Sequence record: NC_047815.1 | DNA: 64,000 nucleotides | Direction: 5' to 3' (one strand) | Shown here: positions 1 to 64,000 of the stretch, piece by piece | Layout of the letters: every line of letters starts with the position of its first letter | How positions within the stretch are numbered: position 1 is the first letter of the stretch | Translations under genes and position numbers: made by a program | Notes under the pieces: generated by a model | What the model was told of the DNA's origin: nothing | The model's database searches: none | Seen by the model: only the letters and a program-made list of their open reading frames with translations

Positions 1-586
1 AGGCTATCAGGTAGTTGCCGCTGTGTTGCGTGTTGGTGAGAATCACGTTGCGACTGTTATCTCAAGCCTGCTTGACCTTGGCATTATCAGCTACGAAGCC
101 GCTAATCATACCGTGATCATTCCTGGTCTGAGTGTAGGCACAATGCGTACAGCTATTCTTGATTCAGTCACAACTGTTGAGAACAGCCTGATTCAACGTA
201 GCGTTATGTTGCACCTCGCAATCGCAGACGCATTCCCTGAGCTGGCAAACTTTGTTGGTAAGTACAATCTTGCTGCTAACCTGCATGAAGCCGCGCACTT
301 CGGTTCACACTATCAATCAGATGATTATGCATATCTGGCGGACAGCGAATCGATGGAGAAAGCACTCAAGCGTTTGGTCGCTCGTGACTTCCCTGAGTTT
401 GCTGATCAGTATGATGAGATCTCACGTCAGGCGGCATACATTGATGACCTGTTAAGTCTCGATGAAAACTTGTACCCTGTCGCTTGCTCAGTGCGTGCTG
501 TATCAGAGCAACAGCCCGTTGAATTGTGGGATGTTACTGTACCCGCCACCAGCGCTGTTGTTACTAACGGCTTTGTCAGTCATAAC
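1..586 (+). mobile_element. Intein, C-terminal part, in recA
   Basis: Blocks F/G VELWDVTVPATSAVVTNGFVSHN end at 586 with His-Asn, followed by Ser+1 (TCA 587-589). SSLLDLGIIS resembles LAGLIDADG-intein block H. Confidence 0.9.
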
Positions 587-1120
587 TCAGACGTGCGCAT
601 TCGTCTTGCTTCGCGTGCTGTACCTCAAGGCTGGCCGACGCTTAAAGATGAACGTGCTATTGTTGGAGAGAAGTCTGTTACCGTTGAAGGTGGTATTGAC
701 CGCTATCGTTTCATCGCTGCTAAGACCATCAAGAACAAGATGGGCGGCATCCCGAATCAGCAGACGTGGTTACGTTTGTGGGAAGCAGATGGCAATGGCG
801 AAGCGCGTGGCTTTGACCCTGTGTTTGATACGTGGCACTATCTGAAAACGCTTGGTCTAATCAACGGTATGCGCAAGAAGTTCAAGATCAAAGCGCCTTG
901 TCCTATCGCCAGCGATAAAGCGATGGACTGGGATCAGTTCCGTACTCTGATCAACGGAAGCAAAGCACAGATTACAGAAGTCTGTAAAGAACTTGGTGTG
1001 AAGCCTGGCAGTCTTCGCGCTTGGTGCTTCAAATTCATCGCCAGTGAAAAAGGTCAGGCTATGCTGAAAGACAGCATCAGCCGCAGTACCAAACAGAACG
1101 ACGACGAAGACGAAGATTAA
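2..1120 (+). CDS. recA: RecA-family recombinase, 5'-truncated, interrupted by an intein
   Basis: Frame open from the window edge. After the intein, SDVRIRL...KTIKNKMGGIP...GFDPVFDTWHYLKTLGLI matches RecA SVRLDIR...KVVKNK.AAP...GIN...L...LI. Confidence 0.8.
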   Translation, partial: GYQVVAAVLRVGENHVATVISSLLDLGIISYEAANHTVIIPGLSVGTMRTAILDSVTTVENSLIQRSVMLHLAIADAFPELANFVGKYNLAANLHEAAHFGSHYQSDDYAYLADSESMEKALKRLVARDFPEFADQYDEISRQAAYIDDLLSLDENLYPVACSVRAVSEQQPVELWDVTVPATSAVVTNGFVSHNSDVRIRLASRAVPQGWPTLKDERAIVGEKSVTVEGGIDRYRFIAAKTIKNKMGGIPNQQTWLRLWEADGNGEARGFDPVFDTWHYLKTLGLINGMRKKFKIKAPCPIASDKAMDWDQFRTLINGSKAQITEVCKELGVKPGSLRAWCFKFIASEKGQAMLKDSISRSTKQNDDEDED

Positions 1121-1185
1121 TAATCAGCCTGGACAAGGACGTCCACCCAACCTATCTCGATAGCCCACAGCGGCAGGAGAAAACT

Positions 1186-1917
1186 ATGCACGCAATCCAA
1201 ATCGAAAGCCCAGAAGTATTTGAAGGTATTATGCATGGCTTTATGCATAAAGGCATTACACAAGAAGCGCATACGCATTCGTCGCCTGAGGTATTGTACA
1301 TTAGTACCTCAGACAGAGCAGCCGATTTTGAAGTCAAAGGCATTCTGCGTAAAAATTCTGTACCTCACACTTTCATTGCGTGTGGTTACACTTCCATAAT
1401 GAGCCGAATTCGAGGTCGCACTCGCAGCAATATCACTGTGATGCTTTCTCCAGAAGTGCTGCACATAGACCCTATCTTGTTTTGCGGTAAAATGTCTGAA
1501 CTAATCGAATTTGGATCGTGTACCACGCTGATTGCCTTCGGTCCAAACAATGAAGTTATGCTTGAAGCTATCCGCAATCGCATGTACTCGAACTATAAAA
1601 GTCGCAATCCAACATTCGTTGAAGGAAGCGTACAGCTCACGAGTAACCTCAACTTCGAGGAGTTCCGCATGTGTGTTAGTCGTGTAGAAGCCTCCTTGAC
1701 GATAGGTGATTCTAATACTCCACTGTCTCAACTTAGCCGTCAGTATTTCTTTGGCGAAGAATTCTTGGCACTGGACCAACACGAGTTTCATGCCGACCTG
1801 CTGAAAATCGCGCAAAGCATTATGCCTAGCGACAGTATGGTGTTTCATCCTAAGGTACTAGAGCGGTTGTTCCGTGAAGTTCTTTGTAGCTTGAAGCTAA
1901 CGAACGTGATCCTGTAA
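1186..1917 (+). CDS. Hypothetical protein (243 aa)
   Basis: Long ORF, AGGAG SD, followed by terminator. Confidence 0.8.
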   Translation: MHAIQIESPEVFEGIMHGFMHKGITQEAHTHSSPEVLYISTSDRAADFEVKGILRKNSVPHTFIACGYTSIMSRIRGRTRSNITVMLSPEVLHIDPILFCGKMSELIEFGSCTTLIAFGPNNEVMLEAIRNRMYSNYKSRNPTFVEGSVQLTSNLNFEEFRMCVSRVEASLTIGDSNTPLSQLSRQYFFGEEFLALDQHEFHADLLKIAQSIMPSDSMVFHPKVLERLFREVLCSLKLTNVIL

Positions 1918-1931
1918 CACTATAAACAATC

Positions 1932-1954
1932 AGAGCGGCTTCGGTCGCTCTTTT
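1932..1954 (+). terminator. Intrinsic terminator
   Basis: AGAGCGGC-TTCG-GTCGCTCT then TTT. Confidence 0.8.
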
Positions 1955-1972
1955 CATATCTGAGGAACACGT

Positions 1973-2998
1973 ATGTCTGATAAGCCTTGGCACTTAGAAA
2001 TTCACGATTCAACCATCAGCAACAACTTTTCTATCGGCATGAGTCGCAAGCATATGACCGCTGCGTTTGAAAAGTACATCGAAAAGAATAGTGGTCAAAT
2101 TCCATTTTACGCTTTCTCGTTTGAGGAGTTCTGTCGCTGGGCTGGCGATAGACATGTGCCTTGGAAAGATAAACCTGTACGCGCTAGTGTTATGCATAGC
2201 GTGAATCTTATCTACGGACAATTTCTCTGGTCCTTTACCAAAGGTTGTTTCTCACCTGAGAAAGGGCTGCTTGAGTATTTAATAAACAGTGAACTTCCTA
2301 AGACGTTTCCTGTCTCTATGTTGCGTCGTCTGCCTCACTGGTCACAATGGATAAACACAAATCTATGTGTTGATTACACCTCCTCTGGTACAATGTATTC
2401 CATCGAGAGTACAGGATTTTGGGCAACCTACTGCATGATTGAGGGACGCACGAATCTTTCTCTTTTCGGTCTAGGTCTGTTCAAGAATGGAGAGCAAGAC
2501 AGAGAGATTATGAATGTTCAGGCCATGTTTGAGATTGAAGAAGATCGACCAATCGAAGACACTCTGGAAACATTCATGTTTCTTATGGGAAGCGAAGGTA
2601 GATACGGTGTTGAGGAGACGCACCCTGATTACGAAAATATTCGTGATGCTATCATTGCTTGGGTAAAGCAAGCGGCCAACATCATTCTGTTTGTATCGAG
2701 TCAGGTAGATGACCTATACAAAGGCGGTGTCAAGCAAGTACAACCTCGACGTAAAGGTAAAAGCTATAAACTTATGCCTGTCGCTAAAGAGCGTAATTGG
2801 TCTGTCGGCACAGAGTTCCTGAACCCTATACGCGAGTATGAAAAAACTATAGGCACCATGACGTCTATTCAAAAGCGTGCTGCCCATATTCGTCGCGGTC
2901 ACTACCATAGTTTCTGGCGTGGACCTCGCGATGGACAACGTGAATTATTCAGCAAATGGTTGCCACCAACAGTTGTCAGAGGAACTTTAGAAACATAA
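1973..2998 (+). CDS. AcrVA2/FinQ-family protein
   Basis: Colinear motifs LP..FP.S....LP.W, GFWA.Y..IE, WSVG and C-terminal HIRRGHYHSFWRGP...KWLPPTVV match AcrVA2 as recalled; GAGGA SD. Confidence 0.7.
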   Translation: MSDKPWHLEIHDSTISNNFSIGMSRKHMTAAFEKYIEKNSGQIPFYAFSFEEFCRWAGDRHVPWKDKPVRASVMHSVNLIYGQFLWSFTKGCFSPEKGLLEYLINSELPKTFPVSMLRRLPHWSQWINTNLCVDYTSSGTMYSIESTGFWATYCMIEGRTNLSLFGLGLFKNGEQDREIMNVQAMFEIEEDRPIEDTLETFMFLMGSEGRYGVEETHPDYENIRDAIIAWVKQAANIILFVSSQVDDLYKGGVKQVQPRRKGKSYKLMPVAKERNWSVGTEFLNPIREYEKTIGTMTSIQKRAAHIRRGHYHSFWRGPRDGQRELFSKWLPPTVVRGTLET

Positions 2999-3043
2999 GA
3001 ATATTCTTAGTCCTTTTCTCTAATTTAAACACGTTGGCAAGAA

Positions 3044-3349
3044 GTGCTGACGCTGATTATTAATTGGGGAATTATTTTTATGTGTGTTCGATCTCTGGTG
3101 AAACTGGCATACTGCGAACGCCGCGCCGAGTGGTGTAAGCCTTATGTTAATGCATCCCTGTCTCAAACCAAGACAGCCCAGAAGGTAGACTGTTCTGCAT
3201 TTACAACAGCTATGAAGGGTTGTCGTCCTGTTCAACTATCTCCCAATCTCGTCAACTTTTATCGTGAAAACGAATTGGTTGGACAGACTGTATGGAAAGA
3301 AGAAGAAGGCGATAGTGAATTGCAGTTCCGTCTGCTCACAGCACATTAG
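3044..3349 (+). CDS. Small hypothetical protein, hydrophobic N-terminus
   Basis: ORF track; alternative ATG at 3080. Confidence 0.6.
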   Translation: MLTLIINWGIIFMCVRSLVKLAYCERRAEWCKPYVNASLSQTKTAQKVDCSAFTTAMKGCRPVQLSPNLVNFYRENELVGQTVWKEEEGDSELQFRLLTAH

Positions 3350-3437
3350 TACATAGGGCACTTGAGATTATTCTCGGTGCCCTTTCTCTTTTGTATGCTA
3401 ATTTCGATGACAAGACACAACCACAACGGAGAATGTC

Positions 3438-4097
3438 ATGGAAATCATTGTATCGCTGTCTTTTCAGCAGCCGAAAGAACCGCCCATCATCAGTTATGAT
3501 CCGCAAAAAGCTCCTCATGTGAATGACAACAGCAAGCCCGGTCAAGTGTTTGACTTGCACACGCTGCAACAGATGAGCTACCTCGACATGCGTAAAGTTC
3601 GAGGTGACGGTGGTGCGAAGTATGCTAAGGTGATTGCTGACTGGCTTAATGGTCAACGCAACATTGAAGTAAAGTTCCGTGTATCAAAGCGTAGCAAGAT
3701 CTCGATCGAGGTCAAGAACACAAAGCAAGAAGCAGCACGCTATACCACTGTGTATCTTCTTAGCCCAGAACGTTCAAAGTCCAAGAGCTGGATGCTGATT
3801 GGCGAAGGCCCGCACAACAACGTCAACTCTGTAGACCTTGGTGGTCGCTTGCAGCCTGACGTATTGTACGCAACAGCACGCAGTTTGCTTGGAGCGCATT
3901 TGCCTACTGACGAGTGGCCAGGAGACAACACTTGTGAGCAGGTAATTTTCAAGTTCGACAAGATGCGTAAAGAACATAAAACTGTTCCTGATCGTGCTTA
4001 CCGTTACGTAAACAAAAACGAATCCCAGATAATCACCATGATGCAAGATGGCATGAGCATCGATGCGATTGTGGCTTGGGTACTTAAACAAAGCTGA
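3438..4097 (+). CDS. Hypothetical protein
   Basis: GGAG SD, 219 aa. Confidence 0.8.
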   Translation: MEIIVSLSFQQPKEPPIISYDPQKAPHVNDNSKPGQVFDLHTLQQMSYLDMRKVRGDGGAKYAKVIADWLNGQRNIEVKFRVSKRSKISIEVKNTKQEAARYTTVYLLSPERSKSKSWMLIGEGPHNNVNSVDLGGRLQPDVLYATARSLLGAHLPTDEWPGDNTCEQVIFKFDKMRKEHKTVPDRAYRYVNKNESQIITMMQDGMSIDAIVAWVLKQS

Positions 4098-4104
4098 GGA
4101 AACT

Positions 4105-5562
4105 ATGAGCATCATTTCATTATCGGCCACAGCCGCACAGAAGGACGCTGCCGTCTATTTGTTTGGCTCTAAAGGGCACAGCATTATCGCTGCTATTGAA
4201 GCACTGGCTAAGTCCAAAGAACTCAACACTCCTCATCTGAATGGTCTGATGGCCATGCTGAAAGAAGCGGAAGATGATGAGATCATCAAGTTCAAAAACA
4301 GCGCTGGTGGCAAAAAGTCTATTGAGGCTGCAAAGCAGTTAGTTACGGCCAAGACTCTGGTAACCAGCATCAAGGCGCTGCGTGCTGTTAAGGTTCCGTC
4401 TAAGTGGATTCCTAATCACGATGACGTCAAGAACCAAGCTGTATCTGAAACCGTTGTGCATCGCGCTACTGGTCGCGGTACTCGTCCGAAGAAAGCTGAA
4501 CAGATGGTAAATCCTCAGGCACCTGAAGCAGAGGAGATTGATGACTACGCACAGTACGCAGACATTAAAAATCTAGCTGCCAAAGTTCAGGACGCTCTCG
4601 AAGAAGATCATGAGATGGACGTCAAGATTACTGGTCATGCTGCGAAAGGTAAAGGTTCTTCTGCATATATGGAGGTTAAACAAGGGCGTCGTGTATTAGG
4701 TTCAATCTTTGTTCCTTACGCCGGTCGTCAAGTCCGCAGTGGTGAGTGGTTTAACGCGTCCGAAATCACGATGCAAGTCGAAAGTTTCGAACACAACGAC
4801 ATGGTTTATGATAAGATGAAGGGCTTAGGTCTTATCGACGTTGCTGGGTCAATCGCTGACAAGTTTGCAGAGCTTGCAGAGAAAGCTAACAAAGGTCCAG
4901 ATACAACTTCTCGTCGTAAAGATGGTGCTCGTATGGAAGCAGTAACCAGCGATTACCCTAACAGTTTTAGAATTGACCCAGAGCGTAACCCTGGATTAAT
5001 TGCTAAGATTGATCCTTACTTTAATAAAATTTCAGGCAAGAAAAACAGATCTGTTCAAGCCCGAGGTATTGTCAACTTCTCGTTTGCTACCAAACGTGAT
5101 ATGAACAGCGTGATTAAACAGTTTGACCTGACTTTGAACGCTATCGGTGATGCATTCTATCACCCACCAAGAGTTGTTGGCAGCGTAGTGCCTAGTAAAA
5201 CTGCGGCCAAACGCACTACGACAAATTCAGACCTGTTTACGATCGGTAACGGTGCTACTACCGTTAAATCTGTCAAGCGTGTCAATAACGGTGGCATTGA
5301 AATTCAATTCGCTGGTCCGAAGCCTTCATCAGTTCTCGTCAGTACAGAAGATGAATGGTTAGTAGTTGAGAACAAGCGTGGCGGTCAGAGTGGTTGGGAC
5401 GTTGCTGCGGAATTCTTGAACAAAGCAATCGTTGCCGCAGGTTCTTCTGTTGTTGAGCAGTCAGACCAAGCGGGCTATGAAGGATTTAAGCTGCCTAATG
5501 ATGCGGAAGTTGATAAGGTTATTGCTTATCTCGCCAAACTTAAAATCAACGCAAAAAAGTAA
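4105..5562 (+). CDS. Modular hypothetical protein (485 aa); probable -1 frameshift extends it to 5942
   Basis: GAGGA SD before ATG 4105; ends GCA AAA AAG TAA. Confidence 0.8.
   Translation: MSIISLSATAAQKDAAVYLFGSKGHSIIAAIEALAKSKELNTPHLNGLMAMLKEAEDDEIIKFKNSAGGKKSIEAAKQLVTAKTLVTSIKALRAVKVPSKWIPNHDDVKNQAVSETVVHRATGRGTRPKKAEQMVNPQAPEAEEIDDYAQYADIKNLAAKVQDALEEDHEMDVKITGHAAKGKGSSAYMEVKQGRRVLGSIFVPYAGRQVRSGEWFNASEITMQVESFEHNDMVYDKMKGLGLIDVAGSIADKFAELAEKANKGPDTTSRRKDGARMEAVTSDYPNSFRIDPERNPGLIAKIDPYFNKISGKKNRSVQARGIVNFSFATKRDMNSVIKQFDLTLNAIGDAFYHPPRVVGSVVPSKTAAKRTTTNSDLFTIGNGATTVKSVKRVNNGGIEIQFAGPKPSSVLVSTEDEWLVVENKRGGQSGWDVAAEFLNKAIVAAGSSVVEQSDQAGYEGFKLPNDAEVDKVIAYLAKLKINAKK
5553..5562 (+). other. 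Candidate -1 programmed frameshift site A_AAA_AAG then TAA
   Basis: Heptamer in the correct phase; -1 frame open from 5544 to 5942. Confidence 0.6.
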
Positions 5563-5942
5563 CAAGCGAGCCTGAGTCAACAACGACAAACAAATCTACA
5601 GCAACGCTGGTGGATGAGTTGTCCGAGATGCAGCCTCGCAAGTTCAGTAAGCTGAATAGCTTTGATCGATATAGCTACATGAAGGCACTGCGTGATATGG
5701 TGCACGATGCCATGCCTGCTGATGCCGACATACAAGTTGTATTGACTGACAACGATACGCGTCTGACGATCAGTAATGGTCGTCGCAAGACCTATCAGTT
5801 CTACATCAAAGGCAATAGCTGGATCATGTACGATCAGTCTGACAAATCCGAATCAAAGATGGGTGATTCCATCGATGTTTCTGAATTGATTGAGGTTGCA
5901 CATGAAACAGCAAACACCTCAAGTCTAATCAAGTTCAAATAA
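5559..5942 (+). CDS. Frameshift extension / downstream ORF (track 5610..5942)
   Basis: No convincing SD/ATG; reads VTSEPESTTTNKSTATLVDELSEM...; resembles an internal domain of the upstream ORF. Confidence 0.65.
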   Translation, partial: VTSEPESTTTNKSTATLVDELSEMQPRKFSKLNSFDRYSYMKALRDMVHDAMPADADIQVVLTDNDTRLTISNGRRKTYQFYIKGNSWIMYDQSDKSESKMGDSIDVSELIEVAHETANTSSLIKFK

Positions 5943-5945
5943 CCA

Positions 5946-5969
5946 AAAGGGTACCTTCGGGTGCCCTTT
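5946..5969 (+). terminator. Intrinsic terminator
   Basis: AAAGGGTACC-TTCG-GGTGCCCTTT. Confidence 0.75.
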
Positions 5970-6226
5970 CACCGTTCTGTAACAAAATTTACAATCCAAT
6001 CATAAATAACCTATACAGGCCCGTCAGCCGAGTTGTGTCGTGTTTAACTCACAAGTTACCCTGCCTGTATCGCCACTATTGGTATAACTCTAGTACAGTT
6101 CGGTACGTCCGAAATCGATCTGAATCTTTCCTCTTGTTTTATCGTTAATTAAGCAGAGTAGGCAAGCTACCTACACACACTTATCTAGGCAAATTTGCTA
6201 TCGGTTAACACCAAGAGGAATATTCC

Positions 6227-8041
6227 ATGATCGAAGTAAACAGTTTTGATGAACTTCGCAAAACAGCTCCAAGCAAAGCTGGTGACCTTGCGATTTTGAA
6301 ACGCTACTACGACAAAGACAGCAAGTTCCGTGGCGGCGGTTGGTTCATCGGCTTCCCACAAACAAACGTACCTGCTGATGACGGTGGTATCAATGCCGTT
6401 GATGCAAACAAGAAATTCTTTTGGCAGCGCGTTGTAAACGATCCAGAAGAGATTAACATCATGCACTTCGGCGGCAAGTGCGATGGCAAGACCGATGACT
6501 CAGACGCATTCCGTCGCAACTTCATGTGGGTATACAACATGAAAGACGGCAGTGATACCTTAGGCGTTAAATTGCCTTCAGGTACCACTATGCTCAAGCC
6601 TATGGACTTTACTGATCTCGGTGAAGTACCTGTGTTCGCTGTGTATGGTGACACGCGCTGTACCAAAGGCTGGCGACCACGCGTCAAGATTATCAGTGAC
6701 AAGTCCGACCAAAACGTGTTCAAAGTAAAAGCGCGTCGCATGATCATTCAAGGCATCAACTGGAATGGTCAGTGTACTGCTGACACTACAAAGAACACGG
6801 GCGCCATTCCTCCTGAACTGCGTTCAAACAATCAGATCTTTTTTGAAAACATTTGCACCATGGGTCAATACATTGGTGTTCACTGTTTCCGTGCTGAGAA
6901 CAACGGTGGCTCCGCATTGAAGTTTCAAGACACCATTGATACTTCAATCACAGAGATCTACGGCTCTAAAAGCTATGGCGCCGTGATTGAAGCCAAGTGG
7001 TCAAACACAGTGCAAGCAGGTTGGAATCACTCTACTGCTGTGCGTCTTGAGAACGGTAACTTCCAGTACGGCTACGGTCCTGCTGTGCTTGATATGCCGC
7101 GCATGACTCAGGCATTCATGAAGAACATCTGGATTGAGCACACTCGCTTCCCAGGTAACTTGAATGATGGTCAGTGGGTATTCGAAGGTAACTCTATCGA
7201 GAGTTCTGACAATCCACTTAACCTTGCTAACACTCGTTGCGTTATCAACGGCTTCTACTTCCAGGGTAAAGGTACCATGAATCTGGAACGTGCTAAGAGC
7301 CCTGATAACTGGTTGAGTGGTTACGAGCGTGGTAACATTCGCACAGAGACCTATGGTATCATCATGACCGATAGCTGTTTCCGTGCTGGCTACTACACTG
7401 GCTACAAGATTACGAACAACACTGACCAAGACAAGTGGTTCTACATCGGCAGTTTCTCTTTCCCTAAAATGAATCAGATCTGGGAGATTGAACTGTTGGG
7501 TAAAGCTGGTGGCACCGTACCAAATGCGAAAAGCCAACAGCCTGTCGATATGACTGGTATGGGTCGTCGCGTTATCACGATGCAGCGTTGCAACACTCCT
7601 AACAAGAAAGTGTATGCTGATATGCGTCAAGAAGGCACAGATGGTATTGCAGATGTTGTGTACCAGCGTCTGTGGGAAGATTACGGCAAAGTGTTTATTA
7701 AGCTGAAAGCCAACAGCGGTGACACTATCTTCAATCTGACAACTACTGGTCCAACTCGCTTTGAAGCTGGTCAGTGTACGTTGTTCTCCGACGGTCCATG
7801 TGAATGTGTTGACGATCTGCTGACTGAAATGACAACCAGCGTAGAGAAGAATCAGAAAGACTATGCTCGTCCTCAAAATCGTTTCAGTCTCCACAATGGT
7901 CTTGCTGGCATCGGCGCAAACGAACAGGGTGTGCTGACCATGCAGACGGCAGAAGGTAAGGCGCCGAAAGATCTTACCAAACCAGCGGGATATACCACTA
8001 TCAACATTAACGGCGTTGATCGTGTGATCCCATACTTCTAA
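6227..8041 (+). CDS. AmsF/WceF-like tailspike-fold (beta-helix) glycan-binding/depolymerase protein
   Basis: VNSFDELRKT.P...GGG.F, HFGGKCDGKTDDSDAF (pectate-lyase-3-like N-terminal motif), WNHSTA, MPR.TQ, IWIEHT; no signal peptide. Confidence 0.6.
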   Translation: MIEVNSFDELRKTAPSKAGDLAILKRYYDKDSKFRGGGWFIGFPQTNVPADDGGINAVDANKKFFWQRVVNDPEEINIMHFGGKCDGKTDDSDAFRRNFMWVYNMKDGSDTLGVKLPSGTTMLKPMDFTDLGEVPVFAVYGDTRCTKGWRPRVKIISDKSDQNVFKVKARRMIIQGINWNGQCTADTTKNTGAIPPELRSNNQIFFENICTMGQYIGVHCFRAENNGGSALKFQDTIDTSITEIYGSKSYGAVIEAKWSNTVQAGWNHSTAVRLENGNFQYGYGPAVLDMPRMTQAFMKNIWIEHTRFPGNLNDGQWVFEGNSIESSDNPLNLANTRCVINGFYFQGKGTMNLERAKSPDNWLSGYERGNIRTETYGIIMTDSCFRAGYYTGYKITNNTDQDKWFYIGSFSFPKMNQIWEIELLGKAGGTVPNAKSQQPVDMTGMGRRVITMQRCNTPNKKVYADMRQEGTDGIADVVYQRLWEDYGKVFIKLKANSGDTIFNLTTTGPTRFEAGQCTLFSDGPCECVDDLLTEMTTSVEKNQKDYARPQNRFSLHNGLAGIGANEQGVLTMQTAEGKAPKDLTKPAGYTTININGVDRVIPYF

Positions 8042-8055
8042 TAAAGAGGCTTACC

Positions 8056-8298
8056 ATGACCTACAAACTGGAACTCCAAGTTGATGAACAGAATGAACAG
8101 GCACTGACTCAGGAAATCGCAGAGTATGCGGACAAGCATGACATTTCCTATGTTGTAGAGCCTAGTGAATCTGGTAAAAGCACTGTCACTTTCGAATCTG
8201 CTGAACGCCAACCGTTGGTAGATTTAATCGAACAGGCATACGCGCCTGATGATGACGCTGAACACCAGCAGTACATCGACAAAATCCACGAAGTATAA
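8056..8298 (+). CDS. Small acidic protein, paralog of 8625..8882
   Basis: GAGG SD; alignable with 8625 ORF. Confidence 0.8.
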   Translation: MTYKLELQVDEQNEQALTQEIAEYADKHDISYVVEPSESGKSTVTFESAERQPLVDLIEQAYAPDDDAEHQQYIDKIHEV

Positions 8299-8309
8299 TC
8301 AACATCAAC

Positions 8310-8334
8310 GGGCTGCCTTCGGGTGGCCCTTTTT
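8310..8334 (+). terminator. Intrinsic terminator
   Basis: GGGCTGCC-TTCG-GGTGGCCC-TTTTT. Confidence 0.85.
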
Positions 8335-8508
8335 GTTTTTCTACACCCACAACTCTTGTGCTTTAAAGACCTTAGACGTGCTTAGTCTTGGAAACAGTCC
8401 GGGCACCGAAAACTACAAATCTGTGGTCAAAATAATCGCAGAAATCACTAGACAAATCTTTCTCAACCTGATAGACGCGGCAGTCGAAAATCTTTTTTGA
8501 AAAAGTGC

Positions 8509-8536
8509 TTGCAACATGTGTTCAGCATGATATTAT
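8509..8536 (+). promoter_or_regulatory. Sigma70-type promoter
   Basis: TTGCAA-16nt-TATTAT with extended -10 TG, intergenic. Confidence 0.65.
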
Positions 8537-8624
8537 GCAATCTCAGTAAGACGCAGCGCAGACAACGCAGCGACTTACAAACGCTCTTTAACAATATGAC
8601 TAATCAACTAAGAGAGAAAATCTT

Positions 8625-8882
8625 ATGACTACTTTTAATTCTTTTGCCGTAGAACTCGATGTGATCGCTGATAACAAGTTTGATGTGCCGCGTGATATTG
8701 TAGAATATTGTGAGGCTAATAACGTCGGCCTGTTTGTAGCAGTCAGAAAAGACGTAGACAATTTGCCTATCGTTTTCACAGCGTCGAGCCGTGATGATCT
8801 TGTACAGATGATCAACACAGTTTACGAAAAAGAAGATCGTGAGCAGCAAGAATTTTTCGCAACAATGATCAAAGCATTCTGA
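8625..8882 (+). CDS. Small acidic protein, paralog of 8056..8298
   Basis: ORF downstream of promoter. Confidence 0.8.
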   Translation: MTTFNSFAVELDVIADNKFDVPRDIVEYCEANNVGLFVAVRKDVDNLPIVFTASSRDDLVQMINTVYEKEDREQQEFFATMIKAF

Positions 8883-8890
8883 TAAAACTT

Positions 8891-8919
8891 AGGCGATGGC
8901 GTTTTGCTGTCGCCTTTTT
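8891..8919 (+). terminator. Intrinsic terminator
   Basis: AGGCGATGGC-GTTTT-GCTGTCGCCT-TTTT. Confidence 0.75.
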
Positions 8920-8933
8920 CATAGGGTTGAAAA

Positions 8934-9383
8934 ATGAAAACGTTATTTATTCGCTGTGATTATGCTGGCTTCAACGCGGGCCGTGTACAACTACGTGCCG
9001 TGAATGTGCGCCGTGTGTCTGATGTTGATCGTATCGTGATGTGTATTGTTCACGATAACAAATTGCATCGCACCGTACAGATGCGCCGCGTGTCAATCGA
9101 ACATGTAGAAGCGCAAGGCGATTCAATGTGCTATGCGTTCTGCTTCACGGACCGTGATTACATTGAAACAGAACTGCGTGAAAATGAACAGCAACGTTTC
9201 GACGCCACACGCAACAACAGATTTTTCTTGCAAGACCTGCGCCAGCCTGTGATAGAACTGAAACTTGATGTTGTACCTCGCACAGCACCTCAACGTATTA
9301 AGACGCTTGACGAATACACAATAGAAGAATTGCTTGAACATGTAAAGCGCCGCATCAACGGCAAGATAACAATCGAAATCTAA
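8934..9383 (+). CDS. Hypothetical protein, local paralog family
   Basis: C-terminal LDEYTIEELLEHVKRR helix like those in neighbours. Confidence 0.8.
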   Translation: MKTLFIRCDYAGFNAGRVQLRAVNVRRVSDVDRIVMCIVHDNKLHRTVQMRRVSIEHVEAQGDSMCYAFCFTDRDYIETELRENEQQRFDATRNNRFFLQDLRQPVIELKLDVVPRTAPQRIKTLDEYTIEELLEHVKRRINGKITIEI

Positions 9384-9386
9384 AAC

Positions 9387-9417
9387 AAGGGGCCGCTCGA
9401 AAGAGTTGGCCCTTTTT
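9387..9417 (+). terminator. Intrinsic terminator
   Basis: GGGCCGCTC-GAAA-GAGTTGGCCC-TTTTT. Confidence 0.8.
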
Positions 9418-9429
9418 CGTTTGTCTGCA

Positions 9430-9518
9430 CTTAACTCAAATCAGAAAAAGCTCAGATCTCGCTTAACTCAAATCGCTGTAAATTTGACTTAGTGCATGGT
9501 CGTGACTTAACTCAAATC
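9430..9518 (+). repeat. Three exact 13-nt direct repeats CTTAACTCAAATC
   Basis: Copies at 9430, 9462, 9506; inverted variant AATTTGACTTAG at 9481. Confidence 0.9.
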
Positions 9519-9521
9519 AGA

Positions 9522-9573
9522 CAAATCTGCGGTCAAAACAGTGATTGCAATGCGGTCATAATTATCGCATTAT
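9522..9573 (+). promoter_or_regulatory. GGTCAAAA-class promoter
   Basis: CAAA..GGTCAAAA 9531; TTGCAA 9545; CATTAT 9568. Confidence 0.75.
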
Positions 9574-9643
9574 ATAAGCTCAACAACGCGATGCAGTCTA
9601 CGTGATTGCGTCAACAATCAACGCTACATATGAGACAACGAAC

Positions 9644-9967
9644 ATGACGACTAACATTTTTCCAGAACTCAACATCGATGAACTGACAGCATTCGTTAAT
9701 CGCATCAATCCGCAGCTCAACAAAAACGTAAAGCTGTGTGTTGAGTCGCACGATGACGAAGACAACACAGGGCATATCTATGCGGTCGAAGTCGATGAAA
9801 ACGGAGAAGACTCTGATGCTATGTGGGGCTGGTTGATTGACGTGCCGTGTGCTGAGTGCGAGAAATTCTATTTCATGTACGGCGGTAACTTCCCGCATGA
9901 TCAAGAAGGTTCGTGCGAAATTGACGACGCTTCATTCATTGCGAAAGTAAACTCACTCGAATTCTAA
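9644..9967 (+). CDS. Hypothetical acidic protein
   Basis: ATG 9644 after GAG. Confidence 0.75.
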   Translation: MTTNIFPELNIDELTAFVNRINPQLNKNVKLCVESHDDEDNTGHIYAVEVDENGEDSDAMWGWLIDVPCAECEKFYFMYGGNFPHDQEGSCEIDDASFIAKVNSLEF

Positions 9968-9977
9968 TCTAACGTGC

Positions 9978-9991
9978 GGGCTTACGGGCCC
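9978..9991 (+). repeat. Intergenic hairpin GGGCTTACGGGCCC, copy 1
   Basis: Exact 14-mer also at 10443; UACG loop. Confidence 0.7.
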
Positions 9992-10023
9992 ACATCAACT
10001 CTATCATTCAAGGAATCTCAATT

Positions 10024-10428
10024 ATGTTCGCTAACGTATTTTTCGCTATCTCCGATTACAATGAATTGCAAAACTACTGTGATCTCGTCAATCGTCACTT
10101 GAGTAAAACTGACCGCAAGCTCGCCGTCAACGAAGCGTATAAAGACGCTGATTGTGTAGCTGATGCGGTCACAAGTGACAAGGGTGAACCTCTGCAAGTG
10201 CTTCACTTGATTGATGGGGAATATGACGTACAAGATTACTACGCTGTTTATTTCCCGACTGTTGAACGCCCGACGCTTGAACTGCAATACACAGCGATGC
10301 CCTACGATTGTAACGAAGCATATCCTATGCTGCACTGTGATGCAACGCCCGCAGTGTTTGCACAATTCATCGACGCACTTGATCAAGATGCGTTTCATCC
10401 TGACTTTGTGTCGCCCGACGTTGAGTAA
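10024..10428 (+). CDS. Hypothetical protein
   Basis: AAGGA SD. Confidence 0.8.
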   Translation: MFANVFFAISDYNELQNYCDLVNRHLSKTDRKLAVNEAYKDADCVADAVTSDKGEPLQVLHLIDGEYDVQDYYAVYFPTVERPTLELQYTAMPYDCNEAYPMLHCDATPAVFAQFIDALDQDAFHPDFVSPDVE

Positions 10429-10442
10429 CAACTAACACGACA

Positions 10443-10456
10443 GGGCTTACGGGCCC
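10443..10456 (+). repeat. Intergenic hairpin GGGCTTACGGGCCC, copy 2
   Basis: Exact repeat of 9978. Confidence 0.7.
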
Positions 10457-10482
10457 TGTTCTTTGATCAAGAGAAATCTATC

Positions 10483-10959
10483 ATGCGCGATTCAACACTA
10501 GTATTACTTGTCAATGAGAGTGAATTGACACAACCCTTGCTGCATAGAACGTCACTAGCAAACGCATTCAGTTTTAATCGCTTGCGTCTGCTTGTCACTC
10601 AGGGCTCTGGCGTAAACAATCCGAGCTACGCTGTTGATGTGATTGCTGTGCAAAAACTCACAGTGACCGAAGTAAGTGCAGATAAAACCTGCATCATGAT
10701 CGATATGAACTTTGAACTTGCTGCTACTTTGCATTCAGTGGTTAGTGTCGATGAGTATAATCGTGCTAAAACCACACGATCTAATATTCGTGCTTGGACC
10801 GCACGCTGGCAACAGGGCGATATTGTGACGGGCTTCGGTCAAGTCACTGAGATCCCATACGAAGCCCGACCCGATGTTATTCGCAGTCAACTATCTAAAT
10901 TCACTACTGAACAGCTACGCGCTGAATTGTCTTTACGCGACATGGAGATCTCTCAATGA
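10483..10959 (+). CDS. Hypothetical protein, local paralog family
   Basis: RPDVIRSQLSKFTTEQLRAELSLR. Confidence 0.8.
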   Translation: MRDSTLVLLVNESELTQPLLHRTSLANAFSFNRLRLLVTQGSGVNNPSYAVDVIAVQKLTVTEVSADKTCIMIDMNFELAATLHSVVSVDEYNRAKTTRSNIRAWTARWQQGDIVTGFGQVTEIPYEARPDVIRSQLSKFTTEQLRAELSLRDMEISQ

Positions 10960-11615
10960 AAACTACATCTAACGAACATGTATTGACCGTACGCAGCACA
11001 GACCTAAGCAAGCCCCACATGATTCGCATGTTGCAGTGCGACATTGAGCGCGTCGATTGCATTCGCTTTGTATTGTTTCAACAAGACAAGCAGCCCGAAC
11101 TGTGGCTTGCTGTGAGTGCCGACTGTACAGTCGAAACGCTTGGTCCCAGCAACTATCGCAATGCTGATCTTACGATTCGCGTTATCGAGTGGCAACAGTT
11201 GTATGAACCACTGCCGAAGTTGTTGCTTGATATGGAGCATGACGGTGAACGTGCTTATCGCACGCAACGCATTGCGGACTACGCGCTTAAAACACACTTG
11301 AGTCACGACCGCATTGAGTGGCACGAAAACACTCGTCCAGAAATCTTGATTGAGCGTCTTAGTGAGTTCACAACCGATCTGTTGCTTGCAGAAGTCTTAC
11401 GCCGTAGCAGTCAAGCGTGCGATAAGGAAGATGACGAGGCATACGCAAACTGTGACGATTGCGGCGAGCCGTTGAAAGAAGATGAAGTGTTCGGCGATCA
11501 ATGCGATCTGTGTGAAAGCTGTGTATCTAATCGTGACGAAGATGATGCAGAACGCGCACAATACGACGCCCATCAAGAGCGCATCAAGCGTGGTGGCTAC
11601 GAACGAGACGAGTAA
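10956..11615 (+). CDS. Hypothetical protein with C-terminal Cys cluster
   Basis: RPEILIERLSEFTTDLLLAEVLRR; CDDC...CDLCESC. Confidence 0.8.
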   Translation: MKTTSNEHVLTVRSTDLSKPHMIRMLQCDIERVDCIRFVLFQQDKQPELWLAVSADCTVETLGPSNYRNADLTIRVIEWQQLYEPLPKLLLDMEHDGERAYRTQRIADYALKTHLSHDRIEWHENTRPEILIERLSEFTTDLLLAEVLRRSSQACDKEDDEAYANCDDCGEPLKEDEVFGDQCDLCESCVSNRDEDDAERAQYDAHQERIKRGGYERDE

Positions 11616-11956
11616 TGACAGCACTGTATATCAAAAGCACCGAAGCCCAGATTCGTTCTGGGCAGTTAACTGTTAGTTCAATACGCGTCAAAAACCTTCA
11701 TCTACTCAAGTCTATTTTTGTTCTTGTTGAGCGTGAGGGCATTGATAGCGTGGCGTACACAGCCGAAGTGTTGCGTGCTACAGTGCGCAGAACACCACGC
11801 AGTGCGCAGACTGCAACTCTTGAGATCACGATCGACCAGTATCGTAAGCGTCCAGCCCATCACATTGAGAACGCCTACTTTGCGAGTCGCTTTAACACCA
11901 AGCATGTGCTGGCAGACATATCACCGCACTGCAAAATCAAATGGGAGAGAGAATGA
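11615..11956 (+). CDS. Hypothetical protein, local paralog family
   Basis: N-terminus alignable with 8934 ORF; coupled start/stop. Confidence 0.75.
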   Translation: MTALYIKSTEAQIRSGQLTVSSIRVKNLHLLKSIFVLVEREGIDSVAYTAEVLRATVRRTPRSAQTATLEITIDQYRKRPAHHIENAYFASRFNTKHVLADISPHCKIKWERE

Positions 11957-12192
11957 AAAAGCCAAGCATAGCAGCAAGAGCTAATCTTAACTTTGTTCCT
12001 CCTGGTAAAAAGAAGGCGGGCACCAGCTTTGTTCACCCAGTAGCGTTTAGTGTTGATGATACCATGCGTCGCAAGCTAAACATCATTGCCAACAAGCGGG
12101 GTATCAAGCTGGTGGTTTTGATGCGGGAGATAACTGCCGAGTATCTTGAGCAACACAGCACGGAGTGTGACCTAACGCAAATCGAAAGCTAG
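11953..12192 (+). CDS. Ribbon-helix-helix DNA-binding protein
   Basis: VAFSVDDTMRRKLNIIANKRGIKLVVLMREITAEYL fits the CopG/Arc pattern. Confidence 0.65.
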   Translation: MKKPSIAARANLNFVPPGKKKAGTSFVHPVAFSVDDTMRRKLNIIANKRGIKLVVLMREITAEYLEQHSTECDLTQIES

Positions 12193-12218
12193 TCTACAGG
12201 CAGCGGGGTTGAGCAAGA

Positions 12219-12270
12219 CAAATCACTGGTTAAAATACAGCTAGAACAGATCAGATTAATCTGATACAAT
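12219..12270 (+). promoter_or_regulatory. GGTCAAAA-class promoter with 16-bp palindrome
   Basis: GGTTAAAA 12228; TG-A-TACAAT 12265; ATCAGATTAATCTGAT 12250-12265. Confidence 0.8.
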
Positions 12271-12308
12271 AAATGTAGGGCAGTACATACCTCATTTAAT
12301 TCGTCATT

Positions 12309-12512
12309 TTGACACTAGGGAAATTCATCATGCTATCAGCACTTATCATTGCTGCTATGGTTCTGTTGATTATGTGTTTTATAGGTTTTTCTCTCTATCT
12401 CCAATCCGTCATTGAGAAAGAATCGGTACTTGAAGCCGAACTCGAGGAGGCGGTTGAAAACCTCGCTGTTATTCAACGTTCACGCGAACGCCAAATAAAA
12501 CGTTCTTGGTAA
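12309..12512 (+). CDS. Small membrane-anchored protein
   Basis: N-terminal TM helix then acidic coiled coil. Confidence 0.65.
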   Translation: MTLGKFIMLSALIIAAMVLLIMCFIGFSLYLQSVIEKESVLEAELEEAVENLAVIQRSRERQIKRSW

Positions 12513-12521
12513 GGAAACGCT

Positions 12522-13064
12522 ATGCAATATCCAATCGACATTGTGTCCAGCATCATGCACACAATCATCACTCATGTTCCAAACGTGAAGGGCATCAGTG
12601 AACTGAAATCCAGCTTAACTCCGCCTACTGTTACGTTCACTTTGGACGAACGCACCTATCGTGTATCGGGTTCGCTGTTTGTTCATGAGGTGCAAGGCTG
12701 TTTGTTGGCTGGTACTGGTGCTGCCGCCACAATGCAGAAAATTCTGCGTGATAAGCCCGTGCAATTTGAAGCAGTTAGTTCGGTAATCACGGGTCTGGTC
12801 AATGCTGCCTCAACTGCAACATTGAAAAGCATGGCTGAGTCGATGGGTTGGCCTGACCTTGACCCGCCTCGTGTGCTACGCAAGTGCTTTCGTGAGTATC
12901 TCGAAAAGAATGTAAATGAACAGAGTCCAGACGTTGAAAGCTGTCGTGAAGCAGTCGAACTTGTCTGGCTGTTCATGGGATCTGATAACCGTCAGCGTCT
13001 CGCCACTTCAATCGATAAACAGTTTGGGTACTCACTTGCGAAGAATATGGACTATGCGAAATAG
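12522..13064 (+). CDS. Hypothetical protein
   Basis: TAAGGA SD. Confidence 0.8.
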   Translation: MQYPIDIVSSIMHTIITHVPNVKGISELKSSLTPPTVTFTLDERTYRVSGSLFVHEVQGCLLAGTGAAATMQKILRDKPVQFEAVSSVITGLVNAASTATLKSMAESMGWPDLDPPRVLRKCFREYLEKNVNEQSPDVESCREAVELVWLFMGSDNRQRLATSIDKQFGYSLAKNMDYAK

Positions 13065-13074
13065 CGGAGCGCGT

Positions 13075-13539
13075 ATGAAAGAGCAACTGGCTTTTGAGAT
13101 TCAAAACGTAGTTGACCAGTGCTGCATTGCAGTAGCGCGTGCTGAAAACTCTCCTTTCGGTCACACTGCATTTCACATGACAGACCTCAAACGTTTGTCT
13201 GTGTATGTTCGTGGGCTTAGCGGCATTCAGCGTCAGTGGCAAATGCCTTGTCTTGTTATCAGCACAATCGACGTTATGCCTGCTTATCAGCGTCAAGGCT
13301 TGTTTAAGCAATTGCTTGATGAACTGATCAAGCTGTGTCGTCAGAACGGTTGGGTGCTCAAGTTTGAAAACGTGCTGGTGGATCACCTACGTGATTACCT
13401 TACTCGTTTCAATTTTCTACCTACTCCTGATGCTCGTGGTACTGAGCTAACACATGGCAGCCTGTACTGGATGCCAGACAATGATCTGCGTGGTCAGATA
13501 CCTCAGTTTGATATGACCCGTATGCGCAGTCCTGTATAA
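13075..13539 (+). CDS. GNAT-family acetyltransferase
   Basis: ISTIDVMPAYQRQGLFKQLL (motif A); GGAG SD. Confidence 0.7.
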   Translation: MKEQLAFEIQNVVDQCCIAVARAENSPFGHTAFHMTDLKRLSVYVRGLSGIQRQWQMPCLVISTIDVMPAYQRQGLFKQLLDELIKLCRQNGWVLKFENVLVDHLRDYLTRFNFLPTPDARGTELTHGSLYWMPDNDLRGQIPQFDMTRMRSPV

Positions 13540-13611
13540 CGAGATTAATCTGAAAGTAAGATTAGTCTCAACAAACGACCTTTCGACAGTTAATTTAGCT
13601 GAGGAGCTATT

Positions 13612-13926
13612 ATGTCATCATCTACCGAAATCTCCTTCATTTTCCCTTACCTGACTACTCTGGAAGTAGTTACTGGTTCAGGCAGTCTGGCAAACAAGCT
13701 GGGCGTTGACGCCAACGAGGAACAAACGTTCCTCGACAGTCAGGCGATGCAGCTCATGAACGGTCTGCACGTTCAGCAGGAACTCTGCCTGTTTGATCGC
13801 AGCATTCTCAATCTGATGATTGACCGTCAGATGGACTATGACGAAAAGATTACGACATACGAACGTGACAGCAAAGATCATGTTCCTCATGAAGGTCTGA
13901 TGTTGCTGGTGCGTCATACTCGTTAA
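13612..13926 (+). CDS. Hypothetical protein
   Basis: GAGGAG SD. Confidence 0.8.
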   Translation: MSSSTEISFIFPYLTTLEVVTGSGSLANKLGVDANEEQTFLDSQAMQLMNGLHVQQELCLFDRSILNLMIDRQMDYDEKITTYERDSKDHVPHEGLMLLVRHTR

Positions 13927-13992
13927 GTATGATTGCTGGGACGTCTTTGCGAGGGCGTCCTGTCGATCTTTACTTATGCTGAGGAGCATATC

Positions 13993-14004
13993 ATGGACGC
14001 ATAA
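13993..14004 (+). other. Minigene Met-Asp-Ala with strong SD
   Basis: GAGGAG-6nt-ATG GAC GCA TAA TAA TAA. Confidence 0.45.
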
Positions 14005-14103
14005 TAATAACGCAGTGGCTTTATGTTGTACCTGTTGTAAAATGCAGTGCCCATATTCCCGACCTATGTCGGCATACAGAAAAATTTAATAGGAAATATC
14101 ATA

Positions 14104-16332
14104 ATGAAAAACACACTGAAAACCTCTATCGTTGCTTCTGTTGTTACTCTGGCTCTGGTACAGTCTGCCTACGCGACTGGCTCGCACGACAACAACGGTG
14201 GCCTAGTCAATCTTGGCGGCAACGGCGGTTTGGTAAATATCGGTGGCAATGGCGGCCTGATTAATATTGGCGGCAACAATAACTCTGGTAGTCTGATTGA
14301 TCTTGACGTGCTGAATGGTAACGTCACTCAAATCGGCGCAAACGTCGGCGTGCTTAATGGTCGTGTTGATGGCCTTGAGCAAACTGTGACAACAGGCGGC
14401 GCTTTGTTGAATGACCGCATTGATAAATTGACTTCAAGTGTGGGCACTGCATACGATACTCTGGATGGTAAAATCAACAACGTGCAAGATCTCGCTATCG
14501 ATGCACGAGCAACAGCGGGCAACGCACTCGATACTGTGTATGGCCTGATTCCTCAAACACTCAACAACGCGAAAGCGATTGCAGACGTTGACAACAAGGT
14601 TGACACTGCCGTTGCTGCTGGTGTTCAGGTAGCTGGTGCACTCAACAACAAGATCGACGGCGTTGATGCTAAGGTAAATGACTTGGCGCAACAAGGGCAA
14701 GCTGCATACACTGAACTGAAATCCGATGTAGCCTCTGCTAACGGTCGCATTGACGACACTATCGCCGCTGTTGCCAACGTTGAAGCGAAAGCAAATACTG
14801 GTATTGCTCTTGGTGCCGCAGCTAATCTGAAAGCTGACCTTGTTGGTGCTGGTCTGATTGCTAACACAGTCTGGGATGCACACCAACAGAAAGAGATTGA
14901 TGCTAACGCTAAAGGTCTGGCTGCTAACAATGCAGTTGACGCGAAACAGCAAAAGCAGATTGATGGTAACTCGAAAGCAATTGGCGGTCTCCAATCTGGT
15001 CTCGCTGCTAATACAGCAAATGATGCCAAGCAGCAACAGCAGATTGATAAGGTACAGGCTGGCCTGAACTACACTGATAGAGTTGTAGCTCAGAACACGT
15101 CGGACATTGCCGATACCCGCTCAGGTTTGAAAGACCTGGCCGGTACTGTTGAAACCAACAAAGCAGCACAAGCTGATCGTGACCTTGGCCAAGACGTTCG
15201 TATGGACGGTATTGAAAAGCAAGCAGCAAACAATGACGGTCGTATCGGTGCTGTAGAAGTGCGTGCTGATAATCTTGAGCAAGGCCAGCGTGATCTGCAA
15301 GCGCAGAACGAAGTCACTGATGCACGTTCAATCGACAACGCTGATCGTATCAGCAATCTGGTTGATGTTACTGACAAGGACCGCACTGACATTAATAATC
15401 GTGTCGATGGTGTATCGACTCAGGTAAATAAAAACACCAACGATATTGCTAACGTAAGCAACGTTGCAAACGATGCATATAACAATGCGTACAACGCGCA
15501 GCAAACAGCAAATGCTGGTGTAGCGATTGGGCAGGATGCCAAGAACACTGCTATCAATGCACAGAACACTGCGGATTATGCTGTGGGCCAAACGCAAAAG
15601 AATGGCAACGACATTATCAATCTTGATAACCGTGTGACTGGTAATACGTCGGCTATTCAGAAAACGCAGAACGATCTGATCAACACCAACAATGTGCTGA
15701 CTCAGAACGTTAAGCAAACGCAGAGCAACACAAACCGCATCACCAACGTTGAAGGCACTGTCGCAACGCACACTACGCAGATCGCTAATCACGAAACGCG
15801 TATCACCAACAACGAAACCAGTATCACTAAGAACACCAGTGATATTAAAGAAACTCAGAAAGTGGTGAACAATCAGGGCAAAGTGATCAACAATCACGAA
15901 ACCCGTATCACCAACAACGAAACCAATATCAGCACGCTGAATCAAGACTTCAACTCGTTTAGCCAGACCGTTAACAACAATCAGGAAATCACCAACTACA
16001 ACATCCGTCAGGGTAATGCTCAGACTCTTAGCCAAAGCAAGAACTACACGGACAACAAGTTTGGTGAAATGAAGCAGTATGTTGATAAAGGTCGCAGCGA
16101 CGATCAGAAAGAGTATCGTTCAGGTATCGCAGGCGTTGCAGCTATGGCAAACATCCCGAACGTTCCTGGTACAACATTCTCTCTGGGTGCTGGTATGGGT
16201 CAGTACAAAGACCAAACTGCGTTAGCTGTTGGTGGTAACTGGAACGTATCGCAGCGTGTAGCGGTCAAAGCGTCCGTTGGATTTACTAACGAAGATGCAA
16301 CTGCTGGTGCTGGTATCGCATTCGGCTTCTAA
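14104..16332 (+). CDS. Trimeric autotransporter adhesin (YadA-like)
   Basis: Sec signal MKNTLKT...AYA; Asn-core coiled-coil stalk (NHETRITNNET x2); YadA anchor GIAGVAAMANIP...GAGIAFGF with terminal Phe. Confidence 0.9.
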   Translation: MKNTLKTSIVASVVTLALVQSAYATGSHDNNGGLVNLGGNGGLVNIGGNGGLINIGGNNNSGSLIDLDVLNGNVTQIGANVGVLNGRVDGLEQTVTTGGALLNDRIDKLTSSVGTAYDTLDGKINNVQDLAIDARATAGNALDTVYGLIPQTLNNAKAIADVDNKVDTAVAAGVQVAGALNNKIDGVDAKVNDLAQQGQAAYTELKSDVASANGRIDDTIAAVANVEAKANTGIALGAAANLKADLVGAGLIANTVWDAHQQKEIDANAKGLAANNAVDAKQQKQIDGNSKAIGGLQSGLAANTANDAKQQQQIDKVQAGLNYTDRVVAQNTSDIADTRSGLKDLAGTVETNKAAQADRDLGQDVRMDGIEKQAANNDGRIGAVEVRADNLEQGQRDLQAQNEVTDARSIDNADRISNLVDVTDKDRTDINNRVDGVSTQVNKNTNDIANVSNVANDAYNNAYNAQQTANAGVAIGQDAKNTAINAQNTADYAVGQTQKNGNDIINLDNRVTGNTSAIQKTQNDLINTNNVLTQNVKQTQSNTNRITNVEGTVATHTTQIANHETRITNNETSITKNTSDIKETQKVVNNQGKVINNHETRITNNETNISTLNQDFNSFSQTVNNNQEITNYNIRQGNAQTLSQSKNYTDNKFGEMKQYVDKGRSDDQKEYRSGIAGVAAMANIPNVPGTTFSLGAGMGQYKDQTALAVGGNWNVSQRVAVKASVGFTNEDATAGAGIAFGF
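15787..15925 (+). repeat. 34-nt near-exact direct repeat in the stalk (105-nt period, 5 heptads)
   Basis: 15787-15820 vs 15892-15925, one mismatch. Confidence 0.85.
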
Positions 16333-16343
16333 GTAAAACACAC

Positions 16344-16365
16344 TGGGTGGCTTCGGTCACCCATT
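16344..16365 (+). terminator. Hairpin, weak U-tract
   Basis: TGGGTGGC-TTCG-GTCACCCA. Confidence 0.55.
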
Positions 16366-16405
16366 GTCACATCTAATCAACTTCACACCCTTGAGGAACT
16401 TCACC

Positions 16406-17245
16406 ATGAAACAACTTTATTTTGGCAATCACGATGTACTTGACGTTAAACCCAACTTGTTGCCTACCGTTGTTATCGACGGTCGTCAGGACATTGCACG
16501 CATCGCGCATCTTGAGCATGTAATGCAGTGGCTGCAAGGCACAGTCAACATTCAGCTTGTTTATGGTGAAGATCGTCCGAACGTCCCTGGCATGTATATC
16601 TGCACAGACAGCGCAGGCAATGTTCGTTATGGTGAAGTGCAAGACACGGCGGCTAATTGCTTCCGCTTTGTTGAGCGTTACGAAAACACAGGCTACACAG
16701 CTTGGTATGACAAGCAATCGGCTGATGAAGATTGTATCGTTGCCAGCGATCTTGATATGTCAGAACTCAGCAACTGGATGCTGTTGATGCCTACTCGTAG
16801 CCGCAATCAGGCAGACGTGACCAAGTTTCCTGCCGAGTATCGTGCCGTCAAAGACGCTACCGAAGTCAGTGTCACTGCCAAGCCATGTGATCTACGTGAT
16901 GCACAGACTCTGGGGCGCACAGAAAAGATCAATGAGTCTGTGCGTCAGTATTATTTGTGGCAGCGCAATCTTCGTGGTGAAAGCCGCGTCACGTTTGCTA
17001 CGGCTCTTGCTGCATATGTCTCAGGCATTGAGGGTGATTGGGAAACAGATGAGCTGTATGACCTAACGCTTGAAAGTTGGAAAGAGTATGCACGCTACTT
17101 GAAGCCTGATGGTTTTCAACGAGAACTCGCTACAGACAACATCTTTGTTATTGCCCGCACCTGCTACTATCATGTAGTCAAGCGCACTCCTAAAACTAAC
17201 CGTTACTACGATACTGTTTTATCTCAGGTGGAAGAACATGCGTAA
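16406..17245 (+). CDS. Hypothetical protein
   Basis: GAGGA SD before ATG 16406. Confidence 0.8.
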   Translation: MKQLYFGNHDVLDVKPNLLPTVVIDGRQDIARIAHLEHVMQWLQGTVNIQLVYGEDRPNVPGMYICTDSAGNVRYGEVQDTAANCFRFVERYENTGYTAWYDKQSADEDCIVASDLDMSELSNWMLLMPTRSRNQADVTKFPAEYRAVKDATEVSVTAKPCDLRDAQTLGRTEKINESVRQYYLWQRNLRGESRVTFATALAAYVSGIEGDWETDELYDLTLESWKEYARYLKPDGFQRELATDNIFVIARTCYYHVVKRTPKTNRYYDTVLSQVEEHA

Positions 17246-17447
17246 ACTCTTAACTGGTCCTGTCGGAAAACTTGTTGCTGTCCTTGCTTTTGTCTTAACT
17301 TATTTTGAACTGCGTCTGACCGAGACGGTGCCTGATGAACCATTCGGTTGGATGCTGTGTTTCTTTAGCGCGTTGGCTATCGTTCACCTGACACCACTAG
17401 CGTGTGAGCAGTGGCTACAGTTTCGTTCTGCAAGGAGAGTAAAATGA
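17238..17447 (+). CDS. Small two-TM membrane protein
   Basis: Two hydrophobic segments. Confidence 0.7.
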   Translation: MRKLLTGPVGKLVAVLAFVLTYFELRLTETVPDEPFGWMLCFFSALAIVHLTPLACEQWLQFRSARRVK

Positions 17448-17719
17448 GTCGTCTGCGTCACTTGCCCGTGTTTCTCAAATGGCGTCGTCGTCTCAAAGGC
17501 GCAATTGCTTTACCTGTGTTTATCATGATCGTTCAAGGATATATGGGCGGCATGACTGACAGCATGTGGATGTGGACTGGTATCTTGTTTGCTCCCATCA
17601 TCGCACACTGCTGGTACATGACCAGCTACTATCTTGATGCGCATTGCTCCGAACTTGCAGGCGCCACTGTATCAACCGAATACACTCGAAGCATTGACTT
17701 CCCTAAGGATAAGAAATGA
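17444..17719 (+). CDS. Small two-TM membrane protein
   Basis: AAGGAG SD; basic N-terminus plus two hydrophobic segments. Confidence 0.75.
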   Translation: MSRLRHLPVFLKWRRRLKGAIALPVFIMIVQGYMGGMTDSMWMWTGILFAPIIAHCWYMTSYYLDAHCSELAGATVSTEYTRSIDFPKDKK

Positions 17720-18042
17720 TCAAAGCACTTCGTCGTATGTTAGGCCTGTGGCCAACCGTTGAACAGGCACTGGACCAGCCTGAAAGCTGCGTGCAAGTCG
17801 GTGAGAACTCGTATGTCGTCAAGAATCATGCAGGTCAGGCGGCGGCAGTTGTACGCGAGACCCGACGTTTGATGCAGACAGAAACTCCTGTCTCTTATCA
17901 AGCTGCGACAACCAACATGCTGCGTAACATCAACGCCGACACGACAGGCTTTCCGCAAACAATCTTCTTTGGTCAAGCTGGTGTTGTCACGATCATGAAG
18001 GTCGAATACAACATCTGCATCACTGATCTATACGACTGCTAG
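17716..18042 (+). CDS. Hypothetical protein
   Basis: AAGGA SD, overlapping start. Confidence 0.75.
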   Translation: MIKALRRMLGLWPTVEQALDQPESCVQVGENSYVVKNHAGQAAAVVRETRRLMQTETPVSYQAATTNMLRNINADTTGFPQTIFFGQAGVVTIMKVEYNICITDLYDC

Positions 18043-18043
18043 A

Positions 18044-18095
18044 CAAATAGCTGGTCAAAATGCACAGAGCAACGTGGTTGCTTTTGTGTTATAAT
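18044..18095 (+). promoter_or_regulatory. GGTCAAAA-class promoter
   Basis: GGTCAAAA 18053; TG-T-TATAAT 18090. Confidence 0.85.
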
Positions 18096-18139
18096 AGTGT
18101 TAGAGCAATTGTGCTCACGTTCTATATGGAAATCTCACT

Positions 18140-18409
18140 ATGAACAACTATAAACGCGCTTGTACCATTCGTATTTTCCTCTACCTGTTATTGGCTGCCT
18201 TCTGTCTTGGTGCGTGTACCGTGTTCTACTTGCAATATGCAGAACTCAACTTCAAGCTGGTTGCTGTCTCAACGGGTTTGGTTGCTGTCATGGTTTTTGC
18301 AGGTAACGGTATCGGCGAAGAGATTAGCGAATTGATTCGCATGTCTCGCATTCACGCGTTTCGCCGTATCTGCCGAGTGACTCAATCAAGCCGTCACGAC
18401 TTCTCATAA
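18140..18409 (+). CDS. Small two-TM membrane protein
   Basis: Hydrophobic pair of helices. Confidence 0.75.
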   Translation: MNNYKRACTIRIFLYLLLAAFCLGACTVFYLQYAELNFKLVAVSTGLVAVMVFAGNGIGEEISELIRMSRIHAFRRICRVTQSSRHDFS

Positions 18410-18419
18410 GGAATCTATT

Positions 18420-18785
18420 GTGGCCCGTTTGTTTACTGCAAAGCACCGTCAACAATTTATGCGTGAACCTGATGATCTTCACTATCACGGTGAAACATCA
18501 GAACGCATTTACATTGAGGGCATGGCGGTGCTTGCTGACTTGCATTACATTCAGAAGGTTCTCAGCTATCGCAGCAGTACAATGTCTGTAAAGAATAGTC
18601 GTAAACGTTTACGGGAAATTCGTGACAATCTTTATGACCCGCGCAGCACTCGACGTTTAGTTGCTGTGTACAAGGAACTAGAGGGGCGCCTGCGTGCGCT
18701 CAAGCGTCACTACTTGTTTCAACATGAGGCGCTGCATAATCCTAAACAGTTATCAAATATTGGTTGGTGGAAACAATGGCCGTAG
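18420..18785 (+). CDS. Hypothetical protein
   Basis: AAGGA SD, GTG start. Confidence 0.7.
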   Translation: MARLFTAKHRQQFMREPDDLHYHGETSERIYIEGMAVLADLHYIQKVLSYRSSTMSVKNSRKRLREIRDNLYDPRSTRRLVAVYKELEGRLRALKRHYLFQHEALHNPKQLSNIGWWKQWP

Positions 18786-19033
18786 GTTTTGTACGTGATG
18801 ATGGTGTGAACGATACCATCGAAAGCAATATCAACAACGAAATAGATTTTGCGCGTAGCCAACTGATTGGAGTTGGCACAACGCATTGTGTTGAGTGTGG
18901 TCAAGCTATTCCACTCGCTCGACGTAAAGCAATGCCGAGCGCCAAGTATTGTATTGATTGCCAGTCGGGTCACGATGGTTCGGGTTACGTTTACTACAAT
19001 CGTCGTGGAAGCAAGGACAGCCAGTTGAGGTGA
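18776..19033 (+). CDS. ybiI: DksA/TraR-family C4 zinc-finger protein
   Basis: CVECGQAIPLARRKAMPSAKYCIDCQ; C-terminus YNRRGSKDSQLR as recalled for E. coli YbiI. Confidence 0.85.
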   Translation: MAVGFVRDDGVNDTIESNINNEIDFARSQLIGVGTTHCVECGQAIPLARRKAMPSAKYCIDCQSGHDGSGYVYYNRRGSKDSQLR

Positions 19034-19037
19034 CGTT

Positions 19038-19412
19038 GTGCCGAAGAGAACAGAAGAAGATGCAGCTTTTAGGCTGCACTGTTTTAAATTCCGAGAGTAC
19101 CTAGAAAGCGTACCTGATCGTGTGTTGCTTGAGATACGTGCCTTGCCTATAGCGCAGATGTGCAAAACTCGTAACGCCGATGATGTACGCGCCGTGCTGA
19201 AAGGTCTGACGCAGGCCGGCATGTTGTTCCTTATAAACAGCAGCGTCAATCATCGTTACTGCACGACATTCGATTTATCCGAAGTCGTGTATTCAGAGCA
19301 GGAGCTTGCTCAACACAGCTTGCTCCGTTCATTCATTGAAAATGCGGAATCATTGTATGACTGTGAAAAAGAAGTGGCCGACGAAACAATTCCGCCACGC
19401 CTGCGGGCATGA
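19038..19412 (+). CDS. Hypothetical protein
   Basis: GAGGTG SD. Confidence 0.7.
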   Translation: MPKRTEEDAAFRLHCFKFREYLESVPDRVLLEIRALPIAQMCKTRNADDVRAVLKGLTQAGMLFLINSSVNHRYCTTFDLSEVVYSEQELAQHSLLRSFIENAESLYDCEKEVADETIPPRLRA

Positions 19413-19528
19413 TGTAGCAGTTGATGCAGTTTTTACTATCCGTGGCTATGCGCTGATTGCGTTTGTCATTTTCTTATTTTTGCAGGCATTCAATCAGCTT
19501 GCCAACTTTGTAGAGTGGTTATTTCCAA

Positions 19529-20017
19529 ATGTCTAACAGAGCTATCAATCCTATGTTTAAACCCGCTGGCGTACCACTAAGTCCTCAAGAGTTTCGTGAT
19601 CACGTTGAAGAACAGCGTGAGCTACGCAGCAATTGGCTGGACAAGAAAGTTAACGAGGTTAACAAAATCCTTGTTGAGCTTGCGGGCAACAAACCTCAGA
19701 CCTGTCTTCTGAATCGAAATCCGATTGACCCAGATTACATTGCGTATGTTAAAGATCGTGTGCGCAACGAAGGTCACTTCGATGTTCCTGCTGACGCTAT
19801 TGCCATTTACCTCGATCTCGGCAGCACAGGCATTGTTGTTGACCCTGACCTGTTGCCTGAGTTCGCGCAGCGATTTATTGATGTTGGTTGGGGATCGAAG
19901 ACAACAGCGCATATCAGAGCATGTCACGACTATGATGTATGGTTGTTCCTTGATCCAGTTGAGGACGAAGATGACGACTTCGACGAAGAGGACGAGGAAG
20001 AGGAAGAACACGAATGA
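19529..20017 (+). CDS. Hypothetical protein, acidic tail
   Basis: ORF track. Confidence 0.75.
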   Translation: MSNRAINPMFKPAGVPLSPQEFRDHVEEQRELRSNWLDKKVNEVNKILVELAGNKPQTCLLNRNPIDPDYIAYVKDRVRNEGHFDVPADAIAIYLDLGSTGIVVDPDLLPEFAQRFIDVGWGSKTTAHIRACHDYDVWLFLDPVEDEDDDFDEEDEEEEEHE

Positions 20018-20397
20018 TTCAGGAAACTCCAGAAACAACCAAGCTGATTGCATTGATTGCAAGTCTGATTACTGAACCCTACTACGAGCTTGCCTTACGC
20101 TTATCCGAAACTGGATTCAACGATGAGCAGGTAGCTCGTTGTCTTAACTTAACTACAGAAGGAGTTGCTGCACTTGCAACAGGCAATCGTCCTTATCCTC
20201 GTGTGCTTCGTTTCCGTTCTTCCTCTGATTCCGTACAGACGGCACAAGTCGGCGATCAGTCGAATGATCGACTTCGTGAAATCGAGCAAGAACTTGCAGC
20301 AAGAGAATCTCGTTCTTCGGGAACGCCTGTTGAAAGCCGCGATCAACAAGGAGCGTCGCCAGCTTCAAGCGAGGATGCCACAGACAAAGGTGACTGA
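20014..20397 (+). CDS. Possible HTH protein
   Basis: LSETGFNDEQVARCLNLTTEGVAAL. Confidence 0.5.
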   Translation: MIQETPETTKLIALIASLITEPYYELALRLSETGFNDEQVARCLNLTTEGVAALATGNRPYPRVLRFRSSSDSVQTAQVGDQSNDRLREIEQELAARESRSSGTPVESRDQQGASPASSEDATDKGD

Positions 20398-20491
20398 TTC
20401 TAATTACCGAGAGCTTATTGCTCGGAAGCGTCAATCACCTAGACCTGCAAGCTCCTCCCCACAAACCGCTAGTGATGTAATGGAGAAATGT

Positions 20492-20806
20492 ATGGCAGTG
20501 CCACTCAGCGTTATACATGACTTTGTAAAGGTCAAACGCTTTGCCGTGTGGCTGCACAGTGAATTGTCTATCGGTCGTTTGATGCTACAAGACACAGACA
20601 ACGATGGTCCTGCTGTGATGTTGCAGCTACGTCTCGCTATCTCTAGTCCACGTCCACATGAAGTCGCGGACATTCTACACAATCACGTTTGGCCTCACAC
20701 AGTTGAAGCACTTGAGCCTCGCGTGTTATCCATTTGCAGTCGTAGCAGTACAGTTGCTTGCTTTTTCGAAGACCCCGAAGACGAACTGCATATCGATCTA
20801 CTTTAA
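20492..20806 (+). CDS. Hypothetical protein
   Basis: GGAG SD before ATG 20492. Confidence 0.65.
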   Translation: MAVPLSVIHDFVKVKRFAVWLHSELSIGRLMLQDTDNDGPAVMLQLRLAISSPRPHEVADILHNHVWPHTVEALEPRVLSICSRSSTVACFFEDPEDELHIDLL

Positions 20807-20817
20807 AGGTACTTATC

Positions 20818-21690
20818 ATGAAACAAGTTGCACAATTCCAAGGTCACGAAGTAACTGCCGACGGCGTTCTTGTAGAAGTCGTTCGCGCATTTGGTCAGTC
20901 TGCCGAACTGCTTGCTGTGTTTGATGAAGACCAGTTACGTGAAGTTCTTGGGCTTTTCGGCACAGCGCCAAGCAATGTGCGTGACTGCAATCGCCTTGAA
21001 CTGTTGTATCTGTTGAGTAACAGAGTACGCGATTCCGATGATGCATTGCGCGTCGCTGCTTACGTCACACATAAGTTTGGTGCATCGGAAGACGATGACG
21101 TCCTGCTGCCTTTGTGTGAAGGTCTGATTGACCATACCTCTTATCTCAATGATGAAGATGCCGATGACGAAGACGAAGATGATGATGACTTCGATCATGT
21201 TGCCGACGACGAAGAAGACCAAACTAACTGCGATAGCTGCGGTGATGAGTTTGATGCTGTTGGTCGTTGTAGTTGTGCGACTAGCTATGACTTTGACGAA
21301 GATGAGGAACACGCCGTGATTAAACCTAAAGATGGCTCACAAGTGTTGGAAGTCAACTATGTTAATGCTATCGGTACTATGCGCGATGACGTTGTGCTTG
21401 CGCTAGTTCCGTTTATTGTTGACAGTCAAGGCGGGGATGTGTCTGTGCTTACCGCTCAAGAAGTTCGCCTGTGGTTGCAGCAAGCCAAGTCTGTGCAGCT
21501 TCGCACCGTGCTGCGTTATGTTCGTGATGCCGAAGGTCAGGCGTCAGATGCATGGACTGAGCAGAATCCAAACCTGTTCAGTGAGCGTCATGCTATCCTG
21601 CTTACTATTCTCAGCATTCTGCATCCACAAGATCCACCTTCAGATGATGACGATCAAGCGGACGATGAGAACTATGCGCTTGCACCGTAA
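20818..21690 (+). CDS. Acidic hypothetical protein with CDSC..CSC motif
   Basis: AAGGT SD. Confidence 0.8.
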   Translation: MKQVAQFQGHEVTADGVLVEVVRAFGQSAELLAVFDEDQLREVLGLFGTAPSNVRDCNRLELLYLLSNRVRDSDDALRVAAYVTHKFGASEDDDVLLPLCEGLIDHTSYLNDEDADDEDEDDDDFDHVADDEEDQTNCDSCGDEFDAVGRCSCATSYDFDEDEEHAVIKPKDGSQVLEVNYVNAIGTMRDDVVLALVPFIVDSQGGDVSVLTAQEVRLWLQQAKSVQLRTVLRYVRDAEGQASDAWTEQNPNLFSERHAILLTILSILHPQDPPSDDDDQADDENYALAP

Positions 21691-21706
21691 CGTTGAATTC
21701 CCGAAC

Positions 21707-22033
21707 ATGACCGACAAGGAAGTCGAGTCATTCTTGCTTGCTCCTGACCAGTGTAACTTTGTTAAGGTAAGAAAGCTGGAAGATGGTGAATGGATTGGCA
21801 TCTATCGATTAGCCTATACTTGGTCAGTGTGCTGCGGTATCGGTGAAGTCACTAGCTTCAAATATCGCTGGTGCTTTGAGAACAGAGAAGAAGCCGAGTA
21901 CATGTTTGCCAACTGTGTAGACTTCGATGATGAGCCGGATGTTGATCATCGACACACTCTTGTTGGTCATCGTTATGGTTCACGCGGCCCTCGTCTCGTT
22001 ATGCTCGATCAACATGGATTCCCAAGATGGTAA
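21707..22033 (+). CDS. Hypothetical protein
   Basis: Alternative start 21674. Confidence 0.7.
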   Translation: MTDKEVESFLLAPDQCNFVKVRKLEDGEWIGIYRLAYTWSVCCGIGEVTSFKYRWCFENREEAEYMFANCVDFDDEPDVDHRHTLVGHRYGSRGPRLVMLDQHGFPRW

Positions 22034-22341
22034 AGAATATTCTCGCACGACTTTATGAACATGTTGCCAGCGGTAAATCAAACGCTGTAAGTACCATTAC
22101 CGATATCCTTGAATATCAGGGCGGCGTTGAAGATATTGAACAAAACCCACAACCGTTCCTTGATTACCTGCACGACAAGTTTGATATTCTCGATTGGTTT
22201 GAAACGCGTATCATTCTGGAAGATATGTTGTGTGTAACGTTTCCTCGTTTGTTTGATGAACACCTCGAGCGCGCAACAACTGTTGAGCAGTTTGAACAGA
22301 CATTGCTGCCTTATATGGAGGTCGAGGATGATAGTGCCTAA
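22027..22341 (+). CDS. Acyl-carrier-protein-like protein lacking the Ppant serine
   Basis: DILDWFETRIILEDML...DEHLERATTV aligns to ACP [16 protein letters not shown]...DEEAEKITTV. Confidence 0.6.
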   Translation: MVKNILARLYEHVASGKSNAVSTITDILEYQGGVEDIEQNPQPFLDYLHDKFDILDWFETRIILEDMLCVTFPRLFDEHLERATTVEQFEQTLLPYMEVEDDSA

Positions 22342-22786
22342 CATCGAAGATCATACTGGCATCGACAATGCCGTGATACTTGTTGATTCTGAAATCGATG
22401 AGGGCAAGCGAGCTATTGAGTCTTGCTTACTTGCCTTTGGCCTGAAAGCCTCAGACATTTTCTATTCACCAGTTTACTTTGACGAGCACGGTGAATCGCA
22501 AGGAGGATGGGGCGCAGAGCTGACAGATAGTTCGAAAGGACGTCTCAAAATCTGTGATGATAAATCAATTCGTGACGTCTGCATGATTAGCGGTGATGAC
22601 CTGCCTAGCATACTCGATACAATCCGCGATACTGGTAATCGTATGCGGCGTCGTGCTCTCGGTACAGTAAAGACCCTGAGCAAGCGTCGTGTGTATCTTG
22701 AATTGACCTCAGACGAATACGCCTCTCTGCAAGCTAAAGCAGGTGGACAATCTATCAGTGATTATATTAAGAGAAAACTTCTATGA
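22328..22786 (+). CDS. Hypothetical protein with C-terminal RHH-like domain
   Basis: VYLELTSDEYASLQAKAGGQSISDYIKRKL; GAGG SD. Confidence 0.65.
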   Translation: MIVPNIEDHTGIDNAVILVDSEIDEGKRAIESCLLAFGLKASDIFYSPVYFDEHGESQGGWGAELTDSSKGRLKICDDKSIRDVCMISGDDLPSILDTIRDTGNRMRRRALGTVKTLSKRRVYLELTSDEYASLQAKAGGQSISDYIKRKLL

Positions 22787-23025
22787 GCGAGTTCAATCCT
22801 ATTGCCTTACGTCCGTTGATCAAAAAGTTTCAGCACGGCACAGAGGCACTGACCAACAATGAAGTGCGCCAGTTACGTGAATACTATCGCGTGGCAAGTG
22901 ACGTAGCAAAAGCTGATCCTGCTCTGGAGGGCATCAGTGCCTACGTCAACCTCAGCTATCAGCAACTGGATCGCTTCTTTGAGGCGCGTAAGCTGAAAGA
23001 GCCTGAAACTGACAGTGCTTCATGA
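22783..23025 (+). CDS. Hypothetical protein
   Basis: Coupled start. Confidence 0.7.
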   Translation: MSEFNPIALRPLIKKFQHGTEALTNNEVRQLREYYRVASDVAKADPALEGISAYVNLSYQQLDRFFEARKLKEPETDSAS

Positions 23026-23121
23026 TCTAACTCAAACCCCTACGTATCAACCCTAATCTGTAAATACTGTTTGGGAGATCTGATAAAGATTTCCCGTCGT
23101 GCATTCTAAGGAGAAAAAGTA

Positions 23122-23547
23122 ATGCCTCGACCTATGTCTAGTCCGTATCGCACTATGGAAATAACTCTTCCGAACCTTGCCGCTTTCTTCGAAGATCTCA
23201 AGCAAGACTCGGACGCTGTTAAGATTGTAGAACAAATGCAATGGGCAGTGCATGATCCAGACGTTCGCATCTATGCTGCTTACTACGACAACAGACCAGT
23301 TGCTGTTATTGGTATTCTGCAAGATGTGTATCTGCGTTTCATTGTGGTACGTGAACCACATCGACGCAAGGGCGTAGGTCGTTCGCTTGTTGAGAAGTAC
23401 GCTCAACATGTGAAAGGTATAACTGTAGATAAAAGTGATACAGGTTGTCAAATGTTCTTCCGCAAAGTTGGTTGGGTCGATTACGAAGCAATGCAGCTTG
23501 ACCAGCTTGACCAGCTTGCAATGATTCGCGGTGATTTTTTAGCATAA
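23122..23547 (+). CDS. GNAT-family acetyltransferase
   Basis: LRFIVVREPHRRKGVGRSLV; TAAGGAG SD. Confidence 0.75.
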   Translation: MPRPMSSPYRTMEITLPNLAAFFEDLKQDSDAVKIVEQMQWAVHDPDVRIYAAYYDNRPVAVIGILQDVYLRFIVVREPHRRKGVGRSLVEKYAQHVKGITVDKSDTGCQMFFRKVGWVDYEAMQLDQLDQLAMIRGDFLA

Positions 23548-23554
23548 GGTTTTT

Positions 23555-24538
23555 ATGAAACTCGGATTCGCCTGTAAACTTATTGACGAGAACGGCAAGC
23601 AACCATTCGCTAGTCGCAGCGTCAACTTTTCTCAATTGTCTAAGCTGTCTGAAACAGATCAGATTGCAAAGCTGATAGAGATTGCACAGCACAATGTTCA
23701 GGCCCTGTATGATATGATTGTTCATGTTGGTCGCTTGCGTCCTGATATGCGTATGTTCCGCATCACCAGTGGCTTGCTGCCGTTGTTTACTCATGAGCAC
23801 GTCCATCATCTGTATGTTGAGTACGTGAATGATCTGATTGCGCCTCAGCTTGCAGCGTGTGGTCGTGCCGCTCGTAGTCGTGACGTTCGTATCAGCTTTC
23901 ACCCAGGTCAGTTTACCGTGCTTGCCTCTCATCGTCCTGACGTGATTGAGAACAGCATCGAGGAACTTGAGTACCACACCTGGTGTGCAGTTCAGATGGG
24001 TTATGGTCGCAAGTTCCAAGACTTCAAGATCAATATTCATCTGTCAGGTAAACTTGGCGCATTCGAGTTTCGTCGTAGCTTCGGTCGTCTCAGCCGTGAG
24101 TGTCGTCGTATGCTCACAGTTGAAAACGACGAAGTGTCCTCAAGCATTGAAGAATGTTTGACGCTTGCGGACATCTGTCCTGTTGTTCTCGACATTCACC
24201 ATCATTGGGTTATGACCAACGAGTACATATCTAGTGGTGACAGTCGCGTTCAGCAGGTTATCGACTCTTGGCGCGGCGTTAGGCCGACGATGCATTTCAG
24301 TGTATCACGCCCAGAGTTTGTTCCTTCAGACACACTGCCAGACCAGAACAAGTTGAGCGTCAACAAGGTCAAGCTACGTGCTCACAGTGACTACTACCAC
24401 AACGAGGTAGTTAATGCATGGGCACTGTCATTTGACCAGTTCGATATTATGTGCGAGTCGAAAGCTAAGAATCTAGCGCGAACAGCGTTGCTTTTAAGGC
24501 AGCCGTACTCTGCAAATCATTGGTCAAAAAACAGCTAG
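23555..24538 (+). CDS. uvsE: UV damage endonuclease (UvsE/UvdE)
   Basis: LGFAC, MFRITS, RISFHPGQF, LTVENDE, VLDIHHH, AHSDY, DIMCESKAK. Confidence 0.92.
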   Translation: MKLGFACKLIDENGKQPFASRSVNFSQLSKLSETDQIAKLIEIAQHNVQALYDMIVHVGRLRPDMRMFRITSGLLPLFTHEHVHHLYVEYVNDLIAPQLAACGRAARSRDVRISFHPGQFTVLASHRPDVIENSIEELEYHTWCAVQMGYGRKFQDFKINIHLSGKLGAFEFRRSFGRLSRECRRMLTVENDEVSSSIEECLTLADICPVVLDIHHHWVMTNEYISSGDSRVQQVIDSWRGVRPTMHFSVSRPEFVPSDTLPDQNKLSVNKVKLRAHSDYYHNEVVNAWALSFDQFDIMCESKAKNLARTALLLRQPYSANHWSKNS

Positions 24539-24564
24539 ATCTTGAGGTCGTAATACGATATACT
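24513..24564 (+). promoter_or_regulatory. GGTCAAAA-class promoter overlapping the uvsE end
   Basis: GGTCAAAA 24522; TATACT 24559. Confidence 0.8.
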
Positions 24565-24616
24565 GTCTGTGCAGATGCTGTCTGTTTATTCTGTTAAACA
24601 AGCATAGAGGTATATC

Positions 24617-24907
24617 ATGTTCACTGCTCCGAGAGCTAACGCAACGAATAATATTGACCCGTCTGAGGTCAAGTTGCGTGTTGTGCCACCGTCACGCCGA
24701 CTCTACCGTCTCGGCTTGTACACGTTGGAACTGCCTCAGTCAGTAAAGCGTGCTGCACGTAGTTTAGGTATTGTCATGAGCATGGATGATTTTCGTGAAA
24801 CCTTTACAGGCGAACGTAACCACATCCTAACGCTTATTCAAAAACACTTAGCGCCTAACGACCCTGCCAAGCAGCGTGAGTTAGTGCGCCAAATGATCGA
24901 GGCGTAA
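24617..24907 (+). CDS. Hypothetical protein
   Basis: GAGGT SD. Confidence 0.8.
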   Translation: MFTAPRANATNNIDPSEVKLRVVPPSRRLYRLGLYTLELPQSVKRAARSLGIVMSMDDFRETFTGERNHILTLIQKHLAPNDPAKQRELVRQMIEA

Positions 24908-24910
24908 CGT

Positions 24911-25111
24911 ATGAAGGTTCCCCCAATTGAGGCCACCAGCTTTTTTCTTGAACCACCGAGAGAAACTGAGTGTCGCCAAAAACACCAGGCCCAGGGGCCA
25001 AAAGAAACTGTAGCTGATTCCGCCAGTGATGTTGCAGGCAGTATCGTAACATTGTCGGCAGAACGGACTTCGGTTATATACACAAGTGACGGCACGTTAG
25101 TTCGATACTAA
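24911..25111 (+). CDS. Small hypothetical protein
   Basis: GAGG SD. Confidence 0.6.
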   Translation: MKVPPIEATSFFLEPPRETECRQKHQAQGPKETVADSASDVAGSIVTLSAERTSVIYTSDGTLVRY

Positions 25112-25182
25112 CCTCTGCCGTCTTAAATGGAATTTGAACTACCACTAATAACATTAACTAACATTGTGGAAGGAATATTGAA

Positions 25183-25560
25183 ATGGTTGTCATCTGTAAC
25201 AGCGAACGAGATTTTAGTTTAAGCCGTCTTTTCCAGGGCGATGCTTTTGTCTTTGGTAAAAGTCACATGCTGGTTCGCGCAGACTATATTGCGCTTACTG
25301 ATAAAACTGGTTTGTTTTATATCGTCCGTCAGCAAGATATTGTGTGGCCAACAGTCATGACTGGTGCTACGCATGTTGTAAACATTTTGGCATTTGCCTC
25401 GGTTAGACAGTTAGAAGTAGCAGCGGCCTGTCCTCGTTTTGACGCTCGACGCACGGGTACTCTTGCTTTTCGTAACCTTAGCTTCGAACTCAGACTTGGT
25501 ACTTTACCTTTTGTCCGAACAATGTACGGAGAACAGAATGTCCAACTATCTTGTGCATAA
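25183..25560 (+). CDS. Hypothetical protein
   Basis: AAGGA SD. Confidence 0.7.
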   Translation: MVVICNSERDFSLSRLFQGDAFVFGKSHMLVRADYIALTDKTGLFYIVRQQDIVWPTVMTGATHVVNILAFASVRQLEVAAACPRFDARRTGTLAFRNLSFELRLGTLPFVRTMYGEQNVQLSCA

Positions 25561-25774
25561 CGCACTTGTGCCATTTAAAGGGGATGCTTACAAAGGTCCT
25601 CTGTTACAAGAACTAGGCTACGGTGATAATGCCGTAGCTGATTTCCCCAGCATCAACGAAGCCGTAGAGTGCGCGGACAACTTACATGCTGTGAATGACA
25701 GCGGCTGGTTAGTTGTCCATTCATTTAATGAACGCGTGCTTTACGATAGCCGAGCGAAACAACGCGTCGGTTAA
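25538..25774 (+). CDS. Hypothetical protein
   Basis: GGAG SD. Confidence 0.7.
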   Translation: MSNYLVHNALVPFKGDAYKGPLLQELGYGDNAVADFPSINEAVECADNLHAVNDSGWLVVHSFNERVLYDSRAKQRVG

Positions 25775-25841
25775 ACTTGTTTCTACTATTAATTGCTGCC
25801 GAGCTTGCGGGCTAGGCGTCTCCTCCACAAAGGAAAAACCA

Positions 25842-26351
25842 ATGACTATCAATGCAATCGTTACCGCTGCCTGTTTATCTCTGTTTGCCGCTTCTATTCA
25901 CGCAAACACCTCTGTTTCCAAACTGACTGACCTTAGCAACGAGATTGCTGCCGAGAACCTGAGTCTTCCTATCAACGTTGCGATGGACACGGACTGCAAG
26001 CAAAGCCTGCACAAGTTTCCAAAGCTGCGTGAATCAAACATCATGTTTGCCGTCAACAAGGACACTGTTGAGAGTTATCCAGCATGGCCTCTTATTTGCA
26101 GCTATGTAGCTGTCAGCGATGAGGTAGACGTGCGCGATTTAGGTAAAGGTGATCGTGAGATTGTTTTTAAACGTAAAACAGAACAGCAACCGTTCCTGAC
26201 GATTGTGTTGCAGCAAATCACGGACGATGAGCAAGATGGTTACGACTATCAGCTTACAACAATGAACAACCAGTATGCGATGAAGTATGAACATCAAAAA
26301 CTGGTAATGAATCTTATGCTGAAAAACTACCATCACGTTGTTGGTCTTTAA
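25842..26351 (+). CDS. Exported hypothetical protein
   Basis: AAGGA SD; signal peptide MTINAIVTAACLSLFAASIHA. Confidence 0.75.
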   Translation: MTINAIVTAACLSLFAASIHANTSVSKLTDLSNEIAAENLSLPINVAMDTDCKQSLHKFPKLRESNIMFAVNKDTVESYPAWPLICSYVAVSDEVDVRDLGKGDREIVFKRKTEQQPFLTIVLQQITDDEQDGYDYQLTTMNNQYAMKYEHQKLVMNLMLKNYHHVVGL

Positions 26352-26362
26352 GGAGACGCCTC

Positions 26363-27271
26363 ATGTACAATCTCAATCTTGTAGCAATCAATGCAGCCTT
26401 CGCTGAACGTGCGCGTCTTGAGCGTCATATTCTAAGCACTGCCAGCTTTCTCAAAGCGCGTGGTACAGTAGCTACTACAATCTCTTGGTCTTACTGCGTC
26501 AATCATCTTGAGCAACCGCTGCCTGCCGAAGAAGTGCTTATTCGTCTGCGTAAACATGTTGGCGCAAGCACTCAACCTAAAACAACTACGCCTCGTGTGT
26601 TCTTGCATGAGATACGCGACTGCGAATCAATTGGCCATCGTACTTTGCATGAACGTTTTCTGCGTAGCTTGCTGGTAAACTCCTTGCGTCGTATGACTCC
26701 TTCAAACGATTATGTTGGTTTGATTGTTGACATGGAACTAGACATAGTTTGGTTTGCTAACTGTGTGCCTAACGGTGATGCGCATGAAATTCAAATCAAA
26801 GCAATCGCGTGTCCTCACGTTGAACCTGATTGGCGTCTTGATGATTTTGTACGCCGCGAGGTTCATCTGTACGAACACGACATGTATGGCGATCACGGTC
26901 GCATGAGTCTGAGTCAGTTTTTGGACTTCAATGAGCTTAACGACCTTACATACAATGAACTGCGTGAATACGCTTATCGTAAAGGCATCTATGCCAGCCT
27001 TGATGAGTGGCTCACGCTTGAACAGGATGACCTGTATCTGCGACTGTATGACCAGACTGTGCAGTATAAACCTCGTTTGCTTATGTCGCAAGCCGATCGT
27101 TTGGAACTACTGCGCCATCGTGTCGCTTTGCACCAAGTTGAACCTGCCGAGGCATTCTACTGGATGCAGATACTCGGTATCCCTTATGCGGAAGCGTTGT
27201 CTAACAGCAAACTTTCCATGTACAACAGTCTGTTAGTTTCAGACCTCAATCAAGTGCTAGACGATGAGTAA
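26363..27271 (+). CDS. Hypothetical protein with HeH/Rho-N-like module
   Basis: LNDLTYNELREYAYRKGI; AAGGAG SD. Confidence 0.75.
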   Translation: MYNLNLVAINAAFAERARLERHILSTASFLKARGTVATTISWSYCVNHLEQPLPAEEVLIRLRKHVGASTQPKTTTPRVFLHEIRDCESIGHRTLHERFLRSLLVNSLRRMTPSNDYVGLIVDMELDIVWFANCVPNGDAHEIQIKAIACPHVEPDWRLDDFVRREVHLYEHDMYGDHGRMSLSQFLDFNELNDLTYNELREYAYRKGIYASLDEWLTLEQDDLYLRLYDQTVQYKPRLLMSQADRLELLRHRVALHQVEPAEAFYWMQILGIPYAEALSNSKLSMYNSLLVSDLNQVLDDE

Positions 27272-27617
27272 GCTACCACCAGCTAGAACATTACAGCGGT
27301 CTGTAGGTCAAAAGAAGGCCGCTAATAAAACCAAAGTCGTATACGTTGAAGATCTGCGTGACTTTGATGCTATGATTACCACGCTGCGTCTCGCACTGGT
27401 TAACGAACCAAAGATGAGCAACAAACGTTTTGCTCAAATCGTTAAGCAGATGATCAACGGTGGTCAGTACGGAACAAGTAAGGAAGTTCTTGAGACATTG
27501 GGCATTCTGTATCTTGCTCGCAACCCACTCAAGTATTTCCATTCCCTTAACGAGATAGCGTTACGCGAAGATGCTAACGCCAAGGAAGTGGTGATAGAAA
27601 ATGATGACGAAGAATAA
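27264..27617 (+). CDS. Hypothetical protein
   Basis: Overlapping start. Confidence 0.7.
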   Translation: MSKLPPARTLQRSVGQKKAANKTKVVYVEDLRDFDAMITTLRLALVNEPKMSNKRFAQIVKQMINGGQYGTSKEVLETLGILYLARNPLKYFHSLNEIALREDANAKEVVIENDDEE

Positions 27618-28617
27618 AGATAAAGTAGTGGCTACTGGTGAGTCTAAAAAAGAGATAGCACAAACAATCTCTGGCTTGATTGCAGAGGACGATCATTACC
27701 GCAATCTTCGTGCAAAGATTCGTGCTGTGCTTGCGCCTTTATTGCTTCGTGATTCTTGCGCTCCGAAATATTCAGCTATGTCCTTGCTAGCTGCTCTGCA
27801 TAGGCTGTCTGATTGTTCCAGCCAGTGCAGTCTTGCTCGACACAGCATACGTTTTATTGACGGTCAAGAGCCTAAGACTGAGGCCATTAAACCTCTTGGT
27901 AGCTTGCTTAGACTTACAGAAGACGACGCCCTCTTGATTATTAATAATGTTGTGCGTTTGCGTGGTCCTCGTGTTAATCGTGTTTTGCGTAGCTATGTTG
28001 ATTTGAACATCAACGAAATTCTGCCTAATTGGCAGCGCAGCGAAACAGCGATACGTAACGGCGCGTTCAATCAGCATGTTGAGTCCGCTAACATGACGAA
28101 TGCGGATATTGTTGATCGTACATTCATCCACAACAGTTCGCAACTTGCAGAAGCATTCGCACATTCTTTCTTGTCACATGTTATTCTCCACGGCATGAAT
28201 AACATTGGCAGTAAGCTTGGTGAGAACGGTTTGCTTGGTTGGACAAGCGTGTGTCTTGTTGTTGCTGTGCTTGACGCTGATAATAAGTGGGAATTCTGCT
28301 GTGTTGACTTGGCTCGCGGTCGTACCGTTCCTGTTATCCTTAATCGTTCTGTTGATCTACCTTCTGCGAAAGGTATTCGTAGTAGCAACGATCATTCAAA
28401 ACATCGCATTGAACTCAAAAGCAATACTGAACGATTTTCAGTAATGTTTGATCTCATGCCTGAATCATTTACTGGCCAGTTGTTTGATAGCTTTATTAAT
28501 CATCGTATGTTGCTGGGTGCGTATGGAATGAATGCCCATCGTGAAATCAACAATCCCAATTCTCGTGAGTTTGCAGAACTAGCCGCTGCTATGTATGAGA
28601 TAATGGAACATGACTAA
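27601..28617 (+). CDS. Hypothetical protein
   Basis: 338-aa ORF. Confidence 0.8.
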   Translation: MMTKNKDKVVATGESKKEIAQTISGLIAEDDHYRNLRAKIRAVLAPLLLRDSCAPKYSAMSLLAALHRLSDCSSQCSLARHSIRFIDGQEPKTEAIKPLGSLLRLTEDDALLIINNVVRLRGPRVNRVLRSYVDLNINEILPNWQRSETAIRNGAFNQHVESANMTNADIVDRTFIHNSSQLAEAFAHSFLSHVILHGMNNIGSKLGENGLLGWTSVCLVVAVLDADNKWEFCCVDLARGRTVPVILNRSVDLPSAKGIRSSNDHSKHRIELKSNTERFSVMFDLMPESFTGQLFDSFINHRMLLGAYGMNAHREINNPNSREFAELAAAMYEIMEHD

Positions 28618-29254
28618 ACTCAACGAGCAGGGCATACAGCGTCTCAAGGAAATGATAGACCAGCTACGCACTAAAACCGCTGGAGCAAAAACGTTGTATG
28701 ACACGGTAGACTTGGGCTTTGCTCGTCCAAGTGTGACCGTATTCGAAATTGTTCAAGGCAGCTACTGCCTAGACCTGATGCTGAGTGAATCAGCATTGTG
28801 TGCGATAGACGAAACACTGGTACCCGAACTACTGGACCTTGCCGCAGATTGCAGCGTTGGTCTTTTTCTTACGTGTGCTGCCGAACTTGCTGAGCGTGCT
28901 CGTGCTCTCCACAAGCATATCTTTATGGCTCGTAGCTACCACACGTTTGCCTATCTTCACGGTGCAGGGTTGTTATACACAGTTGTTATCTTCTCGGATA
29001 AAGGACGGTATCTGAGTGCTATGTCGCTTTTCGGACAAGTCGAAGGTCCTGCTCAATATGTTGAAGGCTGGAACATACCAGCTCCCAAATCTCTTGCAGA
29101 GATAGACCAAACCTCACCAGAAGAAATAGCAAAACGTTTCAAGATAAGACGCGATGATGTGATCAGCGTGACAGGCGATGCAGACACTGTGACCATCAAG
29201 CTGGCACGACAGGCACTGACGAAACGAGCAAAATTCTGGTCAAAACAGCGTTAG
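28610..29254 (+). CDS. Hypothetical protein
   Basis: 214-aa ORF. Confidence 0.8.
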   Translation: MTKLNEQGIQRLKEMIDQLRTKTAGAKTLYDTVDLGFARPSVTVFEIVQGSYCLDLMLSESALCAIDETLVPELLDLAADCSVGLFLTCAAELAERARALHKHIFMARSYHTFAYLHGAGLLYTVVIFSDKGRYLSAMSLFGQVEGPAQYVEGWNIPAPKSLAEIDQTSPEEIAKRFKIRRDDVISVTGDADTVTIKLARQALTKRAKFWSKQR

Positions 29255-29280
29255 TATTGCGTGGTACTATGTGATACTAT
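29229..29280 (+). promoter_or_regulatory. GGTCAAAA-class promoter
   Basis: GGTCAAAA 29238; TG-A-TACTAT 29275. Confidence 0.8.
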
Positions 29281-29363
29281 ATCTGTGCAGCGCAAGCTGC
29301 TACTACACTATAGTCCTCGATGACTATCACGCGAAAGCGTTTATTAATAAGGATAATATTTCA

Positions 29364-29663
29364 ATGGCAATTTCACGCAAGAAAGCTGTAGACACAATGG
29401 CAAAGGTTTACGGTTCTAACCACGCTCGTTATCAACTTATGTTGATGAAGGAAGATATGACTGCGAATGACTTGTTCAAGTTTCGTGAACATGTTATCAC
29501 TGAAATCCAGCGTGGCGAGAACCCTCTGACCGCAATTGACAACATGGTAGAGACTGCAATTCGTACAACTCTGTTAGAGCGCCGTATGAGCAACGCGTAT
29601 AACCCGCAGCTCCGCGATGTGCTGACCGATGAAATCCGTGCTGAATTACAGAAACTCAACTGA
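29364..29663 (+). CDS. Hypothetical protein
   Basis: TAAGGA SD. Confidence 0.75.
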   Translation: MAISRKKAVDTMAKVYGSNHARYQLMLMKEDMTANDLFKFREHVITEIQRGENPLTAIDNMVETAIRTTLLERRMSNAYNPQLRDVLTDEIRAELQKLN

Positions 29664-29676
29664 GAAGGAACTCACT

Positions 29677-30195
29677 GTGAAAAAGTCAACTAAGAAAATT
29701 TTGTGTGCAATCGGTGCTGGCGTTGTAACGGCAGGTGCTGTAGTAGGTGCTGTAGTTCTATTGGGCAGAAGTGATAATACGCATCATGCGTCGGTCATCA
29801 CTCACGGTCTGAAAGAGCTGGGCAAAGCAGTTGGTGGCGATAGTATGTTAGCGGGCGTTGCTGTAGTTGCAGCCACTCCTGTTGCTGCGATGGCTACTGG
29901 TTATGGTGCAGGTCAACTTGCGTTTGGTGATGATGAACCTCAAACAATCATCAAGTATGTTGAGCGTAATCCTGAACCGACCGCTGCTGAACGTGCTGAG
30001 GCCGCTCGTCGTGTCTACGAGGCAACTCGTTACGCGTATGAGAATGATAACATCGCTGCATATGATCGTTGGGAAGAGGAGCAACGTCGCCGCAGTGCGA
30101 TGCATCCTTGGAACACGTCAAGCAATGTTATTCCTCTTACTAAAGTTTCTGCTGAGTATTTTCTGTCTCAGGATGAGCTTGATGAAGCTATCTAG
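29677..30195 (+). CDS. Gly/Ala-rich membrane protein
   Basis: AAGGA SD, GTG start; two hydrophobic glycine-rich helices. Confidence 0.7.
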   Translation: MKKSTKKILCAIGAGVVTAGAVVGAVVLLGRSDNTHHASVITHGLKELGKAVGGDSMLAGVAVVAATPVAAMATGYGAGQLAFGDDEPQTIIKYVERNPEPTAAERAEAARRVYEATRYAYENDNIAAYDRWEEEQRRRSAMHPWNTSSNVIPLTKVSAEYFLSQDELDEAI

Positions 30196-30255
30196 TTTGT
30201 ATCATTTACGCGCTGTCTTGAGGGGCAGCGCATTTTAAGATCTAAGGAGAGTAAC

Positions 30256-30858
30256 TTGAACGATTCTAAGGACTACATTATGGACCACACAGCCTTGTAT
30301 GTTTTGACTCATGTTCGCGCAATTGTCCAGCTCCGCAAACTGAACATGATGCCTGCCGAAGAAGTATGGCGTCAGGTGTACATGACGCAAATGAAAGCGC
30401 GTGATGTTATCGACAACCCGCTCAACACCCTTGCAGTGCCTGCAGGTACGCGTGCGCTTGTTAGCGAACTGCATCAAGCCCTGTTTCCTGTTGGTGATAA
30501 ACTGACGTGGGAACAACGCGTGATGATGATCGAAGTCTACATCCGCGAAGAGATTGAACGCTGCGTAGGCGCTAAGTTCATCTGGCCTCACATGTACGAC
30601 GAAGAAGCATTGAAGTTACTTGGCTTTAACGAGACAAACATCGAGGGTTTCTATCAGGTGCCTTACTATATGATAGATCACTTGTCGCGTGACAGTCTGT
30701 TGTTCTTTATGGATGGCAACTTCACTACTACGATTGAACGTAGTGAACCTCTGCAAGGATACGGTCCTGATCAGAGTGGCATGTTGCCACTAGGTATGTA
30801 TGCATTGGGTGCTATGCCTGACGCTCACAAACATCATTTCTTTTTGGAGACAAACTAA
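30256..30858 (+). CDS. Hypothetical protein
   Basis: TAAGGAG SD, TTG start. Confidence 0.75.
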   Translation: MNDSKDYIMDHTALYVLTHVRAIVQLRKLNMMPAEEVWRQVYMTQMKARDVIDNPLNTLAVPAGTRALVSELHQALFPVGDKLTWEQRVMMIEVYIREEIERCVGAKFIWPHMYDEEALKLLGFNETNIEGFYQVPYYMIDHLSRDSLLFFMDGNFTTTIERSEPLQGYGPDQSGMLPLGMYALGAMPDAHKHHFFLETN

Positions 30859-31295
30859 TGGGCGTAGTTAATGGTATTGACGCACACAACTTCCCAACGC
30901 AAAGCCGTGACGTTGGCGTTAAGAGCTTGTTAGAAACACCTCATGGTAAATATCCTGCTGTAGCTGTTCGTCGTGACCGGGAAGAACCGAACGACGTTAT
31001 CTGGCGCATCGACGGTGAACTGCTGCCTATCGATATGCAGTTCGGCTCTGCGCAGCACGCCTACATTTCTCAGCGCAGTCTGGACAGTTATCCGAATGAA
31101 CCGTTCATTCGTGCTCGCGGTAAATTTTGCATGGAAGGCAAAACAACTGCCATCTGCTTCCGTTACAACACTAAAGAATCATGCGAAGGCATTTGCGTAT
31201 ATGATCGTGGACCATTCACTGTGTTCCTGATTACCACAGGTCCACACGAAGGTCGCTACGTCAGCGCACACGAATGTCAGTACAGTCACTGCTGA
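30858..31295 (+). CDS. Hypothetical protein
   Basis: GGAG SD, coupled. Confidence 0.8.
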   Translation: MGVVNGIDAHNFPTQSRDVGVKSLLETPHGKYPAVAVRRDREEPNDVIWRIDGELLPIDMQFGSAQHAYISQRSLDSYPNEPFIRARGKFCMEGKTTAICFRYNTKESCEGICVYDRGPFTVFLITTGPHEGRYVSAHECQYSHC

Positions 31296-31319
31296 TTCTG
31301 TAAAGACAAGAGGTCAACA

Positions 31320-31499
31320 ATGAAATACCAAATTCTGGTGATCACCAGCCGAAACAATAACAATGTCGGAGGTGTTGGCGTTTCTCAAGCAGTTGTCGAA
31401 TTTGACGCACGCGGCGATGCTGATGTAGCTTTCGATAAAATCGAGCTTGCAGCTAAAAGTGATAGTCACCATGAAATCAAACCAATCAAATTGTATTAA
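31320..31499 (+). CDS. 59-aa protein absent from the ORF track
   Basis: GAGGT SD; MKYQILVITSRNNNNVGGVGVSQAVVEFDARGDADVAFDKIELAAKSDSHHEIKPIKLY. Confidence 0.75.
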   Translation: MKYQILVITSRNNNNVGGVGVSQAVVEFDARGDADVAFDKIELAAKSDSHHEIKPIKLY

Positions 31500-31507
31500 G
31501 GACCATC

Positions 31508-31999
31508 ATGTTCATTCAGATTAAACCTCACGTCGCTAACTTCATCGCACCTAAACGCGGTTCCGCGCAGGCTGCTGGTCTGGATATCTTTGCTCAAGAA
31601 GATATGACTATCACAGAAGAAACTCAGATGATTGATCTGGGCTTTCGTGCTGCTGTGCCTGAAGGCTATTGTGCTGTTCTGTTACCTCGCAGTGGTAGCG
31701 GTGCTAAGTACAACATGCAACTGTCTAACACGCTGGGTCTGATTGATAGCGACTATCGTGGTCCATGGATGGCGGCCATTCACTTGGGAGGTAAAGGCAC
31801 TAAAGCAAATGATATTGATCATTGGACTGGTGAGTCATATCGCAAGAGCCTTGAGTTCAAGCGTGGTGAAGCAATTGGTCAGATGATCTTTATCGAAGTG
31901 CCTCTGTTTGATGTTGTGGTCTGTGAGGCAACAGAGCTACCTAGCACATTACGCGGTGAAGGTGGTTTCGGCAGCACGGACAAGCAGCCTAGCGAGTAA
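31508..31999 (+). CDS. dut: Trimeric dUTPase
   Basis: Five motifs: AGLDI, PRSG, GLIDSDYRG, GEAIGQ, RGEGGFGST. Confidence 0.95.
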   Translation: MFIQIKPHVANFIAPKRGSAQAAGLDIFAQEDMTITEETQMIDLGFRAAVPEGYCAVLLPRSGSGAKYNMQLSNTLGLIDSDYRGPWMAAIHLGGKGTKANDIDHWTGESYRKSLEFKRGEAIGQMIFIEVPLFDVVVCEATELPSTLRGEGGFGSTDKQPSE

Positions 32000-32084
32000 T
32001 CTGATTATGGGCCTTGCGTGGGCCCATGTTCTATTCAACACTAATTTCACCAAGTGGGGTGAATATGATTATTGAGATACCGTT

Positions 32085-32396
32085 ATGGCAAGAAAGTATT
32101 TACTCCGCTCAGAGCGACCAACAACTCTGCCTAATCTCAGAGCGTACTTGTTGTATTGCGCAAGGACTCCAAACAAGCACAAAGAAGTGTTCCGACATTA
32201 CTACGAACGAAGCAAGACAGAACTACATCGTCAGCGTTTCTTCTTAGGGAACCTGTTCGGCTTTAAGGTTAAGTCCAAAAAGGGCGCAGTCCGTTATACA
32301 GTGATTTGGATTGATCCGTATAACTATGACTGTCTAGTATTAGATCATGTGGAGAAGAAGCCTAAATACAAAAACCTTTACGGCCTGATTCTTTAA
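32085..32396 (+). CDS. Basic hypothetical protein
   Basis: ORF track. Confidence 0.7.
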   Translation: MARKYLLRSERPTTLPNLRAYLLYCARTPNKHKEVFRHYYERSKTELHRQRFFLGNLFGFKVKSKKGAVRYTVIWIDPYNYDCLVLDHVEKKPKYKNLYGLIL

Positions 32397-32435
32397 TTAG
32401 GTCCTAGCGCCGAATTCACTAGGAGAAACTAACTG

Positions 32436-33107
32436 ATGGTAACTGTTTTAAACAATCGCACTGATGAGGTAATGAGACGCCTGAATGTCTTTATATGGTC
32501 ACTGGTCGTAACGCTGTGTATTCTCTACAGCGCCATAATCAGCTTTCAGGCACAAGCCAGTTTATCGACTGAGCCCGACAACACTATACACATGCAAAAC
32601 ATCGTTTCTCTTGATCCTGAGAATCGTGTTGCCCTAAAATACTTAGAAGACTTGGAGCGAAGACGAGAACATCAAAAACTCTTGGCAGCGTCTACCAGTC
32701 ATAAAAGACTTAATGCTATTTATTCACATTTACCGCGGCCCAAAGACCTTGGCCTCGAATTTGATCGCGCTGCAAAGAAATACAACGTTAGCGCAAGATT
32801 GCTGCTGTCAATGTGTGTCACTGAATCTCACCTAGGCGTCAAGAAAAGAAACCGAAGTGGGGCAACAGGCATTTGTCAGATCATCCCGTCACAGCACGGC
32901 ACGACAGCTAGAGCCATGCTGGACTACAGAAAGAACATCGATATGGCTGCTAGCATTCTAGCAGATTACGCACAGCAATGTGGTGGGCAGTGGTGTGCCG
33001 TTCAGGCATACAATGTTGGTATTGGAGCATACAAGAAGGGCATTCGTGCCCGAGCATACTTAGCCAAAGTCAAGCGTGAATATAACAAACGAATCAGTGC
33101 AACCTGA
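32436..33107 (+). CDS. SLT-family lytic transglycosylase with N-terminal TM
   Basis: MCVTES (catalytic Glu), GATGICQI, NIDMAASIL, AYNVG. Confidence 0.85.
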   Translation: MVTVLNNRTDEVMRRLNVFIWSLVVTLCILYSAIISFQAQASLSTEPDNTIHMQNIVSLDPENRVALKYLEDLERRREHQKLLAASTSHKRLNAIYSHLPRPKDLGLEFDRAAKKYNVSARLLLSMCVTESHLGVKKRNRSGATGICQIIPSQHGTTARAMLDYRKNIDMAASILADYAQQCGGQWCAVQAYNVGIGAYKKGIRARAYLAKVKREYNKRISAT

Positions 33108-33117
33108 GGAATAATGA

Positions 33118-33846
33118 ATGAAAATCAATCTTGAAGATCTGTATACTGTACAGTGTGAACTCCTGAAACCTTTTTCACCTTCTCAGGAATTTGCACTAAT
33201 CAATCTGCTGTTGGAAAACGTTGACGACAACGAGCTTGAAAAGTTTGGTCACAACGTTGTTCATGCTTACCCTCACTTGGACCGTCTGTACAGCGGCTTT
33301 GTGAATGCAAGTCAGAACGTAAGCAACGTCGTACCATTTGCCGTGCCTGTTACAGACAGCGACCACGCAATGGAAGATTTGCTTCACGACAGCGAAGGTC
33401 AGTTGTCACTTGCTCCAGATTTGATTGCCATTCTCGATCAGGCATTCGAACGTATTCCAGAGCGCGAAGTTCATGTTGACGAACTCAACTTTCCTGTTGA
33501 GCGTACAGAACTTGCTGTTGGTCATATCGCACAGGCTGCTATGTCAGCACTGCGTAGTGGACTTGCGCCGATTGTTGTGCGTGCGTCAAAAGACCAACGT
33601 GCTAATCGAATTGATCGCTTGCTTACATTCAAAGCACTTGGAAGTGTGTTCAATACCGACGTGCGCGAACAGATTCCTGAATCTCGTTGGCAGCGTCCGC
33701 AGAGTATGTGGCAGCGTGCGCATATCGATCAGATTGTTAGTCGTATGTCTGCCCGCCAGCCAGAAGCTGATTACACAATCACTATGGCTCGGCAGCCAGG
33801 TAAAGCGTCGATGGTAAACATGCTCAAGGCGCGTGCTACAAACTAA
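33118..33846 (+). CDS. Hypothetical protein
   Basis: GAGGA SD. Confidence 0.8.
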   Translation: MKINLEDLYTVQCELLKPFSPSQEFALINLLLENVDDNELEKFGHNVVHAYPHLDRLYSGFVNASQNVSNVVPFAVPVTDSDHAMEDLLHDSEGQLSLAPDLIAILDQAFERIPEREVHVDELNFPVERTELAVGHIAQAAMSALRSGLAPIVVRASKDQRANRIDRLLTFKALGSVFNTDVREQIPESRWQRPQSMWQRAHIDQIVSRMSARQPEADYTITMARQPGKASMVNMLKARATN

Positions 33847-33856
33847 ACTATCCAGC

Positions 33857-33883
33857 GGGAGACCTTAAACGGTTTCCCCTTTT
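33857..33883 (+). terminator. Intrinsic terminator
   Basis: GGGAGACC-TTAAAC-GGTTTCCC-CTTTT. Confidence 0.7.
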
Positions 33884-33906
33884 CATTTCTACCGAGGAAT
33901 TTTTAA

Positions 33907-34677
33907 ATGATGCATCGTCGACCTCAGCACATGACCTTCACCGAGTTTCAAAAGCACGTAGATACTTTCTTTGATGCTGCTATCACAACCTACGGGCTTG
34001 AGAACTTGTGGCAGTATGTGTGCCAGAACAACACCTCTTGCAGTGGGCACAACTATCACTCTACGCGTCACATGCGTGAAGTAACATCGATTGCTTTCTG
34101 GTTGTTGCTAAAAGACTTTGATCGTGAGGTGTTTGGTAAAGACAAAGATCAGAACCACGCACAAGATGAAGTCCGCGCGATGTTGGCAGCATGTATGATT
34201 CACGATATGGACCACTCGCTCGGTCATCAAGACGATGCGTGGAACATCAACACTGCTATCGATGCGCTGGTTGAATACGTTAAACGTTACGGTGATGACA
34301 GCTTTGGATTCGTTGTTCATGCGGGCACAGGCATTGCTGAGATTGAACGCAATATCCGTACTACGCAGTTTCCATATCAATCTGATTGGGCACCTGCAAC
34401 TATCTACCAACAATGTATTCGTGACGCCGACATCCTGTACTCAATGCAAGACAATGCCTGTATGGCGGTACTTGAAAACTTACGCACAGAAATGTCAGTC
34501 ACTTATCCAAAGTACGCTGCAATGTCGCGTCGTCAATTCTTAGCAGACCGTCTGCCGTTCATTCGCAGTTGCGAAATGTTTACTCCGACGGGCCGTAGTG
34601 TAATGTCTTATCAAATTCAGAGCGGCCACCACGAGCGCGTGATGGATGCGTACATCGACAACGTAGAAAGCAAATAG
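33907..34677 (+). CDS. HD-domain phosphohydrolase
   Basis: YHSTRH...AACMIHDMDH...IRDADIL. Confidence 0.8.
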   Translation: MMHRRPQHMTFTEFQKHVDTFFDAAITTYGLENLWQYVCQNNTSCSGHNYHSTRHMREVTSIAFWLLLKDFDREVFGKDKDQNHAQDEVRAMLAACMIHDMDHSLGHQDDAWNINTAIDALVEYVKRYGDDSFGFVVHAGTGIAEIERNIRTTQFPYQSDWAPATIYQQCIRDADILYSMQDNACMAVLENLRTEMSVTYPKYAAMSRRQFLADRLPFIRSCEMFTPTGRSVMSYQIQSGHHERVMDAYIDNVESK

Positions 34678-34722
34678 TTGGTCGAAACTGTGATAGTGAC
34701 GCAGACCTTCTCCTGATATAAT
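34671..34722 (+). promoter_or_regulatory. GGTCAAAA-class promoter
   Basis: GGTCGAAA 34680; TG-A-TATAAT 34717. Confidence 0.8.
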
Positions 34723-34748
34723 AAACATGCAGGCTGCAACAGATGCAG

Positions 34749-34783
34749 CAAACTTCACTCCGTTAGGAAACTTCGCTATGAAA
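34749..34783 (+). repeat. 35-nt exact repeat containing SD and start codon, copy 1
   Basis: CAAACTTCACTCCGTTAGGAAACTTCGCTATGAAA, identical at 38326. Confidence 0.9.
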
Positions 34784-35338
34784 CAAGAAACAAGAAACAA
34801 TATGGCTCATGTTGCACGCAACTATGAAGGCAATGAAAAGACCCGCATTGAAACATTGATGATAGCAAACACAATGTTTGGTACAGGTATGTTTGATGAA
34901 CCTGATGCACCTACTAAACAGCGCCGTACCTTGTTTGCCATCCATGGCATCACGCTAGTACCTACGCAAGCATCACAAAACAGAATTGATAAAGCGTTGG
35001 ACAAAGCTGGTTTTCGTATCGACGCTATTTCACAAGATTCAAACCAAGCAGAGCAGTATGCAAACGTCTATTATCCTCAAATGGAACGGTTCACAACGTT
35101 TGTCGAAGAACTACAGGCGCTGCAAGAAATGGGGCCACTTGAATGTCTCGTCGTGCCTGTGTATCTCGATATGAACGGTGCGCGTTTTCTTGTGTACAGC
35201 CAAACATCTACACTTTACAACCGCGATGAAGTTCGCAAAGACTTTGAAGACTGGTTGATCAAGCGTTGGCCGAGATTTGCTAAAACACTTGGTATGGAAA
35301 TTGAAACAACAACTAAAATCTTTGAGCGTGGAGAATAA
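34778..35338 (+). CDS. Hypothetical protein
   Basis: Start within the repeated cassette. Confidence 0.8.
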   Translation: MKQETRNNMAHVARNYEGNEKTRIETLMIANTMFGTGMFDEPDAPTKQRRTLFAIHGITLVPTQASQNRIDKALDKAGFRIDAISQDSNQAEQYANVYYPQMERFTTFVEELQALQEMGPLECLVVPVYLDMNGARFLVYSQTSTLYNRDEVRKDFEDWLIKRWPRFAKTLGMEIETTTKIFERGE

Positions 35339-35340
35339 CA

Positions 35341-35781
35341 ATGAAACAGACTTTCAATGAACGCCGCAAGCATGTTGCAACGTTAGCCATTTATGTAAAG
35401 CTCAATAAAGATAGCTTGACTGCTTTCGGTCAGGCTGCAATGAAAGATCGCTCGGCAGCCTCAGCCGAACAGCTTGCAGAGTTTGGTATGATGCAGAACC
35501 GTCTACACCGTTTTCTTTGGGACGAAGGTCTGACTGCTGAAATCGGACTGCAAGCCAGCATGAACTTTGACTCTAATAGCAGCATTGGTACTAACGGTCA
35601 TATCTATCTGCACAGCGATATGTCAGACGGGCCTGGCTTTCATGCAGACTTCGATCATATGATTCGTGGCTTTCAACAAATCTGCCGCGATTACGGTTTT
35701 GAATTTACGTGGCGTGTGTTCTGGTGTGCAGAAGAATACAAGTCCAACCTTTCATACTTTGTGGGCGGCGCTCACGTATAA
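35341..35781 (+). CDS. Hypothetical protein
   Basis: GGAG SD. Confidence 0.8.
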   Translation: MKQTFNERRKHVATLAIYVKLNKDSLTAFGQAAMKDRSAASAEQLAEFGMMQNRLHRFLWDEGLTAEIGLQASMNFDSNSSIGTNGHIYLHSDMSDGPGFHADFDHMIRGFQQICRDYGFEFTWRVFWCAEEYKSNLSYFVGGAHV

Positions 35782-35790
35782 GGAAAAGCC

Positions 35791-36231
35791 ATGAACGAAT
35801 TACACTATGTATCACAGCTTATTGAACTGCGACTTACGCCAGGCGGTGATGTGTATTCGGCTCATCGTGCTTTTGTTAGCTTGTCGGGCGGAAAGATTCT
35901 TGATACGGGCCATGTACTGAACGTGACCGTACTCAAGATAGCTCGCAACACGCTAATGGTCAGTGTGCAACTGGAAGCGTATGACCCGAAACTTGTACGT
36001 ACCCTTAAAGCACGTTTGCATGTCTTTATGCGTCAAGTCCATAAACTATGTCTCAAGTATGATCTAGAGCTGAACGTACCTGAGCCAGTAACTGAACCGA
36101 GATCAAACAATGTCGAAGCACAAGAAAAAGAACAAGCACAAAGAACTAGAATTCAACCTAAGCCTCGGAAGGAAAATATTAGACCATGCCGTGTCGTTGT
36201 TGGCGGTGTCTCCTTCCACGTCGACGCGTAA
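35791..36231 (+). CDS. Hypothetical protein
   Basis: AAGGA SD; overlaps next ORF by 122 nt. Confidence 0.7.
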   Translation: MNELHYVSQLIELRLTPGGDVYSAHRAFVSLSGGKILDTGHVLNVTVLKIARNTLMVSVQLEAYDPKLVRTLKARLHVFMRQVHKLCLKYDLELNVPEPVTEPRSNNVEAQEKEQAQRTRIQPKPRKENIRPCRVVVGGVSFHVDA

Positions 36232-36565
36232 CGTTAAAGGCTCATATACAGTGCGCAAGCCTGACGACGCACAGGTCGAAGTCTGGTTCAATCAGCCCCA
36301 ACAAACCATAGTTGAGTTCGACCAAGAAATAACAAAGAAGGGCAAGTTTAAACTCAAGGCAGTTGTATCGCGTCGTGCTAAACAGCGCATTCGCTTTTGC
36401 TGTGAAGAAGCCCAGCAGATGTTGGTGCGAGAAATCAGTGAGGCTGATGCTGTTGAAGACAAGATCAATGCGATGCAGTGGCGTCGATTGATTGAAGCAA
36501 CCGAACGCGCTATTCGTATTCTGGTAATTGAAGCCTCGTTAAAAACATTTGAAATGAAACTCTAA
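36110..36565 (+). CDS. Basic hypothetical protein
   Basis: ORF track. Confidence 0.7.
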   Translation: MSKHKKKNKHKELEFNLSLGRKILDHAVSLLAVSPSTSTRNVKGSYTVRKPDDAQVEVWFNQPQQTIVEFDQEITKKGKFKLKAVVSRRAKQRIRFCCEEAQQMLVREISEADAVEDKINAMQWRRLIEATERAIRILVIEASLKTFEMKL

Positions 36566-36575
36566 AGGAAAAGAA

Positions 36576-38006
36576 ATGATTACTTATCACGATGTACCAG
36601 CAAGTGAAGTTCAAGACCATTCTGCTGCTGCGCGTCATATTGCTATGACTATCGCCTCAGAGCTAGTTGAGCACATTGCAGACGCGCACCGTCCACCTTT
36701 GCGGAAGACCAAGCGTTTGAAATTTGATGTGACCAAGTTCTCTGTCAACTGGATGCTAGTGATTGCTGAGGCGTTGCGTCTTGACTATTGCCGTGAGCTT
36801 GCCCAGCCTTATCGAAATGACTTTCTGAGTCTGATAGAGATCGACTCAGACGAGGTTCAACTGACCGTTGATGATCTACAGTTGATCCGTGCGCTTGATA
36901 TGAAAGGCATTAATCGCAGTCACAACTTGTCGTGGAACAAAGTTAGTTCTGAATTTGATATGACACAGGGTACATTAAAGCTGTTGCGTCACGAGGAGTT
37001 CTTCCGCAGCAAAGAACTGTTTGCAGATTTCATGCAGCGCCTCATCGAAACTGTAGAACAAGGCCATCGTGATTGTACGCGAGATACTGATCCAAGTGAG
37101 TTGGACGATCAGTTGTTTGACCTGCATAATGTGCTGAATCGTGTGTGGCAACAGCATTGCATGGAGTTCGGTCGACGCAATATTATCTCTCTGAGCGAAG
37201 ATGCCGAGTGGGCCATGACGTTAACCCGTGCTAACTTGACCAGTAACTCAACAATGGATCAACGTTTTGGTGAGCGTATTCTCTATCGACAGCATCTGTC
37301 CGATGCGTTTGAGGTGTTGAGCGTTGCCTCAAGCAAGGACAGTCTTGCATATCATTTAGAAGCTGTGATGTGCTTGCTGTATAATCTCGAAATTGAAAAC
37401 GATATTGATGATGACCTCGTTGTTCAGATCAAACGCAAGCTGGACGACAGTCTTTTATCGCTTAATGAAAACTTGCATGGCGATTATCTGCCTGATTGGA
37501 ATCTATTGTCTTTAGTACAGACCAAAGCCGGAACGCCAAATCAACCGACAGTTGAATCTATGATTGCATATCTGACCGAGCATAGCACTGTATCTAAACG
37601 TATGCTAGATGCAGTGGGTGAGGATGATATTCGTGAACTGTACATGAAGACCCTTGCAGACTCCGAAGACGCAATCGACGCTGACGAAGACGAAGAAGAT
37701 GAGGACGAGGAAGAAGACGATCCAGCTTGTATTTCTCCAATGCCTAACTATCTTCATTCCGTCCAGGAGTCGCAGATTGCACGCATGGTCACTCCTTGCG
37801 ATCTAGCCGGTAATCTTGCACTCAAGCGTCCGACCTTTGAGTTTTCTGTTGCTGGTCAAGTATTCGCTCTCAACATCTTTCAGGTTCAAGCAGCACCTGT
37901 TGATGTGTATGTTCCGTCTCGCGCACTGATTCATGCAGTGTATTCTAATCTGATTGCTCTTGGTGTATTCCATCAGGACAACGACAAACCACAGTGGGTA
38001 CGCTAA
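36576..38006 (+). CDS. Acidic hypothetical protein (476 aa)
   Basis: AAGGA SD. Confidence 0.85.
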   Translation: MITYHDVPASEVQDHSAAARHIAMTIASELVEHIADAHRPPLRKTKRLKFDVTKFSVNWMLVIAEALRLDYCRELAQPYRNDFLSLIEIDSDEVQLTVDDLQLIRALDMKGINRSHNLSWNKVSSEFDMTQGTLKLLRHEEFFRSKELFADFMQRLIETVEQGHRDCTRDTDPSELDDQLFDLHNVLNRVWQQHCMEFGRRNIISLSEDAEWAMTLTRANLTSNSTMDQRFGERILYRQHLSDAFEVLSVASSKDSLAYHLEAVMCLLYNLEIENDIDDDLVVQIKRKLDDSLLSLNENLHGDYLPDWNLLSLVQTKAGTPNQPTVESMIAYLTEHSTVSKRMLDAVGEDDIRELYMKTLADSEDAIDADEDEEDEDEEEDDPACISPMPNYLHSVQESQIARMVTPCDLAGNLALKRPTFEFSVAGQVFALNIFQVQAAPVDVYVPSRALIHAVYSNLIALGVFHQDNDKPQWVR

Positions 38007-38290
38007 TGCAATTTAAAGATCTCTCACCAAACGTTAAACTAGCTGTGCTGTTGATGCACAACTTTGGTATCATCGAACAAATCTGCGATCAGCAAGGTAT
38101 TGGCGAAGAAGCTAAGGAAGAAGCCATCACAGAAAGTCTTGCTGTTATTGGTATTTCGGCTGATGATGTTCAAGGCATTCTGTCAAACAACTTATCAGAG
38201 CAAGAAGCCTTAGAGCTTGAACAGTACCTCAATCAGTATGCTGAGGATGACTCTGACGACGAGCACGACGACACGCCACACATGCACTAA
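38006..38290 (+). CDS. Acidic hypothetical protein
   Basis: Coupled TAATG. Confidence 0.75.
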   Translation: MQFKDLSPNVKLAVLLMHNFGIIEQICDQQGIGEEAKEEAITESLAVIGISADDVQGILSNNLSEQEALELEQYLNQYAEDDSDDEHDDTPHMH

Positions 38291-38325
38291 TGTCTGTGGG
38301 AGGTAACAGCCTCCCCAACTTCTTT

Positions 38326-38360
38326 CAAACTTCACTCCGTTAGGAAACTTCGCTATGAAA
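38326..38360 (+). repeat. 35-nt exact repeat, copy 2
   Basis: Identical to 34749-34783. Confidence 0.9.
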
Positions 38361-39368
38361 ATCTCAATGTCTCATGTACCAGAACTAGGCTCAAGCCATG
38401 AAGTAGGTATTCTTATAGGTGATGACGAACAGCATGAACGCGTTATCTATGTTCCAATCCTTGTTGATGAAAGACAAGTACGCATCCCTGTTAATGGTGG
38501 CACTCTCGGTCTTCACGCAATCAAACGCCCTATGCTGGTAATCAATACACTGACTCACAAGTATCGGCTTGTGGTTGCCAACATTCGGCAGCATGTAAAG
38601 AGCAACATTCATACGTTCACGCCAGATAAAAGTATTCTCGACCATATGCTTGCTGTGCCTGGTACGTTTCTTGATTTATCCGACTCAGTGCCTGATGACT
38701 ATCAGCCTACGTCTGATCGTTATGGTGTGTTTGCTTATTCAACGCCTGTCGATCGTGGTGCGCATATAAAGCCTCGTCAGATCTATATCAGTGATCGTAA
38801 GTTTCATCATCCGTTTCTTGACGCGATTTCTGATGAGGACATGCAGCAGGTTCTCGACTACATCAAGCAGACCAAGACGTGGGAAGACCTGTGTCTTGAT
38901 CATGCTCGTGGTCGCTGCAAGATTGATGCGCCAGGCATTGATACCTACTTGCGTTATGAGACAGATATCCCTAAATATGTTCCTGAGATATTTGCGGCAG
39001 CATGGAAATCTCTGAACATCATTAACGCCATGCCACCAGCAGAGATTGCAGATCGGCGCACAGAGATGGTAACAGCTATTGAAGTTGCTATGTCGTTTGA
39101 TCGTCTTTGGGCTTGCGGTCCTAAAGTAACGTATGCCGGGGAGATTCCTGAAATGCGTTTTGAGTGGCAACGTGAAGAACGTGAAGGTCAGGTGGCAGCT
39201 ACTCGCTACATGTGTTACTGCGTTGTGCCAAACGATCTGCCTATACCAGGTCGCTTTCTCGTTATCGACACGCAGGCAGAAGGGTTTGAGAATCGCTTCC
39301 GTCCGTTTATGTCTATTAGTGATGCTCTGACTTTCGTATCAACCGAATACCACAAAGAAGAGGTTTAA
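38355..39368 (+). CDS. Hypothetical protein (337 aa)
   Basis: Start within the repeated cassette. Confidence 0.85.
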   Translation: MKISMSHVPELGSSHEVGILIGDDEQHERVIYVPILVDERQVRIPVNGGTLGLHAIKRPMLVINTLTHKYRLVVANIRQHVKSNIHTFTPDKSILDHMLAVPGTFLDLSDSVPDDYQPTSDRYGVFAYSTPVDRGAHIKPRQIYISDRKFHHPFLDAISDEDMQQVLDYIKQTKTWEDLCLDHARGRCKIDAPGIDTYLRYETDIPKYVPEIFAAAWKSLNIINAMPPAEIADRRTEMVTAIEVAMSFDRLWACGPKVTYAGEIPEMRFEWQREEREGQVAATRYMCYCVVPNDLPIPGRFLVIDTQAEGFENRFRPFMSISDALTFVSTEYHKEEV

Positions 39369-39369
39369 T

Positions 39370-39741
39370 ATGATGATGCAAGACGGAACCAAAATCGCAG
39401 CCAAAGATATGTTAGCTGCCAGCACTATCCCTGCCGAACAGCGCATAGCTCATACGGTACCTAACGTTGTTATCGTGGCGGTTGTGTATGAGTCTGACAG
39501 TTTCAGTGGTCAGCGTCATGATGGTTTCTGCTACATGCCGAACAACGAATCCTATCAGGCATTCAAAGCGCATTTGCAAAAGCACAAGAGCCGTGAAAGC
39601 TACTGTTTCATGACAGACGTTAATCTACTGTCTATAGAAGATGCAGGACTTGAGGCGATGATCGCTGCGGTGGCTGAGCGCCCAGATCGACCGTGGCTGT
39701 GGGTAGATACTGATTATGCTGTATGTGCGTGGTACGACTAA
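39370..39741 (+). CDS. Hypothetical protein
   Basis: GAGGT SD. Confidence 0.8.
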   Translation: MMMQDGTKIAAKDMLAASTIPAEQRIAHTVPNVVIVAVVYESDSFSGQRHDGFCYMPNNESYQAFKAHLQKHKSRESYCFMTDVNLLSIEDAGLEAMIAAVAERPDRPWLWVDTDYAVCAWYD

Positions 39742-39745
39742 TCAG

Positions 39746-39797
39746 CAAAATCGTGGTCAAAATAGCTGTTGCGTTTAGGCGCTTGTTTTGATAAACT
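39746..39797 (+). promoter_or_regulatory. GGTCAAAA-class promoter
   Basis: GGTCAAAA 39755; TTG at -35; TG-A-TAAACT 39792. Confidence 0.8.
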
Positions 39798-39847
39798 GTG
39801 AGTGGGCAACAAGCTCACTCATATACAACGTCTGAGGAGACGAGACA

Positions 39848-40279
39848 GTGACTACTAAGATGACAGGATTACAGATTCACAACGCACGTAAAAACGATCC
39901 ATACGACTGGACTCGTTTGACTTCTCAAGTTCAAGGAATGCTGATTCAAGCCGAAGCTGAGAAGATACAAATGGTGGCCATGCCCCTCACCGCTTTTCCT
40001 AAGTTTAAAGAGCACGCCAATCTAAACTATGTGCTTGATGAATTGAACGACTGGCGTTTATCCGAACTGTCTACTCTATCTCAAATCAGTCATGATTGGT
40101 TTGCTAGTGATGGAACACACTTTGATTATGTGTTGTTTATTCGTTGTCCTGAGGCTCGTCAGACAATGCGTACTTTTGATGCGGAAACAAACAAGCTGGT
40201 TGACGCCCGTATGTTAAGTAGCTCGACCATCATCATGCCAAAAGATTTTGAGTTGTTTGATACCGAAATAGCAGAATAA
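39848..40279 (+). CDS. Hypothetical protein
   Basis: GAGGAG SD. Confidence 0.75.
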   Translation: MTTKMTGLQIHNARKNDPYDWTRLTSQVQGMLIQAEAEKIQMVAMPLTAFPKFKEHANLNYVLDELNDWRLSELSTLSQISHDWFASDGTHFDYVLFIRCPEARQTMRTFDAETNKLVDARMLSSSTIIMPKDFELFDTEIAE

Positions 40280-40287
40280 AAATATCT

Positions 40288-40311
40288 AGCGCCTGCACAA
40301 GCAGGCGCTTT
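40288..40311 (+). terminator. Hairpin/terminator
   Basis: AGCGCCTGC-ACAA-GCAGGCGCT-TT. Confidence 0.6.
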
Positions 40312-40338
40312 GCTTATACACTGTCTGAGGAGACGGAA

Positions 40339-40830
40339 ATGAATACAACGCATAAATTCGACGATGAATCAAACACAGCCATTAGCCTTGCTGTTGAGGC
40401 CGCACAAAAGCTGATCGGTGATCTCAACATGCAGTCAATTGACGTTGCTATCACTGGTGCTCGCGTGTATCTCACTGTTGCTGATATGCTTGGCGGTCAT
40501 TTGCAGCAAGCCAGTTTTATCTTTAACGGCCAGCTCGTAACTGTGGTCATCAACGTTAAGCAAGCTGATGACGCTGAGGAATTTGTCTCAAACGAAATTG
40601 ATCGCAATTTTCAGATGGAACTCGGCGACCTACTGATCGGCACTATGGACGAAGCTGTTGATGAAGGAGTTATCAGCGGTTACGAACAAGGTGCGATGTT
40701 TATCGCTGCCCTGTCCTTGATGTATATCGGACTCAAGAACAGCGGCATTACGGAACTCAGATTCCGACACAGCAAGAAAAACTACGTTTCACACATTACC
40801 CTTATGCCAGAGGAAACTGAATCAAAATGA
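40339..40830 (+). CDS. Hypothetical protein
   Basis: GAGGAG SD. Confidence 0.8.
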   Translation: MNTTHKFDDESNTAISLAVEAAQKLIGDLNMQSIDVAITGARVYLTVADMLGGHLQQASFIFNGQLVTVVINVKQADDAEEFVSNEIDRNFQMELGDLLIGTMDEAVDEGVISGYEQGAMFIAALSLMYIGLKNSGITELRFRHSKKNYVSHITLMPEETESK

Positions 40831-41015
40831 AAACCGTGAACGAGTTGGTAAAGCAATTAAAGCAGTCCAATTCTATCGTATTAACCGAATCAGTGGCAGA
40901 CAGTGTTCTGCCCGATTTAAAATTCACCCTTGATGTGTTGTGTATGAATTACCGTCTGCGTCAAATCGATACACTCAGCGGAGGGCGCCAGACGAAAATT
41001 GAATTACGCAGTTAA
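40827..41015 (+). CDS. Small hypothetical protein
   Basis: Overlapping start. Confidence 0.65.
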   Translation: MKTVNELVKQLKQSNSIVLTESVADSVLPDLKFTLDVLCMNYRLRQIDTLSGGRQTKIELRS

Positions 41016-41029
41016 CTGAACTACCCTTT

Positions 41030-41113
41030 GGCCTTACGTTATTTATCCATCCCTCCTGACAGAGGTTGCGTAAGGTCCTTTTTAAAGCGTGTTTTCGAGC
41101 GTGCTTTAAAAAG
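41030..41113 (+). ncRNA. Two-stem RNA module 1
   Basis: Stem 41030-38/41069-77 directly followed by CTTTTTAAAG hairpin 41078-41113. Confidence 0.5.
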
Positions 41114-41157
41114 CTGATAACTAGAAAACTCACCTTCTAGTTGGTACGTGAAAGCTG

Positions 41158-41209
41158 CAAATCTGCGGTCAAAACAGTGCTAGCAACAAGCGAAACGCTG
41201 TGCTACAAT
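41158..41209 (+). promoter_or_regulatory. GGTCAAAA-class promoter
   Basis: GGTCAAAA 41167; TG-C-TACAAT 41204. Confidence 0.85.
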
Positions 41210-41215
41210 ATATGT

Positions 41216-41540
41216 GCAGCATGTCGTGTGCTGTAACATCGAGGAAACTTGCTAGTCTTTGAGTCTCTATCTATATGTGCGGCCATGCACTGATATGAGA
41301 CTCCTTTTTAAAACAGGTTCAATGAGCCTAGTTTAAAAAGCAATTAAAGCCAAGAGACTTCAACCCACTACTTGGTTAGTAACACCTCTGGTGCCAGGTC
41401 GGCGGCTGCATCCCAGAGACTGGGGCCTGGCTCCCTTTTTAAAGCTGATTTTGATTAGTCAGTTTTCGAAAGGGTTCGATACCCTTGAGCGCATTTGGAT
41501 TTACGCGGTTTTCACCAACTGTGCTCTCATATTAAACCGC
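41216..41540 (+). ncRNA. ~330-nt structured leader with modules 2 (41261-41340) and 3 (41390-41472)
   Basis: Consecutive hairpins, no credible ORF between promoter and ATG 41554. Confidence 0.55.
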
Positions 41541-41553
41541 AAAGGAAATAACA

Positions 41554-42267
41554 ATGCCTACATTACGCAAACCTCGTCCAGCAGATAAGTTCTCTCAAGC
41601 TCGCGCCGCCAAGAACTCTCCTGAACGTCAAGAAGCAGCCAAGAAGAAAGTGCCACGCGGTCCTAAATCAGCAGGCCCTCGTCGCAATACTGTCCAAGTG
41701 GAACGCGCTGCTACGATACGCGACGAGGACCGTGTTGTAAACCTCGTGCTGTTTATCTTACGTGGTTGGAAACAAGCTAAGGCGGATAGTGAAGCCAGCG
41801 CTGCACAGGGCATCATTAAGGTAAGTCGTCGTGAAATCGAACTAGCTTTACGCGATCTCAAAAACACGCGTTTCACTAAAATCCCGACACTGATTAACGA
41901 TGTGTTGGTCTACAACGAAATCGTAAATGAGTTTGGTCAGTGGGTGTACGTAGAGCATGATAGTCCTGACTGGATGTTCATCTTAACGCCAGATCGTGAA
42001 ACGCTTGTGACACGCTGTCGCATTCGCCGCAATAAAGAGACAGACGACCTGACACAGCTCATATCCTCAGAAGTTCTGTTGAAAGATTGGAGCGAAGAAG
42101 AGGTAGAGATAGACGTCTCAGAAGAAGGCGAGGAGTATCAATCATGGACCCTCAGCCAACTTCAAAACTTTGCTAAAGCCGAAGGTTACATGGGCATCAA
42201 AGATGAAGGATGGAACGATCGTTCAGCACTCATTGCTCGAATCATCAACAAGGGCGCAATCAAATGA
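41554..42267 (+). CDS. Hypothetical protein: basic N-terminus, C-terminal HeH/Rho-N-like module
   Basis: WTLSQLQNFAKAEGY...RSALIARII; AAGGA SD. Confidence 0.8.
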   Translation: MPTLRKPRPADKFSQARAAKNSPERQEAAKKKVPRGPKSAGPRRNTVQVERAATIRDEDRVVNLVLFILRGWKQAKADSEASAAQGIIKVSRREIELALRDLKNTRFTKIPTLINDVLVYNEIVNEFGQWVYVEHDSPDWMFILTPDRETLVTRCRIRRNKETDDLTQLISSEVLLKDWSEEEVEIDVSEEGEEYQSWTLSQLQNFAKAEGYMGIKDEGWNDRSALIARIINKGAIK

Positions 42268-42593
42268 GTCTGACTATTCGTTCTGCCGCTGAGGCCGCCT
42301 CGATGATCGTAGAAAACGTTACTCTTTACTCTAATGAGAAAGAGTTCGAAACAATACTACCTCGCTTTAAAATGCCAGAGACGGCGATACGTCGAATTTC
42401 AGGACACGCTCGCATAATACCTGAAAGTTATATCGAACAATTGTCTGTAGAAATACAGCAACTCGATTGGATGCTGCTGCGATGTAGTGCAAAAGAATTT
42501 ATCTTTATGCATTGTGATGTACCGTCAAACTGGACGACATTGAGTGCCAAGCGTGTGGCGCCAAATCATAGAGACGACTCAGTAGACGATTAA
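42264..42593 (+). CDS. Hypothetical protein
   Basis: Overlapping ATGA. Confidence 0.7.
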   Translation: MSLTIRSAAEAASMIVENVTLYSNEKEFETILPRFKMPETAIRRISGHARIIPESYIEQLSVEIQQLDWMLLRCSAKEFIFMHCDVPSNWTTLSAKRVAPNHRDDSVDD

Positions 42594-42621
42594 CTCTAAT
42601 TGAGCAAGGACGCATAATCTA

Positions 42622-42673
42622 CAAATAGATGGTCAAAATAGCGGTAGATTTCTACCGCTATTTTTGATACACT
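42622..42673 (+). promoter_or_regulatory. GGTCAAAA-class promoter with perfect 14-bp inverted repeat
   Basis: GGTCAAAA 42631; AAAATAGCGGTAGA-TT-TCTACCGCTATTTT 42635-42664; TG-A-TACACT 42668. Confidence 0.85.
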
Positions 42674-42679
42674 AGAGAT

Positions 42680-42806
42680 CAAGCAGTACATCTTTTTAAA
42701 GTGTTCTAAGTGGGATTAGAGTGCTTTACAAAGAGCAAGACTTTTGACTGTGTGGCGGACTTCTAATGTCCGATGAATACGCGTTCAACGCCACACAGTC
42801 CTTTTT
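42680..42806 (+). ncRNA. Candidate small RNA (~125 nt)
   Basis: Own promoter, no ORF, hairpin 42692-42733, 12-bp stem 42746-57/42789-800 with two inner hairpins, then CTTTTT. Confidence 0.6.
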
Positions 42807-42833
42807 GCAGAGAGCACCATCTAGTGTACTGTG

Positions 42834-42885
42834 CAAAACAGTGGTCAAAATGACCGTTGCTTTTAACCATGATTTTTCGTACTAT
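42834..42885 (+). promoter_or_regulatory. GGTCAAAA-class promoter
   Basis: GGTCAAAA 42843; TTGCTT 42857; TACTAT 42880. Confidence 0.8.
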
Positions 42886-42947
42886 TATATCTCTTGAGCA
42901 ATAACGCTCAACGCTATATCATCTACTAATACTGAGGAGTATTAATT

Positions 42948-44567
42948 ATGGCACGTCTCGAAACTTCTTCAAACCTGGTTGGCAAATCTATCGTTCTGCT
43001 GAACGGCACCAAAGCTAAAATTGTTGACGCTATCACAAGCGGCTACAAAACTGATAAGAGCGCGAAGCGTATCGCCACTCGCTGCGTTATCAAGAAGGGC
43101 ACTGGTTACGCAGAAATTGAACGTATGCCGCTGACCCAGCTTGTTGACACGGGTGAGGGTTATGTTGAAATCAAATCTGCTGACTCGAAAGCGCCTGCTA
43201 AAAAGACCGCTGCTAAGTCTACAGCAAAAGCATCAACCAAGACCACAACGAAAACTTCCGCCAAAAGCTCAACCAAAGCCGCAGCGAAAGCTGATAGCAA
43301 ACCAGCAGCAAAAGCAAAAGCGCCTGCTAAAACAAAAGCAGCCGCTAAGAAAGAAGAAGCCGAAGCGCCGCGTAGTCGTGTTCGTCGTAAGTCTGCACAG
43401 CCGACTACTTTGACCGCTATTGATCAAGAGTTCACCGAAGCTCTGGTGATGCGTGTTGTTGAGCATTTGAAATCAGGCAATCTGCTGTCACTTGCTACTG
43501 ACGGTGTTACGCCGATTGATAACGCGTTTGAAGTTACTTATGATGCGCAGTATGCAGCGCCGAATCAATTGCAGTTTACTATCGGTGTTGAGTATGCGAT
43601 GCCGCAGCAAGCCGCTGCAAACGATGCAGTAGAAATCAGCGCAGAAGTGCTGGAGCGTGCTGCTAAGAAAGTCGGCAAGACCATCGGCAAGAAACTTGCT
43701 GCTGCTATCAAGTCTGCGTACGGCGTAGACAGTGCGAAAGACCTGCTTGCTGGTACCGTACTGCGTCACGGCGATGATGAATTCATCTATATCGGTGCAA
43801 GTGCTGCCGACGCTGATAAAGCGTATATGTACAACGCCGAGTCTGATAAGTTTCGTGCAGTAGCCGCTGCTAATCTGTCTAGCTATGAGCTGGTGGCTGA
43901 CGAAGAACAAGACGAAGACGAAGAAGAGGAAGAAGAAGACGACAACGCTGACCTCGACTTTGAAGACGACGAAGAAGAAGAGGCTGATGACGAAGAAGCC
44001 GAAGAAGAGGAAGAGGACGAGGAAGAAGAAGCCGAAGAAGAAGAAGACGGCGAAGAATCTGAACCTGAATATTCTTATCGTTCAATCTCGAAAGATGAAT
44101 TGAGCCTCGTCAATAAGAAAGTAACTGCTAAGTATGTGGCGCAACTTGCTGAACAGTGGTCGCTTGATGTTGAAGCTCTGGTGCCTGGTCTGATTGTGTC
44201 AGACGGCGAAACCGAGTTCGCATATGTCGGCTTCGACTCTAAAGGCGGTCTGGTAGTTATCGATACACAAGACGGCGAAGCGATGGTCTACGCTAAAGCA
44301 CAGGTTAAATCGCTGACTGAGTTTGCCGCTGTGTTGGGCGACGACGAGACCTCTGACGAAGAAGCAGAAGAGGAAGAAGTTGAAGACGAAGAAGACGAAG
44401 AAGAAGACGGCGACGATGATTTTGACTTCGATGATGCCGACTCTGCTGACCTCGATGATATGTCAGAAGATGAATTGCGTGATAAAGTGATTCAAGCAGG
44501 TCTGACTACCGTACGCAAAGCTGGTCGCATGAACGAAGATGAATTACGCGAACTGCTGGCTGACTAA
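42948..44567 (+). CDS. Modular protein: K/A-rich segment, two D/E tracts, C-terminal 39-aa HeH-like module
   Basis: GAGGAG SD; composition read from translation. Confidence 0.9.
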   Translation: MARLETSSNLVGKSIVLLNGTKAKIVDAITSGYKTDKSAKRIATRCVIKKGTGYAEIERMPLTQLVDTGEGYVEIKSADSKAPAKKTAAKSTAKASTKTTTKTSAKSSTKAAAKADSKPAAKAKAPAKTKAAAKKEEAEAPRSRVRRKSAQPTTLTAIDQEFTEALVMRVVEHLKSGNLLSLATDGVTPIDNAFEVTYDAQYAAPNQLQFTIGVEYAMPQQAAANDAVEISAEVLERAAKKVGKTIGKKLAAAIKSAYGVDSAKDLLAGTVLRHGDDEFIYIGASAADADKAYMYNAESDKFRAVAAANLSSYELVADEEQDEDEEEEEEDDNADLDFEDDEEEEADDEEAEEEEEDEEEEAEEEEDGEESEPEYSYRSISKDELSLVNKKVTAKYVAQLAEQWSLDVEALVPGLIVSDGETEFAYVGFDSKGGLVVIDTQDGEAMVYAKAQVKSLTEFAAVLGDDETSDEEAEEEEVEDEEDEEEDGDDDFDFDDADSADLDDMSEDELRDKVIQAGLTTVRKAGRMNEDELRELLAD

Positions 44568-44578
44568 CTGATACACAT

Positions 44579-44597
44579 GCGCCCTTCGGGGCGCTTT
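44579..44597 (+). terminator. Intrinsic terminator
   Basis: GCGCCC-TTCG-GGGCGC-TTT. Confidence 0.7.
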
Positions 44598-44635
44598 ACT
44601 TATTCATTCAAACAATCAAACGAGAGATTACGATT

Positions 44636-45715
44636 ATGGCCAAAGCTATATCCTCTGCAAACACCAACTTGTTAAACGCCCGTGTTGTTCGTGCTGACGG
44701 CACAAAGACATTCATCAACAAAGTCAATGCTCGTGGTTACAGCACTGATGCGAAAGGACCTCAGATTCCTATGCTGCGTCTTGTACAAAGCGGTCGCACG
44801 CTGAAAGAGATTCCAGAAGCGTATGACAAAGCTGCGTGCATCATTAGTGATGGCATCGTGTTCAAACTGAACCGCAAGCAACAACGCCAGCTTGCTGATA
44901 ACGAGATCGACAATAAAGAGTTTCGCGTAGACCTCGATCGCTTGCAGTTTGTTACTGACGCGCCCACTAAAGTGCAGCGCATGGCTGTACGACACACTCC
45001 TAAAGCAGAGTCTGTTAAAGCAGACAAGCGCCCGACTGCTAAACGCGTGCGCAAGCAAGCGAAAGCCGAAGGCATTGAAGTAGATATGTTGACCAAGAAA
45101 ACACAGACGGCGTCTCGCAAGAACAAGAAAGAAAAAGATGTGCCTGCTGATTTCATCAAGCAGATGCCACGCGAGATCAAACGATTGATTCAAGACGGTG
45201 AGTTCAAACTCAATCGCAAACAAATCGAAGCTGTGTTGAGTGCGTTAGGCGTTGACAGCGCATTCTATGCAGTCGCTGTTGAGCGTTATTTAGACGGTAT
45301 GTCACTGCGTTTACCCCAGCAAGACAAGTCGAAAGCAGGTAAGCGAAGCAAAGCTATCACACCTGTATATGCTGACCAGCGTGAATACAAAAAGCTGTTT
45401 CGAAAACTGAAAACAAAAGTTGTTGTGCCGACCAAGAAGTTTGAAGCACAGCACAAACTAAAAGTGCGCGAAGTAAGAAAGTTCTGGCAGGAAGCTCTTG
45501 GTCTGTCTAGCCCTGCTGATATTAAGAAAGGACTCATGGTCATTGATGACTATGGAGATAAGTTGATGCTGGTCACTATCGATCAAGTATCAACTATCTT
45601 TGTGAAAGCAGACGGTAGTGGTGAACGTCTGATGGCTCACGCCTTGCTTAATCACAAAAGCGGGCTTGGTAAATTCACATTGGCTCCTGCCGATGAACTG
45701 GATGCTAGCGCATGA
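44636..45715 (+). CDS. Basic protein, partial paralog of 42948 ORF
   Basis: NL....V...GTK..I......GY.TD shared N-terminus. Confidence 0.85.
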   Translation: MAKAISSANTNLLNARVVRADGTKTFINKVNARGYSTDAKGPQIPMLRLVQSGRTLKEIPEAYDKAACIISDGIVFKLNRKQQRQLADNEIDNKEFRVDLDRLQFVTDAPTKVQRMAVRHTPKAESVKADKRPTAKRVRKQAKAEGIEVDMLTKKTQTASRKNKKEKDVPADFIKQMPREIKRLIQDGEFKLNRKQIEAVLSALGVDSAFYAVAVERYLDGMSLRLPQQDKSKAGKRSKAITPVYADQREYKKLFRKLKTKVVVPTKKFEAQHKLKVREVRKFWQEALGLSSPADIKKGLMVIDDYGDKLMLVTIDQVSTIFVKADGSGERLMAHALLNHKSGLGKFTLAPADELDASA

Positions 45716-46113
45716 ATGAAAAAACGAAGTTCGCAAAGAATGTTATCGCGGGCGCTGTTGCCCAAACCTATAGCCGTCTAACGTTGGCGGCAAGTCAAGG
45801 TCTGTTTCTCTACTATCAAGACCTATGCCCCATCATGTATGGGATGCATTTTGATCGTCTCAGTGAAGACCAGTCAGAAGCACTTTGGCAGTTACTTGCA
45901 GTCACCATGGAACTAGACGCGGCGGCGGGCAGATTGCCTCTTGCTGCCTTGTTTGTCAGTCGTCGTAAGGGCGAACATCAACCAAGAGCCGCGTTCTATG
46001 AAGTATATAAAAAGCTGTATGGCGAAACGCTTGATGCCGAAGGCTGGCGCAAACTAGTCGAGCGCATCTGGCAATCATACGCCATGCCTCCCGAACTGTT
46101 GGAGCGATTATGA
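45712..46113 (+). CDS. Hypothetical protein, possible winged helix
   Basis: LYYQDL...GRLPLAALFVS. Confidence 0.7.
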   Translation: MNEKTKFAKNVIAGAVAQTYSRLTLAASQGLFLYYQDLCPIMYGMHFDRLSEDQSEALWQLLAVTMELDAAAGRLPLAALFVSRRKGEHQPRAAFYEVYKKLYGETLDAEGWRKLVERIWQSYAMPPELLERL

Positions 46114-46577
46114 AACAACCGAAGAAGATTTCAATCAGTCGTTCGTCTATGCGCCCTGAACAACGTGACCACAAGCTGGCAAACGTTGTGAACTTTCTTT
46201 TGGGTACGATTGGTACTCAAGCTACTATGGTCAGTCAGACCATGTTGCTAAACACAGCTAACTATCACTGGCTTACCTCAGTATCAGACACTCGAAGCGA
46301 TACAAAAGAAAATCGCCGTGTGTTGCACAAAACTGTAAAAGATCTAAACGCGTATTGTAGAAAGAATAAAATACCGTTGGGATTACTAATTATGCCGCAT
46401 ACCTCAGCGTCTGATTCGTCTGGGGATGATGTGTGTGCCATACCGTGGACGCATGTTAAAGCAAGTGCAGCACAGCGCAGCGCAATCAATTCACTATTCG
46501 CACTAAGCATGAATGATTATGGCGAACAGTTTGTGCGAGACGCAAAAACTGATTCAGAGGGCAGCGATGTTTTATAA
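46110..46577 (+). CDS. Hypothetical protein
   Basis: GGAG SD. Confidence 0.75.
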   Translation: MKQPKKISISRSSMRPEQRDHKLANVVNFLLGTIGTQATMVSQTMLLNTANYHWLTSVSDTRSDTKENRRVLHKTVKDLNAYCRKNKIPLGLLIMPHTSASDSSGDDVCAIPWTHVKASAAQRSAINSLFALSMNDYGEQFVRDAKTDSEGSDVL

Positions 46578-47820
46578 ATCAATCTTCACAACGGAAGAGC
46601 AGAACCTTTTTCTGCAACTAATGCAGTGGCGCTTAATCCCGAATGAAGTTCCGAAGTTTATGGAAAGTTCGCAGTGTGTGATGAAAGTCCGACACAGCAT
46701 CATTCGTTACAATCAAGCGAGTCAGGTGGTGGCAAACATCCTGCCTCGTATAGCACCTCGTACTGTACTGCGTATTGTCAGTGAAGTGCGTGCAGGCAAT
46801 CTTGGTCTGCCGCTCACTCAACTTGCTGTGTTGTTTGAGCTTGGCATGGGCGTTCCTAAGCAGCGCGACATTGCACGCTATATTCGTGCGTATGACCCAC
46901 AAGAAGATCATGAAGGTCGTACACTGAAACATATACGCAAGATGATTGTGCAGTATCAGCGCAATCTCAAGCGCAGCCTGTACAACATTCAGTATCTGCC
47001 ACCAGCACCATACGTTGCTCAGATGTTGAAGCTCCAGCAGTTTGTTCATCTGCGAGAAGGCGGCTACAAGCACAAGGTCAAAGTACCAGACGGTCTGCCT
47101 GTCGTGCTGATCTATGCAAACGACAAAGTTGCCGAAGCACAGTTTACACTAACTGATGCCTTTATGATTAGCCCTCTTGGTTATCCCGTGCCGTTTGCTA
47201 ACATCGCAATGCGCAAGGAGTTTGGTGCTGTCAAGACTTTTCAGAGTCGTGCGCTGCAAGGCAAGGGAATGTACAGCATGGTGTTTGGTGTTGTCTATTG
47301 GTCTGGTCAAAAGACAACAGCGATGATGCGCCAACTGCGTTGTCTCGACACAGAAGAAAGCTATGCTGTGTTGTTCGACAACTATCCTGAATTGTGCAGT
47401 GAGGAATTGCTTGAGTCGTATCAATACAAGCGCACTGATACCGAACAGCACATCGCAGCACTGGAAACTGTAAAAGAATTTCGTGACCAACGTAGTCTGA
47501 CACCCAAGCAGCAACGTCGCCTTGATCGTGCAAATGAATACTTTGCCGTTCGCAGTGAAGCTCTTGGTGATCTTGAGAAATTGGAGAAACGTGAGGCGCG
47601 TAATCTCGAAAAGACAGGGCCTGTAGCCACAGCACGTTTTTGTGCAATTGACGCAGGTACCATCGAAGACCGAGATACCTTTACCAGTGTGAAGAACCCT
47701 ATTGAGAAAGTTGAAACTGTGTTAGCGCGTTGGGGATTTGAAACCCTAGGCAAAGCCGCTGATCGCAGTTCTGTCCTGACTTATACGAGCGCACCGAAGG
47801 GTCGCTGTTGGTCACTATAA
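46567..47820 (+). CDS. Basic hypothetical protein
   Basis: GAGG SD before ATG 46567. Confidence 0.8.
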   Translation: MFYKSIFTTEEQNLFLQLMQWRLIPNEVPKFMESSQCVMKVRHSIIRYNQASQVVANILPRIAPRTVLRIVSEVRAGNLGLPLTQLAVLFELGMGVPKQRDIARYIRAYDPQEDHEGRTLKHIRKMIVQYQRNLKRSLYNIQYLPPAPYVAQMLKLQQFVHLREGGYKHKVKVPDGLPVVLIYANDKVAEAQFTLTDAFMISPLGYPVPFANIAMRKEFGAVKTFQSRALQGKGMYSMVFGVVYWSGQKTTAMMRQLRCLDTEESYAVLFDNYPELCSEELLESYQYKRTDTEQHIAALETVKEFRDQRSLTPKQQRRLDRANEYFAVRSEALGDLEKLEKREARNLEKTGPVATARFCAIDAGTIEDRDTFTSVKNPIEKVETVLARWGFETLGKAADRSSVLTYTSAPKGRCWSL

Positions 47821-47844
47821 CGTTATATCTGAGGAGATACAAAG

Positions 47845-50826
47845 ATGACCGATCAAAACACTAACGGTTCAGCGAAGTCTAGTGCTGAGGAACAACAGCG
47901 CGTGATTGACCAGAACCGTCACAACACAGCGGCAGCCAGTCAAGATAAGACTGCACTGTTTGTTGTGCTTGCCCCAACCAATGCTGACAACGAAGTTAGC
48001 AACGTTGATTGCAAAGGCGATTTCTTTGCGCGGCAGCTTGAAACAAAAGCAATTGACCGTCTGCCTGACATGTTGAGTCATGTTAGTCAGGGTCTGAAAG
48101 CACAGCACTCCGCATACGATTTACTGCTGCCTCAAAACGGCGTGCCTACTTCTATCGATGCGCGTGTGCAATTGAATGAGCAGTACGACGCCAAGATCGT
48201 TCGCTATACTGTAAACGTTTCAAAGTCGGCATTGATGCAACGTCTCAGCATGGCAATCTTCGATGTTGCTGGTGACCGTAACATCTATGACGTAGCAGCA
48301 CAGTACGGTATTCACGCTATTGTCCTCTCAGATGACAAACAAGCTGTAAATGTACTGCGTGAGTTAGAGTCTCAGCTTGTAGCGTCTAAAGCTGACTTTA
48401 ACTCGGTAATCGATATTGATGATGACGCGCTGAATACCGTGCTGATCAATGTCAACACATTGCCTGCTAATCCGAGCGTGCTTATCGAAGGCGTGCGTCG
48501 TACTTTCGCAATTCAAAATGCTAACGGCCAGTTGCTGGCACCGTCTAAAATTGGAGAACAAACTGTGGTAGATAAAAACAATGGTCCTGTAGATCTCGAC
48601 GAAGATAACTTTGAATCCGTTGATCAGGACAACGAGCAGTCCGACGAAGAAGAAGTGGCAACGGGCCGTGCGCTGCTGGGCTATCAAGCTGATAGCCTGA
48701 CTCAAGAGCAAAAGATTGAAGCTCTGACCGCTATCGATTATGATTGTTCCGAGATGGACGAAGAAGCAATCGACGAAGCGTTTTTGGTTGAGCAAGAGAA
48801 GTTCCTCGACAGCGAAGACGAAGACTCAGAAGAAGAATCTGATGAAGAATCAGAAGAAGCCGAAGACTTCGACGCTGCTGGTGAAATCACTGCTATCCTT
48901 GAGCAGTACGGTGATGACCGTGACCAGATCAAACGTCTGGTGCGTGCTGCTGAACTGAAAGTGCTGGTAGCCGATACTGCTGAAACGCTGGCTGCTAAAC
49001 TGATTGCTCATGTTGAAGACATGAACGAAGAACAGTTTGCCGAATTCCTGACTGATCTGATTGCTGCCGTTGAAGGCAAGCCTGTTGACGTTGCGCCGCT
49101 TAACGAGTGGTTCGATGATACCGACTCTACCGACGAAGAAGAAGACGAAGAGTCCGAAGATGAAGATGAGCAGGACGAAGATGAAGACGAAGATGAGCAG
49201 CAATCTGCCATCGACGCTATTACCGACCCGCTTGATTACTTCGACTATGCTGGTGGTGACCTGACTCCTGAACAACGTATCTCTGCGGTTGAAGCGATGG
49301 GTCACTCCACAGAAGGCCTGAACATCATCAAAGTGATGAAGCTGTTTAACCGTCTGAAAGAAGAAGTATCGCCAGAAACTCTGGACGAAGAAGACGAGCA
49401 GGACGCTCTGCAAGTTCAAGCAGACCTCGACGAAGAAGAGGAGATTGCAGACGAGTCAGAAGACGTAGTTAAGGCGCGTGCGTATCTCGCTGCTGCCGCT
49501 GCTGATGACCTGTCTATCATCGCCGAACTGGTTGGTGCAGATGCAACTGACCTCGACGAAGAACAGACTATCGAAGCCGTGTTGTTTGAAGGTGATATTG
49601 ATAATCTGATCGCTGCTGCTGATACGTACGGTGTTGAAGCTGACTCCGATATCTCCTACTGGGAATTGCTGGTGGCGTTCCTGGAAAGCTACTTCTCAGA
49701 AGATGATTCAGAAGAAGCGGACTTCGGACAAGATGAACCTCAGTCTGAAAACGAAAGCATCCTTGCTCAGGCTGGTGTTGAGAACAACTCTAATCCACTG
49801 GGTATCGAAGCTGTGTCTGGCGCCGACAACAGCGGTAGCTTGAAGTTCCTGCGTAATGCACACAACAGCCCAGCAGGTACGCTGATGAGCGTTGATATGC
49901 CGCAGTCGCTGATCATCAACTTCACGCTGACTGACCGTGCATCGTTTGAAGAATTCAACGAAGAACTGCAGGACGTTGACGGCCTGAACTATCGCTTCCC
50001 GTTTGTTCGTCCGAAGAAAGCGAACAAAGCACAAGGCGCGATGTACCAGCCTGCTGCGTCACTGATTGAAATCATGGAGCAGACTGCAACAAGCCGCTTC
50101 ATGGTCGACACTAATCAGTTTGATGTTGGTCAATTCAGCGAAGCACTGAATGCGTCACTGGCCACCAGCGTTGAGAACAACCTGTATGACGGTCTGCTGG
50201 AACCAGGCGCTAACCCGCACGAAGAAGGTCTCAAGCTCGGTGACTTTGTTGATGACGAAGAACTGACCGATGATGAAATCGCTCCTGAGTATTGGGACGA
50301 ATTCCAGGGTGCTGACTTGCCTATGCACGGTATCATCAACGGTTTCGTGGGCGTTCGTCCTGTGCAAATCGAAGAACTGCACAGCGTGTTGTGCCTCGGT
50401 GTGCTGAACGTTGCAGTGCCTGGTATCTGGGAACTGGACCGTAACAAAGTTGGTGAGCTGCTTGATGGCGCAATCAATGCTGTCAAATCTCTGCTGGCAC
50501 CGAACAACAACATCAAAGTACACGTGGGCTTCACTCTGAGTTCTGCCTCTCTGATTGTTGATGATACGCTGATGCATGTTGTTAATCATCTGCGTGATCA
50601 GGAAATGCTGTACAGCTACTCCTCTGCCGACTGTGCGTTGTTCGCAGACAACGAAGACGTGCTGGAAGCCGCTGCAAGTCTCGACAACAGCGAACGTCTG
50701 CCGCTTGAACTGCTGTCTACTGGCTTCGCTGGCAAGACGTTTGAAAACGGCGGTGACCTGACTATTCTGGTTCCTTGCTTTGAAATCGACGCTGACGAAG
50801 ACGAAGACGAAGCAGACGAAGAATAA
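47845..50826 (+). CDS. Very acidic 993-aa protein with short helical repeats
   Basis: GAGGAG SD; several D/E tracts. Confidence 0.9.
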   Translation: MTDQNTNGSAKSSAEEQQRVIDQNRHNTAAASQDKTALFVVLAPTNADNEVSNVDCKGDFFARQLETKAIDRLPDMLSHVSQGLKAQHSAYDLLLPQNGVPTSIDARVQLNEQYDAKIVRYTVNVSKSALMQRLSMAIFDVAGDRNIYDVAAQYGIHAIVLSDDKQAVNVLRELESQLVASKADFNSVIDIDDDALNTVLINVNTLPANPSVLIEGVRRTFAIQNANGQLLAPSKIGEQTVVDKNNGPVDLDEDNFESVDQDNEQSDEEEVATGRALLGYQADSLTQEQKIEALTAIDYDCSEMDEEAIDEAFLVEQEKFLDSEDEDSEEESDEESEEAEDFDAAGEITAILEQYGDDRDQIKRLVRAAELKVLVADTAETLAAKLIAHVEDMNEEQFAEFLTDLIAAVEGKPVDVAPLNEWFDDTDSTDEEEDEESEDEDEQDEDEDEDEQQSAIDAITDPLDYFDYAGGDLTPEQRISAVEAMGHSTEGLNIIKVMKLFNRLKEEVSPETLDEEDEQDALQVQADLDEEEEIADESEDVVKARAYLAAAAADDLSIIAELVGADATDLDEEQTIEAVLFEGDIDNLIAAADTYGVEADSDISYWELLVAFLESYFSEDDSEEADFGQDEPQSENESILAQAGVENNSNPLGIEAVSGADNSGSLKFLRNAHNSPAGTLMSVDMPQSLIINFTLTDRASFEEFNEELQDVDGLNYRFPFVRPKKANKAQGAMYQPAASLIEIMEQTATSRFMVDTNQFDVGQFSEALNASLATSVENNLYDGLLEPGANPHEEGLKLGDFVDDEELTDDEIAPEYWDEFQGADLPMHGIINGFVGVRPVQIEELHSVLCLGVLNVAVPGIWELDRNKVGELLDGAINAVKSLLAPNNNIKVHVGFTLSSASLIVDDTLMHVVNHLRDQEMLYSYSSADCALFADNEDVLEAAASLDNSERLPLELLSTGFAGKTFENGGDLTILVPCFEIDADEDEDEADEE

Positions 50827-50839
50827 AATCTGTTAATGT

Positions 50840-50862
50840 AGGGCGTAGCGCAACTGCGCCCT
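50840..50862 (+). terminator. Hairpin, possible terminator
   Basis: AGGGCGTAG-CGCAA-CTGCGCCCT. Confidence 0.55.
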
Positions 50863-50879
50863 CATTTCTGGAGATTGTA

Positions 50880-51764
50880 ATGTCAGAACACAACAGCACT
50901 GAACAGCAAGACAGCGGTATGATGTTGCGTGACCACATCGTATCCCTTGAGCAGCGTGTTCGTAATCTGAGTGGTCAAGTGCAGGACTTATCTGCCGAGC
51001 TTGCTCAAACCTCTACGAACCACACCAACAAAAGCATTGAGTGCCGTCGCCTGACTCGTGTGTTAGCTGAACGTGATGCGCAACTGCAAGCAGCAACAGA
51101 CCTTGCCTCAGAACGTAAAACAGCACTTGAGCAAATGATTTCAGTCGGTGAAGCTCAACGGAAACTACGTGAGACGGAATCTCGCACTGCTGAAAAGCGT
51201 TACAATGAACTGCGTAACCAGCTTGCTAAGCCTGCTGGAAATCAGAAATTTGTTATGAACATGATAATTAACGCTGCACTGAACGAACTCCGTTGTGGTG
51301 TTGAGCGTGCGTTGTTCATGTACAGCACAGCAAATCCACGCAAGACCAATCGGCATCGTGCTGCCGAACAAGCACTGCGTGAGCAATTAACTTTGGAAGA
51401 CGTTCCAAGTTCTTTGCAGGATATTGTAAAAGTATACTGCGTTACAACAAACACGGCGTTTGATATTGATTCAGTCCTCAGCGAACTTAGCGCCCATGTG
51501 ATGTTGTGCCGAGAGACGATTGAAGACAGCGATACGGCGTCCGGCATGTTCAATCAAATGTCAAGCACGATAGTCGCACAGCGTGCCTTGCTTGAGCAAG
51601 ACGTAGCATCCGAACCTGACGACATTCTGTTTACGTTTATGTATGACGTAATCAACGATGACGAAAAGCCTTACGGCGATTCGCTGATTGATGCAGTAAC
51701 AAAATTGTGTGTACGTTACGCACAGCAATTAAGTTTCGAACTTCCAGTTTTATCTGACGAATAA
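50880..51764 (+). CDS. Coiled-coil hypothetical protein
   Basis: Heptad pattern in N-half; GGAG SD. Confidence 0.8.
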   Translation: MSEHNSTEQQDSGMMLRDHIVSLEQRVRNLSGQVQDLSAELAQTSTNHTNKSIECRRLTRVLAERDAQLQAATDLASERKTALEQMISVGEAQRKLRETESRTAEKRYNELRNQLAKPAGNQKFVMNMIINAALNELRCGVERALFMYSTANPRKTNRHRAAEQALREQLTLEDVPSSLQDIVKVYCVTTNTAFDIDSVLSELSAHVMLCRETIEDSDTASGMFNQMSSTIVAQRALLEQDVASEPDDILFTFMYDVINDDEKPYGDSLIDAVTKLCVRYAQQLSFELPVLSDE

Positions 51765-51844
51765 AAAATCAGAATAAATCTGTAAATTGTAATTGAACCA
51801 CACACGGTAATTGTACCGCGACTATTAATCATCTGGAGTTTTAA

Positions 51845-52414
51845 ATGGCAAAGTCCACTAGCACTGCACTGGTAGCACCGACTCGTATCAACCGCATTTC
51901 TAAAAAGAGCGGTTCTATTTCACAGTCTGCTGCTAAAGCGTCTCAGATGCCGCACGATGTAACTATCACCGCTACTCAGGTTTACGATGTTCAGGGTTTC
52001 ATCACTGAACTGACTGCTGACAGCGTAACTATTCGTCACAAACGTGGCTTCGGTTCAAGCGCCCAGGTTCTGTCAACGTTCCCACGCAGTCAAGTTATCG
52101 AGCTGGTGGGTGATACCGGTACTTTCGGTAGCCTGAGTGTTCTGGGCAACGTGCCTGTTCGTACTCTGAAAGGTCAGTTGCTGTCGTTTAAGGGTACTCA
52201 AGTCATTGCTACTGACTTCGATACCAAAGAAGTTACCGTGCTGAACACAACCGTGCCTGGCGTGTCTATCACTTACGCTGTGAACGAAACTGCCGCTGCT
52301 AAAAAGTATGGCATTGCTGCTCCGACCAAAGGCAAGAAAGCTGACGCGAAAGCAGCGCCTGCTAAAGCTGCTAAAGGCGGTAAGCCAGTCAAGGCTGGTA
52401 AATCAAAAAAGTAA
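51845..52414 (+). CDS. Beta-barrel protein with K/A-rich tail; -1 frameshift would add VSSDEDF
   Basis: GGAG SD; ends TCA AAA AAG TAA. Confidence 0.85.
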   Translation: MAKSTSTALVAPTRINRISKKSGSISQSAAKASQMPHDVTITATQVYDVQGFITELTADSVTIRHKRGFGSSAQVLSTFPRSQVIELVGDTGTFGSLSVLGNVPVRTLKGQLLSFKGTQVIATDFDTKEVTVLNTTVPGVSITYAVNETAAAKKYGIAAPTKGKKADAKAAPAKAAKGGKPVKAGKSKK

Positions 52415-52434
52415 GTTCTGACGAAGATTTTTAA
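52405..52434 (+). other. Candidate -1 frameshift site and 7-codon extension
   Basis: A_AAA_AAG in phase; -1 frame GTA AGT TCT GAC GAA GAT TTT TAA. Confidence 0.55.
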
Positions 52435-52555
52435 TCGTCAGTAAATCTGTAAAGTGTATTCGTCAAGGGCGTTGTTGTTTTAACAGCGTCCTCAAAAACA
52501 AATCTGTAAACTTTATTCGAATCAAGTCGATTCTACTCAATAGGAAAAAGTTATC

Positions 52556-53347
52556 ATGGCAAAAGCTAAAGCAAATACCGCAACTATCGTTCTGGCAAAA
52601 ATCCTGGGTGTGTTCGTTGAGAACGCAAGCGACAAAGAAATCGCTGCTGCCCTGGCCGAAGCCGGTCTGACTGTTTCTGGTGGCAAAGTCGTTAAAGCTG
52701 ACAAAGCTGCCAAAGGCGGTAAAGGCAAAAAAGCTAAAGTGGCAACTGTTGAACAAATCGTTGCGGCTGTGAAAGAAGAAGAAGCAATCGACCTGACTGG
52801 CGTAAGCGAAGATGATCTGCGTGCTGCCGTTGTTAAGGCCAAGCTGTCTGCTGCTAAGAAAGCCAAAGCGCTGGACGAAGAAGCTCTGCTGGAGCTGCTG
52901 AACGAAGCGATGGGCGTCGAGTCTGACGAAGAAGAAGACGAAGACGACGAAGAAGACGAAGACGAAGAAGACGAGGACGAAGAAGAAGAAGAAGAAGACG
53001 ACTCGGACGATGAAGACGAAGACGAAGACGAAGACGAAGACGAAGACGAAGACGAAGACGACGAAGATGAAGATGAAGATGAGGACGAAGATGAAGATGA
53101 AGATGAGGACGAAGATGAACTCGACCTCGCTAATCTCGACGAAGACGAACTTCGCGCTCTGGTAATCGAACATAAACTGGCGCCTAAGAAAAAGGCTGCT
53201 AAGATGGACGAAGACGAACTTCGTGAACTGTGTGAAGCTCACTTCGGCGATGACGAAGATGAGGACGAAGAAGACGAAGACGAAGACGAGGACGAAGATG
53301 AAGACGAAGACTTCGACGATGAAGACGAAGACGAAGACGACGAATAA
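52556..53347 (+). CDS. Poly-Asp/Glu protein with two 39-aa HeH-like modules
   Basis: AGGA SD; D/E run 52919-53119. Confidence 0.9.
   Translation: MAKAKANTATIVLAKILGVFVENASDKEIAAALAEAGLTVSGGKVVKADKAAKGGKGKKAKVATVEQIVAAVKEEEAIDLTGVSEDDLRAAVVKAKLSAAKKAKALDEEALLELLNEAMGVESDEEEDEDDEEDEDEEDEDEEEEEEDDSDDEDEDEDEDEDEDEDEDDEDEDEDEDEDEDEDEDEDELDLANLDEDELRALVIEHKLAPKKKAAKMDEDELRELCEAHFGDDEDEDEEDEDEDEDEDEDEDFDDEDEDEDDE
52919..53119 (+). repeat. (GAAGAC/GAAGAT)n coding microsatellite
   Basis: 67 codons, all D/E except two Ser. Confidence 0.9.
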
Positions 53348-53425
53348 TAGCATCTAACGTGCTGCACTTCTGTAACTCTTAATCTGAGTCGCACAGAAAA
53401 AAGTTTGAAATTTCCTCGATAAAAC

Positions 53426-53454
53426 TTGTAGACGTATGTTGAGAATGATAATGT
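53426..53454 (+). promoter_or_regulatory. Possible sigma70 promoter for the H1-like gene
   Basis: TTGTAG-17-TAATGT with extended TG. Confidence 0.4.
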
Positions 53455-53541
53455 ACGTCTACAGGAAATCGAAACCCTGAACACTTTTGTTTTTAACTCG
53501 CGCACCACATACAGCGCAAATCAAAAATTCTGGAGAAGAAT

Positions 53542-54063
53542 ATGTCTAAGAAAGTTATCGCCGGTCTGAACAAAAACCTGAAAGCAATCGCTAAATCAGA
53601 AGCTGCCCTGACCAAAACTGTTAACGCCACCAGCAAAGAAATCGAAAACCTGGGCGCACAGCGTGCCGGTATCGAAGCGCAGATCGCTGAACTGTCTGGT
53701 GTTGCTGCTCCGGCTAAAGCGCCGAAAGCGCCGAAAGCTGCGAAAGCTGAGAAGCCTGCAAAAGCTGGTAAGAAAGAAAAAGCTGCTAAAGCTGAAAAGC
53801 CAGCTAAAGTGAAAAAAGAAAAAGCTGCTAAAGCTGAGAAACCTGCCAAGGCCGGTAAAGCTGCTAAAGCAGAAAAAGCTGCTAAGCCTGCTAAAGCAGA
53901 AAAAGCTGGCAAGAAAGTGAAAGCCGAAACCAAACCAGCTAAAGCTGACAAAGCTGCTAAAGGCAAAAAAGCTGACAAAGCTGCTAAGCCTGCTAAAGCC
54001 GGTAAAGCTGGTAAGAAAGCGAAAGCATCTGCTGACGAAGATTTCGATTTCGAAGTAGCATAA
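53542..54063 (+). CDS. Histone-H1/AlgP-like Lys/Ala/Pro-rich protein
   Basis: N-terminal coiled coil, KAEKPAKA repeats, C-terminal ADEDFDFEVA; GGAG SD. Confidence 0.85.
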   Translation: MSKKVIAGLNKNLKAIAKSEAALTKTVNATSKEIENLGAQRAGIEAQIAELSGVAAPAKAPKAPKAAKAEKPAKAGKKEKAAKAEKPAKVKKEKAAKAEKPAKAGKAAKAEKAAKPAKAEKAGKKVKAETKPAKADKAAKGKKADKAAKPAKAGKAGKKAKASADEDFDFEVA

Positions 54064-54071
54064 AAACTGCG

Positions 54072-54138
54072 GCGGGTGTTACGGCACCTGCGTAAAACAG
54101 AAGGGGTTGACACTGAATAAAAGGTGTTAACCCTTTTT
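54072..54138 (+). terminator. Tandem hairpins, second with U-tract
   Basis: GCGGGTG-TTACGG-CACCTGC; GGGTTGACAC...GTGTTAACCC-TTTTT. Confidence 0.7.
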
Positions 54139-54174
54139 GCATTCTATCAGAATTTTTACCTAGAAGGATTTACT

Positions 54175-54621
54175 GTGTCAGAACCCACTAACTTTCGCGC
54201 AGTGCTTGAATTGCGATTCTCACATGCAGCCGCTCTCGCACGAGCAATCTACACGCTGAAAAGTCACGCTGTGTTTGGTGGCATTGAACCCAACGAAGCA
54301 ACAGCGTTTGCTATCGGCCAGTTGTTCCTCGATGAAATCCTTCAAGGTAAATGTCCTCTAGTCCCTGATGTTGTCACATCCATTGACAAGTTGCAGCACG
54401 GCGTTGACGTTACGTTTGTGTCTCATGCTAACGCCTGCATTGAAGCATTCAACACAGTGCTTATGGGCTATGCTACCCGCACAGCACTGCATATTCACTA
54501 CACAGAACAAATGAAAGTCACTGACGGTCAAGCTGCCCGCCAAGTCTTCAACATTAATCTTGAAGCACAGGACCTGCTGCCTAAACCTAACACTTGTGGA
54601 GAACATTGTAATCATGGCTAA
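54175..54621 (+). CDS. Hypothetical protein
   Basis: AAGGA SD, GTG. Confidence 0.7.
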   Translation: MSEPTNFRAVLELRFSHAAALARAIYTLKSHAVFGGIEPNEATAFAIGQLFLDEILQGKCPLVPDVVTSIDKLQHGVDVTFVSHANACIEAFNTVLMGYATRTALHIHYTEQMKVTDGQAARQVFNINLEAQDLLPKPNTCGEHCNHG

Positions 54622-55312
54622 GCGCACCAACATCGAACATGAATCCTGCCGCAAATCATCTAACGGTTGTCCTGGCTGTGGTGCACAGCCCACAATGTGG
54701 CAAGTTGAATACGATGACAACGTTATACGCTTTCTTGTGATGCATCATGGTCTGAATACCGCAGCACGCCAGTGTGCTAACTACAATCGCATCGGTGTTG
54801 GCAAGAACCCAGTTGAAGCTCTTGAAGACTGGCTCAAGGTAACCAAAGATAAACTCGCAGCACGCAAAGCACGCAGCGAACAGGACCGCATGTTCGATCA
54901 CGCTGTTGATGAAATCGGTGCTATCATTCGTCCCAACACAGACACAGTACCAGCAGATGTGTTCAATGCCTATCAACGCAATCTTGAACAACTGCAACAG
55001 ATGTGCCATCGTGTTGTGAATATCAGCGACCGATACTATGGTATCAGCTACTTTGATCAACACAGTGATGGTATTGAGTTTCGCGTAATGAACAAGACAA
55101 GCAACGTAGAGGTCAAGCTGCTTGATTCGCTTTCTCCTCAAGAATACGTCGCAATTGGTAATATACAGATAAGCATCCAAGAGTGGGCGAAAGCGGGCAT
55201 GACGCAAGCGTTCCCTATCTCAAATGACGCTGACGTCTACTCGCAGTACACACAGCACGCTGCATCAACTCTGCAAAACAGTGGTCAAAATGACGATAGT
55301 ACCGACAGTTGA
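54614..55312 (+). CDS. Hypothetical protein with Lar-like zinc ribbon
   Basis: GCPGCG...C...EALEDW. Confidence 0.6.
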   Translation: MAKRTNIEHESCRKSSNGCPGCGAQPTMWQVEYDDNVIRFLVMHHGLNTAARQCANYNRIGVGKNPVEALEDWLKVTKDKLAARKARSEQDRMFDHAVDEIGAIIRPNTDTVPADVFNAYQRNLEQLQQMCHRVVNISDRYYGISYFDQHSDGIEFRVMNKTSNVEVKLLDSLSPQEYVAIGNIQISIQEWAKAGMTQAFPISNDADVYSQYTQHAASTLQNSGQNDDSTDS

Positions 55313-55325
55313 TACGTGCTATAAT
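55274..55325 (+). promoter_or_regulatory. GGTCAAAA-class promoter for the topoisomerase operon
   Basis: GGTCAAAA 55283; TG-C-TATAAT 55320. Confidence 0.85.
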
Positions 55326-55398
55326 CTAAGAAGAATCTCAGATACACAGAGTTAAGTCAAATTGAGCTTTTTACTATTAATGTTTGGAGAGAGTATTA

Positions 55399-57432
55399 AT
55401 GGCCGTTAAAGAAAAGAAGGCTAAGCCCGCTAAGATCAAGAAGGGCAGCGGCTCGCAAGAAGGCTTCGAAATTTTAGAGGGCTTGGCGGGAATTCGTGCC
55501 AACCCTGGAATGTATATGGGGCAACGTGGTGCGGACATGGCATATCGTGCTGTGAAAGAACCTGTTGATAATGACTATGATGAATATATCGCTGGGCGTA
55601 ACAAGCTGATTGAGGTTATCATCGATTATGATAATGACCTGAACATCGTAGCCGACCAAGCTGGTGGTATTCCTACCGACTTCAAGAAGCTGAAAGACGG
55701 TTCGAAAGAAACAATAATGACCGCAGCGTTTAGTCGTGTTCATGCTGGTGGCAAGTTTAACGATCAAGCATACAAAACATCTGCGGGTACTCACGGCGTC
55801 GGTGTTGCGGCACTGAATGCTATCTCAGATCGTTTGCGCGTCTGGTCGATGTACAAAGGCAGTTGTGCCTATCAAATGTGGGAGAAGGGTGAAGTCAAGT
55901 CTGGCAAAGACCCGAAGAAAGTCAAGTCTATCGATAAAGATGTGATGGACCTGCTGAAAGATAAAAAGCATAGCAAGTACGGAACCGTTGTTGCATGGAC
56001 GCTTGATCAGACCGTTGTATCTGCCGATGTTATGCGCGGCAAGAAGCTACCGAAGAACTATCGTCATGCACGACCTGAGCCTAAGCAATTAGCAACATGG
56101 CTCAAGAACATGGCAATGCTTAACCCTGGCCTTGAGATTCGTCTCAGCTTGATTGCCAAAAAGAAGCGCAAAGACTTTGTGTTTCTCAACAAGAAAGACC
56201 TTGCGTTTGTTGTTAAGCAAATGTGTGAAGAACGTGAGCTTGGTACTACAGGCAAACCGTTTGTATTTAAGCATGACAACATCACAGCGACAATGATCTG
56301 GACTGATCATGCCGACACTGATAACTTCTTATCTTTCGTCAACACAAGCCCGACACTTGATGGTGGCTGGCATGTTGTAGGTTTCCGTGATGCGTTATTT
56401 ACTGCTATCAAGCCGTACATGAAAGCGACGAAGGGCAAAGGTAAAAAGCAGGGCTTCAAGCAAGAAGACTTGTTGATTGGTCTGACGGGCATGTTTGACT
56501 GGCGTATGCATGGCGCTCAATACACCTCACAGGTCAAAGACAAGCTAGCCAGCCGCGTCGAGAAAGAAGTGTATGACCTGATGTTCCCTCAGCTTGAGAA
56601 GTATTTCAAGGACAACAAGAAAGTTGCCAGCATGATCATCAAGCGTGCCGAAGCGATGAACAAGGGACGTGAAGAACTTAGTGCTGTTGTGAAGTCGATG
56701 GCTGACACGAAGAAAAAGCTGAAAGGCAACGCACTGCCTGCTGACTTGATCACAGCCAATCGTTGCAAACCACATGAGCGTGAACTTATCGTAGTAGAAG
56801 GGGACTCTGCTGGCGGTACTGCGAAGCACGCGCGTAACCCTGACTATCAGGAAGTAATGCTTGCTGGCGGTAAACCTCTGAACGGTCTGAAAGCAAGTCT
56901 GGCTGACGTGCTCAAGCACAAAGAAGTGCAGGGCATGTTGATCTCTATCGGTGCTGACTTGAAAACACTTGACCCGAAAGCAGAGAACCCTGTGTTGAAA
57001 ACTGACAAGCTGCGTATCGGTAACTTGATGTTCCTGATGGATGCTGACCCAGATGGATTCCACATTGCAACCCTGTTTCTTGGTGTTATCTATCGCTTGC
57101 TGCCTGACTTGATGAAAGAAGGTCGTGTGTGGATTATCGATAGTACCCTGTACAACGTAATCTACAAGGGCGTGAACTATGGCGGTATGACGTTTGAAGA
57201 ATGTCGCGCACTTGCACCTGCTGCTGTAAAAGATCGTGATATTGTTCGTGCTAAAGGTTGGGGTGAAGTTGAACCAGCAACGCTTGAGGCAATCGCATTC
57301 AATCCGAAGACTCGTCGTTTAATCAGAATCAATCCGTTCGAGAACGTCGAGCAAGAGCGTTTCTTCCGTGGTGTATTAGCAGAAGACGCCGTACATCGTC
57401 GTCGTTTACTTGGACTTGAGGACGCAGCATAA
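55399..57432 (+). CDS. gyrB: Type IIA topoisomerase subunit B (GyrB/ParE-like)
   Basis: IRANPGMYMG, EPVDN..DE, HAGGKF, GTHGVG, VEGDSAGG, DADPDG, KGWGE. Confidence 0.93.
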   Translation: MAVKEKKAKPAKIKKGSGSQEGFEILEGLAGIRANPGMYMGQRGADMAYRAVKEPVDNDYDEYIAGRNKLIEVIIDYDNDLNIVADQAGGIPTDFKKLKDGSKETIMTAAFSRVHAGGKFNDQAYKTSAGTHGVGVAALNAISDRLRVWSMYKGSCAYQMWEKGEVKSGKDPKKVKSIDKDVMDLLKDKKHSKYGTVVAWTLDQTVVSADVMRGKKLPKNYRHARPEPKQLATWLKNMAMLNPGLEIRLSLIAKKKRKDFVFLNKKDLAFVVKQMCEERELGTTGKPFVFKHDNITATMIWTDHADTDNFLSFVNTSPTLDGGWHVVGFRDALFTAIKPYMKATKGKGKKQGFKQEDLLIGLTGMFDWRMHGAQYTSQVKDKLASRVEKEVYDLMFPQLEKYFKDNKKVASMIIKRAEAMNKGREELSAVVKSMADTKKKLKGNALPADLITANRCKPHERELIVVEGDSAGGTAKHARNPDYQEVMLAGGKPLNGLKASLADVLKHKEVQGMLISIGADLKTLDPKAENPVLKTDKLRIGNLMFLMDADPDGFHIATLFLGVIYRLLPDLMKEGRVWIIDSTLYNVIYKGVNYGGMTFEECRALAPAAVKDRDIVRAKGWGEVEPATLEAIAFNPKTRRLIRINPFENVEQERFFRGVLAEDAVHRRRLLGLEDAA

Positions 57433-57653
57433 TGAAAAACAAACACATGACGTTTCCAGTCGTTAAGGGAACCGAGCGTTGGCCTGTGCCTTTGTTTGAT
57501 ATTCCAGACATGCATATCGGTATAGAGCTGACTTCTGAACAACGTAATGCAATGGACTGCGCTGTATCTAAGCTGCGCCAGTTGTCAAAAGATCGCGACT
57601 TCTGTACAAAATACGGCACCAAGTTCGTAGCCTCTCAAGGAGATTCATTTTGA
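57432..57653 (+). CDS. Small hypothetical protein
   Basis: Coupled TAATG. Confidence 0.65.
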   Translation: MKNKHMTFPVVKGTERWPVPLFDIPDMHIGIELTSEQRNAMDCAVSKLRQLSKDRDFCTKYGTKFVASQGDSF

Positions 57654-57904
57654 ATCGCTTTCAACAGCACATCAAAAACATGCCTGAGTCAGAATCGCCT
57701 TATCTGACTCGTCGCGTAGCACCAGAGTCTCAAACTGTTGTGACACACAGTAACGGTATTACTCGCGGCGTGACACGCATGGCTTATCCTCAGCTACAGC
57801 AAATTCCACGCGTCAACCTCGACCTCACAGCACTGCGCGGTCTGAAAGTGCGCCACATCGATATTAACTTGACTGAACAACTTTTCATTCAGTCACATTC
57901 GTAA
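57650..57904 (+). CDS. Small hypothetical protein
   Basis: AAGGAG SD, TTG. Confidence 0.6.
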   Translation: MNRFQQHIKNMPESESPYLTRRVAPESQTVVTHSNGITRGVTRMAYPQLQQIPRVNLDLTALRGLKVRHIDINLTEQLFIQSHS

Positions 57905-57915
57905 GAGATTAGCCC

Positions 57916-59541
57916 ATGGCCAAAGCAGCAAAGCCAGTTAAGATTAAAAAGAAATCGACCGCCGTTGCAACGAAAGCTGTTGCGCTTGATACAATCAAGA
58001 AGAAGAAAAAGAAAACAGAGGTAACAGCATCAACGTCCTCAATCAAGTCACTGTACATGATGAAGGACCAAGACGAGTCATTGATTCGTGATGAAGGTCT
58101 CAGTGACTACACAGCACGCGCTTTAAAAGTATACGGTTCATACGTTGTAGAAGACCGAGCTATCGCTGACTATCGTGATGGTCTCAAGCCTGTGCATCGT
58201 GCTATCTTGTGGTCACTGAGTGACTTAGGGCTTCGTCCAGGAGGCGGCTTCAAGAAAGCAGCACGTACCGTTGGTGATGCGCTTGGTAAGTATCATCCAC
58301 ACGGCGATGCAGCATGTTATGGCGCTATGGTCACGATTGCAAACACAGTGCCACCAGCAGTTGCTGGCTCTGGTAACTGGGGTGACCCTGTAACACCCGC
58401 CGCGGCAATGCGTTATACAGAAGCGAAAATGTCGAAGTTCACAGGGCTGTTCCTGTTGGACAATGACTATCTCGAAGTAACGCCGATGGTAGATAACTTC
58501 TCAAACGACATGAAGCTGCCGCTGTATCTTCCTGCTCTGTTGCCTTATATGTTGTTCAACGGTTCAGTACCTCCACCAGCCTATGGCGTTAAGTGTGGTA
58601 ACCCATCGTTTAGCTTTACCTCAGTAAGCAAGATCGTTATCGATATGCTGAACGGCGTTGAGTATGACGCGAAGAAGATGGCGAAAGTGCTTGAAGTGCG
58701 CCATGAGTTTGGTTGTGAAGATGTTAGCCCTGACTCGGACTTCTTTGAACTTGTCTCAACGGGACGTGGTAAAGTAACGTATCAACCACTCATGAAGCTC
58801 GATGAAAAGAACCGTACAATCACTGTACAGACCTATGTGCCTGGTGGTTTTGCTAACAATGGTGGTATCACTAAAAAGCTGGAGAAGATAGCAGAGTGGT
58901 CTGGTGTTGTTTCAGCATCGAATGCTAGTGGTGCAAAGAACAAGAATGCCGGGCCTTGGGGCGCAGCGTTTGAAATCAAATGTCGTTGCAGCGAGGACGC
59001 CTTATACGACATTGCCAAGCAAGTGCAGAAAGAGGTCACTTCAAGCATCAGCTACATGCTGGGCGTAACGATTCGTAATGCAGATGCAGCAAACGCCTTC
59101 AAGTATCTGAACTATGTGCAATACTTCAAAGCGTGGATTGCGTACCGCATCAAACTTGAAGTTCGTATGCTCAAGAACAAGATTGAGAAGGCAGAGAAGC
59201 AACTGCACCTCAATGAAGTATATCTCTGGGCTGTGGACAACATGAAGCAGTTACTTGCTGCCTTGCCTAAAGTGCTGGTAGCAGAAGACCCTGACAAAGC
59301 ATTGGCTAAAGCGTGCAAGATACCTCAAGAAGATGCGAAAATCATCCTTGACCGTCAAGTACGCAAGCTGGCCAAGCTGGAACGAGCAGCACTGGTAGCA
59401 AAAGTTAAGGAGCTGAAAGCCGAGATTGCTGGTTACAAGAAGGGACTGAAGGAGCCAGGCAAGTACGCTGCGGCAGACACAGAGCGTCGTGTCAAGCTGT
59501 ACATGAAATCACCAGACGAAAAGATTCCCGTAGCACTCTGA
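57916..59541 (+). CDS. gyrA: Type IIA topoisomerase subunit A (GyrA/ParC-like), no C-terminal pinwheel
   Basis: RAIADYRDGLKPVHR, YHPHGD, AAMRYTE (Tyr at 58414). Confidence 0.93.
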   Translation: MAKAAKPVKIKKKSTAVATKAVALDTIKKKKKKTEVTASTSSIKSLYMMKDQDESLIRDEGLSDYTARALKVYGSYVVEDRAIADYRDGLKPVHRAILWSLSDLGLRPGGGFKKAARTVGDALGKYHPHGDAACYGAMVTIANTVPPAVAGSGNWGDPVTPAAAMRYTEAKMSKFTGLFLLDNDYLEVTPMVDNFSNDMKLPLYLPALLPYMLFNGSVPPPAYGVKCGNPSFSFTSVSKIVIDMLNGVEYDAKKMAKVLEVRHEFGCEDVSPDSDFFELVSTGRGKVTYQPLMKLDEKNRTITVQTYVPGGFANNGGITKKLEKIAEWSGVVSASNASGAKNKNAGPWGAAFEIKCRCSEDALYDIAKQVQKEVTSSISYMLGVTIRNADAANAFKYLNYVQYFKAWIAYRIKLEVRMLKNKIEKAEKQLHLNEVYLWAVDNMKQLLAALPKVLVAEDPDKALAKACKIPQEDAKIILDRQVRKLAKLERAALVAKVKELKAEIAGYKKGLKEPGKYAAADTERRVKLYMKSPDEKIPVAL

Positions 59542-59583
59542 GAAATATCTGTAAATACAAAGAGTTACTAAGAATTTTCGCAG

Positions 59584-59634
59584 CAAATCTTTGGACGAAA
59601 CGCGGTTGAGTCGTGCTGCGTTTCGTGTTATACT
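59584..59634 (+). promoter_or_regulatory. Variant GGTCAAAA-class promoter (one nt shorter)
   Basis: CAAAT..GGACGAAA 59593; TTGAGT 59606; TG-T-TATACT 59629. Confidence 0.7.
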
Positions 59635-59804
59635 TAACACTGGAACTACCAGTAAGGAGAAGAGTAATTTTGCTTTGTTGAAAGTTATTTTAGTAACGTA
59701 ACTGCACCATAAATAACAATCGATTCGCATATGGTAATTTACCTATGTAGAATCGCTAGGGCCGAGTTATGGCTCTCACTATTATGAGTTAGGAATATTG
59801 ATCA

Positions 59805-60989
59805 ATGAATCAACCCATCATCAGACTTAAAGATATCCTTAACGACGTGATTCAAGGACTTGAATATTTGCGTCAAGGTAAAGAAACCAAGCGTGCCAAA
59901 TTTGTCGCACGTCTGCAACAACCAAAGGAACAGTTGTCTGATTGCCTACGCTCCATTAAAAGTAATGTGTACAAGTCATACCCCAACATTTTAGAGTTAC
60001 GCGATTCAGTTCAGGTCAGCGTAACCACCTGCCTATCATTGTCAGAACTTGTTGCCAGCGGAAAAATCAAAGTCCGTCCAGCTCTTGAGAAGATTGCAGA
60101 GGTGCAAACCAACCTGCAAGCTGATCAAACGCTGTGTGCAGAAATTCTGGAGTACGTCAAAGCTGACGCTACCGAAGAACAAGACGAAGCCAACATGAAA
60201 GCTGTTCGTCGCGATCAACGCGAAGATGCAGCAACGGCCAAGACAGCAAAAGTCCTGAGTCGTTTCAAAGCTACGTATGCACACAAGGTGCCAAAGCAGT
60301 TCACAGACACCATCAAATTTATTGAACTCCCTGTAATGGCTCGTTTCAGCACGTTGTCGATGAACGCCGATTCGCTTACGCGTATGGGTTTCAAAATCGA
60401 AACTGCCGGACTTCACTCAACTCCAAGCAGCGACCTCGGCATTATCTTTGAACGCCAGACGCTGTTATTCTTCCGCATGAGCGATGCACGCGAAGCAGCC
60501 GAAGAACAAATCAAGCGCCACAAGCGCACTGACAGCGTTCAGGTTCGTCGTACAGCAATCATGAAATCGCGTAGCGCAGAGAAGCGTGCTATTCGTAAAC
60601 TGGAGCGTGAAGCAGAGGGCCTTCCTCGTCGTCGTCGTTTGCTCATCGATAAACAAATCGGTGATCATCAAGCACGTATTGATGACCTGACCCGTGAGCT
60701 AGACAGCATGATCGAATCGGTCAAGCAGTCAAACTCGGTAACAAGGGTTGTTCGTCAAATGCGCGGCTCAAACGATCACGCACTACTCAACTATCTCAAC
60801 ACCATACTAGATGCAATCAACGCCAAGTCCAGCACTGACTACGCCTTGTTTACCACGATGCCGCTTCAAGGTATCATGCGTGACAGCGATGTTTGTGCCG
60901 CATGGTTGATGCCGAAAGGCGCAATCAAACGCTTACTCCATCACACAGGAGGCGACACTAAACTCCAGAAATGGATGTTGCCTTGGTAA
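59805..60989 (+). CDS. Hypothetical protein with coiled coils
   Basis: AGGA SD. Confidence 0.85.
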   Translation: MNQPIIRLKDILNDVIQGLEYLRQGKETKRAKFVARLQQPKEQLSDCLRSIKSNVYKSYPNILELRDSVQVSVTTCLSLSELVASGKIKVRPALEKIAEVQTNLQADQTLCAEILEYVKADATEEQDEANMKAVRRDQREDAATAKTAKVLSRFKATYAHKVPKQFTDTIKFIELPVMARFSTLSMNADSLTRMGFKIETAGLHSTPSSDLGIIFERQTLLFFRMSDAREAAEEQIKRHKRTDSVQVRRTAIMKSRSAEKRAIRKLEREAEGLPRRRRLLIDKQIGDHQARIDDLTRELDSMIESVKQSNSVTRVVRQMRGSNDHALLNYLNTILDAINAKSSTDYALFTTMPLQGIMRDSDVCAAWLMPKGAIKRLLHHTGGDTKLQKWMLPW

Positions 60990-61531
60990 TGTCGAAAGAC
61001 AATCGATTACCTGCCGAGTCTAACGGAGCACTGACCAGATGTATTATTTGCGGCCAATTTAGTCGCGCAATACACTGGCATCATACCGTACCTCGCAGTC
61101 TGGGAGGAGAGCTGTCGCTGCAAATCCCTATAGACGGTAACTGTCATACAACGTTGCACGCAAAGGCAGAAGCTGTTGTGAGCCGTTTGAATGGCAAGCG
61201 CCGTGAGCCGGTAGGAGAATTCTGGGCAGACCCAGAAGCCGAACATCGCGCTCAAACTTGGCTTCAAATCTTAGTGGATGCAATGCTGAATCCTCAAGTC
61301 ATTCCTGGCCAGAAAGAAATCCTGTTGCCGATGATTAAGGTTCCAGTGGATTTAAGGTTTGAGCTAGAACTTTTAAAGCGAGATACACCTGGCATTACTA
61401 ATATGAGTCAGGTCCTCCGCTATTGTATCGAATTTACTTTAAAACAAAAAGGGTTGAAACAACATGAGCAAAAAGACGATGAGCCAAGGCCAAATTCTCG
61501 ATCTGGTAAAAAGCGAACTGACCTGTGGTGA
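60989..61531 (+). CDS. HNH-motif protein with C-terminal RHH-like segment
   Basis: CIICG...HWHHTVPRSLGG......DGNCHTTLH. Confidence 0.7.
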   Translation: MSKDNRLPAESNGALTRCIICGQFSRAIHWHHTVPRSLGGELSLQIPIDGNCHTTLHAKAEAVVSRLNGKRREPVGEFWADPEAEHRAQTWLQILVDAMLNPQVIPGQKEILLPMIKVPVDLRFELELLKRDTPGITNMSQVLRYCIEFTLKQKGLKQHEQKDDEPRPNSRSGKKRTDLW

Positions 61532-62327
61532 TTGCCGCGGTCTAACTCGTGATGCACTTTTACCAACAGCCGAGAAACCATGTGCAAGTCAGGGCATTCA
61601 AGAAGCGTCGAAAACGTGTAAACATTTTCGTTCGGACAGCCCAAGTCTTCGTGAGTTGATGACCGATAATGGTGATGCATTAGTTGCCTTGTTTGATTTT
61701 TGTGGCAAGCTTGGTGACAAAGACCTACGCGTTATGGCGGGCATGATGTTGAGTGAAGCACGTACTCGTCGTCATGGTGTGCGTATGGGTCAGCCTGTAT
61801 TTATTCGTTATCGTGGTCGTGAGACTCGCAACTATCTCAACAACTTTATGGCGGCGCGTGTGCTTGATGTGTCAGATACCGAGATTCGTTGTATCAGCGA
61901 AAGCGGTGAAATGATCCTGACTTATCCAAACACTGGCTTTGATGGCCCATCAGTTTACAGCAAGTCCGCATTCAAAGCGATTCGCCGTGACATGATCGAC
62001 GCAGGCAAGTTGATTGATCCTGAGAAAGCAATCTCAACAAGCAAACGTTTCCTGCCGGATGAAGCTGACGTTAAGTTCTCAGCACCATCATCGCTGGACG
62101 GTGTATCTATCCCTCGTATGGACAAAGTTGTTAAAGGTAAAGGCGCGAAGAAGAAAAAGAAAAACAAGAATACCGATACTCTGGTTGATCTCGTTAGTAT
62201 GATAGAAAGTGGCATTGACATGGGTGCAGATGTTGATGAGTCAGGTCAAATGGAACTTGGTGAAAACAGTTACAAACGCAAAGTTAAGGTCGGCAAGAAC
62301 GGCGCAGTTGACCTAAGCGATCTGTAA
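61464..62327 (+). CDS. Hypothetical protein with Cys cluster
   Basis: CGDC...PC...CKHF. Confidence 0.75.
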   Translation: MSKKTMSQGQILDLVKSELTCGDCRGLTRDALLPTAEKPCASQGIQEASKTCKHFRSDSPSLRELMTDNGDALVALFDFCGKLGDKDLRVMAGMMLSEARTRRHGVRMGQPVFIRYRGRETRNYLNNFMAARVLDVSDTEIRCISESGEMILTYPNTGFDGPSVYSKSAFKAIRRDMIDAGKLIDPEKAISTSKRFLPDEADVKFSAPSSLDGVSIPRMDKVVKGKGAKKKKKNKNTDTLVDLVSMIESGIDMGADVDESGQMELGENSYKRKVKVGKNGAVDLSDL

Positions 62328-62396
62328 CAGACAACAAATCTACTATCAATTGTAACACCGAATATCAATCAACTATTAATTGGATGGACCTTAACA

Positions 62397-63536
62397 ATGT
62401 TTGATACAAACAATGAGCAGTCTCTTGAAGCGTTTATCTCCCAACGTCTTGCTCTTGATGTGACGAGTGATAGTTTTCGTCGTGTGTTTGCGTCCACTGT
62501 TAGATACCTAGCGTCGGGGTATAAATCGATTGCAGAATATCACCGAGACCTTCAACGTGAAGTTGATTTTAGTCAATTTGAATTCACAGCGGCAGACTTT
62601 CGTATTGAAGTAAGCAGTGTGTGTAATTTTATTCTCAAGATGCGTTTCTACGCACTGGCCTTGTGCCTTGAGCGTGACCCACGTGACGTTATCTATGAGT
62701 ATGGTCGTTATGGCCTGTGTCGTCGTGATGCGATTCTCGCGTGGAACCTGTGTCTCAAAGACAAAGACAGCCGCAAGCAAATTCGCTTGTGTGCAAAAAC
62801 AAAACATAAAGGCCTGTGCCGTGATATGGTAACTCATCAAGAGCTACATCATCGCCTGGGTCAAACATCAATATTGTTCGCAGAGCTGCACCGCAACGCA
62901 GAGCGACAGGTACGCAAGAACATGCGCTGGGTAGCAACAGCACACAACATACCTCTGCAAGATCTGACGTGTGATATTATGTGTAAGGTACTGACCAGCT
63001 ATTATCAGTGCTTGCCAAACAATTTCACGTTAGGCCACCAGCTCAACTATCTGCGTGCGACCTTGACCAACCGCATTAATAATATGAACAACTATTATGG
63101 TGCGGAGAAACGTCGTCGTATGCAGAAGGTTGGTGAAGACAAGTATGAGATTGTTGTAATGTCCGACAATCAACTCCAGAAGGCATTCGGTTCAGACGAA
63201 GATACCGTCAGCTATGAATCAATGCTGGGCGAAGATGCACGCGTTCACACAGAGCAGATGGAGAACAGCTTGACCATCAACAAGCTGTTAGACGAAGCAG
63301 AAGGAACGAAACGTCACAAGCTGTACGCAACCGTGTTGGGCCGTGACTGTGCTGACTTCACTGATTACTTGCGAGAGCACGGCATGTTGAAAGAGACCAT
63401 GTCGTGTGCCTCTGAGTGGTTGATGGTCAAGCCGTCAACTTTCATCAGAAAGACCTTAGCGCGTTGGCTTGACGTCAACGTAAGTTCTGTAAATACTGGA
63501 TTAGAGACGTTGCGTAATGCATTGCAAGCTGCCTGA
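62397..63536 (+). CDS. Possible phage sigma-factor-like protein
   Basis: QDLTCDIMCKVL...YLRATLTNRINN...KRRR resembles sigma region 2; VSYESMLGED resembles region 3. Confidence 0.45.
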   Translation: MFDTNNEQSLEAFISQRLALDVTSDSFRRVFASTVRYLASGYKSIAEYHRDLQREVDFSQFEFTAADFRIEVSSVCNFILKMRFYALALCLERDPRDVIYEYGRYGLCRRDAILAWNLCLKDKDSRKQIRLCAKTKHKGLCRDMVTHQELHHRLGQTSILFAELHRNAERQVRKNMRWVATAHNIPLQDLTCDIMCKVLTSYYQCLPNNFTLGHQLNYLRATLTNRINNMNNYYGAEKRRRMQKVGEDKYEIVVMSDNQLQKAFGSDEDTVSYESMLGEDARVHTEQMENSLTINKLLDEAEGTKRHKLYATVLGRDCADFTDYLREHGMLKETMSCASEWLMVKPSTFIRKTLARWLDVNVSSVNTGLETLRNALQAA

Positions 63537-63909
63537 GGTAAACTCCGATATCGTGATTAACAGCGATCTTGAAAGAGGCGCGTTTGCGTTGTTCAGCCGT
63601 AAAGACTTGGACGACGAGTACAAACGCGCCCTGTTATATATTGTATACAAGACTGTGGCACAACAGTCTAGCGCCATGCAGGTGAAACGCCTGCTGTATG
63701 TTATCAGTCAAAACTATGCGTTGAATCGTGAAGACATTAAGGGTGCTATCAGTGCCCTTCGCTGTTCGACTGCGTTTAACGCGCTTAGTATTTTCACAGC
63801 ACGCGGCGATGAGAACCAGCTTTGTCGCGCACAACAATCTCCAGAGATTAATTCGTGGCTGCAAGCGGTAGAATCAACTTATCCGCACATTAGTCGCATG
63901 GTACAGTGA
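63517..63909 (+). CDS. Hypothetical protein
   Basis: ORF track; start uncertain. Confidence 0.65.
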   Translation: MHCKLPEVNSDIVINSDLERGAFALFSRKDLDDEYKRALLYIVYKTVAQQSSAMQVKRLLYVISQNYALNREDIKGAISALRCSTAFNALSIFTARGDENQLCRAQQSPEINSWLQAVESTYPHISRMVQ

Positions 63910-63916
63910 GGTTCAG

Positions 63917-64000
63917 ATGGAGATTTCGTCGGTTGGCCTTGAAATCAGGGCCATTCGAACGGTTACTCATACTGGTCTGAAGGGAGCGTACAGGACGTCC
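63917..64000 (+). CDS. 3'-truncated ORF
   Basis: GAGGT SD, ATG 63917, open to the window end. Confidence 0.6.
   Translation, partial: MEISSVGLEIRAIRTVTHTGLKGAYRTS

Follow-up and report, generated by a model that had tools for sequence, protein, structure and literature searches.

Gene product 241 (gp241) of Erwinia phage vB_EamM_Yoloswag is genuinely related, along almost the whole of its length, to the anti-CRISPR protein AcrVA2 and to FinQ, a plasmid protein, and comparison with AcrVA2 suggests that it probably switches off one particular gene of the host or of a competitor during translation of that gene. The occurrence of family orthologs on megaphages is already known, and the existence of targets other than Cas12a is the standing hypothesis in the field (bioRxiv 10.1101/2022.11.29.518452); the new observations made here are the synteny of the gene in three genera of jumbo phages, its faster divergence and its presence as a strain-variable cassette in phage JA13 versus phage JA11.

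The Gene and Its Surroundings

The window, a stretch of 64 kb analysed in full, is identical (100%) to positions 195701–259700 of the Yoloswag genome (KY448244/NC_047815) and reaches the genome end. Yoloswag is a lytic jumbo myovirus with a genome of 259.7 kb, which infects Erwinia amylovora. All annotated genes of the window are located on the + strand; no tRNA genes and no Rfam families at the gathering threshold were found in the 64 kb. The features around the gene of interest are as follows.

1186–1917, +, gp240 (243 aa), upstream neighbour, kept upstream of the AcrVA2-like gene in phages Y3, AD1 and Alexandra
1932–1951, +, terminator-like hairpin with a TTCG loop and a T-run in the gp240/gp241 gap (pattern scan; −13.7 kcal/mol, z −2.6)
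1962–1966, +, Shine-Dalgarno sequence GAGGA of gp241, read in the sequence 6 nt 5' of the ATG
1973–2998, +, gp241 CDS, AcrVA2/FinQ-family protein of 341 aa with an ATG start (open reading frame; GenBank/RefSeq annotation)
3044–3349, +, gp242 (101 aa), downstream ORF from the annotation, with no Pfam or PHROG match
3355–3383, +, strong terminator-like hairpin 3' of gp242, followed by a T-run (−18.6 kcal/mol, z −5.1)

In the databases gp241 (HOR66_gp240, YP_009789646.1) bears the label 'hypothetical protein', and it is contained in PHROG 6160 ('unknown function', E 4e-98). The original prediction, made from the nucleotide sequence, had described a 341-aa ORF with a series of colinear motifs, and all of them are present in the translation in the same order, namely LPKTFPVSMLRRLPHW (aa 108–123), GFWATYCMIE (aa 148–157), WSVGTEF (aa 276–282), HIRRGHYHSFWRGP (aa 305–318) and KWLPPTVV (aa 328–335); the position that it had given for the HIRRGH codons, 2885–2902, is exact. 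A tblastn search of the Yoloswag record revealed a single location for the family and no second copy, and when every ORF of the window and of the compared loci was searched with the family HMM, one gene per locus and no hidden paralogs came up.

The 45-nt gap between gp241 and gp242 contains no hairpin, so the two genes are probably co-transcribed. In the 55-nt gap 5' of gp241 a sigma-70-like site is absent, and so are both intergenic motifs that recur in the window. One of these, GGTCAAAATR, occurs six times (0.29 expected), always on the + strand (8425, 18053, 39755, 42631, 42843 and 55283), at or adjoining intergenic gaps and in several cases just 5' of sigma-70-like −35/−10 pairs; these sites are candidates for early promoters that bear an upstream element. 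The other, AATCTGTAAA, occurs four times (0.14 expected), in all cases in intergenic regions of the + strand (23055, 51777, 52444 and 52501), and near-variants lie close to 59545 and 62335; the motif is a candidate for a promoter element peculiar to the phage, perhaps one served by the sigma factor that the phage encodes. In most intergenic gaps of at least 40 nt there is a GC-rich hairpin whose loop is of the TTCG, TTAC or GAAA type and which precedes a T-run (e.g., 1932–1951, 3355–3383, 5950–5968, 8891–8915 and 9389–9414); terminator-like sites within the first 6.5 kb numbered 12 in the scan, with 5.5 expected.

The UvsX/RecA gene (836 aa; window positions 1–586, continuing upstream) carries an unannotated intein (5262–6287 of locus L001). 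The uninterrupted RecA of Dickeya phage JA11 (501 aa) aligns with UvsX residues 1–317 and 660–820, and the 342-aa insert has Cys as its first residue and His-Asn as its last two, with Ser next to it, and scores 18.3 bits with the NCBIfam intein C-terminal model, above the cutoff of 15.6; the middle part of the intein has no Pfam or PDB sequence match. The UvsX genes of phages Y3, AD1 and Alexandra (830–844 aa) probably carry the same intein.

Sequence Similarity to AcrVA2 and FinQ

A phmmer search of the PDB with gp241 alone gave AcrVA2 (7CI1) as the sole match (E 1.1e-7), with an alignment consisting of two colinear stretches, gp241 76–158 with chain residues 70–149 and gp241 276–335 with chain residues 255–316. 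A clade profile of seven sequences, composed of gp241 and six close relatives (40–56% identity) from Erwinia phages or jumbo-phage-sized contigs, matched AcrVA2 in the PDB at E 4.3e-11. In an exhaustive profile search 1.84 billion representatives were screened, and 2,105 clusters matched at E ≤ 1e-3, including 448 at E ≤ 1e-10, mostly with proteins 310–360 aa long. The family alignment derived from this search (144 sequences, with gp241 as the first row) yielded a profile whose match to AcrVA2 (E 5.5e-51) is a single stretch spanning 7–320 of the 323 chain residues. As a control for gp241 merely riding on the profile, its clade was compared with only the 64 non-jumbo members, and hhalign showed a probability of 100% and an E-value of 3.2e-43 over 275 columns (49–343); these 64 members alone match AcrVA2 at E 4.2e-48 (residues 8–319).

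FinQ was matched directly: tblastn revealed similarity to annotated finQ on 601 plasmids, 559 of them conjugative, with 26% identity over aa 86–335 (E 2e-9), an alignment that covers 73% of gp241. In a further tblastn search, gp241 also matched the published 'AcrVA2' of Shewanella phage Y11 (E 4e-6) and a gene of Moraxella phage Mcat1. Comparison of gp241 with the local Pfam, NCBIfam and PADLOC libraries gave no match, and no family model of this Pfam copy was found among the matches of the 144 family members; a Pfam label, PF26125.1, is precomputed for gp241 and its six close homologs.

The annotation of the family is inconsistent. Erwinia phage Special G gp231 (NC_041975.1, 189235–190263) is labelled 'putative protein FinQ', the homolog of Erwinia phage RisingSun (NC_042018.1, 128245–129126; Foldseek TM 0.65 to gp241) is labelled 'putative mycothiosynthase', which looks wrong, and all other family homologs compared are labelled 'hypothetical protein'.

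Predicted Structure and Conserved Residues

The AlphaFold 2 model of gp241 has a mean pLDDT of 93.1 and a pTM score of 0.91. A Foldseek search against the PDB placed three AcrVA2 chains on top (7ci2_A, 7ci1_A and 7ci1_B; E 2e-11 to 1.7e-10, probability 1.00), and the first match to another protein appeared only at E 0.037. The TM-scores between the model and the AcrVA2 chains are 0.49–0.59 over about 355 columns, with an rmsd of about 12 Å; moderate TM-scores combined with a large rmsd suggest that the domains of the two proteins may be oriented differently, and thus the domain arrangement predicted for gp241 may differ from that of AcrVA2. Sequence profiles, predicted fold and direct finQ matches agree with one another, which bears out the view of gp241 as an AcrVA2/FinQ homolog in an enterobacterial jumbo phage; both the profile and the Foldseek searches proposed for checking it recovered AcrVA2, and the similarity is not limited to the HxRRGH motif, as the profile alignment spans almost the whole length of gp241.

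The following regions of gp241 can be distinguished.

1973–2116, + (aa 1–48), N-terminal helices specific to the jumbo-phage clade; the profile alignment starts at 49
2198–2362, + (aa 76–130), first conserved block with W86, E96, P113 and P121, aligned to AcrVA2 W79 and D89
2363–2617, + (aa 131–215), variable central β-sheet region with long antiparallel strands in the model and the lowest conservation in the family
2873–2977, + (aa 301–335), conserved C-terminal block with HIRRGH (2885–2902), aligned to AcrVA2 H286, R288 and H291

Most of the conservation in the family is concentrated in the two blocks (aa 76–130 and 301–335), and aa 1–75 and 131–215 are variable. Residues 1–48, helical in the model, have no counterpart in the broad family profile; they are poorly conserved, with 66% occupancy in the other 129 family members. 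The central region (aa 131–215) is a candidate specificity surface, judging from its variability.

Experiments with AcrVA2 give a meaning to the conserved positions. Substitutions W79A and D89A weaken AcrVA2, and H286A, R288A and H291A abolish its down-regulation of mRNA and leave the binding of Cas12a intact (Marino et al., bioRxiv 10.1101/2022.11.29.518452). Residues W79, D89, H286, R288 and H291 align to gp241 W86, E96, H305, R307 and H310, as counted along the phmmer alignment with a chain numbering offset of +1 that is consistent for all five. H305, R307 and H310, as well as P121, are invariant in the family (144 of 144 members); W86 is found in 137 and P113 in 139 of the 144, and H312, W315, G317, W329 and P332 are conserved in at least 90%. 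The position of E96 is occupied by D in 97 and by E in 21 of the 144 members, gp241 having E in the place of AcrVA2 D89.

Synteny, Divergence and Presence in Other Phages

The AcrVA2-like gene occupies the same locus in Yoloswag (Yoloswagvirus), Y3 (Sasquatchvirus) and Alexandra and AD1 (Alexandravirus), where it follows genes for a sigma factor, SSB and UvsX/RecA, a small ORF and an ORF of about 240 aa belonging to the gp240 family; the small ORF 3' of UvsX is missing in Yoloswag. In phage pEa_SNUABM_5, the gene also comes after the sigma factor, SSB, UvsX and gp240 genes. Such a stable place in the replication module of three genera is unusual for an anti-defence gene. At the same time, the gp241 orthologs diverge much faster than their neighbours: the identity to the Yoloswag protein is 40% for Y3 and 27% for both AD1 and Alexandra, compared with 70–72% for SSB and 58–61% for UvsX.

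The distribution of the gene is patchy. Dickeya phages JA11 and JA29 and Yersinia phage fHe-Yen9-02 possess SSB and gave no AcrVA2-like match in tblastn searches, which rules out a 'core gene' of the wider SSB-defined clade. At the syntenic site of JA11 (Salmondvirus), the gp240-family gene is present and the AcrVA2-like ORF is absent; JA13, which belongs to the same species as JA11, has an AcrVA2-like copy elsewhere in the genome. In JA13 a cassette of 1,036 nt (L008, 4840–5875) coincides with the gene, its counterpart in JA11 is 490 nt long (L009, 2341–2830), and the flanks of the two are 98.1–99.8% identical. A search of the six-frame translation of the JA11 490 nt found no remnant of the family, and their DNA is unrelated to the JA13 cassette. 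In JA11, JA33 and JA29, the place of the cassette is taken by an unrelated sequence of about 490 nt that contains a small ORF; the site in JA13 adjoins a (p)ppGpp synthetase/hydrolase-like gene. Conflict genes typically diverge fast and are present or absent as cassettes in this manner, which argues against a housekeeping role.

The gp240-family gene is syntenic in four genera, including JA11 with no AcrVA2-like gene (coordinates 1186–1917 in the window, 7051–7812 in L002, 6906–7673 in L003 and 6887–7726 in L004), and in Y3, AD1 and Alexandra, though not in Yoloswag, the AcrVA2-like gene is directly followed by a gp240 paralog. Modelling of gp240 predicted an α/β structure (pLDDT 82.6) with weak generic matches to RecA-like domains of helicases (E at least 5.6e-3). 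An identifiable RNase or partner was considered for gp240 and rejected, as the fold matches are weak and no Walker A motif was seen; in addition, the genes on either side of the Special G homolog show no relation to gp240.

Possible Target and Mode of Action

AcrVA2 binds the nascent N-terminal peptide of Cas12a (bioRxiv 10.1101/2022.11.29.518452) and also binds mature Cas12a; it does not cleave RNA on its own, and a cellular RNase that it recruits destroys the 3' portion of the mRNA that has not been translated. Its association with ribosomes and polysomes is reported to be mediated by the C-terminal part (PMC13728456). Al-Shayeb et al. reported proteins of huge phages that cluster with AcrVA2, and Marino et al. 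counted about 1,800 orthologs, which are carried by plasmids and megaphages and for the most part occur in hosts that lack Cas12a, named FinQ as a homolog and proposed targets other than Cas12a; FinQ, encoded by conjugative plasmids, reduces the mRNA of F transfer genes (bioRxiv 10.1101/2022.11.29.518452).

To our knowledge, AcrVA2 is so far the only bacterial protein that destroys a specific mRNA after reading a nascent peptide, and we know of no target of the family other than Cas12a, apart from the old FinQ phenotype.

The reading that we favour, and hold to be somewhat more likely than not, is that gp241 is a family member that silences one gene of host defence or of a competing element co-translationally, and that this gene is not cas12a. 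By analogy with AcrVA2, the invariant C-terminal block (aa 301–335, with H305, R307 and H310) would bring gp241 to translating ribosomes, the variable parts (aa 1–75 and 131–215) would recognise the emerging N-terminal peptide of one protein, and this recognition would cause a host RNase to destroy the mRNA of that protein before its translation ends. As gp241 keeps the part linked to activity and differs in the parts possibly responsible for specificity, we infer the same mechanism directed at another protein; the most likely target would be a gene of host defence or one carried by a competing mobile element, and not Cas12a.

The host context is consistent with this. [quoted passage not shown] The expectation that Cas12a would be uncommon in such a host thus holds as far as the literature goes: the Cas12a-bearing host that a type V-A anti-CRISPR would have is not found here (PMC9004355), and the target of gp241 is considered not to be Cas12a because only type I-E and an orphan I-F array are present. 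Neither does the locus resemble that of an anti-CRISPR, as gp241 sits in a replication/recombination module, and the predicted lack of an adjacent aca regulator was confirmed, since the neighbours gp240 and gp242–gp245 had zero matches in Pfam and PHROG, including any HTH or aca-like family. Nor is the gene located on a plasmid, as finQ is, being encoded by the 259.7-kb genome of a lytic phage.

Several observations speak against the favoured explanation. gp241 has no recognisable promoter of its own and no aca-type regulator, and its stable place in the sigma factor–SSB–UvsX module is unlike typical acr loci and fits a phage-internal role as well. The moderate fold match, the first 48 residues with no equivalent in the family at large and the replacement of AcrVA2 D89 by E also count against it.

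Among the alternatives, competition in the manner of FinQ, where the gene silenced by gp241 would belong to a plasmid, prophage or satellite in the same cell or to a co-infecting phage, seems unlikely, but it has several points in its favour: FinQ, a member of the same family, lowers the mRNA of F transfer genes, gp241 matches finQ directly, the CRISPR spacers of E. amylovora, derived mainly from plasmids such as pEU30 and in few cases from phages, indicate such plasmids as the main invaders, and between JA13 and JA11 the gene behaves as an exchangeable cassette. Blocking conjugation, however, would bring little benefit to a strictly lytic jumbo phage, no candidate competitor has been pinpointed, and synteny in three genera suggests a target common to most infections. 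The E. amylovora plasmid pEU30 has an anti-CRISPR activity that lacks an explanation; this lead was dropped, as no Erwinia plasmid was among the plasmid matches listed.

It is quite unlikely, in our estimation, that the fold was kept with a different function, such that gp241 would act by binding a protein or in another way and leave mRNA unaffected. The ability of AcrVA2 to bind mature Cas12a, the identity to AcrVA2 of just about 15–20% and the undefined biochemical activity of the family are compatible with this possibility; at the same time, the residues that are required for mRNA down-regulation and dispensable for binding are the ones that are invariant in the 144 members, gp241 included.

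The recognition of a nascent Cas protein of Erwinia, e.g., Cas3 or Cas8e, would make gp241 a type I-E anti-CRISPR. The sole complete CRISPR-Cas system of the host is an active type I-E (PMC9004355), the founder of the family is an anti-CRISPR, and Shewanella phage Y11, itself a carrier of a homolog, also infects a host with a type I-E system. Nothing links gp241 to Cas proteins, though, the arrays of E. amylovora contain few spacers derived from phages, and the phages bearing orthologs infect hosts with many different defence repertoires, which leaves this explanation improbable.

A similarly slim chance is given to a phage-internal regulator or host shut-off factor, whose fold would time the decay of early phage mRNA or deplete an abundant housekeeping mRNA. 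The fixed position in the modules of Yoloswagvirus, Sasquatchvirus and Alexandravirus and the lack of an own promoter for a gene placed between terminator-like hairpins suit such a role. The gene is missing from the module of JA11 (Salmondvirus) and is strain-variable in JA13, which indicates that it is dispensable for the basic cycle, and its divergence is much faster than that of the core neighbours; the data therefore moderately disfavour this role. Finally, true inhibition of Cas12a by gp241, for which family membership and nothing else can be adduced, is strongly disfavoured and extremely unlikely, as a type V system is not described in E. amylovora (PMC9004355), most family members occur without Cas12a (bioRxiv 10.1101/2022.11.29.518452) and the presumed specificity regions are not conserved with AcrVA2.

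FinQ-like competition, a type I-E anti-CRISPR and a non-CRISPR host target are all compatible with the data. Co-translational silencing of one defence or competitor gene remains the preferred explanation of gp241. More tentatively, and with perhaps somewhat less than an even chance of being right, it may be suggested that gp241 and its syntenic orthologs from jumbo phages of Erwinia and Dickeya are co-translational silencers of a non-CRISPR host protein, and that their fast-evolving N-terminal and central regions track lineage-specific targets. If so, the jumbo-phage clade would offer a natural series for reading how peptide specificity is encoded in the family.

Comparison with Known Systems

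gp241 reveals no new kind of system, and more than 2,000 clusters of relatives exist. Nevertheless, gp241 and its orthologs can be relabelled as AcrVA2/FinQ-family proteins, and a lytic jumbo phage with a well-studied host lacking Cas12a would be a practical place to find a second target of the family; the syntenic series of orthologs (27–56% identity) and the natural pair with and without the gene, JA13 and JA11, are resources for this.

AcrVA2 of a Moraxella bovoculi prophage (7CI1, 7CI2) is similar in size (322 aa, 341 aa in gp241) and related over the full-length profile, and its three-part fold and the W, D/E and H-x-R-x-x-H residues are also found in gp241. The differences include the low identity, the first 48 residues of gp241, which are unrelated, and the variable central sheet; furthermore, acrVA2 lies in a prophage acr locus beside acrVA1, whereas gp241 is encoded by a lytic jumbo phage of a host without Cas12a. 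FinQ of IncI-type conjugative plasmids shares the conserved blocks with gp241 and acts on a non-CRISPR target, the F transfer genes, with lowered mRNA. It differs in being plasmid-borne, the N-terminal 85 residues of gp241 are not alignable with it, and a conjugation operon is unlikely to matter as a target to a lytic phage.

Shewanella phage vB_SbaS_Y11 ORF43, published as a putative AcrVA2, likewise comes from a phage whose host has a type I-E and not a type V system, but Y11 is a siphovirus with a 63-kb genome, and ORF43 is 22% identical to gp241. More distant relatives are present in Special G (gp231), RisingSun and Klebsiella and Serratia phages of about 300 kb; the family gene of Special G, a nucleus-forming phage, is located near the shell protein gene, unlike gp241. 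The closest named counterparts are the jumbo-phage orthologs of pEa_SNUABM_5, Y3, Alexandra, AD1 and JA13, at 27–56% identity to gp241.

Follow-up and report, generated by a model that had tools for sequence, protein, structure and literature searches.

A probable programmed −1 ribosomal frameshift on A_AAA_AAG joins gp244 and gp245 of Erwinia phage vB_EamM_Yoloswag

Two adjacent genes of the jumbo phage vB_EamM_Yoloswag, gp244 (YOLOSWAG_243; ORF A) and gp245 (YOLOSWAG_244; ORF B), are probably one gene that is decoded in two ways, with a programmed −1 ribosomal frameshift on the heptamer A_AAA_AAG giving access to the second reading frame. This interpretation rests on comparison of a 64,000-nucleotide stretch of the phage genome (record NC_047815.1; hereafter the window) with the sequences of related phages. 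In GenBank the two ORFs are separate coding sequences, both hypothetical, and the annotation is without a frameshift; an earlier report of a frameshift at gp244/gp245 was not found in the literature that we searched.

Slippery site, frames and products

An earlier note on this DNA had proposed that gp244 ends with the codons GCA AAA AAG TAA, placing a slippery heptamer in phase at its 3′ end, that the −1 frame is open across the stop codon, and that isoforms of 485 and ~612 residues result. The sequence bears out the heptamer and its phase (Table 1). The −1 frame is indeed open from 5544, after a TAA at 5541–5543, to the stop codon at 5940–5942, and reads KKVTSEPESTTTNKSTATLVDEL..., and the arithmetic of 485 and 612 residues is right. 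This frame has no ATG, GTG or TTG before the annotated GTG start of gp245 at 5610. Peptides encoded in the −1 frame before any start codon are VTSEPESTTTNK (within 5559–5609) and STATLVDELSEMQPR in Yoloswag and VVTSAPAAYTPSGK in the related phage Y3.

Table 1. Coordinates of features at the gp244/gp245 locus, numbered from the first nucleotide of the window
Feature	Position	Strand	Description
ORF A (gp244)	4105..5562	+	485 aa + TAA; 0-frame short product, 52.6 kDa, pI 9.1
N-terminal domain, aa 1-145	4105..4539	+	46-71% identity to 35 homologue clusters and 57 phage records
Middle module M1, aa 146-280	4540..4944	+	phmmer E 2.5e-22 to P0002 residues 150-264; alignment A4
Middle module M3, aa 376-485	5230..5559	+	phmmer E about 1e-9 to P0034, P0033, P0024 and others
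Slippery heptamer A_AAA_AAG	5553..5559	+	in the X_XXY_YYZ phase of ORF A
0-frame stop TAA	5560..5562	+	abuts the 3′ end of the heptamer
−1 frame extension	5559..5942	+	127 codons + TAA; acidic, pI 5.2; with ORF A, 612 aa and 67.0 kDa
Ser/Thr-rich −1 frame linker	5559..5609	+	lies ahead of the first start codon; its terminal NKSTATL is homologous to sequence inside the in-frame relatives
Candidate 3′ stimulatory hairpin	5566..5639	+	starts 6 nt past the heptamer; stems 5566-5570/5635-5639 and 5572-5574/5631-5633
GenBank gp245, conserved B domain	5610..5942	+	110 aa from GTG; HMM E 2e-40
GC-rich hairpin with TTCG loop	5947..5968	+	directly past the ORF B stop; terminator-like, read from sequence

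The single tRNA-Lys of E. coli reads both AAA and AAG, and A_AAA_AAG is the most shift-prone heptamer in that species (PMC5009743), in agreement with what the earlier note had stated. Among the 43 ORF pairs in the window whose −1 frame extends 80 codons or more beyond the 0-frame stop, gp244/gp245 is the only one with an in-phase X_XXY_YYZ heptamer in the overlap. A second ORF of the window also ends in A_AAA_AAG_TAA, at 52405; its −1 frame is shut after 8 codons, and the heptamer by itself is therefore insufficient.

In the mechanism that we propose, the majority of ribosomes would translate 4105–5559 and stop at TAA 5560, releasing a 485-residue protein composed of the N-terminal helical domain and three middle modules. 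A minority would slip back by one nucleotide with tRNA-Lys on AAA in the P site and on AAG in the A site, re-pair on AAA_AAA, read GTA as the next codon and continue through the Ser/Thr linker into the B domain, yielding a 612-residue protein. The adjoining stop codon and the hairpin downstream would be the likely stimulators of the slip. We infer that the slip is ribosomal, that the stop codon and hairpin have these roles and that the two isoforms are made in a set ratio. Some relatives make the fused form only, which suggests that the complete protein is the long form and that frameshifting supplies, at a fixed ratio, an additional isoform without the B domain.

Relatives and selection on the −1 frame

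The slippery site, the two frames and the retention of their arrangement are shown by the sequences, as are purifying selection acting on the −1 frame and, in relatives, the lack of a usable start codon. In about 30 relatives, and in at least 28 of 35 homologue clusters, the N-terminal domain and the B domain are found in a single ORF; examples of such in-frame fusion are pEa_SNUABM_5, pEa_SNUABM_30, pEa_SNUABM_17, pEa_SNUABM_36, AD1, Alexandra, JA13 and fHe-Yen9-02. Homology between the Yoloswag −1 frame and these in-frame relatives starts before the annotated GTG (alignment A1). Five other lineages are split: L013, which is a 258-kb metagenome contig with 95% nucleotide identity to Yoloswag and without indels across the locus; L009; L025; L024; and the Y3 group, in which the isolates Y3 and pEp_SNUABM_52 are joined by six contigs from three studies. 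Each of the five lineages has A_AAA_AAG in phase, a stop 0–1 codon later and the B domain in the −1 frame. The upstream modules of the split lineages are unrelated and their C-termini all different, and in a DNA alignment of eight split sequences the heptamer is invariant and conservation 5′ of it is nil. The heptamer arrangement is kept at a dS of 1.17 and across the genera Yoloswagvirus and Sasquatchvirus.

It had been set out beforehand that a frameshift should leave the heptamer and the frame offset conserved in related phages, and that homologues without the heptamer or with a conserved independent start would speak against it. We found the relatives to be either fused or split with A_AAA_AAG, and no conserved independent start exists among them, an outcome that speaks for the frameshift. 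One contig, L010, has C_CCA_AAG in place of A_AAA_AAG. In another homologue, L012, the split falls at an A-run that includes no slippery heptamer, so simple gene breaks or misassemblies do happen in the gp244-type family. Split and in-frame forms are interleaved in a tree of the B domain, implying that the short isoform is dispensable in many lineages. Scanning IMG/VR with ORF B returned only Yoloswag and pEa_SNUABM_5, and a scan of JGI metagenomes with the same query found nothing.

Judged by these sequence comparisons, the −1 frame is under purifying selection, with an ω of about 0.08–0.10. Between Yoloswag and L013, ORF A has an ω of 0.088 and the −1 frame one of 0.083; the −1 frame of Yoloswag against that of L009 gave an ω of 0.098 at a dS of 1.17. 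The linker differs from L013 and from the sequence of run X4 by a single substitution (5600 A>T), which leaves the −1-frame amino acid unchanged. The Y3 lineage has no −1-frame start codon until 50 codons into the B region; over this start-less stretch of 50 codons, L011 and L014 differ by five synonymous and no non-synonymous changes.

The earlier note had seen no strong stimulatory stem at the site. We revise this point, having found a candidate long-range hairpin downstream of the heptamer (Table 1), with a folding energy in Yoloswag of −23.9 kcal/mol over 80 nt (z −2.5). Stems begin 5–6 nt past the heptamer in both sequence classes, with modest z-scores of −2.2 to −3.2. The hairpin arms are invariant across Yoloswag, L013, L025 and L009, but the loop varies between them; the C·C mismatch is closed in L009 by a C-to-G change. 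The structure is long and irregular, and its closing stem never varies, pairs being either invariant or changed on one side only, so that there is no covariation; part of it also codes for conserved residues. Over the first 30 codons past the heptamer, synonymous sites show higher conservation (17 of 22, versus 44 of 80; p = 0.048). A search of Rfam with 5400–6300 gave no match, and no SD-like purine-rich element was seen upstream of the heptamer at 5533–5552 (GCCAAACTTAAAATCAACGC). We found no promoter-like or terminator-like site between ORF A and ORF B; the hairpin that follows the ORF B stop codon looks like a terminator and would close the A–B unit.

Alternatives to a ribosomal frameshift

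A first alternative, which we consider unlikely, is that the gene is truly split, with gp245 made as a separate protein from its own start at GTG 5610 or ATG 5628, possibly by ribosomes that re-initiate downstream of the TAA. This is how GenBank presents the two coding sequences; a start at GTG 5610 would yield an almost complete B domain, and this GTG is the first −1-frame start codon in Yoloswag, L013, L025, L009 and L024. However, it has no SD pairing (+1.2 kcal/mol, the weakest among the 18 annotated starts of the locus), in line with the earlier remark that ORF B lacks a good SD, and it sits 47 nt past the ORF A stop. The same codon specifies the near-invariant Val of an LVDE motif that is found in the in-frame relatives too, and is GTA in the Y3 lineage, where the start-less region carries only the synonymous changes described above. 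Homology and synonymous-only change reach upstream of GTG 5610, and two separate genes would leave unexplained an invariant in-phase heptamer beside unrelated upstream modules. With GTG as the conserved Val codon in the Yoloswag-type lineages and a weak to moderate SD-like pairing at ATG 5628 (−4.9 kcal/mol), a nearly complete B domain may to some extent be initiated independently in Yoloswag.

A further possibility, likewise improbable, is transcriptional slippage, in which an extra A inserted by RNA polymerase at the A6 run gives an mRNA that encodes the 612-residue protein in one frame. The product would be identical, so the comparisons of frame and selection fit this explanation equally well. 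Efficient transcriptional slippage needs runs of about 9 or more, against 6 here. At L010 the site C_CCA_AAG is a canonical ribosomal heptamer with only three A, and every lineage has the ribosomal X_XXY_YYZ phase, the stop and a positioned candidate 3′ stem, all of which are irrelevant to slippage by a polymerase. In favour of transcriptional slippage, bacteria and IS elements make use of it at A/T runs (PMC5009743).

We regard as very improbable that a one-base deletion in an A7 run, whether a mutation or an assembly artefact, broke the gene and left ORF B as a decaying remnant: continuous ORFs are the majority in the family, homopolymers are hot spots for indels, L012 resembles such a break and the continuous ORF of pEa_SNUABM_5 retains an A6G run in another phase, but the 95%-identical metagenome genome has the same A6 run and stop, as do relatives with dS above 1, isolates of US, Swiss and Korean origin and contigs of several studies, and the ω of ORF B equals that of ORF A, at about 0.09. 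Sequencing error was rejected: independent assemblies agree on the length of the A6 run, and so does an ungapped 151-nt contig of run X4.

Known systems, evolution of the junction and protein modules

The programmed frameshift that we favour resembles those of E. coli dnaX (tau/gamma) and the IS3 family (IS911, IS3), which also have A_AAA_AAG read by a single tRNA-Lys (PMC5009743). Like them, it would give two products from one gene, and their nearby 3′ stem-loop has a candidate counterpart at gp244. In dnaX the shifted frame ends almost at once and the frameshift product is the shorter one, whereas at gp244 the shift would add a folded 127-residue domain. The SD-like stimulator found about 10 nt upstream in sites of the dnaX type has no counterpart at gp244, and gp244 also differs from dnaX and the IS3 family in that its candidate 3′ hairpin is long-range and irregular and its 0-frame stop abuts the heptamer.

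Placing a folded C-terminal domain on a fraction of the molecules would be similar to gene 10 of T3/T7, Lactobacillus phage A2 and the Listeria phages A118, A500 and PSA. As with phage Ig-like domains, the attachment of the same domain is in frame or out of frame depending on the phage (PMC5009743), and the gene is mosaic and recombining, like those of phage structural proteins with such extensions. Unlike the Ig-like extensions, the B domain has an alpha/beta model with no Ig or PDB match, and its carrier protein is not known to be structural. The gp244/gp245 heptamer, stop and linker, moreover, travel with the 3′ module across several lineages instead of arising anew at every junction. Another parallel would be G/GT of lambda and most tailed phages, where a conserved −1 frameshift close to the 3′ end of the upstream ORF sets a fixed ratio of short to long products. 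G/GT, however, lies between the tail tube and tape measure genes, whereas gp244/gp245 is preceded by SSB and RecA-like genes and followed by an EPS depolymerase gene, with hypothetical genes also nearby; there is no sequence or fold similarity and no relevant match in Pfam or PHROG, and many gp244/gp245 relatives need no frameshift. Identity as a tail assembly chaperone was rejected on genomic context.

Tentatively, we raise the possibility that the B domain travels together with the heptamer, stop, hairpin and linker as a portable recoding cassette, which recombination moves between hypervariable modular genes of 'hairy' jumbo phages, with lineages repeatedly switching between in-frame and frameshifted attachment. 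If this is true, the ratio of B-less to B-bearing isoforms would be an evolvable trait of an uncharacterised phage protein. Since the family has frameshifted and in-frame versions of one domain junction, with the upstream modules shuffled, it offers a natural series on the gain, keeping and loss of a frameshift site, and the same series of gp244 relatives bears on what a fixed short-to-long ratio contributes. With the frameshift, the two hypothetical proteins now annotated in Yoloswag, Y3, pEp_SNUABM_52 and related genomes would be corrected to a single recoded gene, and a well-supported natural A_AAA_AAG site would be added beyond dnaX, IS elements and tail chaperones. The two predicted isoforms and their junction peptides would provide a direct handle on a conserved protein in jumbo phages that are considered for fire-blight biocontrol.

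The modules of gp244 have different distributions. M1 is common to Yoloswag and the L009 phage and is found more distantly in the Alexandra/SNUABM_30 type; M3 stands directly before the B domain, in frame, in Alexandravirus-type relatives. A word-index search with gp244 residues 146–485 returned only the self-match, which reflects a limit of sensitivity, because phmmer tied M1 to P0002 and M3 to several relatives. The proposal in the earlier note that ORF B resembles an internal domain of gp244 was not supported: BLASTP gave no match, an HMM of the B domain had no significant match in gp244, and hhalign of the gp244 146–280 family against the B family returned a probability of 0.2%. Searches for function with Pfam, PHROGs and PDB sequences yielded nothing usable, the sole hint being a weak PHROG 'tail fiber' match (E 0.02), nor did Foldseek (PDB, BFVD, AFDB) or the ESM Atlas. 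A virion-protein role for gp244/gp245, as suggested earlier, is unsupported. In an AF2 model of the pEa_SNUABM_5 homologue, the N-terminal domain is predicted to be a helical bundle (pLDDT 80–90 over residues 7–110) followed by a disordered linker, and a homologue model of the B domain (AF2 pLDDT about 90) has an alpha/beta fold of three helices, five strands and one helix.

The gp244/gp245 junction

The window matches Erwinia phage vB_EamM_Yoloswag (KY448244) at 100% and forms its final 64 kb, with record positions higher than window positions by 195700. The overlap of ORF A (gp244) and ORF B (gp245) in this phage (Yoloswag) was re-read directly. As the earlier note had described, ORF A ends in GCA AAA AAG TAA with A_AAA_AAG (5553-5559) in X_XXY_YYZ phase, and the -1 frame stays open between 5544 and a stop at 5940-5942, encoding KKVTSEPESTTTNKSTATLVDEL... 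No ATG, GTG or TTG was found in this frame ahead of the GTG at 5610, which has no Shine-Dalgarno pairing (+1.2 kcal/mol) and is the weakest among 18 annotated starts nearby; an ATG at 5628 has moderate pairing (-4.9 kcal/mol). The predicted products are 485 aa (52.6 kDa, pI 9.1) and 612 aa (67.0 kDa), and the 127-aa -1 extension of gp244 is acidic. Independent assemblies, together with a 151-nt contig of sequencing run X4 that covers 5527-5677 without gaps, exclude sequencing error at the A6 run.

The heptamer by itself is little proof. AAAAAAG occurs seven times on the plus strand of the 64-kb window, and a second ORF (51845-52414), which served as a chance control, ends in an in-phase A_AAA_AAG_TAA at 52405, where the -1 frame shuts after 8 codons. 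Among the 43 ORF pairs in the window with a -1 frame of at least 80 codons beyond the 0-frame stop, only ORF A/ORF B carries an in-phase slippery heptamer in its overlap (19 nt). A terminator-like hairpin was seen downstream of the end of the control ORF (52405-52414).

Joined and split relatives

In pEa_SNUABM_5, the tblastn match of ORF B falls in a 277-aa ORF, and residues 1-145 of that ORF share 66% identity with gp244. A single continuous ORF also holds the N-terminal domain and the domain borne by ORF B (B) in pEa_SNUABM_30, pEa_SNUABM_17, pEa_SNUABM_36, AD1, Alexandra, JA13 and Yersinia phage fHe-Yen9-02; the continuous ORFs of in-frame relatives measure 277-699 aa, with a hypervariable middle region. 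Searching with the N-terminal domain gave 35 homolog clusters, of which at least 28 have B within the same polypeptide. One ORF is the normal layout of the family. When Yoloswag was aligned with in-frame relatives (alignment A1), homology in the -1 frame started upstream of the annotated GTG, with Yoloswag NKSTATLVDELSEMQPRKFSKL matching internal NGKSQATLVDELSEMQPRKFSKL of pEa_SNUABM_5 and SGKSDVTLVDEL of other relatives.

For split relatives, we inspected the junctions of homologs without B and of called proteins starting inside B.

Yoloswag genes and the junctions of split relatives
Locus	Description	Window position	ORF A end	-1 frame
gp244	hypothetical protein (GenBank)	4105-5562
gp245	hypothetical protein (GenBank)	5610-5942
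L013	258-kb ENA contig; 95% nt identity to Yoloswag, locus without indel		same as Yoloswag	same as Yoloswag
L009	265-kb contig; identity 71% in N-terminal domain, 87% in B		TC_A_AAA_AAG_ATC_TAA	KKDLSEADSTTGGKSQATLVDE
L025	260-kb contig; B 50% identical		TC_A_AAA_AAG_TAA	KKVTSEPVSKLGNKSSIQLVDA
L024	14.8-kb Logan contig		GT_A_AAA_AAG_TAA	KKVTTSAKAS...
Y3 group	two isolates, Y3 (Switzerland) and pEp_SNUABM_52 (Korea), with six contigs drawn from three studies		GC_A_AAA_AAG_TAG	KKVVTSAPAAYTPSGKSADTLVDE
L010	single contig		C_CCA_AAG_CGG_TAG	open through further module, then B

The split relatives keep an in-phase heptamer with B in the -1 frame, which upholds the frameshift reading by the comparative test that the earlier note had itself proposed. 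ORF A C-termini differ in every split lineage (KLKINAKK, AQWFSSKK, KIKKDAVKK, DQPKKTTAKK, MFSGTTAKK and AGVSSKKI), and in a DNA alignment of the split loci the conserved part begins exactly at the heptamer. Y3 and the related locus L011 have unlike middle regions (ORF A of 310 vs 453 aa) and the same cassette of heptamer, adjoining stop, candidate 3' hairpin, linker and B. Plain breaks also happen in this family, as a further homolog shows (Logan ERR13298114, L012:3800-3830): its frame changes within the conserved 'SWLKKQK', where an A-run is one base short of the expected length, and an X_XXY_YYZ motif is absent at the break. An assembly error or a pseudogene is the probable explanation.

Selection, alternative readings and candidate stimulators

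Between Yoloswag and L013, omega was 0.088 in ORF A (dS 0.117) and 0.083 in the -1 frame (dS 0.099). The start-less linker differs at one site only, 5600 A>T, a synonymous change when read in the -1 frame. At the greater distance of L009 (dS 1.17), omega was 0.098 and the heptamer is intact. In the Y3 lineage, the Val codon of LVDE is GTA and the first -1-frame start codon lies 50 codons downstream, within the B domain; across this stretch, L011 and L014 show five synonymous differences and no non-synonymous ones. These selection data, the start-less Y3-lineage codons included, argue that ORF B is translated and that in Y3 this cannot begin at an independent canonical start.

A programmed -1 ribosomal frameshift is the best reading of gp244/gp245 and, judged from sequence comparison, a likely one. 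The mechanism is of a known kind; the gene family carrying the site is new and unannotated. In Yoloswag, gp245 could conceivably be initiated independently, but this reading breaks down in Y3 and leaves the invariant in-phase heptamer unexplained, and we regard it as very unlikely. Transcriptional slippage would yield the same protein, but an A6 run is short for it and L010 has C_CCA_AAG, making this origin very unlikely. That the arrangement is a pseudogene or an error is most improbable, as both the selection data and its recurrence contradict this.

For the frameshift, we found several candidate stimulators. The 0-frame stop of ORF A adjoins the heptamer, and 'shifty stop' work indicates that a stop codon next to a slippery site can stimulate shifting. 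A candidate long-range hairpin begins 6 nt 3' of the Yoloswag heptamer, pairing GCGAG.CUG (5566-5574) with CAG.CUCGC (5631-5639); the 80-nt downstream fold has -23.9 kcal/mol (z -2.5). Both arms are unchanged across Yoloswag, L013, L025 and L009, with a diverging loop between them. L009 replaces the C.C mismatch by a G-C pair, so that its stem counts nine perfect pairs (-30.5 kcal/mol, z -3.2). The Y3/L024 class has another candidate stem (ACCAGUG with CRCUGGU, beginning 5 nt downstream), in which changes are one-sided only and all pair-preserving, and L010 has a compact candidate hairpin (-18 kcal/mol). Over the 30 codons that follow the heptamer, conservation of synonymous sites is somewhat higher (17/22 vs 44/80, p = 0.048). 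No SD-like element was found upstream of the Yoloswag heptamer.

The cassettes of the split lineages are related to one another; that of L024 has TAACAA in common with Yoloswag and ACCAGTG in common with Y3. The B-domain tree sets split forms among in-frame forms at two or more points (four or five by parsimony). This placement and the relatedness of the cassettes point to an inherited or transferred cassette that was repeatedly converted to in-frame fusions. An A6G run (TCG_AAA_AAA_GCA) is kept, in a non-slippery phase, at the N-terminal/B junction of the continuous pEa_SNUABM_5 homolog (L002:6555-6575) and may be a relic of such a conversion. The mix of split and in-frame forms resembles the evolutionary pattern described for phage Ig-like domain extensions (PMC5009743).

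Protein modules and neighbouring genes

Window 4540-5559 and its homologs contain shuffled modules between the conserved N-terminal and B domains. Among the middle modules of gp244, M1 is common to L009, M2 is unique and M3 is common to Alexandravirus-type proteins, in which B follows it in frame. Such mosaicism is typical of host-interaction proteins. The suggestion that ORF B is homologous to an internal gp244 domain was unsupported by BLASTP, a B-domain HMM and hhalign.

In an AF2 model of the pEa_SNUABM_5 homolog, the N-terminal domain is helical (pLDDT 80-90) and is joined through a disordered linker to a B domain of alpha/beta type (pLDDT about 90). Foldseek searches of PDB, AFDB and ESM Atlas gave nothing informative, and neither did Pfam, PHROGs and PDB sequence searches. 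BFVD structure matches were family members and same-genome paralogs only (Yoloswag, 382 aa, encoded outside the window; AD1, 325 aa; Y3, 408 aa), and in most records tblastn picked up a second place of match. With 18 clusters among 1.84 billion representatives, the B family is small. Two giant proteins, P0046 (2550 aa) and P0048 (1951 aa), have 17 and 7 partial matches at B-domain profile positions about 53-92, which may reflect a repeated beta-hairpin motif or no relationship at all.

SSB and RecA-like genes lie upstream of gp244/gp245 and an EPS depolymerase gene downstream. A GC-rich hairpin with a TTCG loop (5947-5968) directly follows the ORF B stop and is itself followed by a promoter-like site (5968-5995), so ORFs A and B look like one transcription unit apart from the depolymerase gene. 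Two to three positions upstream, relatives carry a gene with a precomputed Pfam match to PF26125 (AcrVA2-like; L009:832-1872, L010:43-1107, L014:229-1248); Yoloswag's own counterpart (window 1973-2998) had no match in a Pfam search at E 0.01. The depolymerase gene, gp246 (window 6227-8041), encodes a tail-spike-like protein (phrog_4250, E 8e-216); its homolog follows the gp244-type gene in L009, L010, L013, L025, pEa_SNUABM_5 and pEa_SNUABM_30 and is absent there in Y3 and AD1.

Follow-up and report, generated by a model that had tools for sequence, protein, structure and literature searches.

The protein gp276 of the Erwinia phage vB_EamM_Yoloswag is a small acidic protein that combines a predicted scaffold resembling acyl carrier protein (ACP) with the loss of the serine needed for canonical phosphopantetheinylation. 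It is conserved under selection, and it occurs in phages without carrier chemistry of their own. On the basis of structural modelling, we read gp276 as a carrier-protein fold that appears to have been recruited as a non-carrier phage accessory protein. The more far-reaching statement, according to which gp276 is a selected accessory protein with an ACP-like fold, a non-catalytic pseudo-ACP and a probable competitor for the clients of host AcpP, is put forward tentatively, since its chances as a whole fall clearly short of even.

The window, i.e., the whole stretch of 64,000 nucleotides analysed here, corresponds to record positions 195701-259700 and represents the right end of the Yoloswag genome (KY448244 / NC_047815), a 259.7 kb jumbo phage whose host is Erwinia amylovora. 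The 4.6 kb surrounding gp276 show 100% identity to vB_EamM_Yoloswag. The open reading frame at 22027-22341 on the plus strand is annotated as gp276 (locus tag HOR66_gp275, product 'hypothetical protein') and encodes 104 amino acids with a pI of 4.2 and a net charge of -15. It is located in a plus-strand run of small genes with overlapping stops and starts (gp274-gp275-gp276-gp277-gp278). Overlapping genes are the general rule across this region of Yoloswag, and many proteins of the gene block are as acidic as gp276. The features discussed below are collected in Table 1.

Table 1. Features of the gp276 locus, in positions of the window; residue numbers refer to gp276, and helices are those assigned by DSSP in the six-sequence AlphaFold2 (AF2) model.
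Feature	Position	Strand	Basis
gp276 coding sequence, 104 aa + stop; acidic, carrier-protein-like, without the phosphopantetheine serine	22027..22341	+	ORF list, annotation, dN/dS, AF2
Overlap ATGGTAA, gp276 start codon inside the end of gp275; translational coupling	22027..22033	+	ORF list, annotation
N-terminal half with predicted helices 5-14, 21-28, 34-39 and 42-51	22039..22179	+	BLASTP, AF2, structural alignments
Motif D53-I54-L55-D56-W57 at the N-terminus of the long helix 54-68; equivalent to AcpP D35-S36-L37-D38-T39	22183..22197	+	alignments, model, codons
Predicted helix 54-68, counterpart of the ACP recognition helix II	22186..22230	+	DSSP of model, alignments
Turn P73-R74-x-F76-D77-E78, short helix 76-82, T85 and helix 86-96	22243..22314	+	alignments, model
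14-nt overlap of the gp276 end with the gp277 start (M-I-V-P-N)	22328..22341	+	sequence comparison

The acpP gene of E. coli K-12, taken from the annotated genome, served as reference for the sequence comparison. BLASTP places residues 24-87 of gp276 on residues 8-67 of AcpP with 21 identities in 65 positions (32%) and a pairwise E-value of 0.005. In this register, D53-I54-L55-D56 falls on D-S-L-D, P73 on P55, D77-E78 on D56-E57 and T84-T85-V86 on T-T-V, and both MAFFT and hhalign arrive at the identical register. An alignment to E. coli ACP had been claimed in the initial annotation, together with a change of DSL to DIL by an ATT codon at 22186. Both observations are reproduced: I54 occupies the serine position, and its codon ATT (22186-22188) stands in the context GAT ATT CTC GAT TGG.

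Taken alone, however, the sequence signal for a likeness to ACP is marginal. Smith-Waterman comparison with E. coli AcpP (1000 shuffles) yields p-values of 0.010-0.021 for three divergent members of the gp276 family, while the same test against four genuine phage ACPs mostly gives no significance. A family HMM distinguishes real from shuffled ACPs with p = 0.0055 for E. coli, 0.036 for phage Bajun and 0.08-0.30 for the others, and hhalign of the family against five ACPs returns P of 0.04-0.07 at a probability of approximately 1%. Pfam searches at E<=10 with three family members gave neither PF00550 nor any other carrier-protein match. No carrier protein was obtained from NCBIfam and PHROGs, or from sequence searches of the PDB with the single sequence and with three- and six-member profiles. 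Sequence homology of gp276 to ACP is not established at this level; true homology to the carrier proteins is likely but unproven, and the resemblance becomes convincing only in the predicted structure.

The AlphaFold2 model built from six sequences reaches a pLDDT of 86.9 and a pTM of 0.80, with all five models at 85.6-86.9, and the independently built gp276 model of BFVD superposes on it with a TM of 0.98. A model from two sequences was discarded in favour of the six-sequence model; its pLDDT was 56, and its Foldseek and VIA neighbours were unrelated helical proteins. When 48,161 PDB cluster representatives were searched by VIA-align without a Foldseek pre-filter, the best 50 rows all belonged to acyl or peptidyl carrier proteins, with 67-83 residues aligned at an rmsd of 2.9-4.5 Å. 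Their Z-scores of 4.0-5.8 all lie below 6, and for helical proteins a value under 8 may mean no more than a widespread arrangement of helices. The aligned residues span whole ACPs, and the matches include type II ACPs, carrier domains of PKS and NRPS, the PP-binding domain of ALDH1L1 and mitochondrial ACP subunits. Foldseek itself lists ACPs or PCPs in approximately 43 of its best 50 rows, with weak E-values of about 1. Re-alignment of the Foldseek list by VIA again leaves only carrier proteins in the best 50 rows, and E. coli AcpP (6n3p_K) is matched there with Z 4.7 at 3.2 Å over 73 of 77 residues. In the ESM Atlas, the gp276 model has a pLDDT of 0.71, and its structural neighbours all belong to PF00550 (TM 0.51-0.54 by query, <=0.63 by target).

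Within the model, residue 54 is the very first of the long helix and D53 caps it, which matches the places of Ser36 and Asp35 in ACP. The following turn and helix 76-82 correspond to P55-D56-E57 and helix III of ACP, and helix 86-96 to helix IV. The counterpart of helix I is helix 21-28 according to the sequence alignment, while the structural alignments start at residue 1-4; gp276 is approximately 25 residues longer than a canonical ACP, and the surplus lies in the N-terminal half. Because the structural neighbours are uniformly carrier proteins and the long helix starts at the serine equivalent, we hold with good confidence that the predicted fold is carrier-protein-like. The same confidence applies to the structural part as a whole, i.e., the ACP-like fold together with the conserved loss of serine documented below. 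The ACP-like fold had been suggested from the letters of the window, with AlphaFold and Foldseek named as the check; a confident model whose best 50 VIA rows are all ACPs or PCPs bears this suggestion out.

The structural scores also leave room for a more modest interpretation, in which the likeness to ACP reflects an architecture common to small helical bundles, reached by convergence or very ancient divergence, and the function has nothing to do with ACP biology but consists, e.g., in the inhibition of an unrelated host or defence protein. Z-scores of merely 4.0-5.8 and Foldseek E-values of about 1 fit this interpretation, as do the missing sequence matches in PF00550, NCBIfam and the PDB (three members and the six-member profile), the hhalign probability near 1%, shuffle tests that reach significance against E. 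coli AcpP alone, and a gene block in which many proteins are equally acidic. However, both structure searches list solely carrier proteins among their best 50, as does the ESM Atlas among its neighbours, and no mixed helical bundles occur there. Moreover, three sequence methods agree on one register, which puts invariant residues on ACP motif positions and the start of the long helix on the serine equivalent. We consider a mere bundle likeness possible but somewhat unlikely.

The gp276 family is small. A tblastn search of 50,697 phage records detects gp276 only in Yoloswag and in pEa_SNUABM_5 (Rivsvirus, 47% identity), whose protein sequence was taken from the IMG/VR contig. A word-index search added P0002, which is 76% identical and comes from a phage contig of 259.6 kb present in run ERR2145437 and in a second run, and a profile search contributed P0004, P0005 and P0006 at 41-48% identity. 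The family alignment comprises six sequences, Yoloswag gp276 and these five relatives. An exhaustive phmmer search of 1.84 billion representatives gave no further genuine relative. The candidate P0003 (E 5.6e-6) was rejected as a 1126-aa protein made of tandem repeats of approximately 57 aa, which inflate the score. In the viral contigs, a search for related loci with the single gp276 sequence found none, and an alignment-based scan recovered only the contig of pEa_SNUABM_5.

Loss of the serine is established for every known homologue of gp276. In the place of Ser36, the six sequences have I, I, F, I, I and F, followed by L, I or V, and the codons at this position in the three genomes read are ATT, ATC and TTT. 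Invariant in all six are D53, D56, W57, P73, R74, F76, D77, E78, L80, A83, T85, F89, P95 and Y96, of which D53, D56, P73, D77-E78 and T85 fall on D35, D38, P55, D56-E57 and T63-64 of ACP. Pairwise dN/dS values among gp276 and two homologues amount to 0.09, 0.27 and 0.37, which shows a real gene under purifying selection; the synonymous pair ATT/ATC at the key codon and the synteny kept in three phage lineages point the same way. The contrary assumption, that the reading frame is not a gene or that an ordinary ACP was misread at the isoleucine codon during sequencing, can only appeal to the fact that ATT is one base away from AGT. It is refuted by the hydrophobic residue in all six homologues, the three different codons, the dN/dS values and the confident fold, and we assign it a negligible probability; the hydrophobic residue is under selection. 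Conservation of the serine loss was among the checks proposed at the outset, with homologues that keep Ser and a sequencing error at ATT named as grounds for refutation: none of the six sequences carries Ser, and a sequencing error is excluded by the same homologues, codons and dN/dS values.

The acidic residues of the recognition helix are conserved in part. In Yoloswag, D56, E59, E65 and D66 lie on D38, E41, E47 and E48 of AcpP. Of these, Yoloswag and P0002 share E59 and E65, for which the Rivsvirus-like members have S and Q, while D56 and D/E66 are kept family-wide, as is the cap residue D53.

Attachment of phosphopantetheine is chemically excluded at the canonical site of gp276, which offers no hydroxyl. 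It could still be argued that gp276 works as a carrier, either through modification of a non-canonical residue or by means of another prosthetic group, and carrier proteins with a variant attachment site do exist (PDB 2afe is among the structural matches). Yet no homologue has Ser, Thr or Cys at or beside the N-terminus of helix II. The phage also lacks the corresponding machinery: a six-frame scan of the whole Yoloswag genome for PF00550 revealed no PP-binding domain, no phosphopantetheinyl transferase (PF01648) was found in this genome, and there is no acyl or adenylating enzyme having a PP-binding partner. The conserved C-terminal Cys/Ser lies in the motif D-D-[S/C]-A, whose codons overlap the gp277 start M-I-V-P-N; the Cys/Ser switch is a synonymous Ile change in gp277, and the conservation of the motif is explained by this overlap. 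For the same reason, the acidic tail was rejected as a built-in swinging arm. A carrier function of gp276 by such a route is very improbable.

With regard to genomic context, the same gene order is found in Yoloswag, pEa_SNUABM_5 and the ERR2145437 phage: a 290-aa acidic protein, gp275, gp276, gp277, gp278, a GNAT acetyltransferase and a UvdE endonuclease. At its C-terminal end, gp277 shows a ribbon-helix-helix-like motif. For gp277, 52 phage records (Erwinia, Dickeya, Yersinia) contain a homologue, and for gp275 the number is 16. In Snuvirus, Alexandravirus and Sasquatchvirus, an unrelated hydrophobic (membrane) ORF of 65-67 aa is situated between the homologues of gp274 and gp277, and a Yersinia phage has a basic 70-aa ORF in the slot of gp276. 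Thus, gp276 occupies a variable slot and is an accessory gene specific to its lineage, a character that fits the profile of host-interaction genes.

The conserved order bears on the question whether the partner of gp276 is found in the phage itself. ACP is used as a structural subunit in mitochondrial complexes, and by analogy gp276 could be a pseudo-ACP adaptor or regulatory subunit of a phage protein, most obviously of its coupled neighbours gp275 or gp277, rather than a decoy for the host. The start/stop overlaps from gp274 to gp278 and the gene order kept in the three phages are compatible with such a role, and ACP subunits of complex I and of mitoribosomes are among the best structural matches. 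On the other hand, gene overlaps are general in this genome region, and gp277 and gp275 are found in many jumbo phages that have no gp276 and in part carry the unrelated membrane ORF of about 65 aa in its place. Both neighbours are therefore independent of gp276, which argues against an obligatory complex and likewise weakens a dependence of gp276 on them. We regard an adaptor role as unlikely.

Returning to a host-directed function, we propose that gp276 probably acts by binding another protein. It is a genuine, selected accessory protein of Yoloswag-like and Rivsvirus-like Erwinia jumbo phages, and no phosphopantetheine arm is possible in it, given Ile or Phe at the N-terminus of helix II. 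Its mode of action would be contact with another protein by way of the 'business end' that the ACP-like fold has retained. This end, the most conserved surface, presumably consists of the D-x-[LIV]-D motif capping helix II and the P-R-x-F-D-E turn; an exposed hydrophobic knob formed by I/F54 and the invariant W57 would be located where the cofactor arm emerges in ACP. The most likely target would be a host protein that normally docks AcpP, with gp276 as an obligate apo-ACP competitor or inhibitor. Clients that accept the apo form of ACP come into question as candidates: PlsB (glycerol-3-phosphate acyltransferase), AcpS and the joint of MukB.

Several published observations are relevant to this proposal. 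Clients of ACP recognise helix alpha-2 electrostatically, and apo-AcpP binds the MukB joint via this helix and stimulates the ATPase as well as holo-AcpP does (PMC8602292). An obligate apo-ACP suppresses growth (PMC4736557), the variant ACP(S36T) is unmodifiable and non-functional (PMC3340395), and MukBEF is known to be inhibited by a phage protein, gp5.9 of T7 (PMC7617805). The idea of a decoy, put forward in the initial annotation as a permanently apo protein that could block AcpS, SpoT, MukBEF or a defence protein, is plausible in parts, because an engineered obligate apo-ACP inhibits growth and apo-AcpP binds MukB. As an actual mechanism, a decoy for host clients is possible though rather doubtful. 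Cellular AcpP is present at approximately 100 µM (PMC8602292), so that a decoy would need high affinity or abundance. Strict mimicry of the AcpP recognition helix is weakened by the lack of conservation of E59 and E65 in the Rivsvirus-like members, and the approximately 25 extra residues, i.e., the N-terminal helices, may occlude or alter ACP-like docking. The interaction of SpoT with ACP requires the holo form, which would make SpoT a poorer candidate target. In its most specific form, the proposal would make gp276 the first natural ACP mimic: permanently apo, it would use its Ile/Phe-Trp knob to plug the site where phosphopantetheine enters a host client of AcpP, which may be the MukB joint, PlsB or AcpS, and thereby switch off MukBEF chromosome handling or phospholipid synthesis during infection. 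This conjecture is unlikely.

The interest of gp276 stems from the position of ACP as a highly connected hub in bacteria, which takes part in the synthesis of fatty acids, lipid A, biotin and lipoate and binds SpoT, IscS, SecA and MukB. A natural serine-less look-alike under purifying selection in lytic jumbo phages would provide a probe for which ACP interaction matters in infection, and for how clients distinguish the protein surface of ACP from its cofactor arm. Inhibition of MukBEF, PlsB or AcpS by gp276 would reveal host-takeover factors of a new class and offer a model for inhibitors directed at ACP docking sites; failing that, gp276 would still be a clear case of a carrier-protein fold recruited to a non-carrier role. 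In either case, a 'hypothetical protein' missed by all sequence libraries becomes nameable from its structure.

How gp276 relates to known carrier proteins can be summarised as follows. With AcpP and PF00550 it shares the predicted four-helix fold, in which the order and spacing of the long helix II, the short helix III and helix IV are preserved, and, in register, the D-x-L-D N-cap, P-(x3)-D-E and a T before helix IV. It is also small and very acidic (pI 4.2, compared to 4.05 for AcpP). In contrast to AcpP and PF00550, all members have Ile or Phe instead of Ser and an invariant Trp at +3. Further differences from PF00550 are the missing HMM match, the approximately 25 extra residues in the N-terminal half and a Z-score of only about 5 to solved ACPs. 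Of the three features of PF00550 that can be tested, only the predicted fold is thus present, while the serine and an HMM match above the gathering score are absent. Membership in PF00550 proper is not supported, and an annotation as acyl carrier protein is unwarranted.

Phage genomes are described as seldom encoding ACPs, and the ACP of an Eneladusvirus was detected by LC-MS/MS of phage particles (PMC7760394). The ACPs of Ralstonia phage phiRSL1 (ORF083), Burkholderia phage BCSR5, Brevundimonas phage Bajun and Xanthomonas phage phiXF1 are, like gp276, small acidic stand-alone proteins of carrier fold, encoded in jumbo genomes, where hypothetical genes surround them and no lipid enzymes are evident. 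Unlike gp276, they keep DSLD and are 38-49% identical to E. coli AcpP; gp276 has no detectable sequence similarity to these genuine phage ACPs and no Ser. A full-text literature search of limited scope turned up neither a virus-encoded nor any other natural protein mimic of ACP, and in particular none from phages that lacks the serine, an absence that is not proof.

The nearest functional analogue of gp276 would appear to be the laboratory apo-ACP with a Ser-to-Ala or Ser-to-Thr exchange. In the engineered obligate apo-ACPs, E. coli S36T and Synechococcus S39A, the attachment serine is replaced and the protein is unmodifiable, as in gp276. They supply the mechanistic model for a decoy. These are, however, laboratory point mutants that otherwise equal AcpP and carry Ala or Thr, whereas gp276 is natural, approximately 30% identical to AcpP at best over 65 residues, and bulky and hydrophobic at the serine site. 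A second parallel is found in T7 gp5.9, likewise a small and very acidic phage protein, which imitates a ligand of a host complex (PMC7617805). While gp5.9 mimics DNA and inhibits RecBCD and MukBEF, gp276 resembles ACP.

The slot that holds gp275 and gp276 in Yoloswag, the latter encoding the ACP-like protein without the phosphopantetheine serine, is a variable position for accessory genes. Snuvirus, Alexandravirus and Sasquatchvirus carry a 65-67-aa ORF in place of both genes, with two hydrophobic stretches that look like transmembrane segments. The gp275 homologue of Y3 is located elsewhere, upstream of its gp274 homologue. The gp274 product is hyper-acidic, with cysteines clustered as C-x-x-C ... 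C-x-C. Most of this protein is very divergent, but the motif D-D-E-N-Y-A-L-A-P at its C-terminus is kept across genera.

A gene family found in 52 phage records is represented in Yoloswag by gp277 and gp278. In pEa_SNUABM_7, Dickeya AD1, Erwinia Y3 and Yersinia fHe-Yen9-02 we observe a single protein, whose N-terminal part corresponds to gp277 and whose C-terminal part corresponds to gp278. Either the gene was split in Yoloswag/Rivsvirus, or two genes were fused in the other phages. The final residues of gp277 look like a ribbon-helix-helix DNA-binding motif; the only Pfam matches were weak and sub-threshold (ParD, E 0.076; NikA-like, E 0.12). The same motif lies mid-protein in the fused homologue of the Yersinia phage.

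Immediately upstream of the UvdE-type endonuclease gene gp280 lies the GNAT gene gp279, whose product has a second, weak match to PanZ-like proteins (E 1.8e-4). This pair is also kept in pEa_SNUABM_5 and the ERR2145437 phage, whereas related genera retain the endonuclease and lack the GNAT at that spot. About 5 kb upstream of gp276, a DksA/TraR-type zinc-finger protein is conserved in all jumbo phages compared (Yoloswag, L005, L014, L015), and this conservation hints that the genome arm holds modulators of host physiology or transcription.

Features of the arm, their counterparts, and ACP genes of other large phages (L007-L010, loci of phiRSL1, BCSR5, Bajun and phiXF1; L012-L015, loci of pEa_SNUABM_7, AD1, Y3 and fHe-Yen9-02; L005, a further jumbo phage locus)
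Feature	Window	Other loci	Remarks
gp268, DksA/TraR-type zinc finger	16750-17007 region	L005:2460-2717, L014:1513-1770, L015:1202-1459	
gp274	20818-21690	L012:1620-2321, L014:3242-3955	290 aa, net -48
ORF in gp275+gp276 slot		L012:2308-2502, L013:2326-2526, L014:3933-4127	65-67 aa
gp277 + gp278	22328-23025		152 aa + 80 aa
Single-protein counterparts		L012:2498-3052, L013:2516-3064, L014:4127-4684, L015:2486-3121	183-212 aa
Ribbon-helix-helix-like motif, gp277 C-terminus	22661-22783		last ~35 residues, V-Y-L-E-L-T-S-D-E-Y-A-S-L ... S-I-S-D-Y-I-K-R-K-L-L
gp279, GNAT acetyltransferase	23122-23547		Acetyltransf_10, E 6e-11
gp280, UvdE-type UV-damage endonuclease	23555-24538		
Bona fide phage ACPs		L007:2986-3249, L008:2740-3228, L009:3001-3234, L010:2986-3231	DSLD motif intact

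The metagenomic protein P0003 (1126 aa), a gp276 hit when phmmer was run exhaustively, was rejected as a relative: it consists of about twenty tandem repeats of ~57 aa, and the E-value of 5.6e-6 is misleading, with pairwise BLASTP giving only about 20 bits per repeat.

Genuine ACPs occur amid hypothetical genes in the large phages Ralstonia phiRSL1, Burkholderia BCSR5, Brevundimonas Bajun and Xanthomonas phiXF1. The BCSR5 protein is 162 aa long and has its ACP domain in the C-terminal half, and the phiXF1 gene is flanked by those for gyrase B and gyrase A.

Follow-up and report, generated by a model that had tools for sequence, protein, structure and literature searches.

Gene timing in jumbo phages that depend on the host RNA polymerase is poorly understood. 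The genome of the Erwinia jumbo phage vB_EamM_Yoloswag poses this question in a concrete form: what do two long gaps without genes, both located in the final 64 kb of the 260-kb genome (the window analysed here), contribute to the expression of the genes around them? The gaps harbour a conserved family of RNA structures, in which a second hairpin comes directly after a terminator-like stem with its run of U's and takes this U-run into its own pairing, and this design probably gates transcription into the next genes. The clade of Yoloswag, Alexandra, Y3, AD1 and their relatives includes several phages that are employed against fire blight and soft rot or have been put forward for this use. The finding supplies covariation-backed regulatory RNA elements together with a promoter class, and the elements probably mark where transcription units start, stop or are gated.

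Two-stem RNA modules in Yoloswag

An earlier note on this DNA had described four two-stem modules and a fifth hairpin, and all of them are present; these and all other features below lie on the plus strand. Each module comprises two hairpins 0-1 nt apart and measures 70-95 nt in total. The first, M1, begins 15 nt past the gp310 stop codon. Its stem 1 (41030-41077) has 9-10 GC-rich base pairs and a 30-nt loop containing a small CCTC/GAGG hairpin, and its 16-bp second hairpin (41078-41113) carries the U5 (41079-41083) within the 5′ arm. In M2, a 7-bp outer stem with a structured 29-nt loop (41261-41303) is joined to a second hairpin at 41304-41340 (U5 41305-41309). M3 has an outer stem with one mismatch (41390-41434) enclosing an inner hairpin (41412-41424), and its second hairpin extends from 41433 or 41435 to 41472 or 41474 (U5 41436-41440). 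The stem 1 of M4 is a perfect 12-bp helix (42746-42757 paired with 42789-42800) with a 31-nt loop, and is followed by a second hairpin from 42801 or 42803 to 42838 (U5 42802-42806). The fifth hairpin (42692-42733) is a homolog of the second hairpins without a stem 1; the same position is occupied by a complete module in the relatives SN5, L110, L155 and L156.

The family is specific to these positions. A covariance model, built from 15 relatives without any Yoloswag sequence and run on both strands of the whole Yoloswag genome, returned only five matches in 260 kb: 41029-41115 (M1, 49.8 bits), 41260-41342 (M2, 32.5 bits), 41421-41474 (M3, 30.3 bits), 42745-42843 (M4, 27.7 bits) and 42687-42735 (the fifth hairpin, 20.6 bits). 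There are 4 exact copies of CTTTTTAAAG in the window, where 0.22 would be expected, and among all T5 runs of the genome only those of M1 and M2 belong to a second hairpin with at least 9 contiguous pairs. Folding z-scores for the first gap are -6.2 (plus strand) and -3.1 (minus strand); for the second gap both strands score well, at -6.4 and -7.3. A weak candidate that had also been proposed near 8347-8394 turned out to be an ordinary terminator (8311-8330 and a T-run), followed by an unrelated small hairpin and giving no model match.

The earlier note had recognised no Rfam family, and a search of 39000-45000 with E up to 10 bears this out, as it gave only noise. Further, the design of a hairpin that pairs the U-run is absent from Rfam and was not found described in the phage literature searched. 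ARAGORN located 0 tRNA or tmRNA genes in the window, where only one small hairpin (41470-41486, hairpin 3 below) resembles a T-arm.

Terminator-like features of the first stem

Judged from the letters, stem 1 and the U5 of each module look like an intrinsic terminator. In particular, all four modules have a GC-rich stem base and a gap of 0-1 nt (up to 4 nt in the minimum-energy fold of M3) before the T5, and T5 runs are also found at other stem-plus-T-run sites of the Yoloswag genome. The placement is that of terminators as well: M1 lies past the gp310 stop, M2 and M3 between a predicted promoter and gp312, and M4 before the gp314 promoter. Other features depart from those of a standard terminator. 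Intrinsic terminators are expected to form a compact hairpin with a short loop (about 3-8 nt), whereas the stem-1 loops span 26-31 nt in Yoloswag, and those of relatives 12-60 nt; inner hairpins are frequent in them. The tail is short, consisting of U5 and then A's, and a simple terminator scan picks up only the inner part of M3, whose stem 1 is the least terminator-like of the four.

Covariation and strand in related phages

The same two-stem design is found at the same gene boundaries in Alexandravirus, Rivsvirus, Y3, a Yersinia phage and metagenome contigs. As for the latter, a DNA pattern scan of metagenomes was too loose, and among the listed loci the true relatives are L110 and L143 only. 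When the modules are compared across related phages, compensatory changes appear in both stems, which supports the earlier proposal of a terminator-like first stem whose U-tract is re-paired by the next hairpin. In particular, stem 1 is paired in 100% of cells across 15 relatives, with changes on both sides in 6 of 9 pairs; the second hairpin is paired in ~96% of cells, with double changes in 3-5 pairs. The arms of the M1-type and M4-type orthologs (L155, L156, SN5 and L110) differ yet stay complementary, the M1 ortholog in L155 having compensatory changes in its stem. An independent RNAalifold run on the modules after the gp310 homolog arrived at the identical two-stem layout with 9 compensatory pairs. 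Moreover, the second hairpin of M3 is orthologous to the gp312-leader hairpin of all relatives, and a module is located at a fixed distance from the gp312 start (-153 to -81) in every one of them, the most distant ones (with 40% protein identity; one comes from a Salmonella assembly) being no exception.

The internal sequences had been thought to differ while the architecture holds. This is correct among the Yoloswag copies, where only junction strings of 12-19 nt are repeated and the bodies differ; between phages, however, the large stem-1 loops are often conserved in sequence while the stems covary. For example, M4-type loops are conserved in Yoloswag, SN5, L110 and L156, as are C-rich loops in the modules after the gp310 homolog; the core of the M4 loop is retained in three of four relatives and partly in the fourth, and the M4 stem covaries.

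The paired cells include 47 G·U versus 4 A·C combinations, and because of this excess the folded molecule is the plus-strand RNA. The second hairpin is also favoured as plus-strand RNA, by a mean of 6.6 kcal/mol in folding stability, and 20 of 21 modules follow this direction. The asymmetry bears on the reading that the inverted CTTTTTAAAG and CTTTAAAAAG arms are DNA-level palindromes, serving as sites for dimeric proteins or as cruciforms, with incidental RNA folds. The AT-rich, near-palindromic arms are indeed clustered in 1.8 kb and absent elsewhere in the window and, by the model search, in the genome, and the predicted fold of gp312 gives faint, non-significant winged-helix-like hints. 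A DNA site, however, would not yield the asymmetry in G·U versus A·C pairs or the weaker minus-strand fold, and the hairpin interior between the arms also pairs and covaries, which makes this reading highly improbable.

Predicted promoters and genes around the modules

The modules are located either at an operon end or 40-130 nt past a predicted promoter of a recurrent, phage-specific class. The promoter predicted at 41167-41209 comprises a GGTCAAAA element, a -35-like hexamer and the -10 hexamer TACAAT (41204-41209), with an inferred start near 41216; the predicted 5′ end of its transcript forms a small hairpin (41216-41234), and similar hairpins follow other promoters of the class. The -10 is exactly 40 nt after the element in eight further copies and less regular in a ninth (9531), all of them on the plus strand, and relatives show a matching promoter arrangement. 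Two of the predicted promoters flank M4. The one at 42631-42673 (-10 TACACT at 42668-42673, inferred start near 42680) has a spacer that is a perfect 14-bp palindrome (42635-42664) and resembles a two-way terminator after gp313. The other (42843-42885, -10 TACTAT at 42880-42885) is the predicted promoter for gp314 and precedes a long row of plus-strand genes (gp314-gp334); its GGTCAAAA element begins 5 nt past the second hairpin of M4. M4 therefore lies between the 42631-42673 promoter and the gp314 promoter, and M2 and M3 lie between the 41167-41209 promoter and gp312 with no intervening promoter; no other promoter-like site is found between M3 and the gp312 ATG. In Y3, SN30 and SN25, which are without gp312, the unit of promoter, short RNA and module is retained, with a new promoter directly after it.

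The genes behind M2 and M3 are gp312 (41554-42267, 237 aa) and gp313 (42264-42593, 109 aa; annotated in the record at 237964-238293). A mechanical ORF in the gp313 frame starts further upstream, at 42210. The proteins gp308-gp315 have no Pfam family, and gp312 has no Pfam or PHROGs function and no PDB sequence match. A fold comparison with its AlphaFold model (pLDDT 77) gave nothing below E = 0.4, and the winged-helix-like hints are not significant. These results led us to reject gp312 as a recognisable antiterminator or RNA-binding protein.

The gp312 leader

Downstream of M3, the gp312 leader contains two further hairpins. Hairpin 3 (41470-41486) has a 5-bp stem and a 7-nt loop (TTCGATA) resembling the one in a tRNA T-arm; the 5′ strand of the stem shares nucleotides with the 3′ end of the M3 second hairpin, and compensatory changes occur in both tested GG/CC pairs, with a third in SN25. 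Hairpin 4 (41487-41526) has a 13-bp stem, 4 pairs of which are changed on both sides, and an invariant loop that includes GCGGTTT (41505-41511). An invariant AAACCGC (41534-41540) is complementary to this loop and directly precedes the region of the Shine-Dalgarno sequence AAGGA (41542-41546) and the gp312 ATG (41554). The two strings may form a pseudoknot; all 7 of its pairs are invariant and hence give no covariation signal.

The annotated gp311 (41391-41588, GTG start) overlaps M3 and the conserved leader and was rejected as a coding sequence. The stems there carry compensatory changes and the loops have indels of 1-3 nt, the open frames of relatives (read by eye) are in differing frames, and no gene is annotated there in SN5. 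Thus gp311 is probably not a gene, and the RNA elements correct its annotation. A leader-peptide attenuator was also rejected: a 14-codon TTG ORF runs across stem 1 of M2, and no counterpart was found by eye in relatives. Likewise, reading the leaders by eye revealed no antiterminator pairing upstream of stem 1 that is common to the relatives.

Proposed terminator gates and alternative explanations

The best explanation is that the modules are intrinsic-terminator gates on the plus-strand RNA, both promoter-proximal and at operon ends, which are capped by a hairpin in the read-through RNA; we give it a probability of roughly 0.55. Stem 1 and its U5 would halt a share of the host RNA polymerase, either at an operon end (M1 after gp310, M4 before the gp314 promoter) or soon after a phage promoter (M2 and M3 before gp312, M4 after the 42631 promoter). 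The halted transcripts would be short RNAs: one that starts near 41216 and ends at 41309 would measure ~94 nt, and one that starts near 42680 and ends at 42806 would measure ~127 nt. The polymerases getting past would continue into gp312-gp313 or across the next promoter. The second hairpin would be possible in the read-through RNA only, where its U-run would pair with the downstream A-run and stack directly on stem 1, so that no single-stranded AU-rich stretch would be left in the leader. The inferred purpose of this hairpin is protection or marking of the read-through RNA: it may keep RNase E or Hfq away, or may provide a double-stranded processing site. If read-through RNAs are so marked, the design would be a compact way for one terminator to give two RNAs with different fates, and a new motif to seek in other phages. 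Among the three functions that the earlier note had proposed, an attenuator series fits best, with M2, M3 and M4 lying between predicted promoters and the next gene or promoter.

Several observations speak against a plain gate. The loops of 12-60 nt, partly structured, are far longer than those of typical intrinsic terminators, and the U5 tail is short. A mere terminator would not need the loop sequence to be kept while the stems covary, the units that persist without gp312 in Y3, SN30 and SN25 equally fit a stand-alone RNA gene, and the data give no explanation of why the U-run needs to be paired after read-through. A less probable reading is that the modules are stand-alone small regulatory or decoy RNAs, in which the short terminated or cut-out RNA matters, the stem-1 loops are working surfaces for targets or a protein, and the second hairpin is a fail-safe that yields the same 3′ end by processing if termination fails. 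The loop cores of the M4-type modules and the C-rich loops after the gp310 homolog are consistent with this function, as is the survival of units with their own predicted promoter where gp312 is absent; the earlier proposal of units that release small RNAs is thus compatible with the findings. There are also precedents, as terminator loops of enterobacterial small RNAs can hold regulatory function (PMC11979758) and the short PR'-tR' RNA of Stx phages, a terminated phage transcript, works as a small RNA (PMC7547250). However, no convincing target was found within the Yoloswag genome, where stretches complementary to the loops or bodies are at most 11-14 nt long, about chance level; the second hairpin is under selection, yet would be missing from the terminated RNA; and those modules that follow the gp310 homolog lack an own promoter. 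Such small RNAs would overlap the gate model rather than exclude it. Retroregulation, which is unlikely and also compatible with gating, would make the second hairpin, whose 16-19 bp stack on stem 1, a site for double-strand-specific cleavage, for example by host RNase III in the manner of lambda tI/sib or the T7 early-region sites. Such cleavage would part upstream from downstream RNA and set their stabilities. A hairpin that is confined to read-through RNA and incorporates the terminator sequence follows the logic of lambda sib, and the duplex on the plus-strand RNA is long, nearly perfect and AU-rich; RNase III substrates, however, usually span about two helical turns, more than this helix offers, and no internal-loop signature like those of T7 early-region sites is evident.

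A cis-acting antiterminator like HK022 put, in which the stacked stems would bind the polymerase and confer terminator resistance across the gp314-gp334 row, had also been suggested. The geometry agrees, and M2 and M3 (as well as the M3 ortholog in all relatives) are just downstream of a predicted promoter. The suggestion is nevertheless not supported because M1-type modules, including those of relatives after the gp310 homolog, come directly after a stop codon at the close of an operon, the expected place for a terminator, and have no promoter of their own. Moreover, the conserved U5 directly after the GC stem in every module favours release over resistance, pairing to the U-run accounts for the sequence of the second hairpin, which is for the most part a plain AU helix, and the Rfam search of 39000-45000 showed no relationship; antitermination of this kind is very unlikely. 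A more speculative extension of the terminator gates, itself unlikely, is a two-state RNA switch. When transcription stops, the module would be the end of a small regulatory or decoy RNA; on read-through, it would become a fully double-stranded element that is read by a phage or host factor, for example an enzyme that processes the RNA, or an antitermination factor that recognises the conserved loops of stem 1. How transcripts divide between the two states would time the expression of gp312-313 and of the gp314-334 row during jumbo-phage infection. A layer of translational control would come from the gp312 leader, through its T-arm-like hairpin and the pseudoknot that may form at the ribosome site.

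Comparison with known regulatory systems

A type III antitoxin-like repeat RNA of the ToxI kind would consist of tandem direct repeats of a ~34-36-nt unit beside an endoribonuclease toxin gene. It was rejected, as only the junction strings recur; in addition, Pfam and PHROGs name no nuclease or toxin family among the neighbour genes, and Rfam has no match. Hfq-type enterobacterial small RNAs share with the modules a short transcript that ends in a stem and a U-tail, and their terminator loops can be functional; in contrast, the Yoloswag U-tail is short (5), the loops are much larger and some copies have no promoter of their own. Tandem-hairpin ('V-shaped') intrinsic terminators are known from computational surveys and likewise have two hairpins without a spacer at gene ends. 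Both of their hairpins are terminator candidates, whereas the second hairpin in Yoloswag has no trailing U-run, and the U-run of the first stem is the 5′ arm of the second hairpin. HK022 put RNA likewise consists of two adjoining stem-loops, about one unpaired base apart and comparable to the modules in total size, and lies upstream of terminators and shortly after promoters, a promoter-proximal position shared by M2 and M3 and not by M1 or the relatives' modules after the gp310 homolog. To our knowledge, there is no U-run between the put stems; several Yoloswag modules are instead at operon ends, and the Rfam search links them to no family.

At lambda tI/sib, read-through past the terminator completes a new duplex with the terminator sequence, and the terminated and read-through RNAs have different fates. 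The modules share the principle that read-through sequence completes a duplex including terminator sequence; the added sequence extends the terminator stem itself in sib, and forms a separate hairpin with the U-run in Yoloswag. As for the lambda late gate, no Q-like protein was identified among gp308-gp315 by Pfam or by comparison of gp312 with solved structures, and no qut site was identified. Annotated elsewhere in the genome are gp116, as a 'putative transcription elongation factor', and gp237, as a sigma factor. The Q-type layout itself is present at two predicted promoters, with the promoter at 41167 followed by M2 after ~94 nt and that at 42631 by M4 after ~127 nt. Like the late gate, these loci combine a predicted promoter, a putative intrinsic terminator within about 100-200 nt and a long operon beyond, an arrangement that in lambda-like phages produces a short RNA (6S/StxS) by default. 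Yoloswag differs in having several putative gates in series with long stem loops, and in the conserved second hairpin that pairs the U-run, which tR' does not have. Overall, lambda PR'-tR' is the closest working analogy: a promoter-proximal terminator that gives a short RNA unless the polymerase is made to read through.

Module architecture and genomic setting

The window comprises the final 64 kb of Erwinia phage vB_EamM_Yoloswag (hereafter Yoloswag), a jumbo myovirus with a genome of 259,700 bp (NC_047815.1; window positions equal record positions minus 195,700), whose record annotates a phage sigma factor and no phage RNA polymerase. Its modules occupy two intergenic gaps of unusual length, 41016-41553 between gp310 and gp312 and 42594-42947 between gp313 and gp314, and the plus strand is the orientation of all genes around them. 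Modules 1, 2 and 3 (41030-41113, 41261-41340 and 41390-41474) lie in the first gap, while a fifth hairpin (42692-42733) and module 4 (42746-42838) lie in the second. The coordinates of the four modules and the fifth hairpin in the earlier note are exact in the sequence, as is the architecture it described: a GC-rich stem with a long loop (stem 1), followed by C and T5, followed by a second hairpin that uses this T-run as its 5′ arm.

An exact ten-base junction string occurs four times in the window, compared to 0.22 expected, and this string and its complement are the only sequence common to the Yoloswag module copies. Compared with shuffles, the fold of the first gap has z = -6.2 on the plus strand and z = -3.1 on the minus strand; in the second gap, both strands fold well. 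Across the whole genome, 35 of the 423 T5 runs are preceded by a GC stem, and in this census a second hairpin with at least 9 contiguous pairs is found only at modules 1 and 2. A weak candidate that had been proposed near 8347 proved to be a standard terminator with an unrelated hairpin behind it.

The neighbouring genes gp308-gp315 have no Pfam family, and their PHROGs matches are only to 'unknown function'. In the gp312 protein, the N-terminus is basic and disordered, and the folded core lacks a significant structural match. The final ~60 residues of Yoloswag gp312 are not common to its closest relatives, in which the gene encodes 208 aa, and a 34-nt stretch in the 3′ part of gp312 (42130-42163) is 74% identical to the gp314 ribosome site and start (42934-42967), which together suggest a past recombination at this spot.

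Conservation in related phages

Searches with gp312 and gp314 (tblastn) yielded ~25 distinct relatives, including Alexandravirus, Rivsvirus SNUABM5, Sasquatchvirus Y3, Dickeya phage AD1 and Yersinia phage fHe-Yen9-02; further contigs, from metagenomes and sequencing-run assemblies, came from protein and DNA searches. One close relative, with a module in place, is a 266 kb contig (GCA_007314735.1) in a Salmonella enterica serovar Infantis assembly; the clade's hosts may extend beyond Erwinia, Dickeya and Yersinia, or the phage may have been carried in the sample. In all relatives, the two-stem design occurs at matching gene boundaries, with one copy directly 3′ of the gp310 homolog (62-64 aa) and another in the gp312-homolog leader at a fixed distance to the ATG. 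Between gp313 and gp314, the closest relatives of Yoloswag also have a tandem pair. The fifth hairpin of Yoloswag corresponds to the second hairpin of the first module in this pair, indicating that its stem 1 was replaced in Yoloswag.

Across the gp312-leader modules of 15 relatives, all stem 1 cells (100%) are paired, with changes on both sides in 6 of 9 pairs, and the paired share of the second hairpin is 96.6%; shifted-register controls reach 34-60%. In 16 sequences of the leader, starting at the U-run and ending at the ATG, 93.8% of the cells are paired, with double changes in 11 pairs. When applied without a supplied structure to the modules after the gp310 homolog, RNAalifold returned the same two-stem layout with 9 compensatory pairs, and the module 1 and 4 orthologs in four relatives (L155, L156, SN5 and L110) have stem arms that differ yet stay complementary. 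Further, a covariance model built only from the relatives matches the whole Yoloswag genome solely at the five sites of the earlier note.

The modules contain 47 G.U pairs versus 4 A.C pairs, and the second hairpin is favoured as plus-strand RNA by 6.6 kcal/mol on average, in 20 of 21 modules; these counts, like the covariation, come from related sequences and are not independent events, and their direction is uniform. From the covariation, the G.U excess and the plus-strand stability, we infer that the folded molecule is plus-strand RNA. As the second hairpin is located beyond the U-run, the pattern also implies that RNA continuing past the U-run must exist and matter.

Predicted promoters and transcription map

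A promoter-like motif recurs on the plus strand, built from a GGTCAAAA element and a -35-like hexamer, with a TAnnnT -10 placed exactly 40 nt past the element. Its copies (18053, 24522, 29238, 39755, 41167, 42631, 42843 and 55283, with a less regular one at 9531) mostly precede genes, are confined to the plus-strand gene block and recur at corresponding places in the relatives; the motif may define an activator-dependent phage promoter class. A small hairpin often follows it, at the predicted 5′ end.

The predicted promoter at 39755 would drive gp308-310, which end at module 1. Transcription from 41167 would start near 41216 and pass through module 2 (~94 nt) and module 3 (~225 nt) into the leader and gp312-313. 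From 42631, it would start near 42680 and traverse the fifth hairpin and module 4 (~127 nt), while 42843 would drive gp314 and the long gene row behind it. There is no further promoter-like site between module 3 and gp312, so that, on this map, gp312 can only be expressed by read-through.

Directly upstream of the 9531 site, an exact 13-mer, CTTAACTCAAATC, occurs three times (9430-9442, 9462-9474 and 9506-9518; 0.09 expected), and these copies may be regulator binding sites. A near-canonical sigma-70 promoter (8509-8537; TTGCAA, 16-nt spacer, TATTAT) in a 330-nt gap is unlike the GGTCAAAA class and may represent another temporal class.

The gp312 leader

Downstream of module 3, the gp312 leader contains three further plus-strand elements common to all relatives: a T-arm-like hairpin with the loop TTCGATA (41470-41486), supported by three independent compensatory changes; a 13-bp hairpin (41487-41526) whose loop (41505-41511) is invariant; and, just upstream of the ribosome site and beside the Shine-Dalgarno, an invariant 7-nt stretch (41534-41540) complementary to this loop. 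The invariant loop and complement suggest a pseudoknot, in which every position is invariant and hence no covariation signal is possible. Overall, the conserved leader (41470-41546) resembles a translational operator or pseudoknot. The module 3 hairpin overlaps, with its 3′ end, the 5′ strand of the T-arm-like hairpin, so that the two compete for four pairs.

The gp312-leader module is nearly symmetric: its minus strand (e.g. 41433-41484; 3879-3930 in the relative L011) reads as a T-arm-like hairpin, then T5 and the second-hairpin complement, scoring ~28-30 bits with the covariance model in relatives and 10 bits in Yoloswag, with no minus-strand gene nearby. The annotated gp311 (41391-41588, GTG start) overlaps module 3 and the conserved leader and extends into gp312. 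It is unlikely to be a gene; coding is disfavoured by indels that shift the frame and by compensatory changes, and the relatives lack a matching ORF and have RNA-type covariation there instead. At gp314, a conserved small hairpin (ATACT...AGTAT; 42932-42946) carries the Shine-Dalgarno GAGGAG in its loop, and in relatives (5896-5914 in L002, and others) the gene after the gp310-homolog module is arranged in the same way, ACAG GAGG CTGT.

Candidate functions and known systems

Stem 1 and U5 have the form and placement of an intrinsic terminator, and T5 runs are also present at other stem-plus-T-run sites in the genome. Together with a layout like that of lambda PR′-tR′, this leads us to read the modules as terminator gates, which would release short RNAs and pass on a share of transcripts; all functional statements on the modules are drawn from sequence. 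A DNA site is disfavoured by the strand asymmetry. The earlier note's analogy to HK022 put, where paired stems make the polymerase termination-resistant, agrees with the two-stem geometry and the promoter-proximal position of modules 2 and 3; however, the U-run is conserved, copies are found at gene ends and no homology was found, making such an antiterminator very improbable. The 3′ arm of the second hairpin is still unmade when the polymerase is at the U-run, so the hairpin cannot act on it there and would not be an antiterminator.

Some features are at odds with a plain terminator. The long stem 1 loops are conserved between phages while the stems change (for example, the core of the module 4-type loop, and the C-rich loops of modules behind the gp310 homolog), and the relatives Y3, SN30 and SN25 lack gp312, yet keep units with their own predicted promoter. 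These features suggest that the short RNAs or their loops have an additional function, as a pairing surface or protein site. Complementary sites sought in the Yoloswag genome matched no better than chance. In enterobacterial small RNAs, terminator loops can carry function (PMC11979758).

Within the terminator-gate reading, the second hairpin would be a feature of the read-through RNA, where it would remove the sole single-stranded AU-rich stretch and stack continuously with stem 1. It could plausibly protect the RNA against RNase E or Hfq. Terminators, attenuators and small RNAs are known kinds; to our knowledge, a conserved partner hairpin that pairs with the U-run is undescribed, and nothing on these elements was found in Rfam or in papers on these phages. 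A plausible parallel is lambda tI/sib, by analogy with which the second hairpin would be a double-strand processing site. The order of elements is that of lambda PR′-tR′, a promoter, a short terminated RNA and then genes, and in Stx phages the short PR′-tR′ RNA is itself a working small RNA (PMC7547250).
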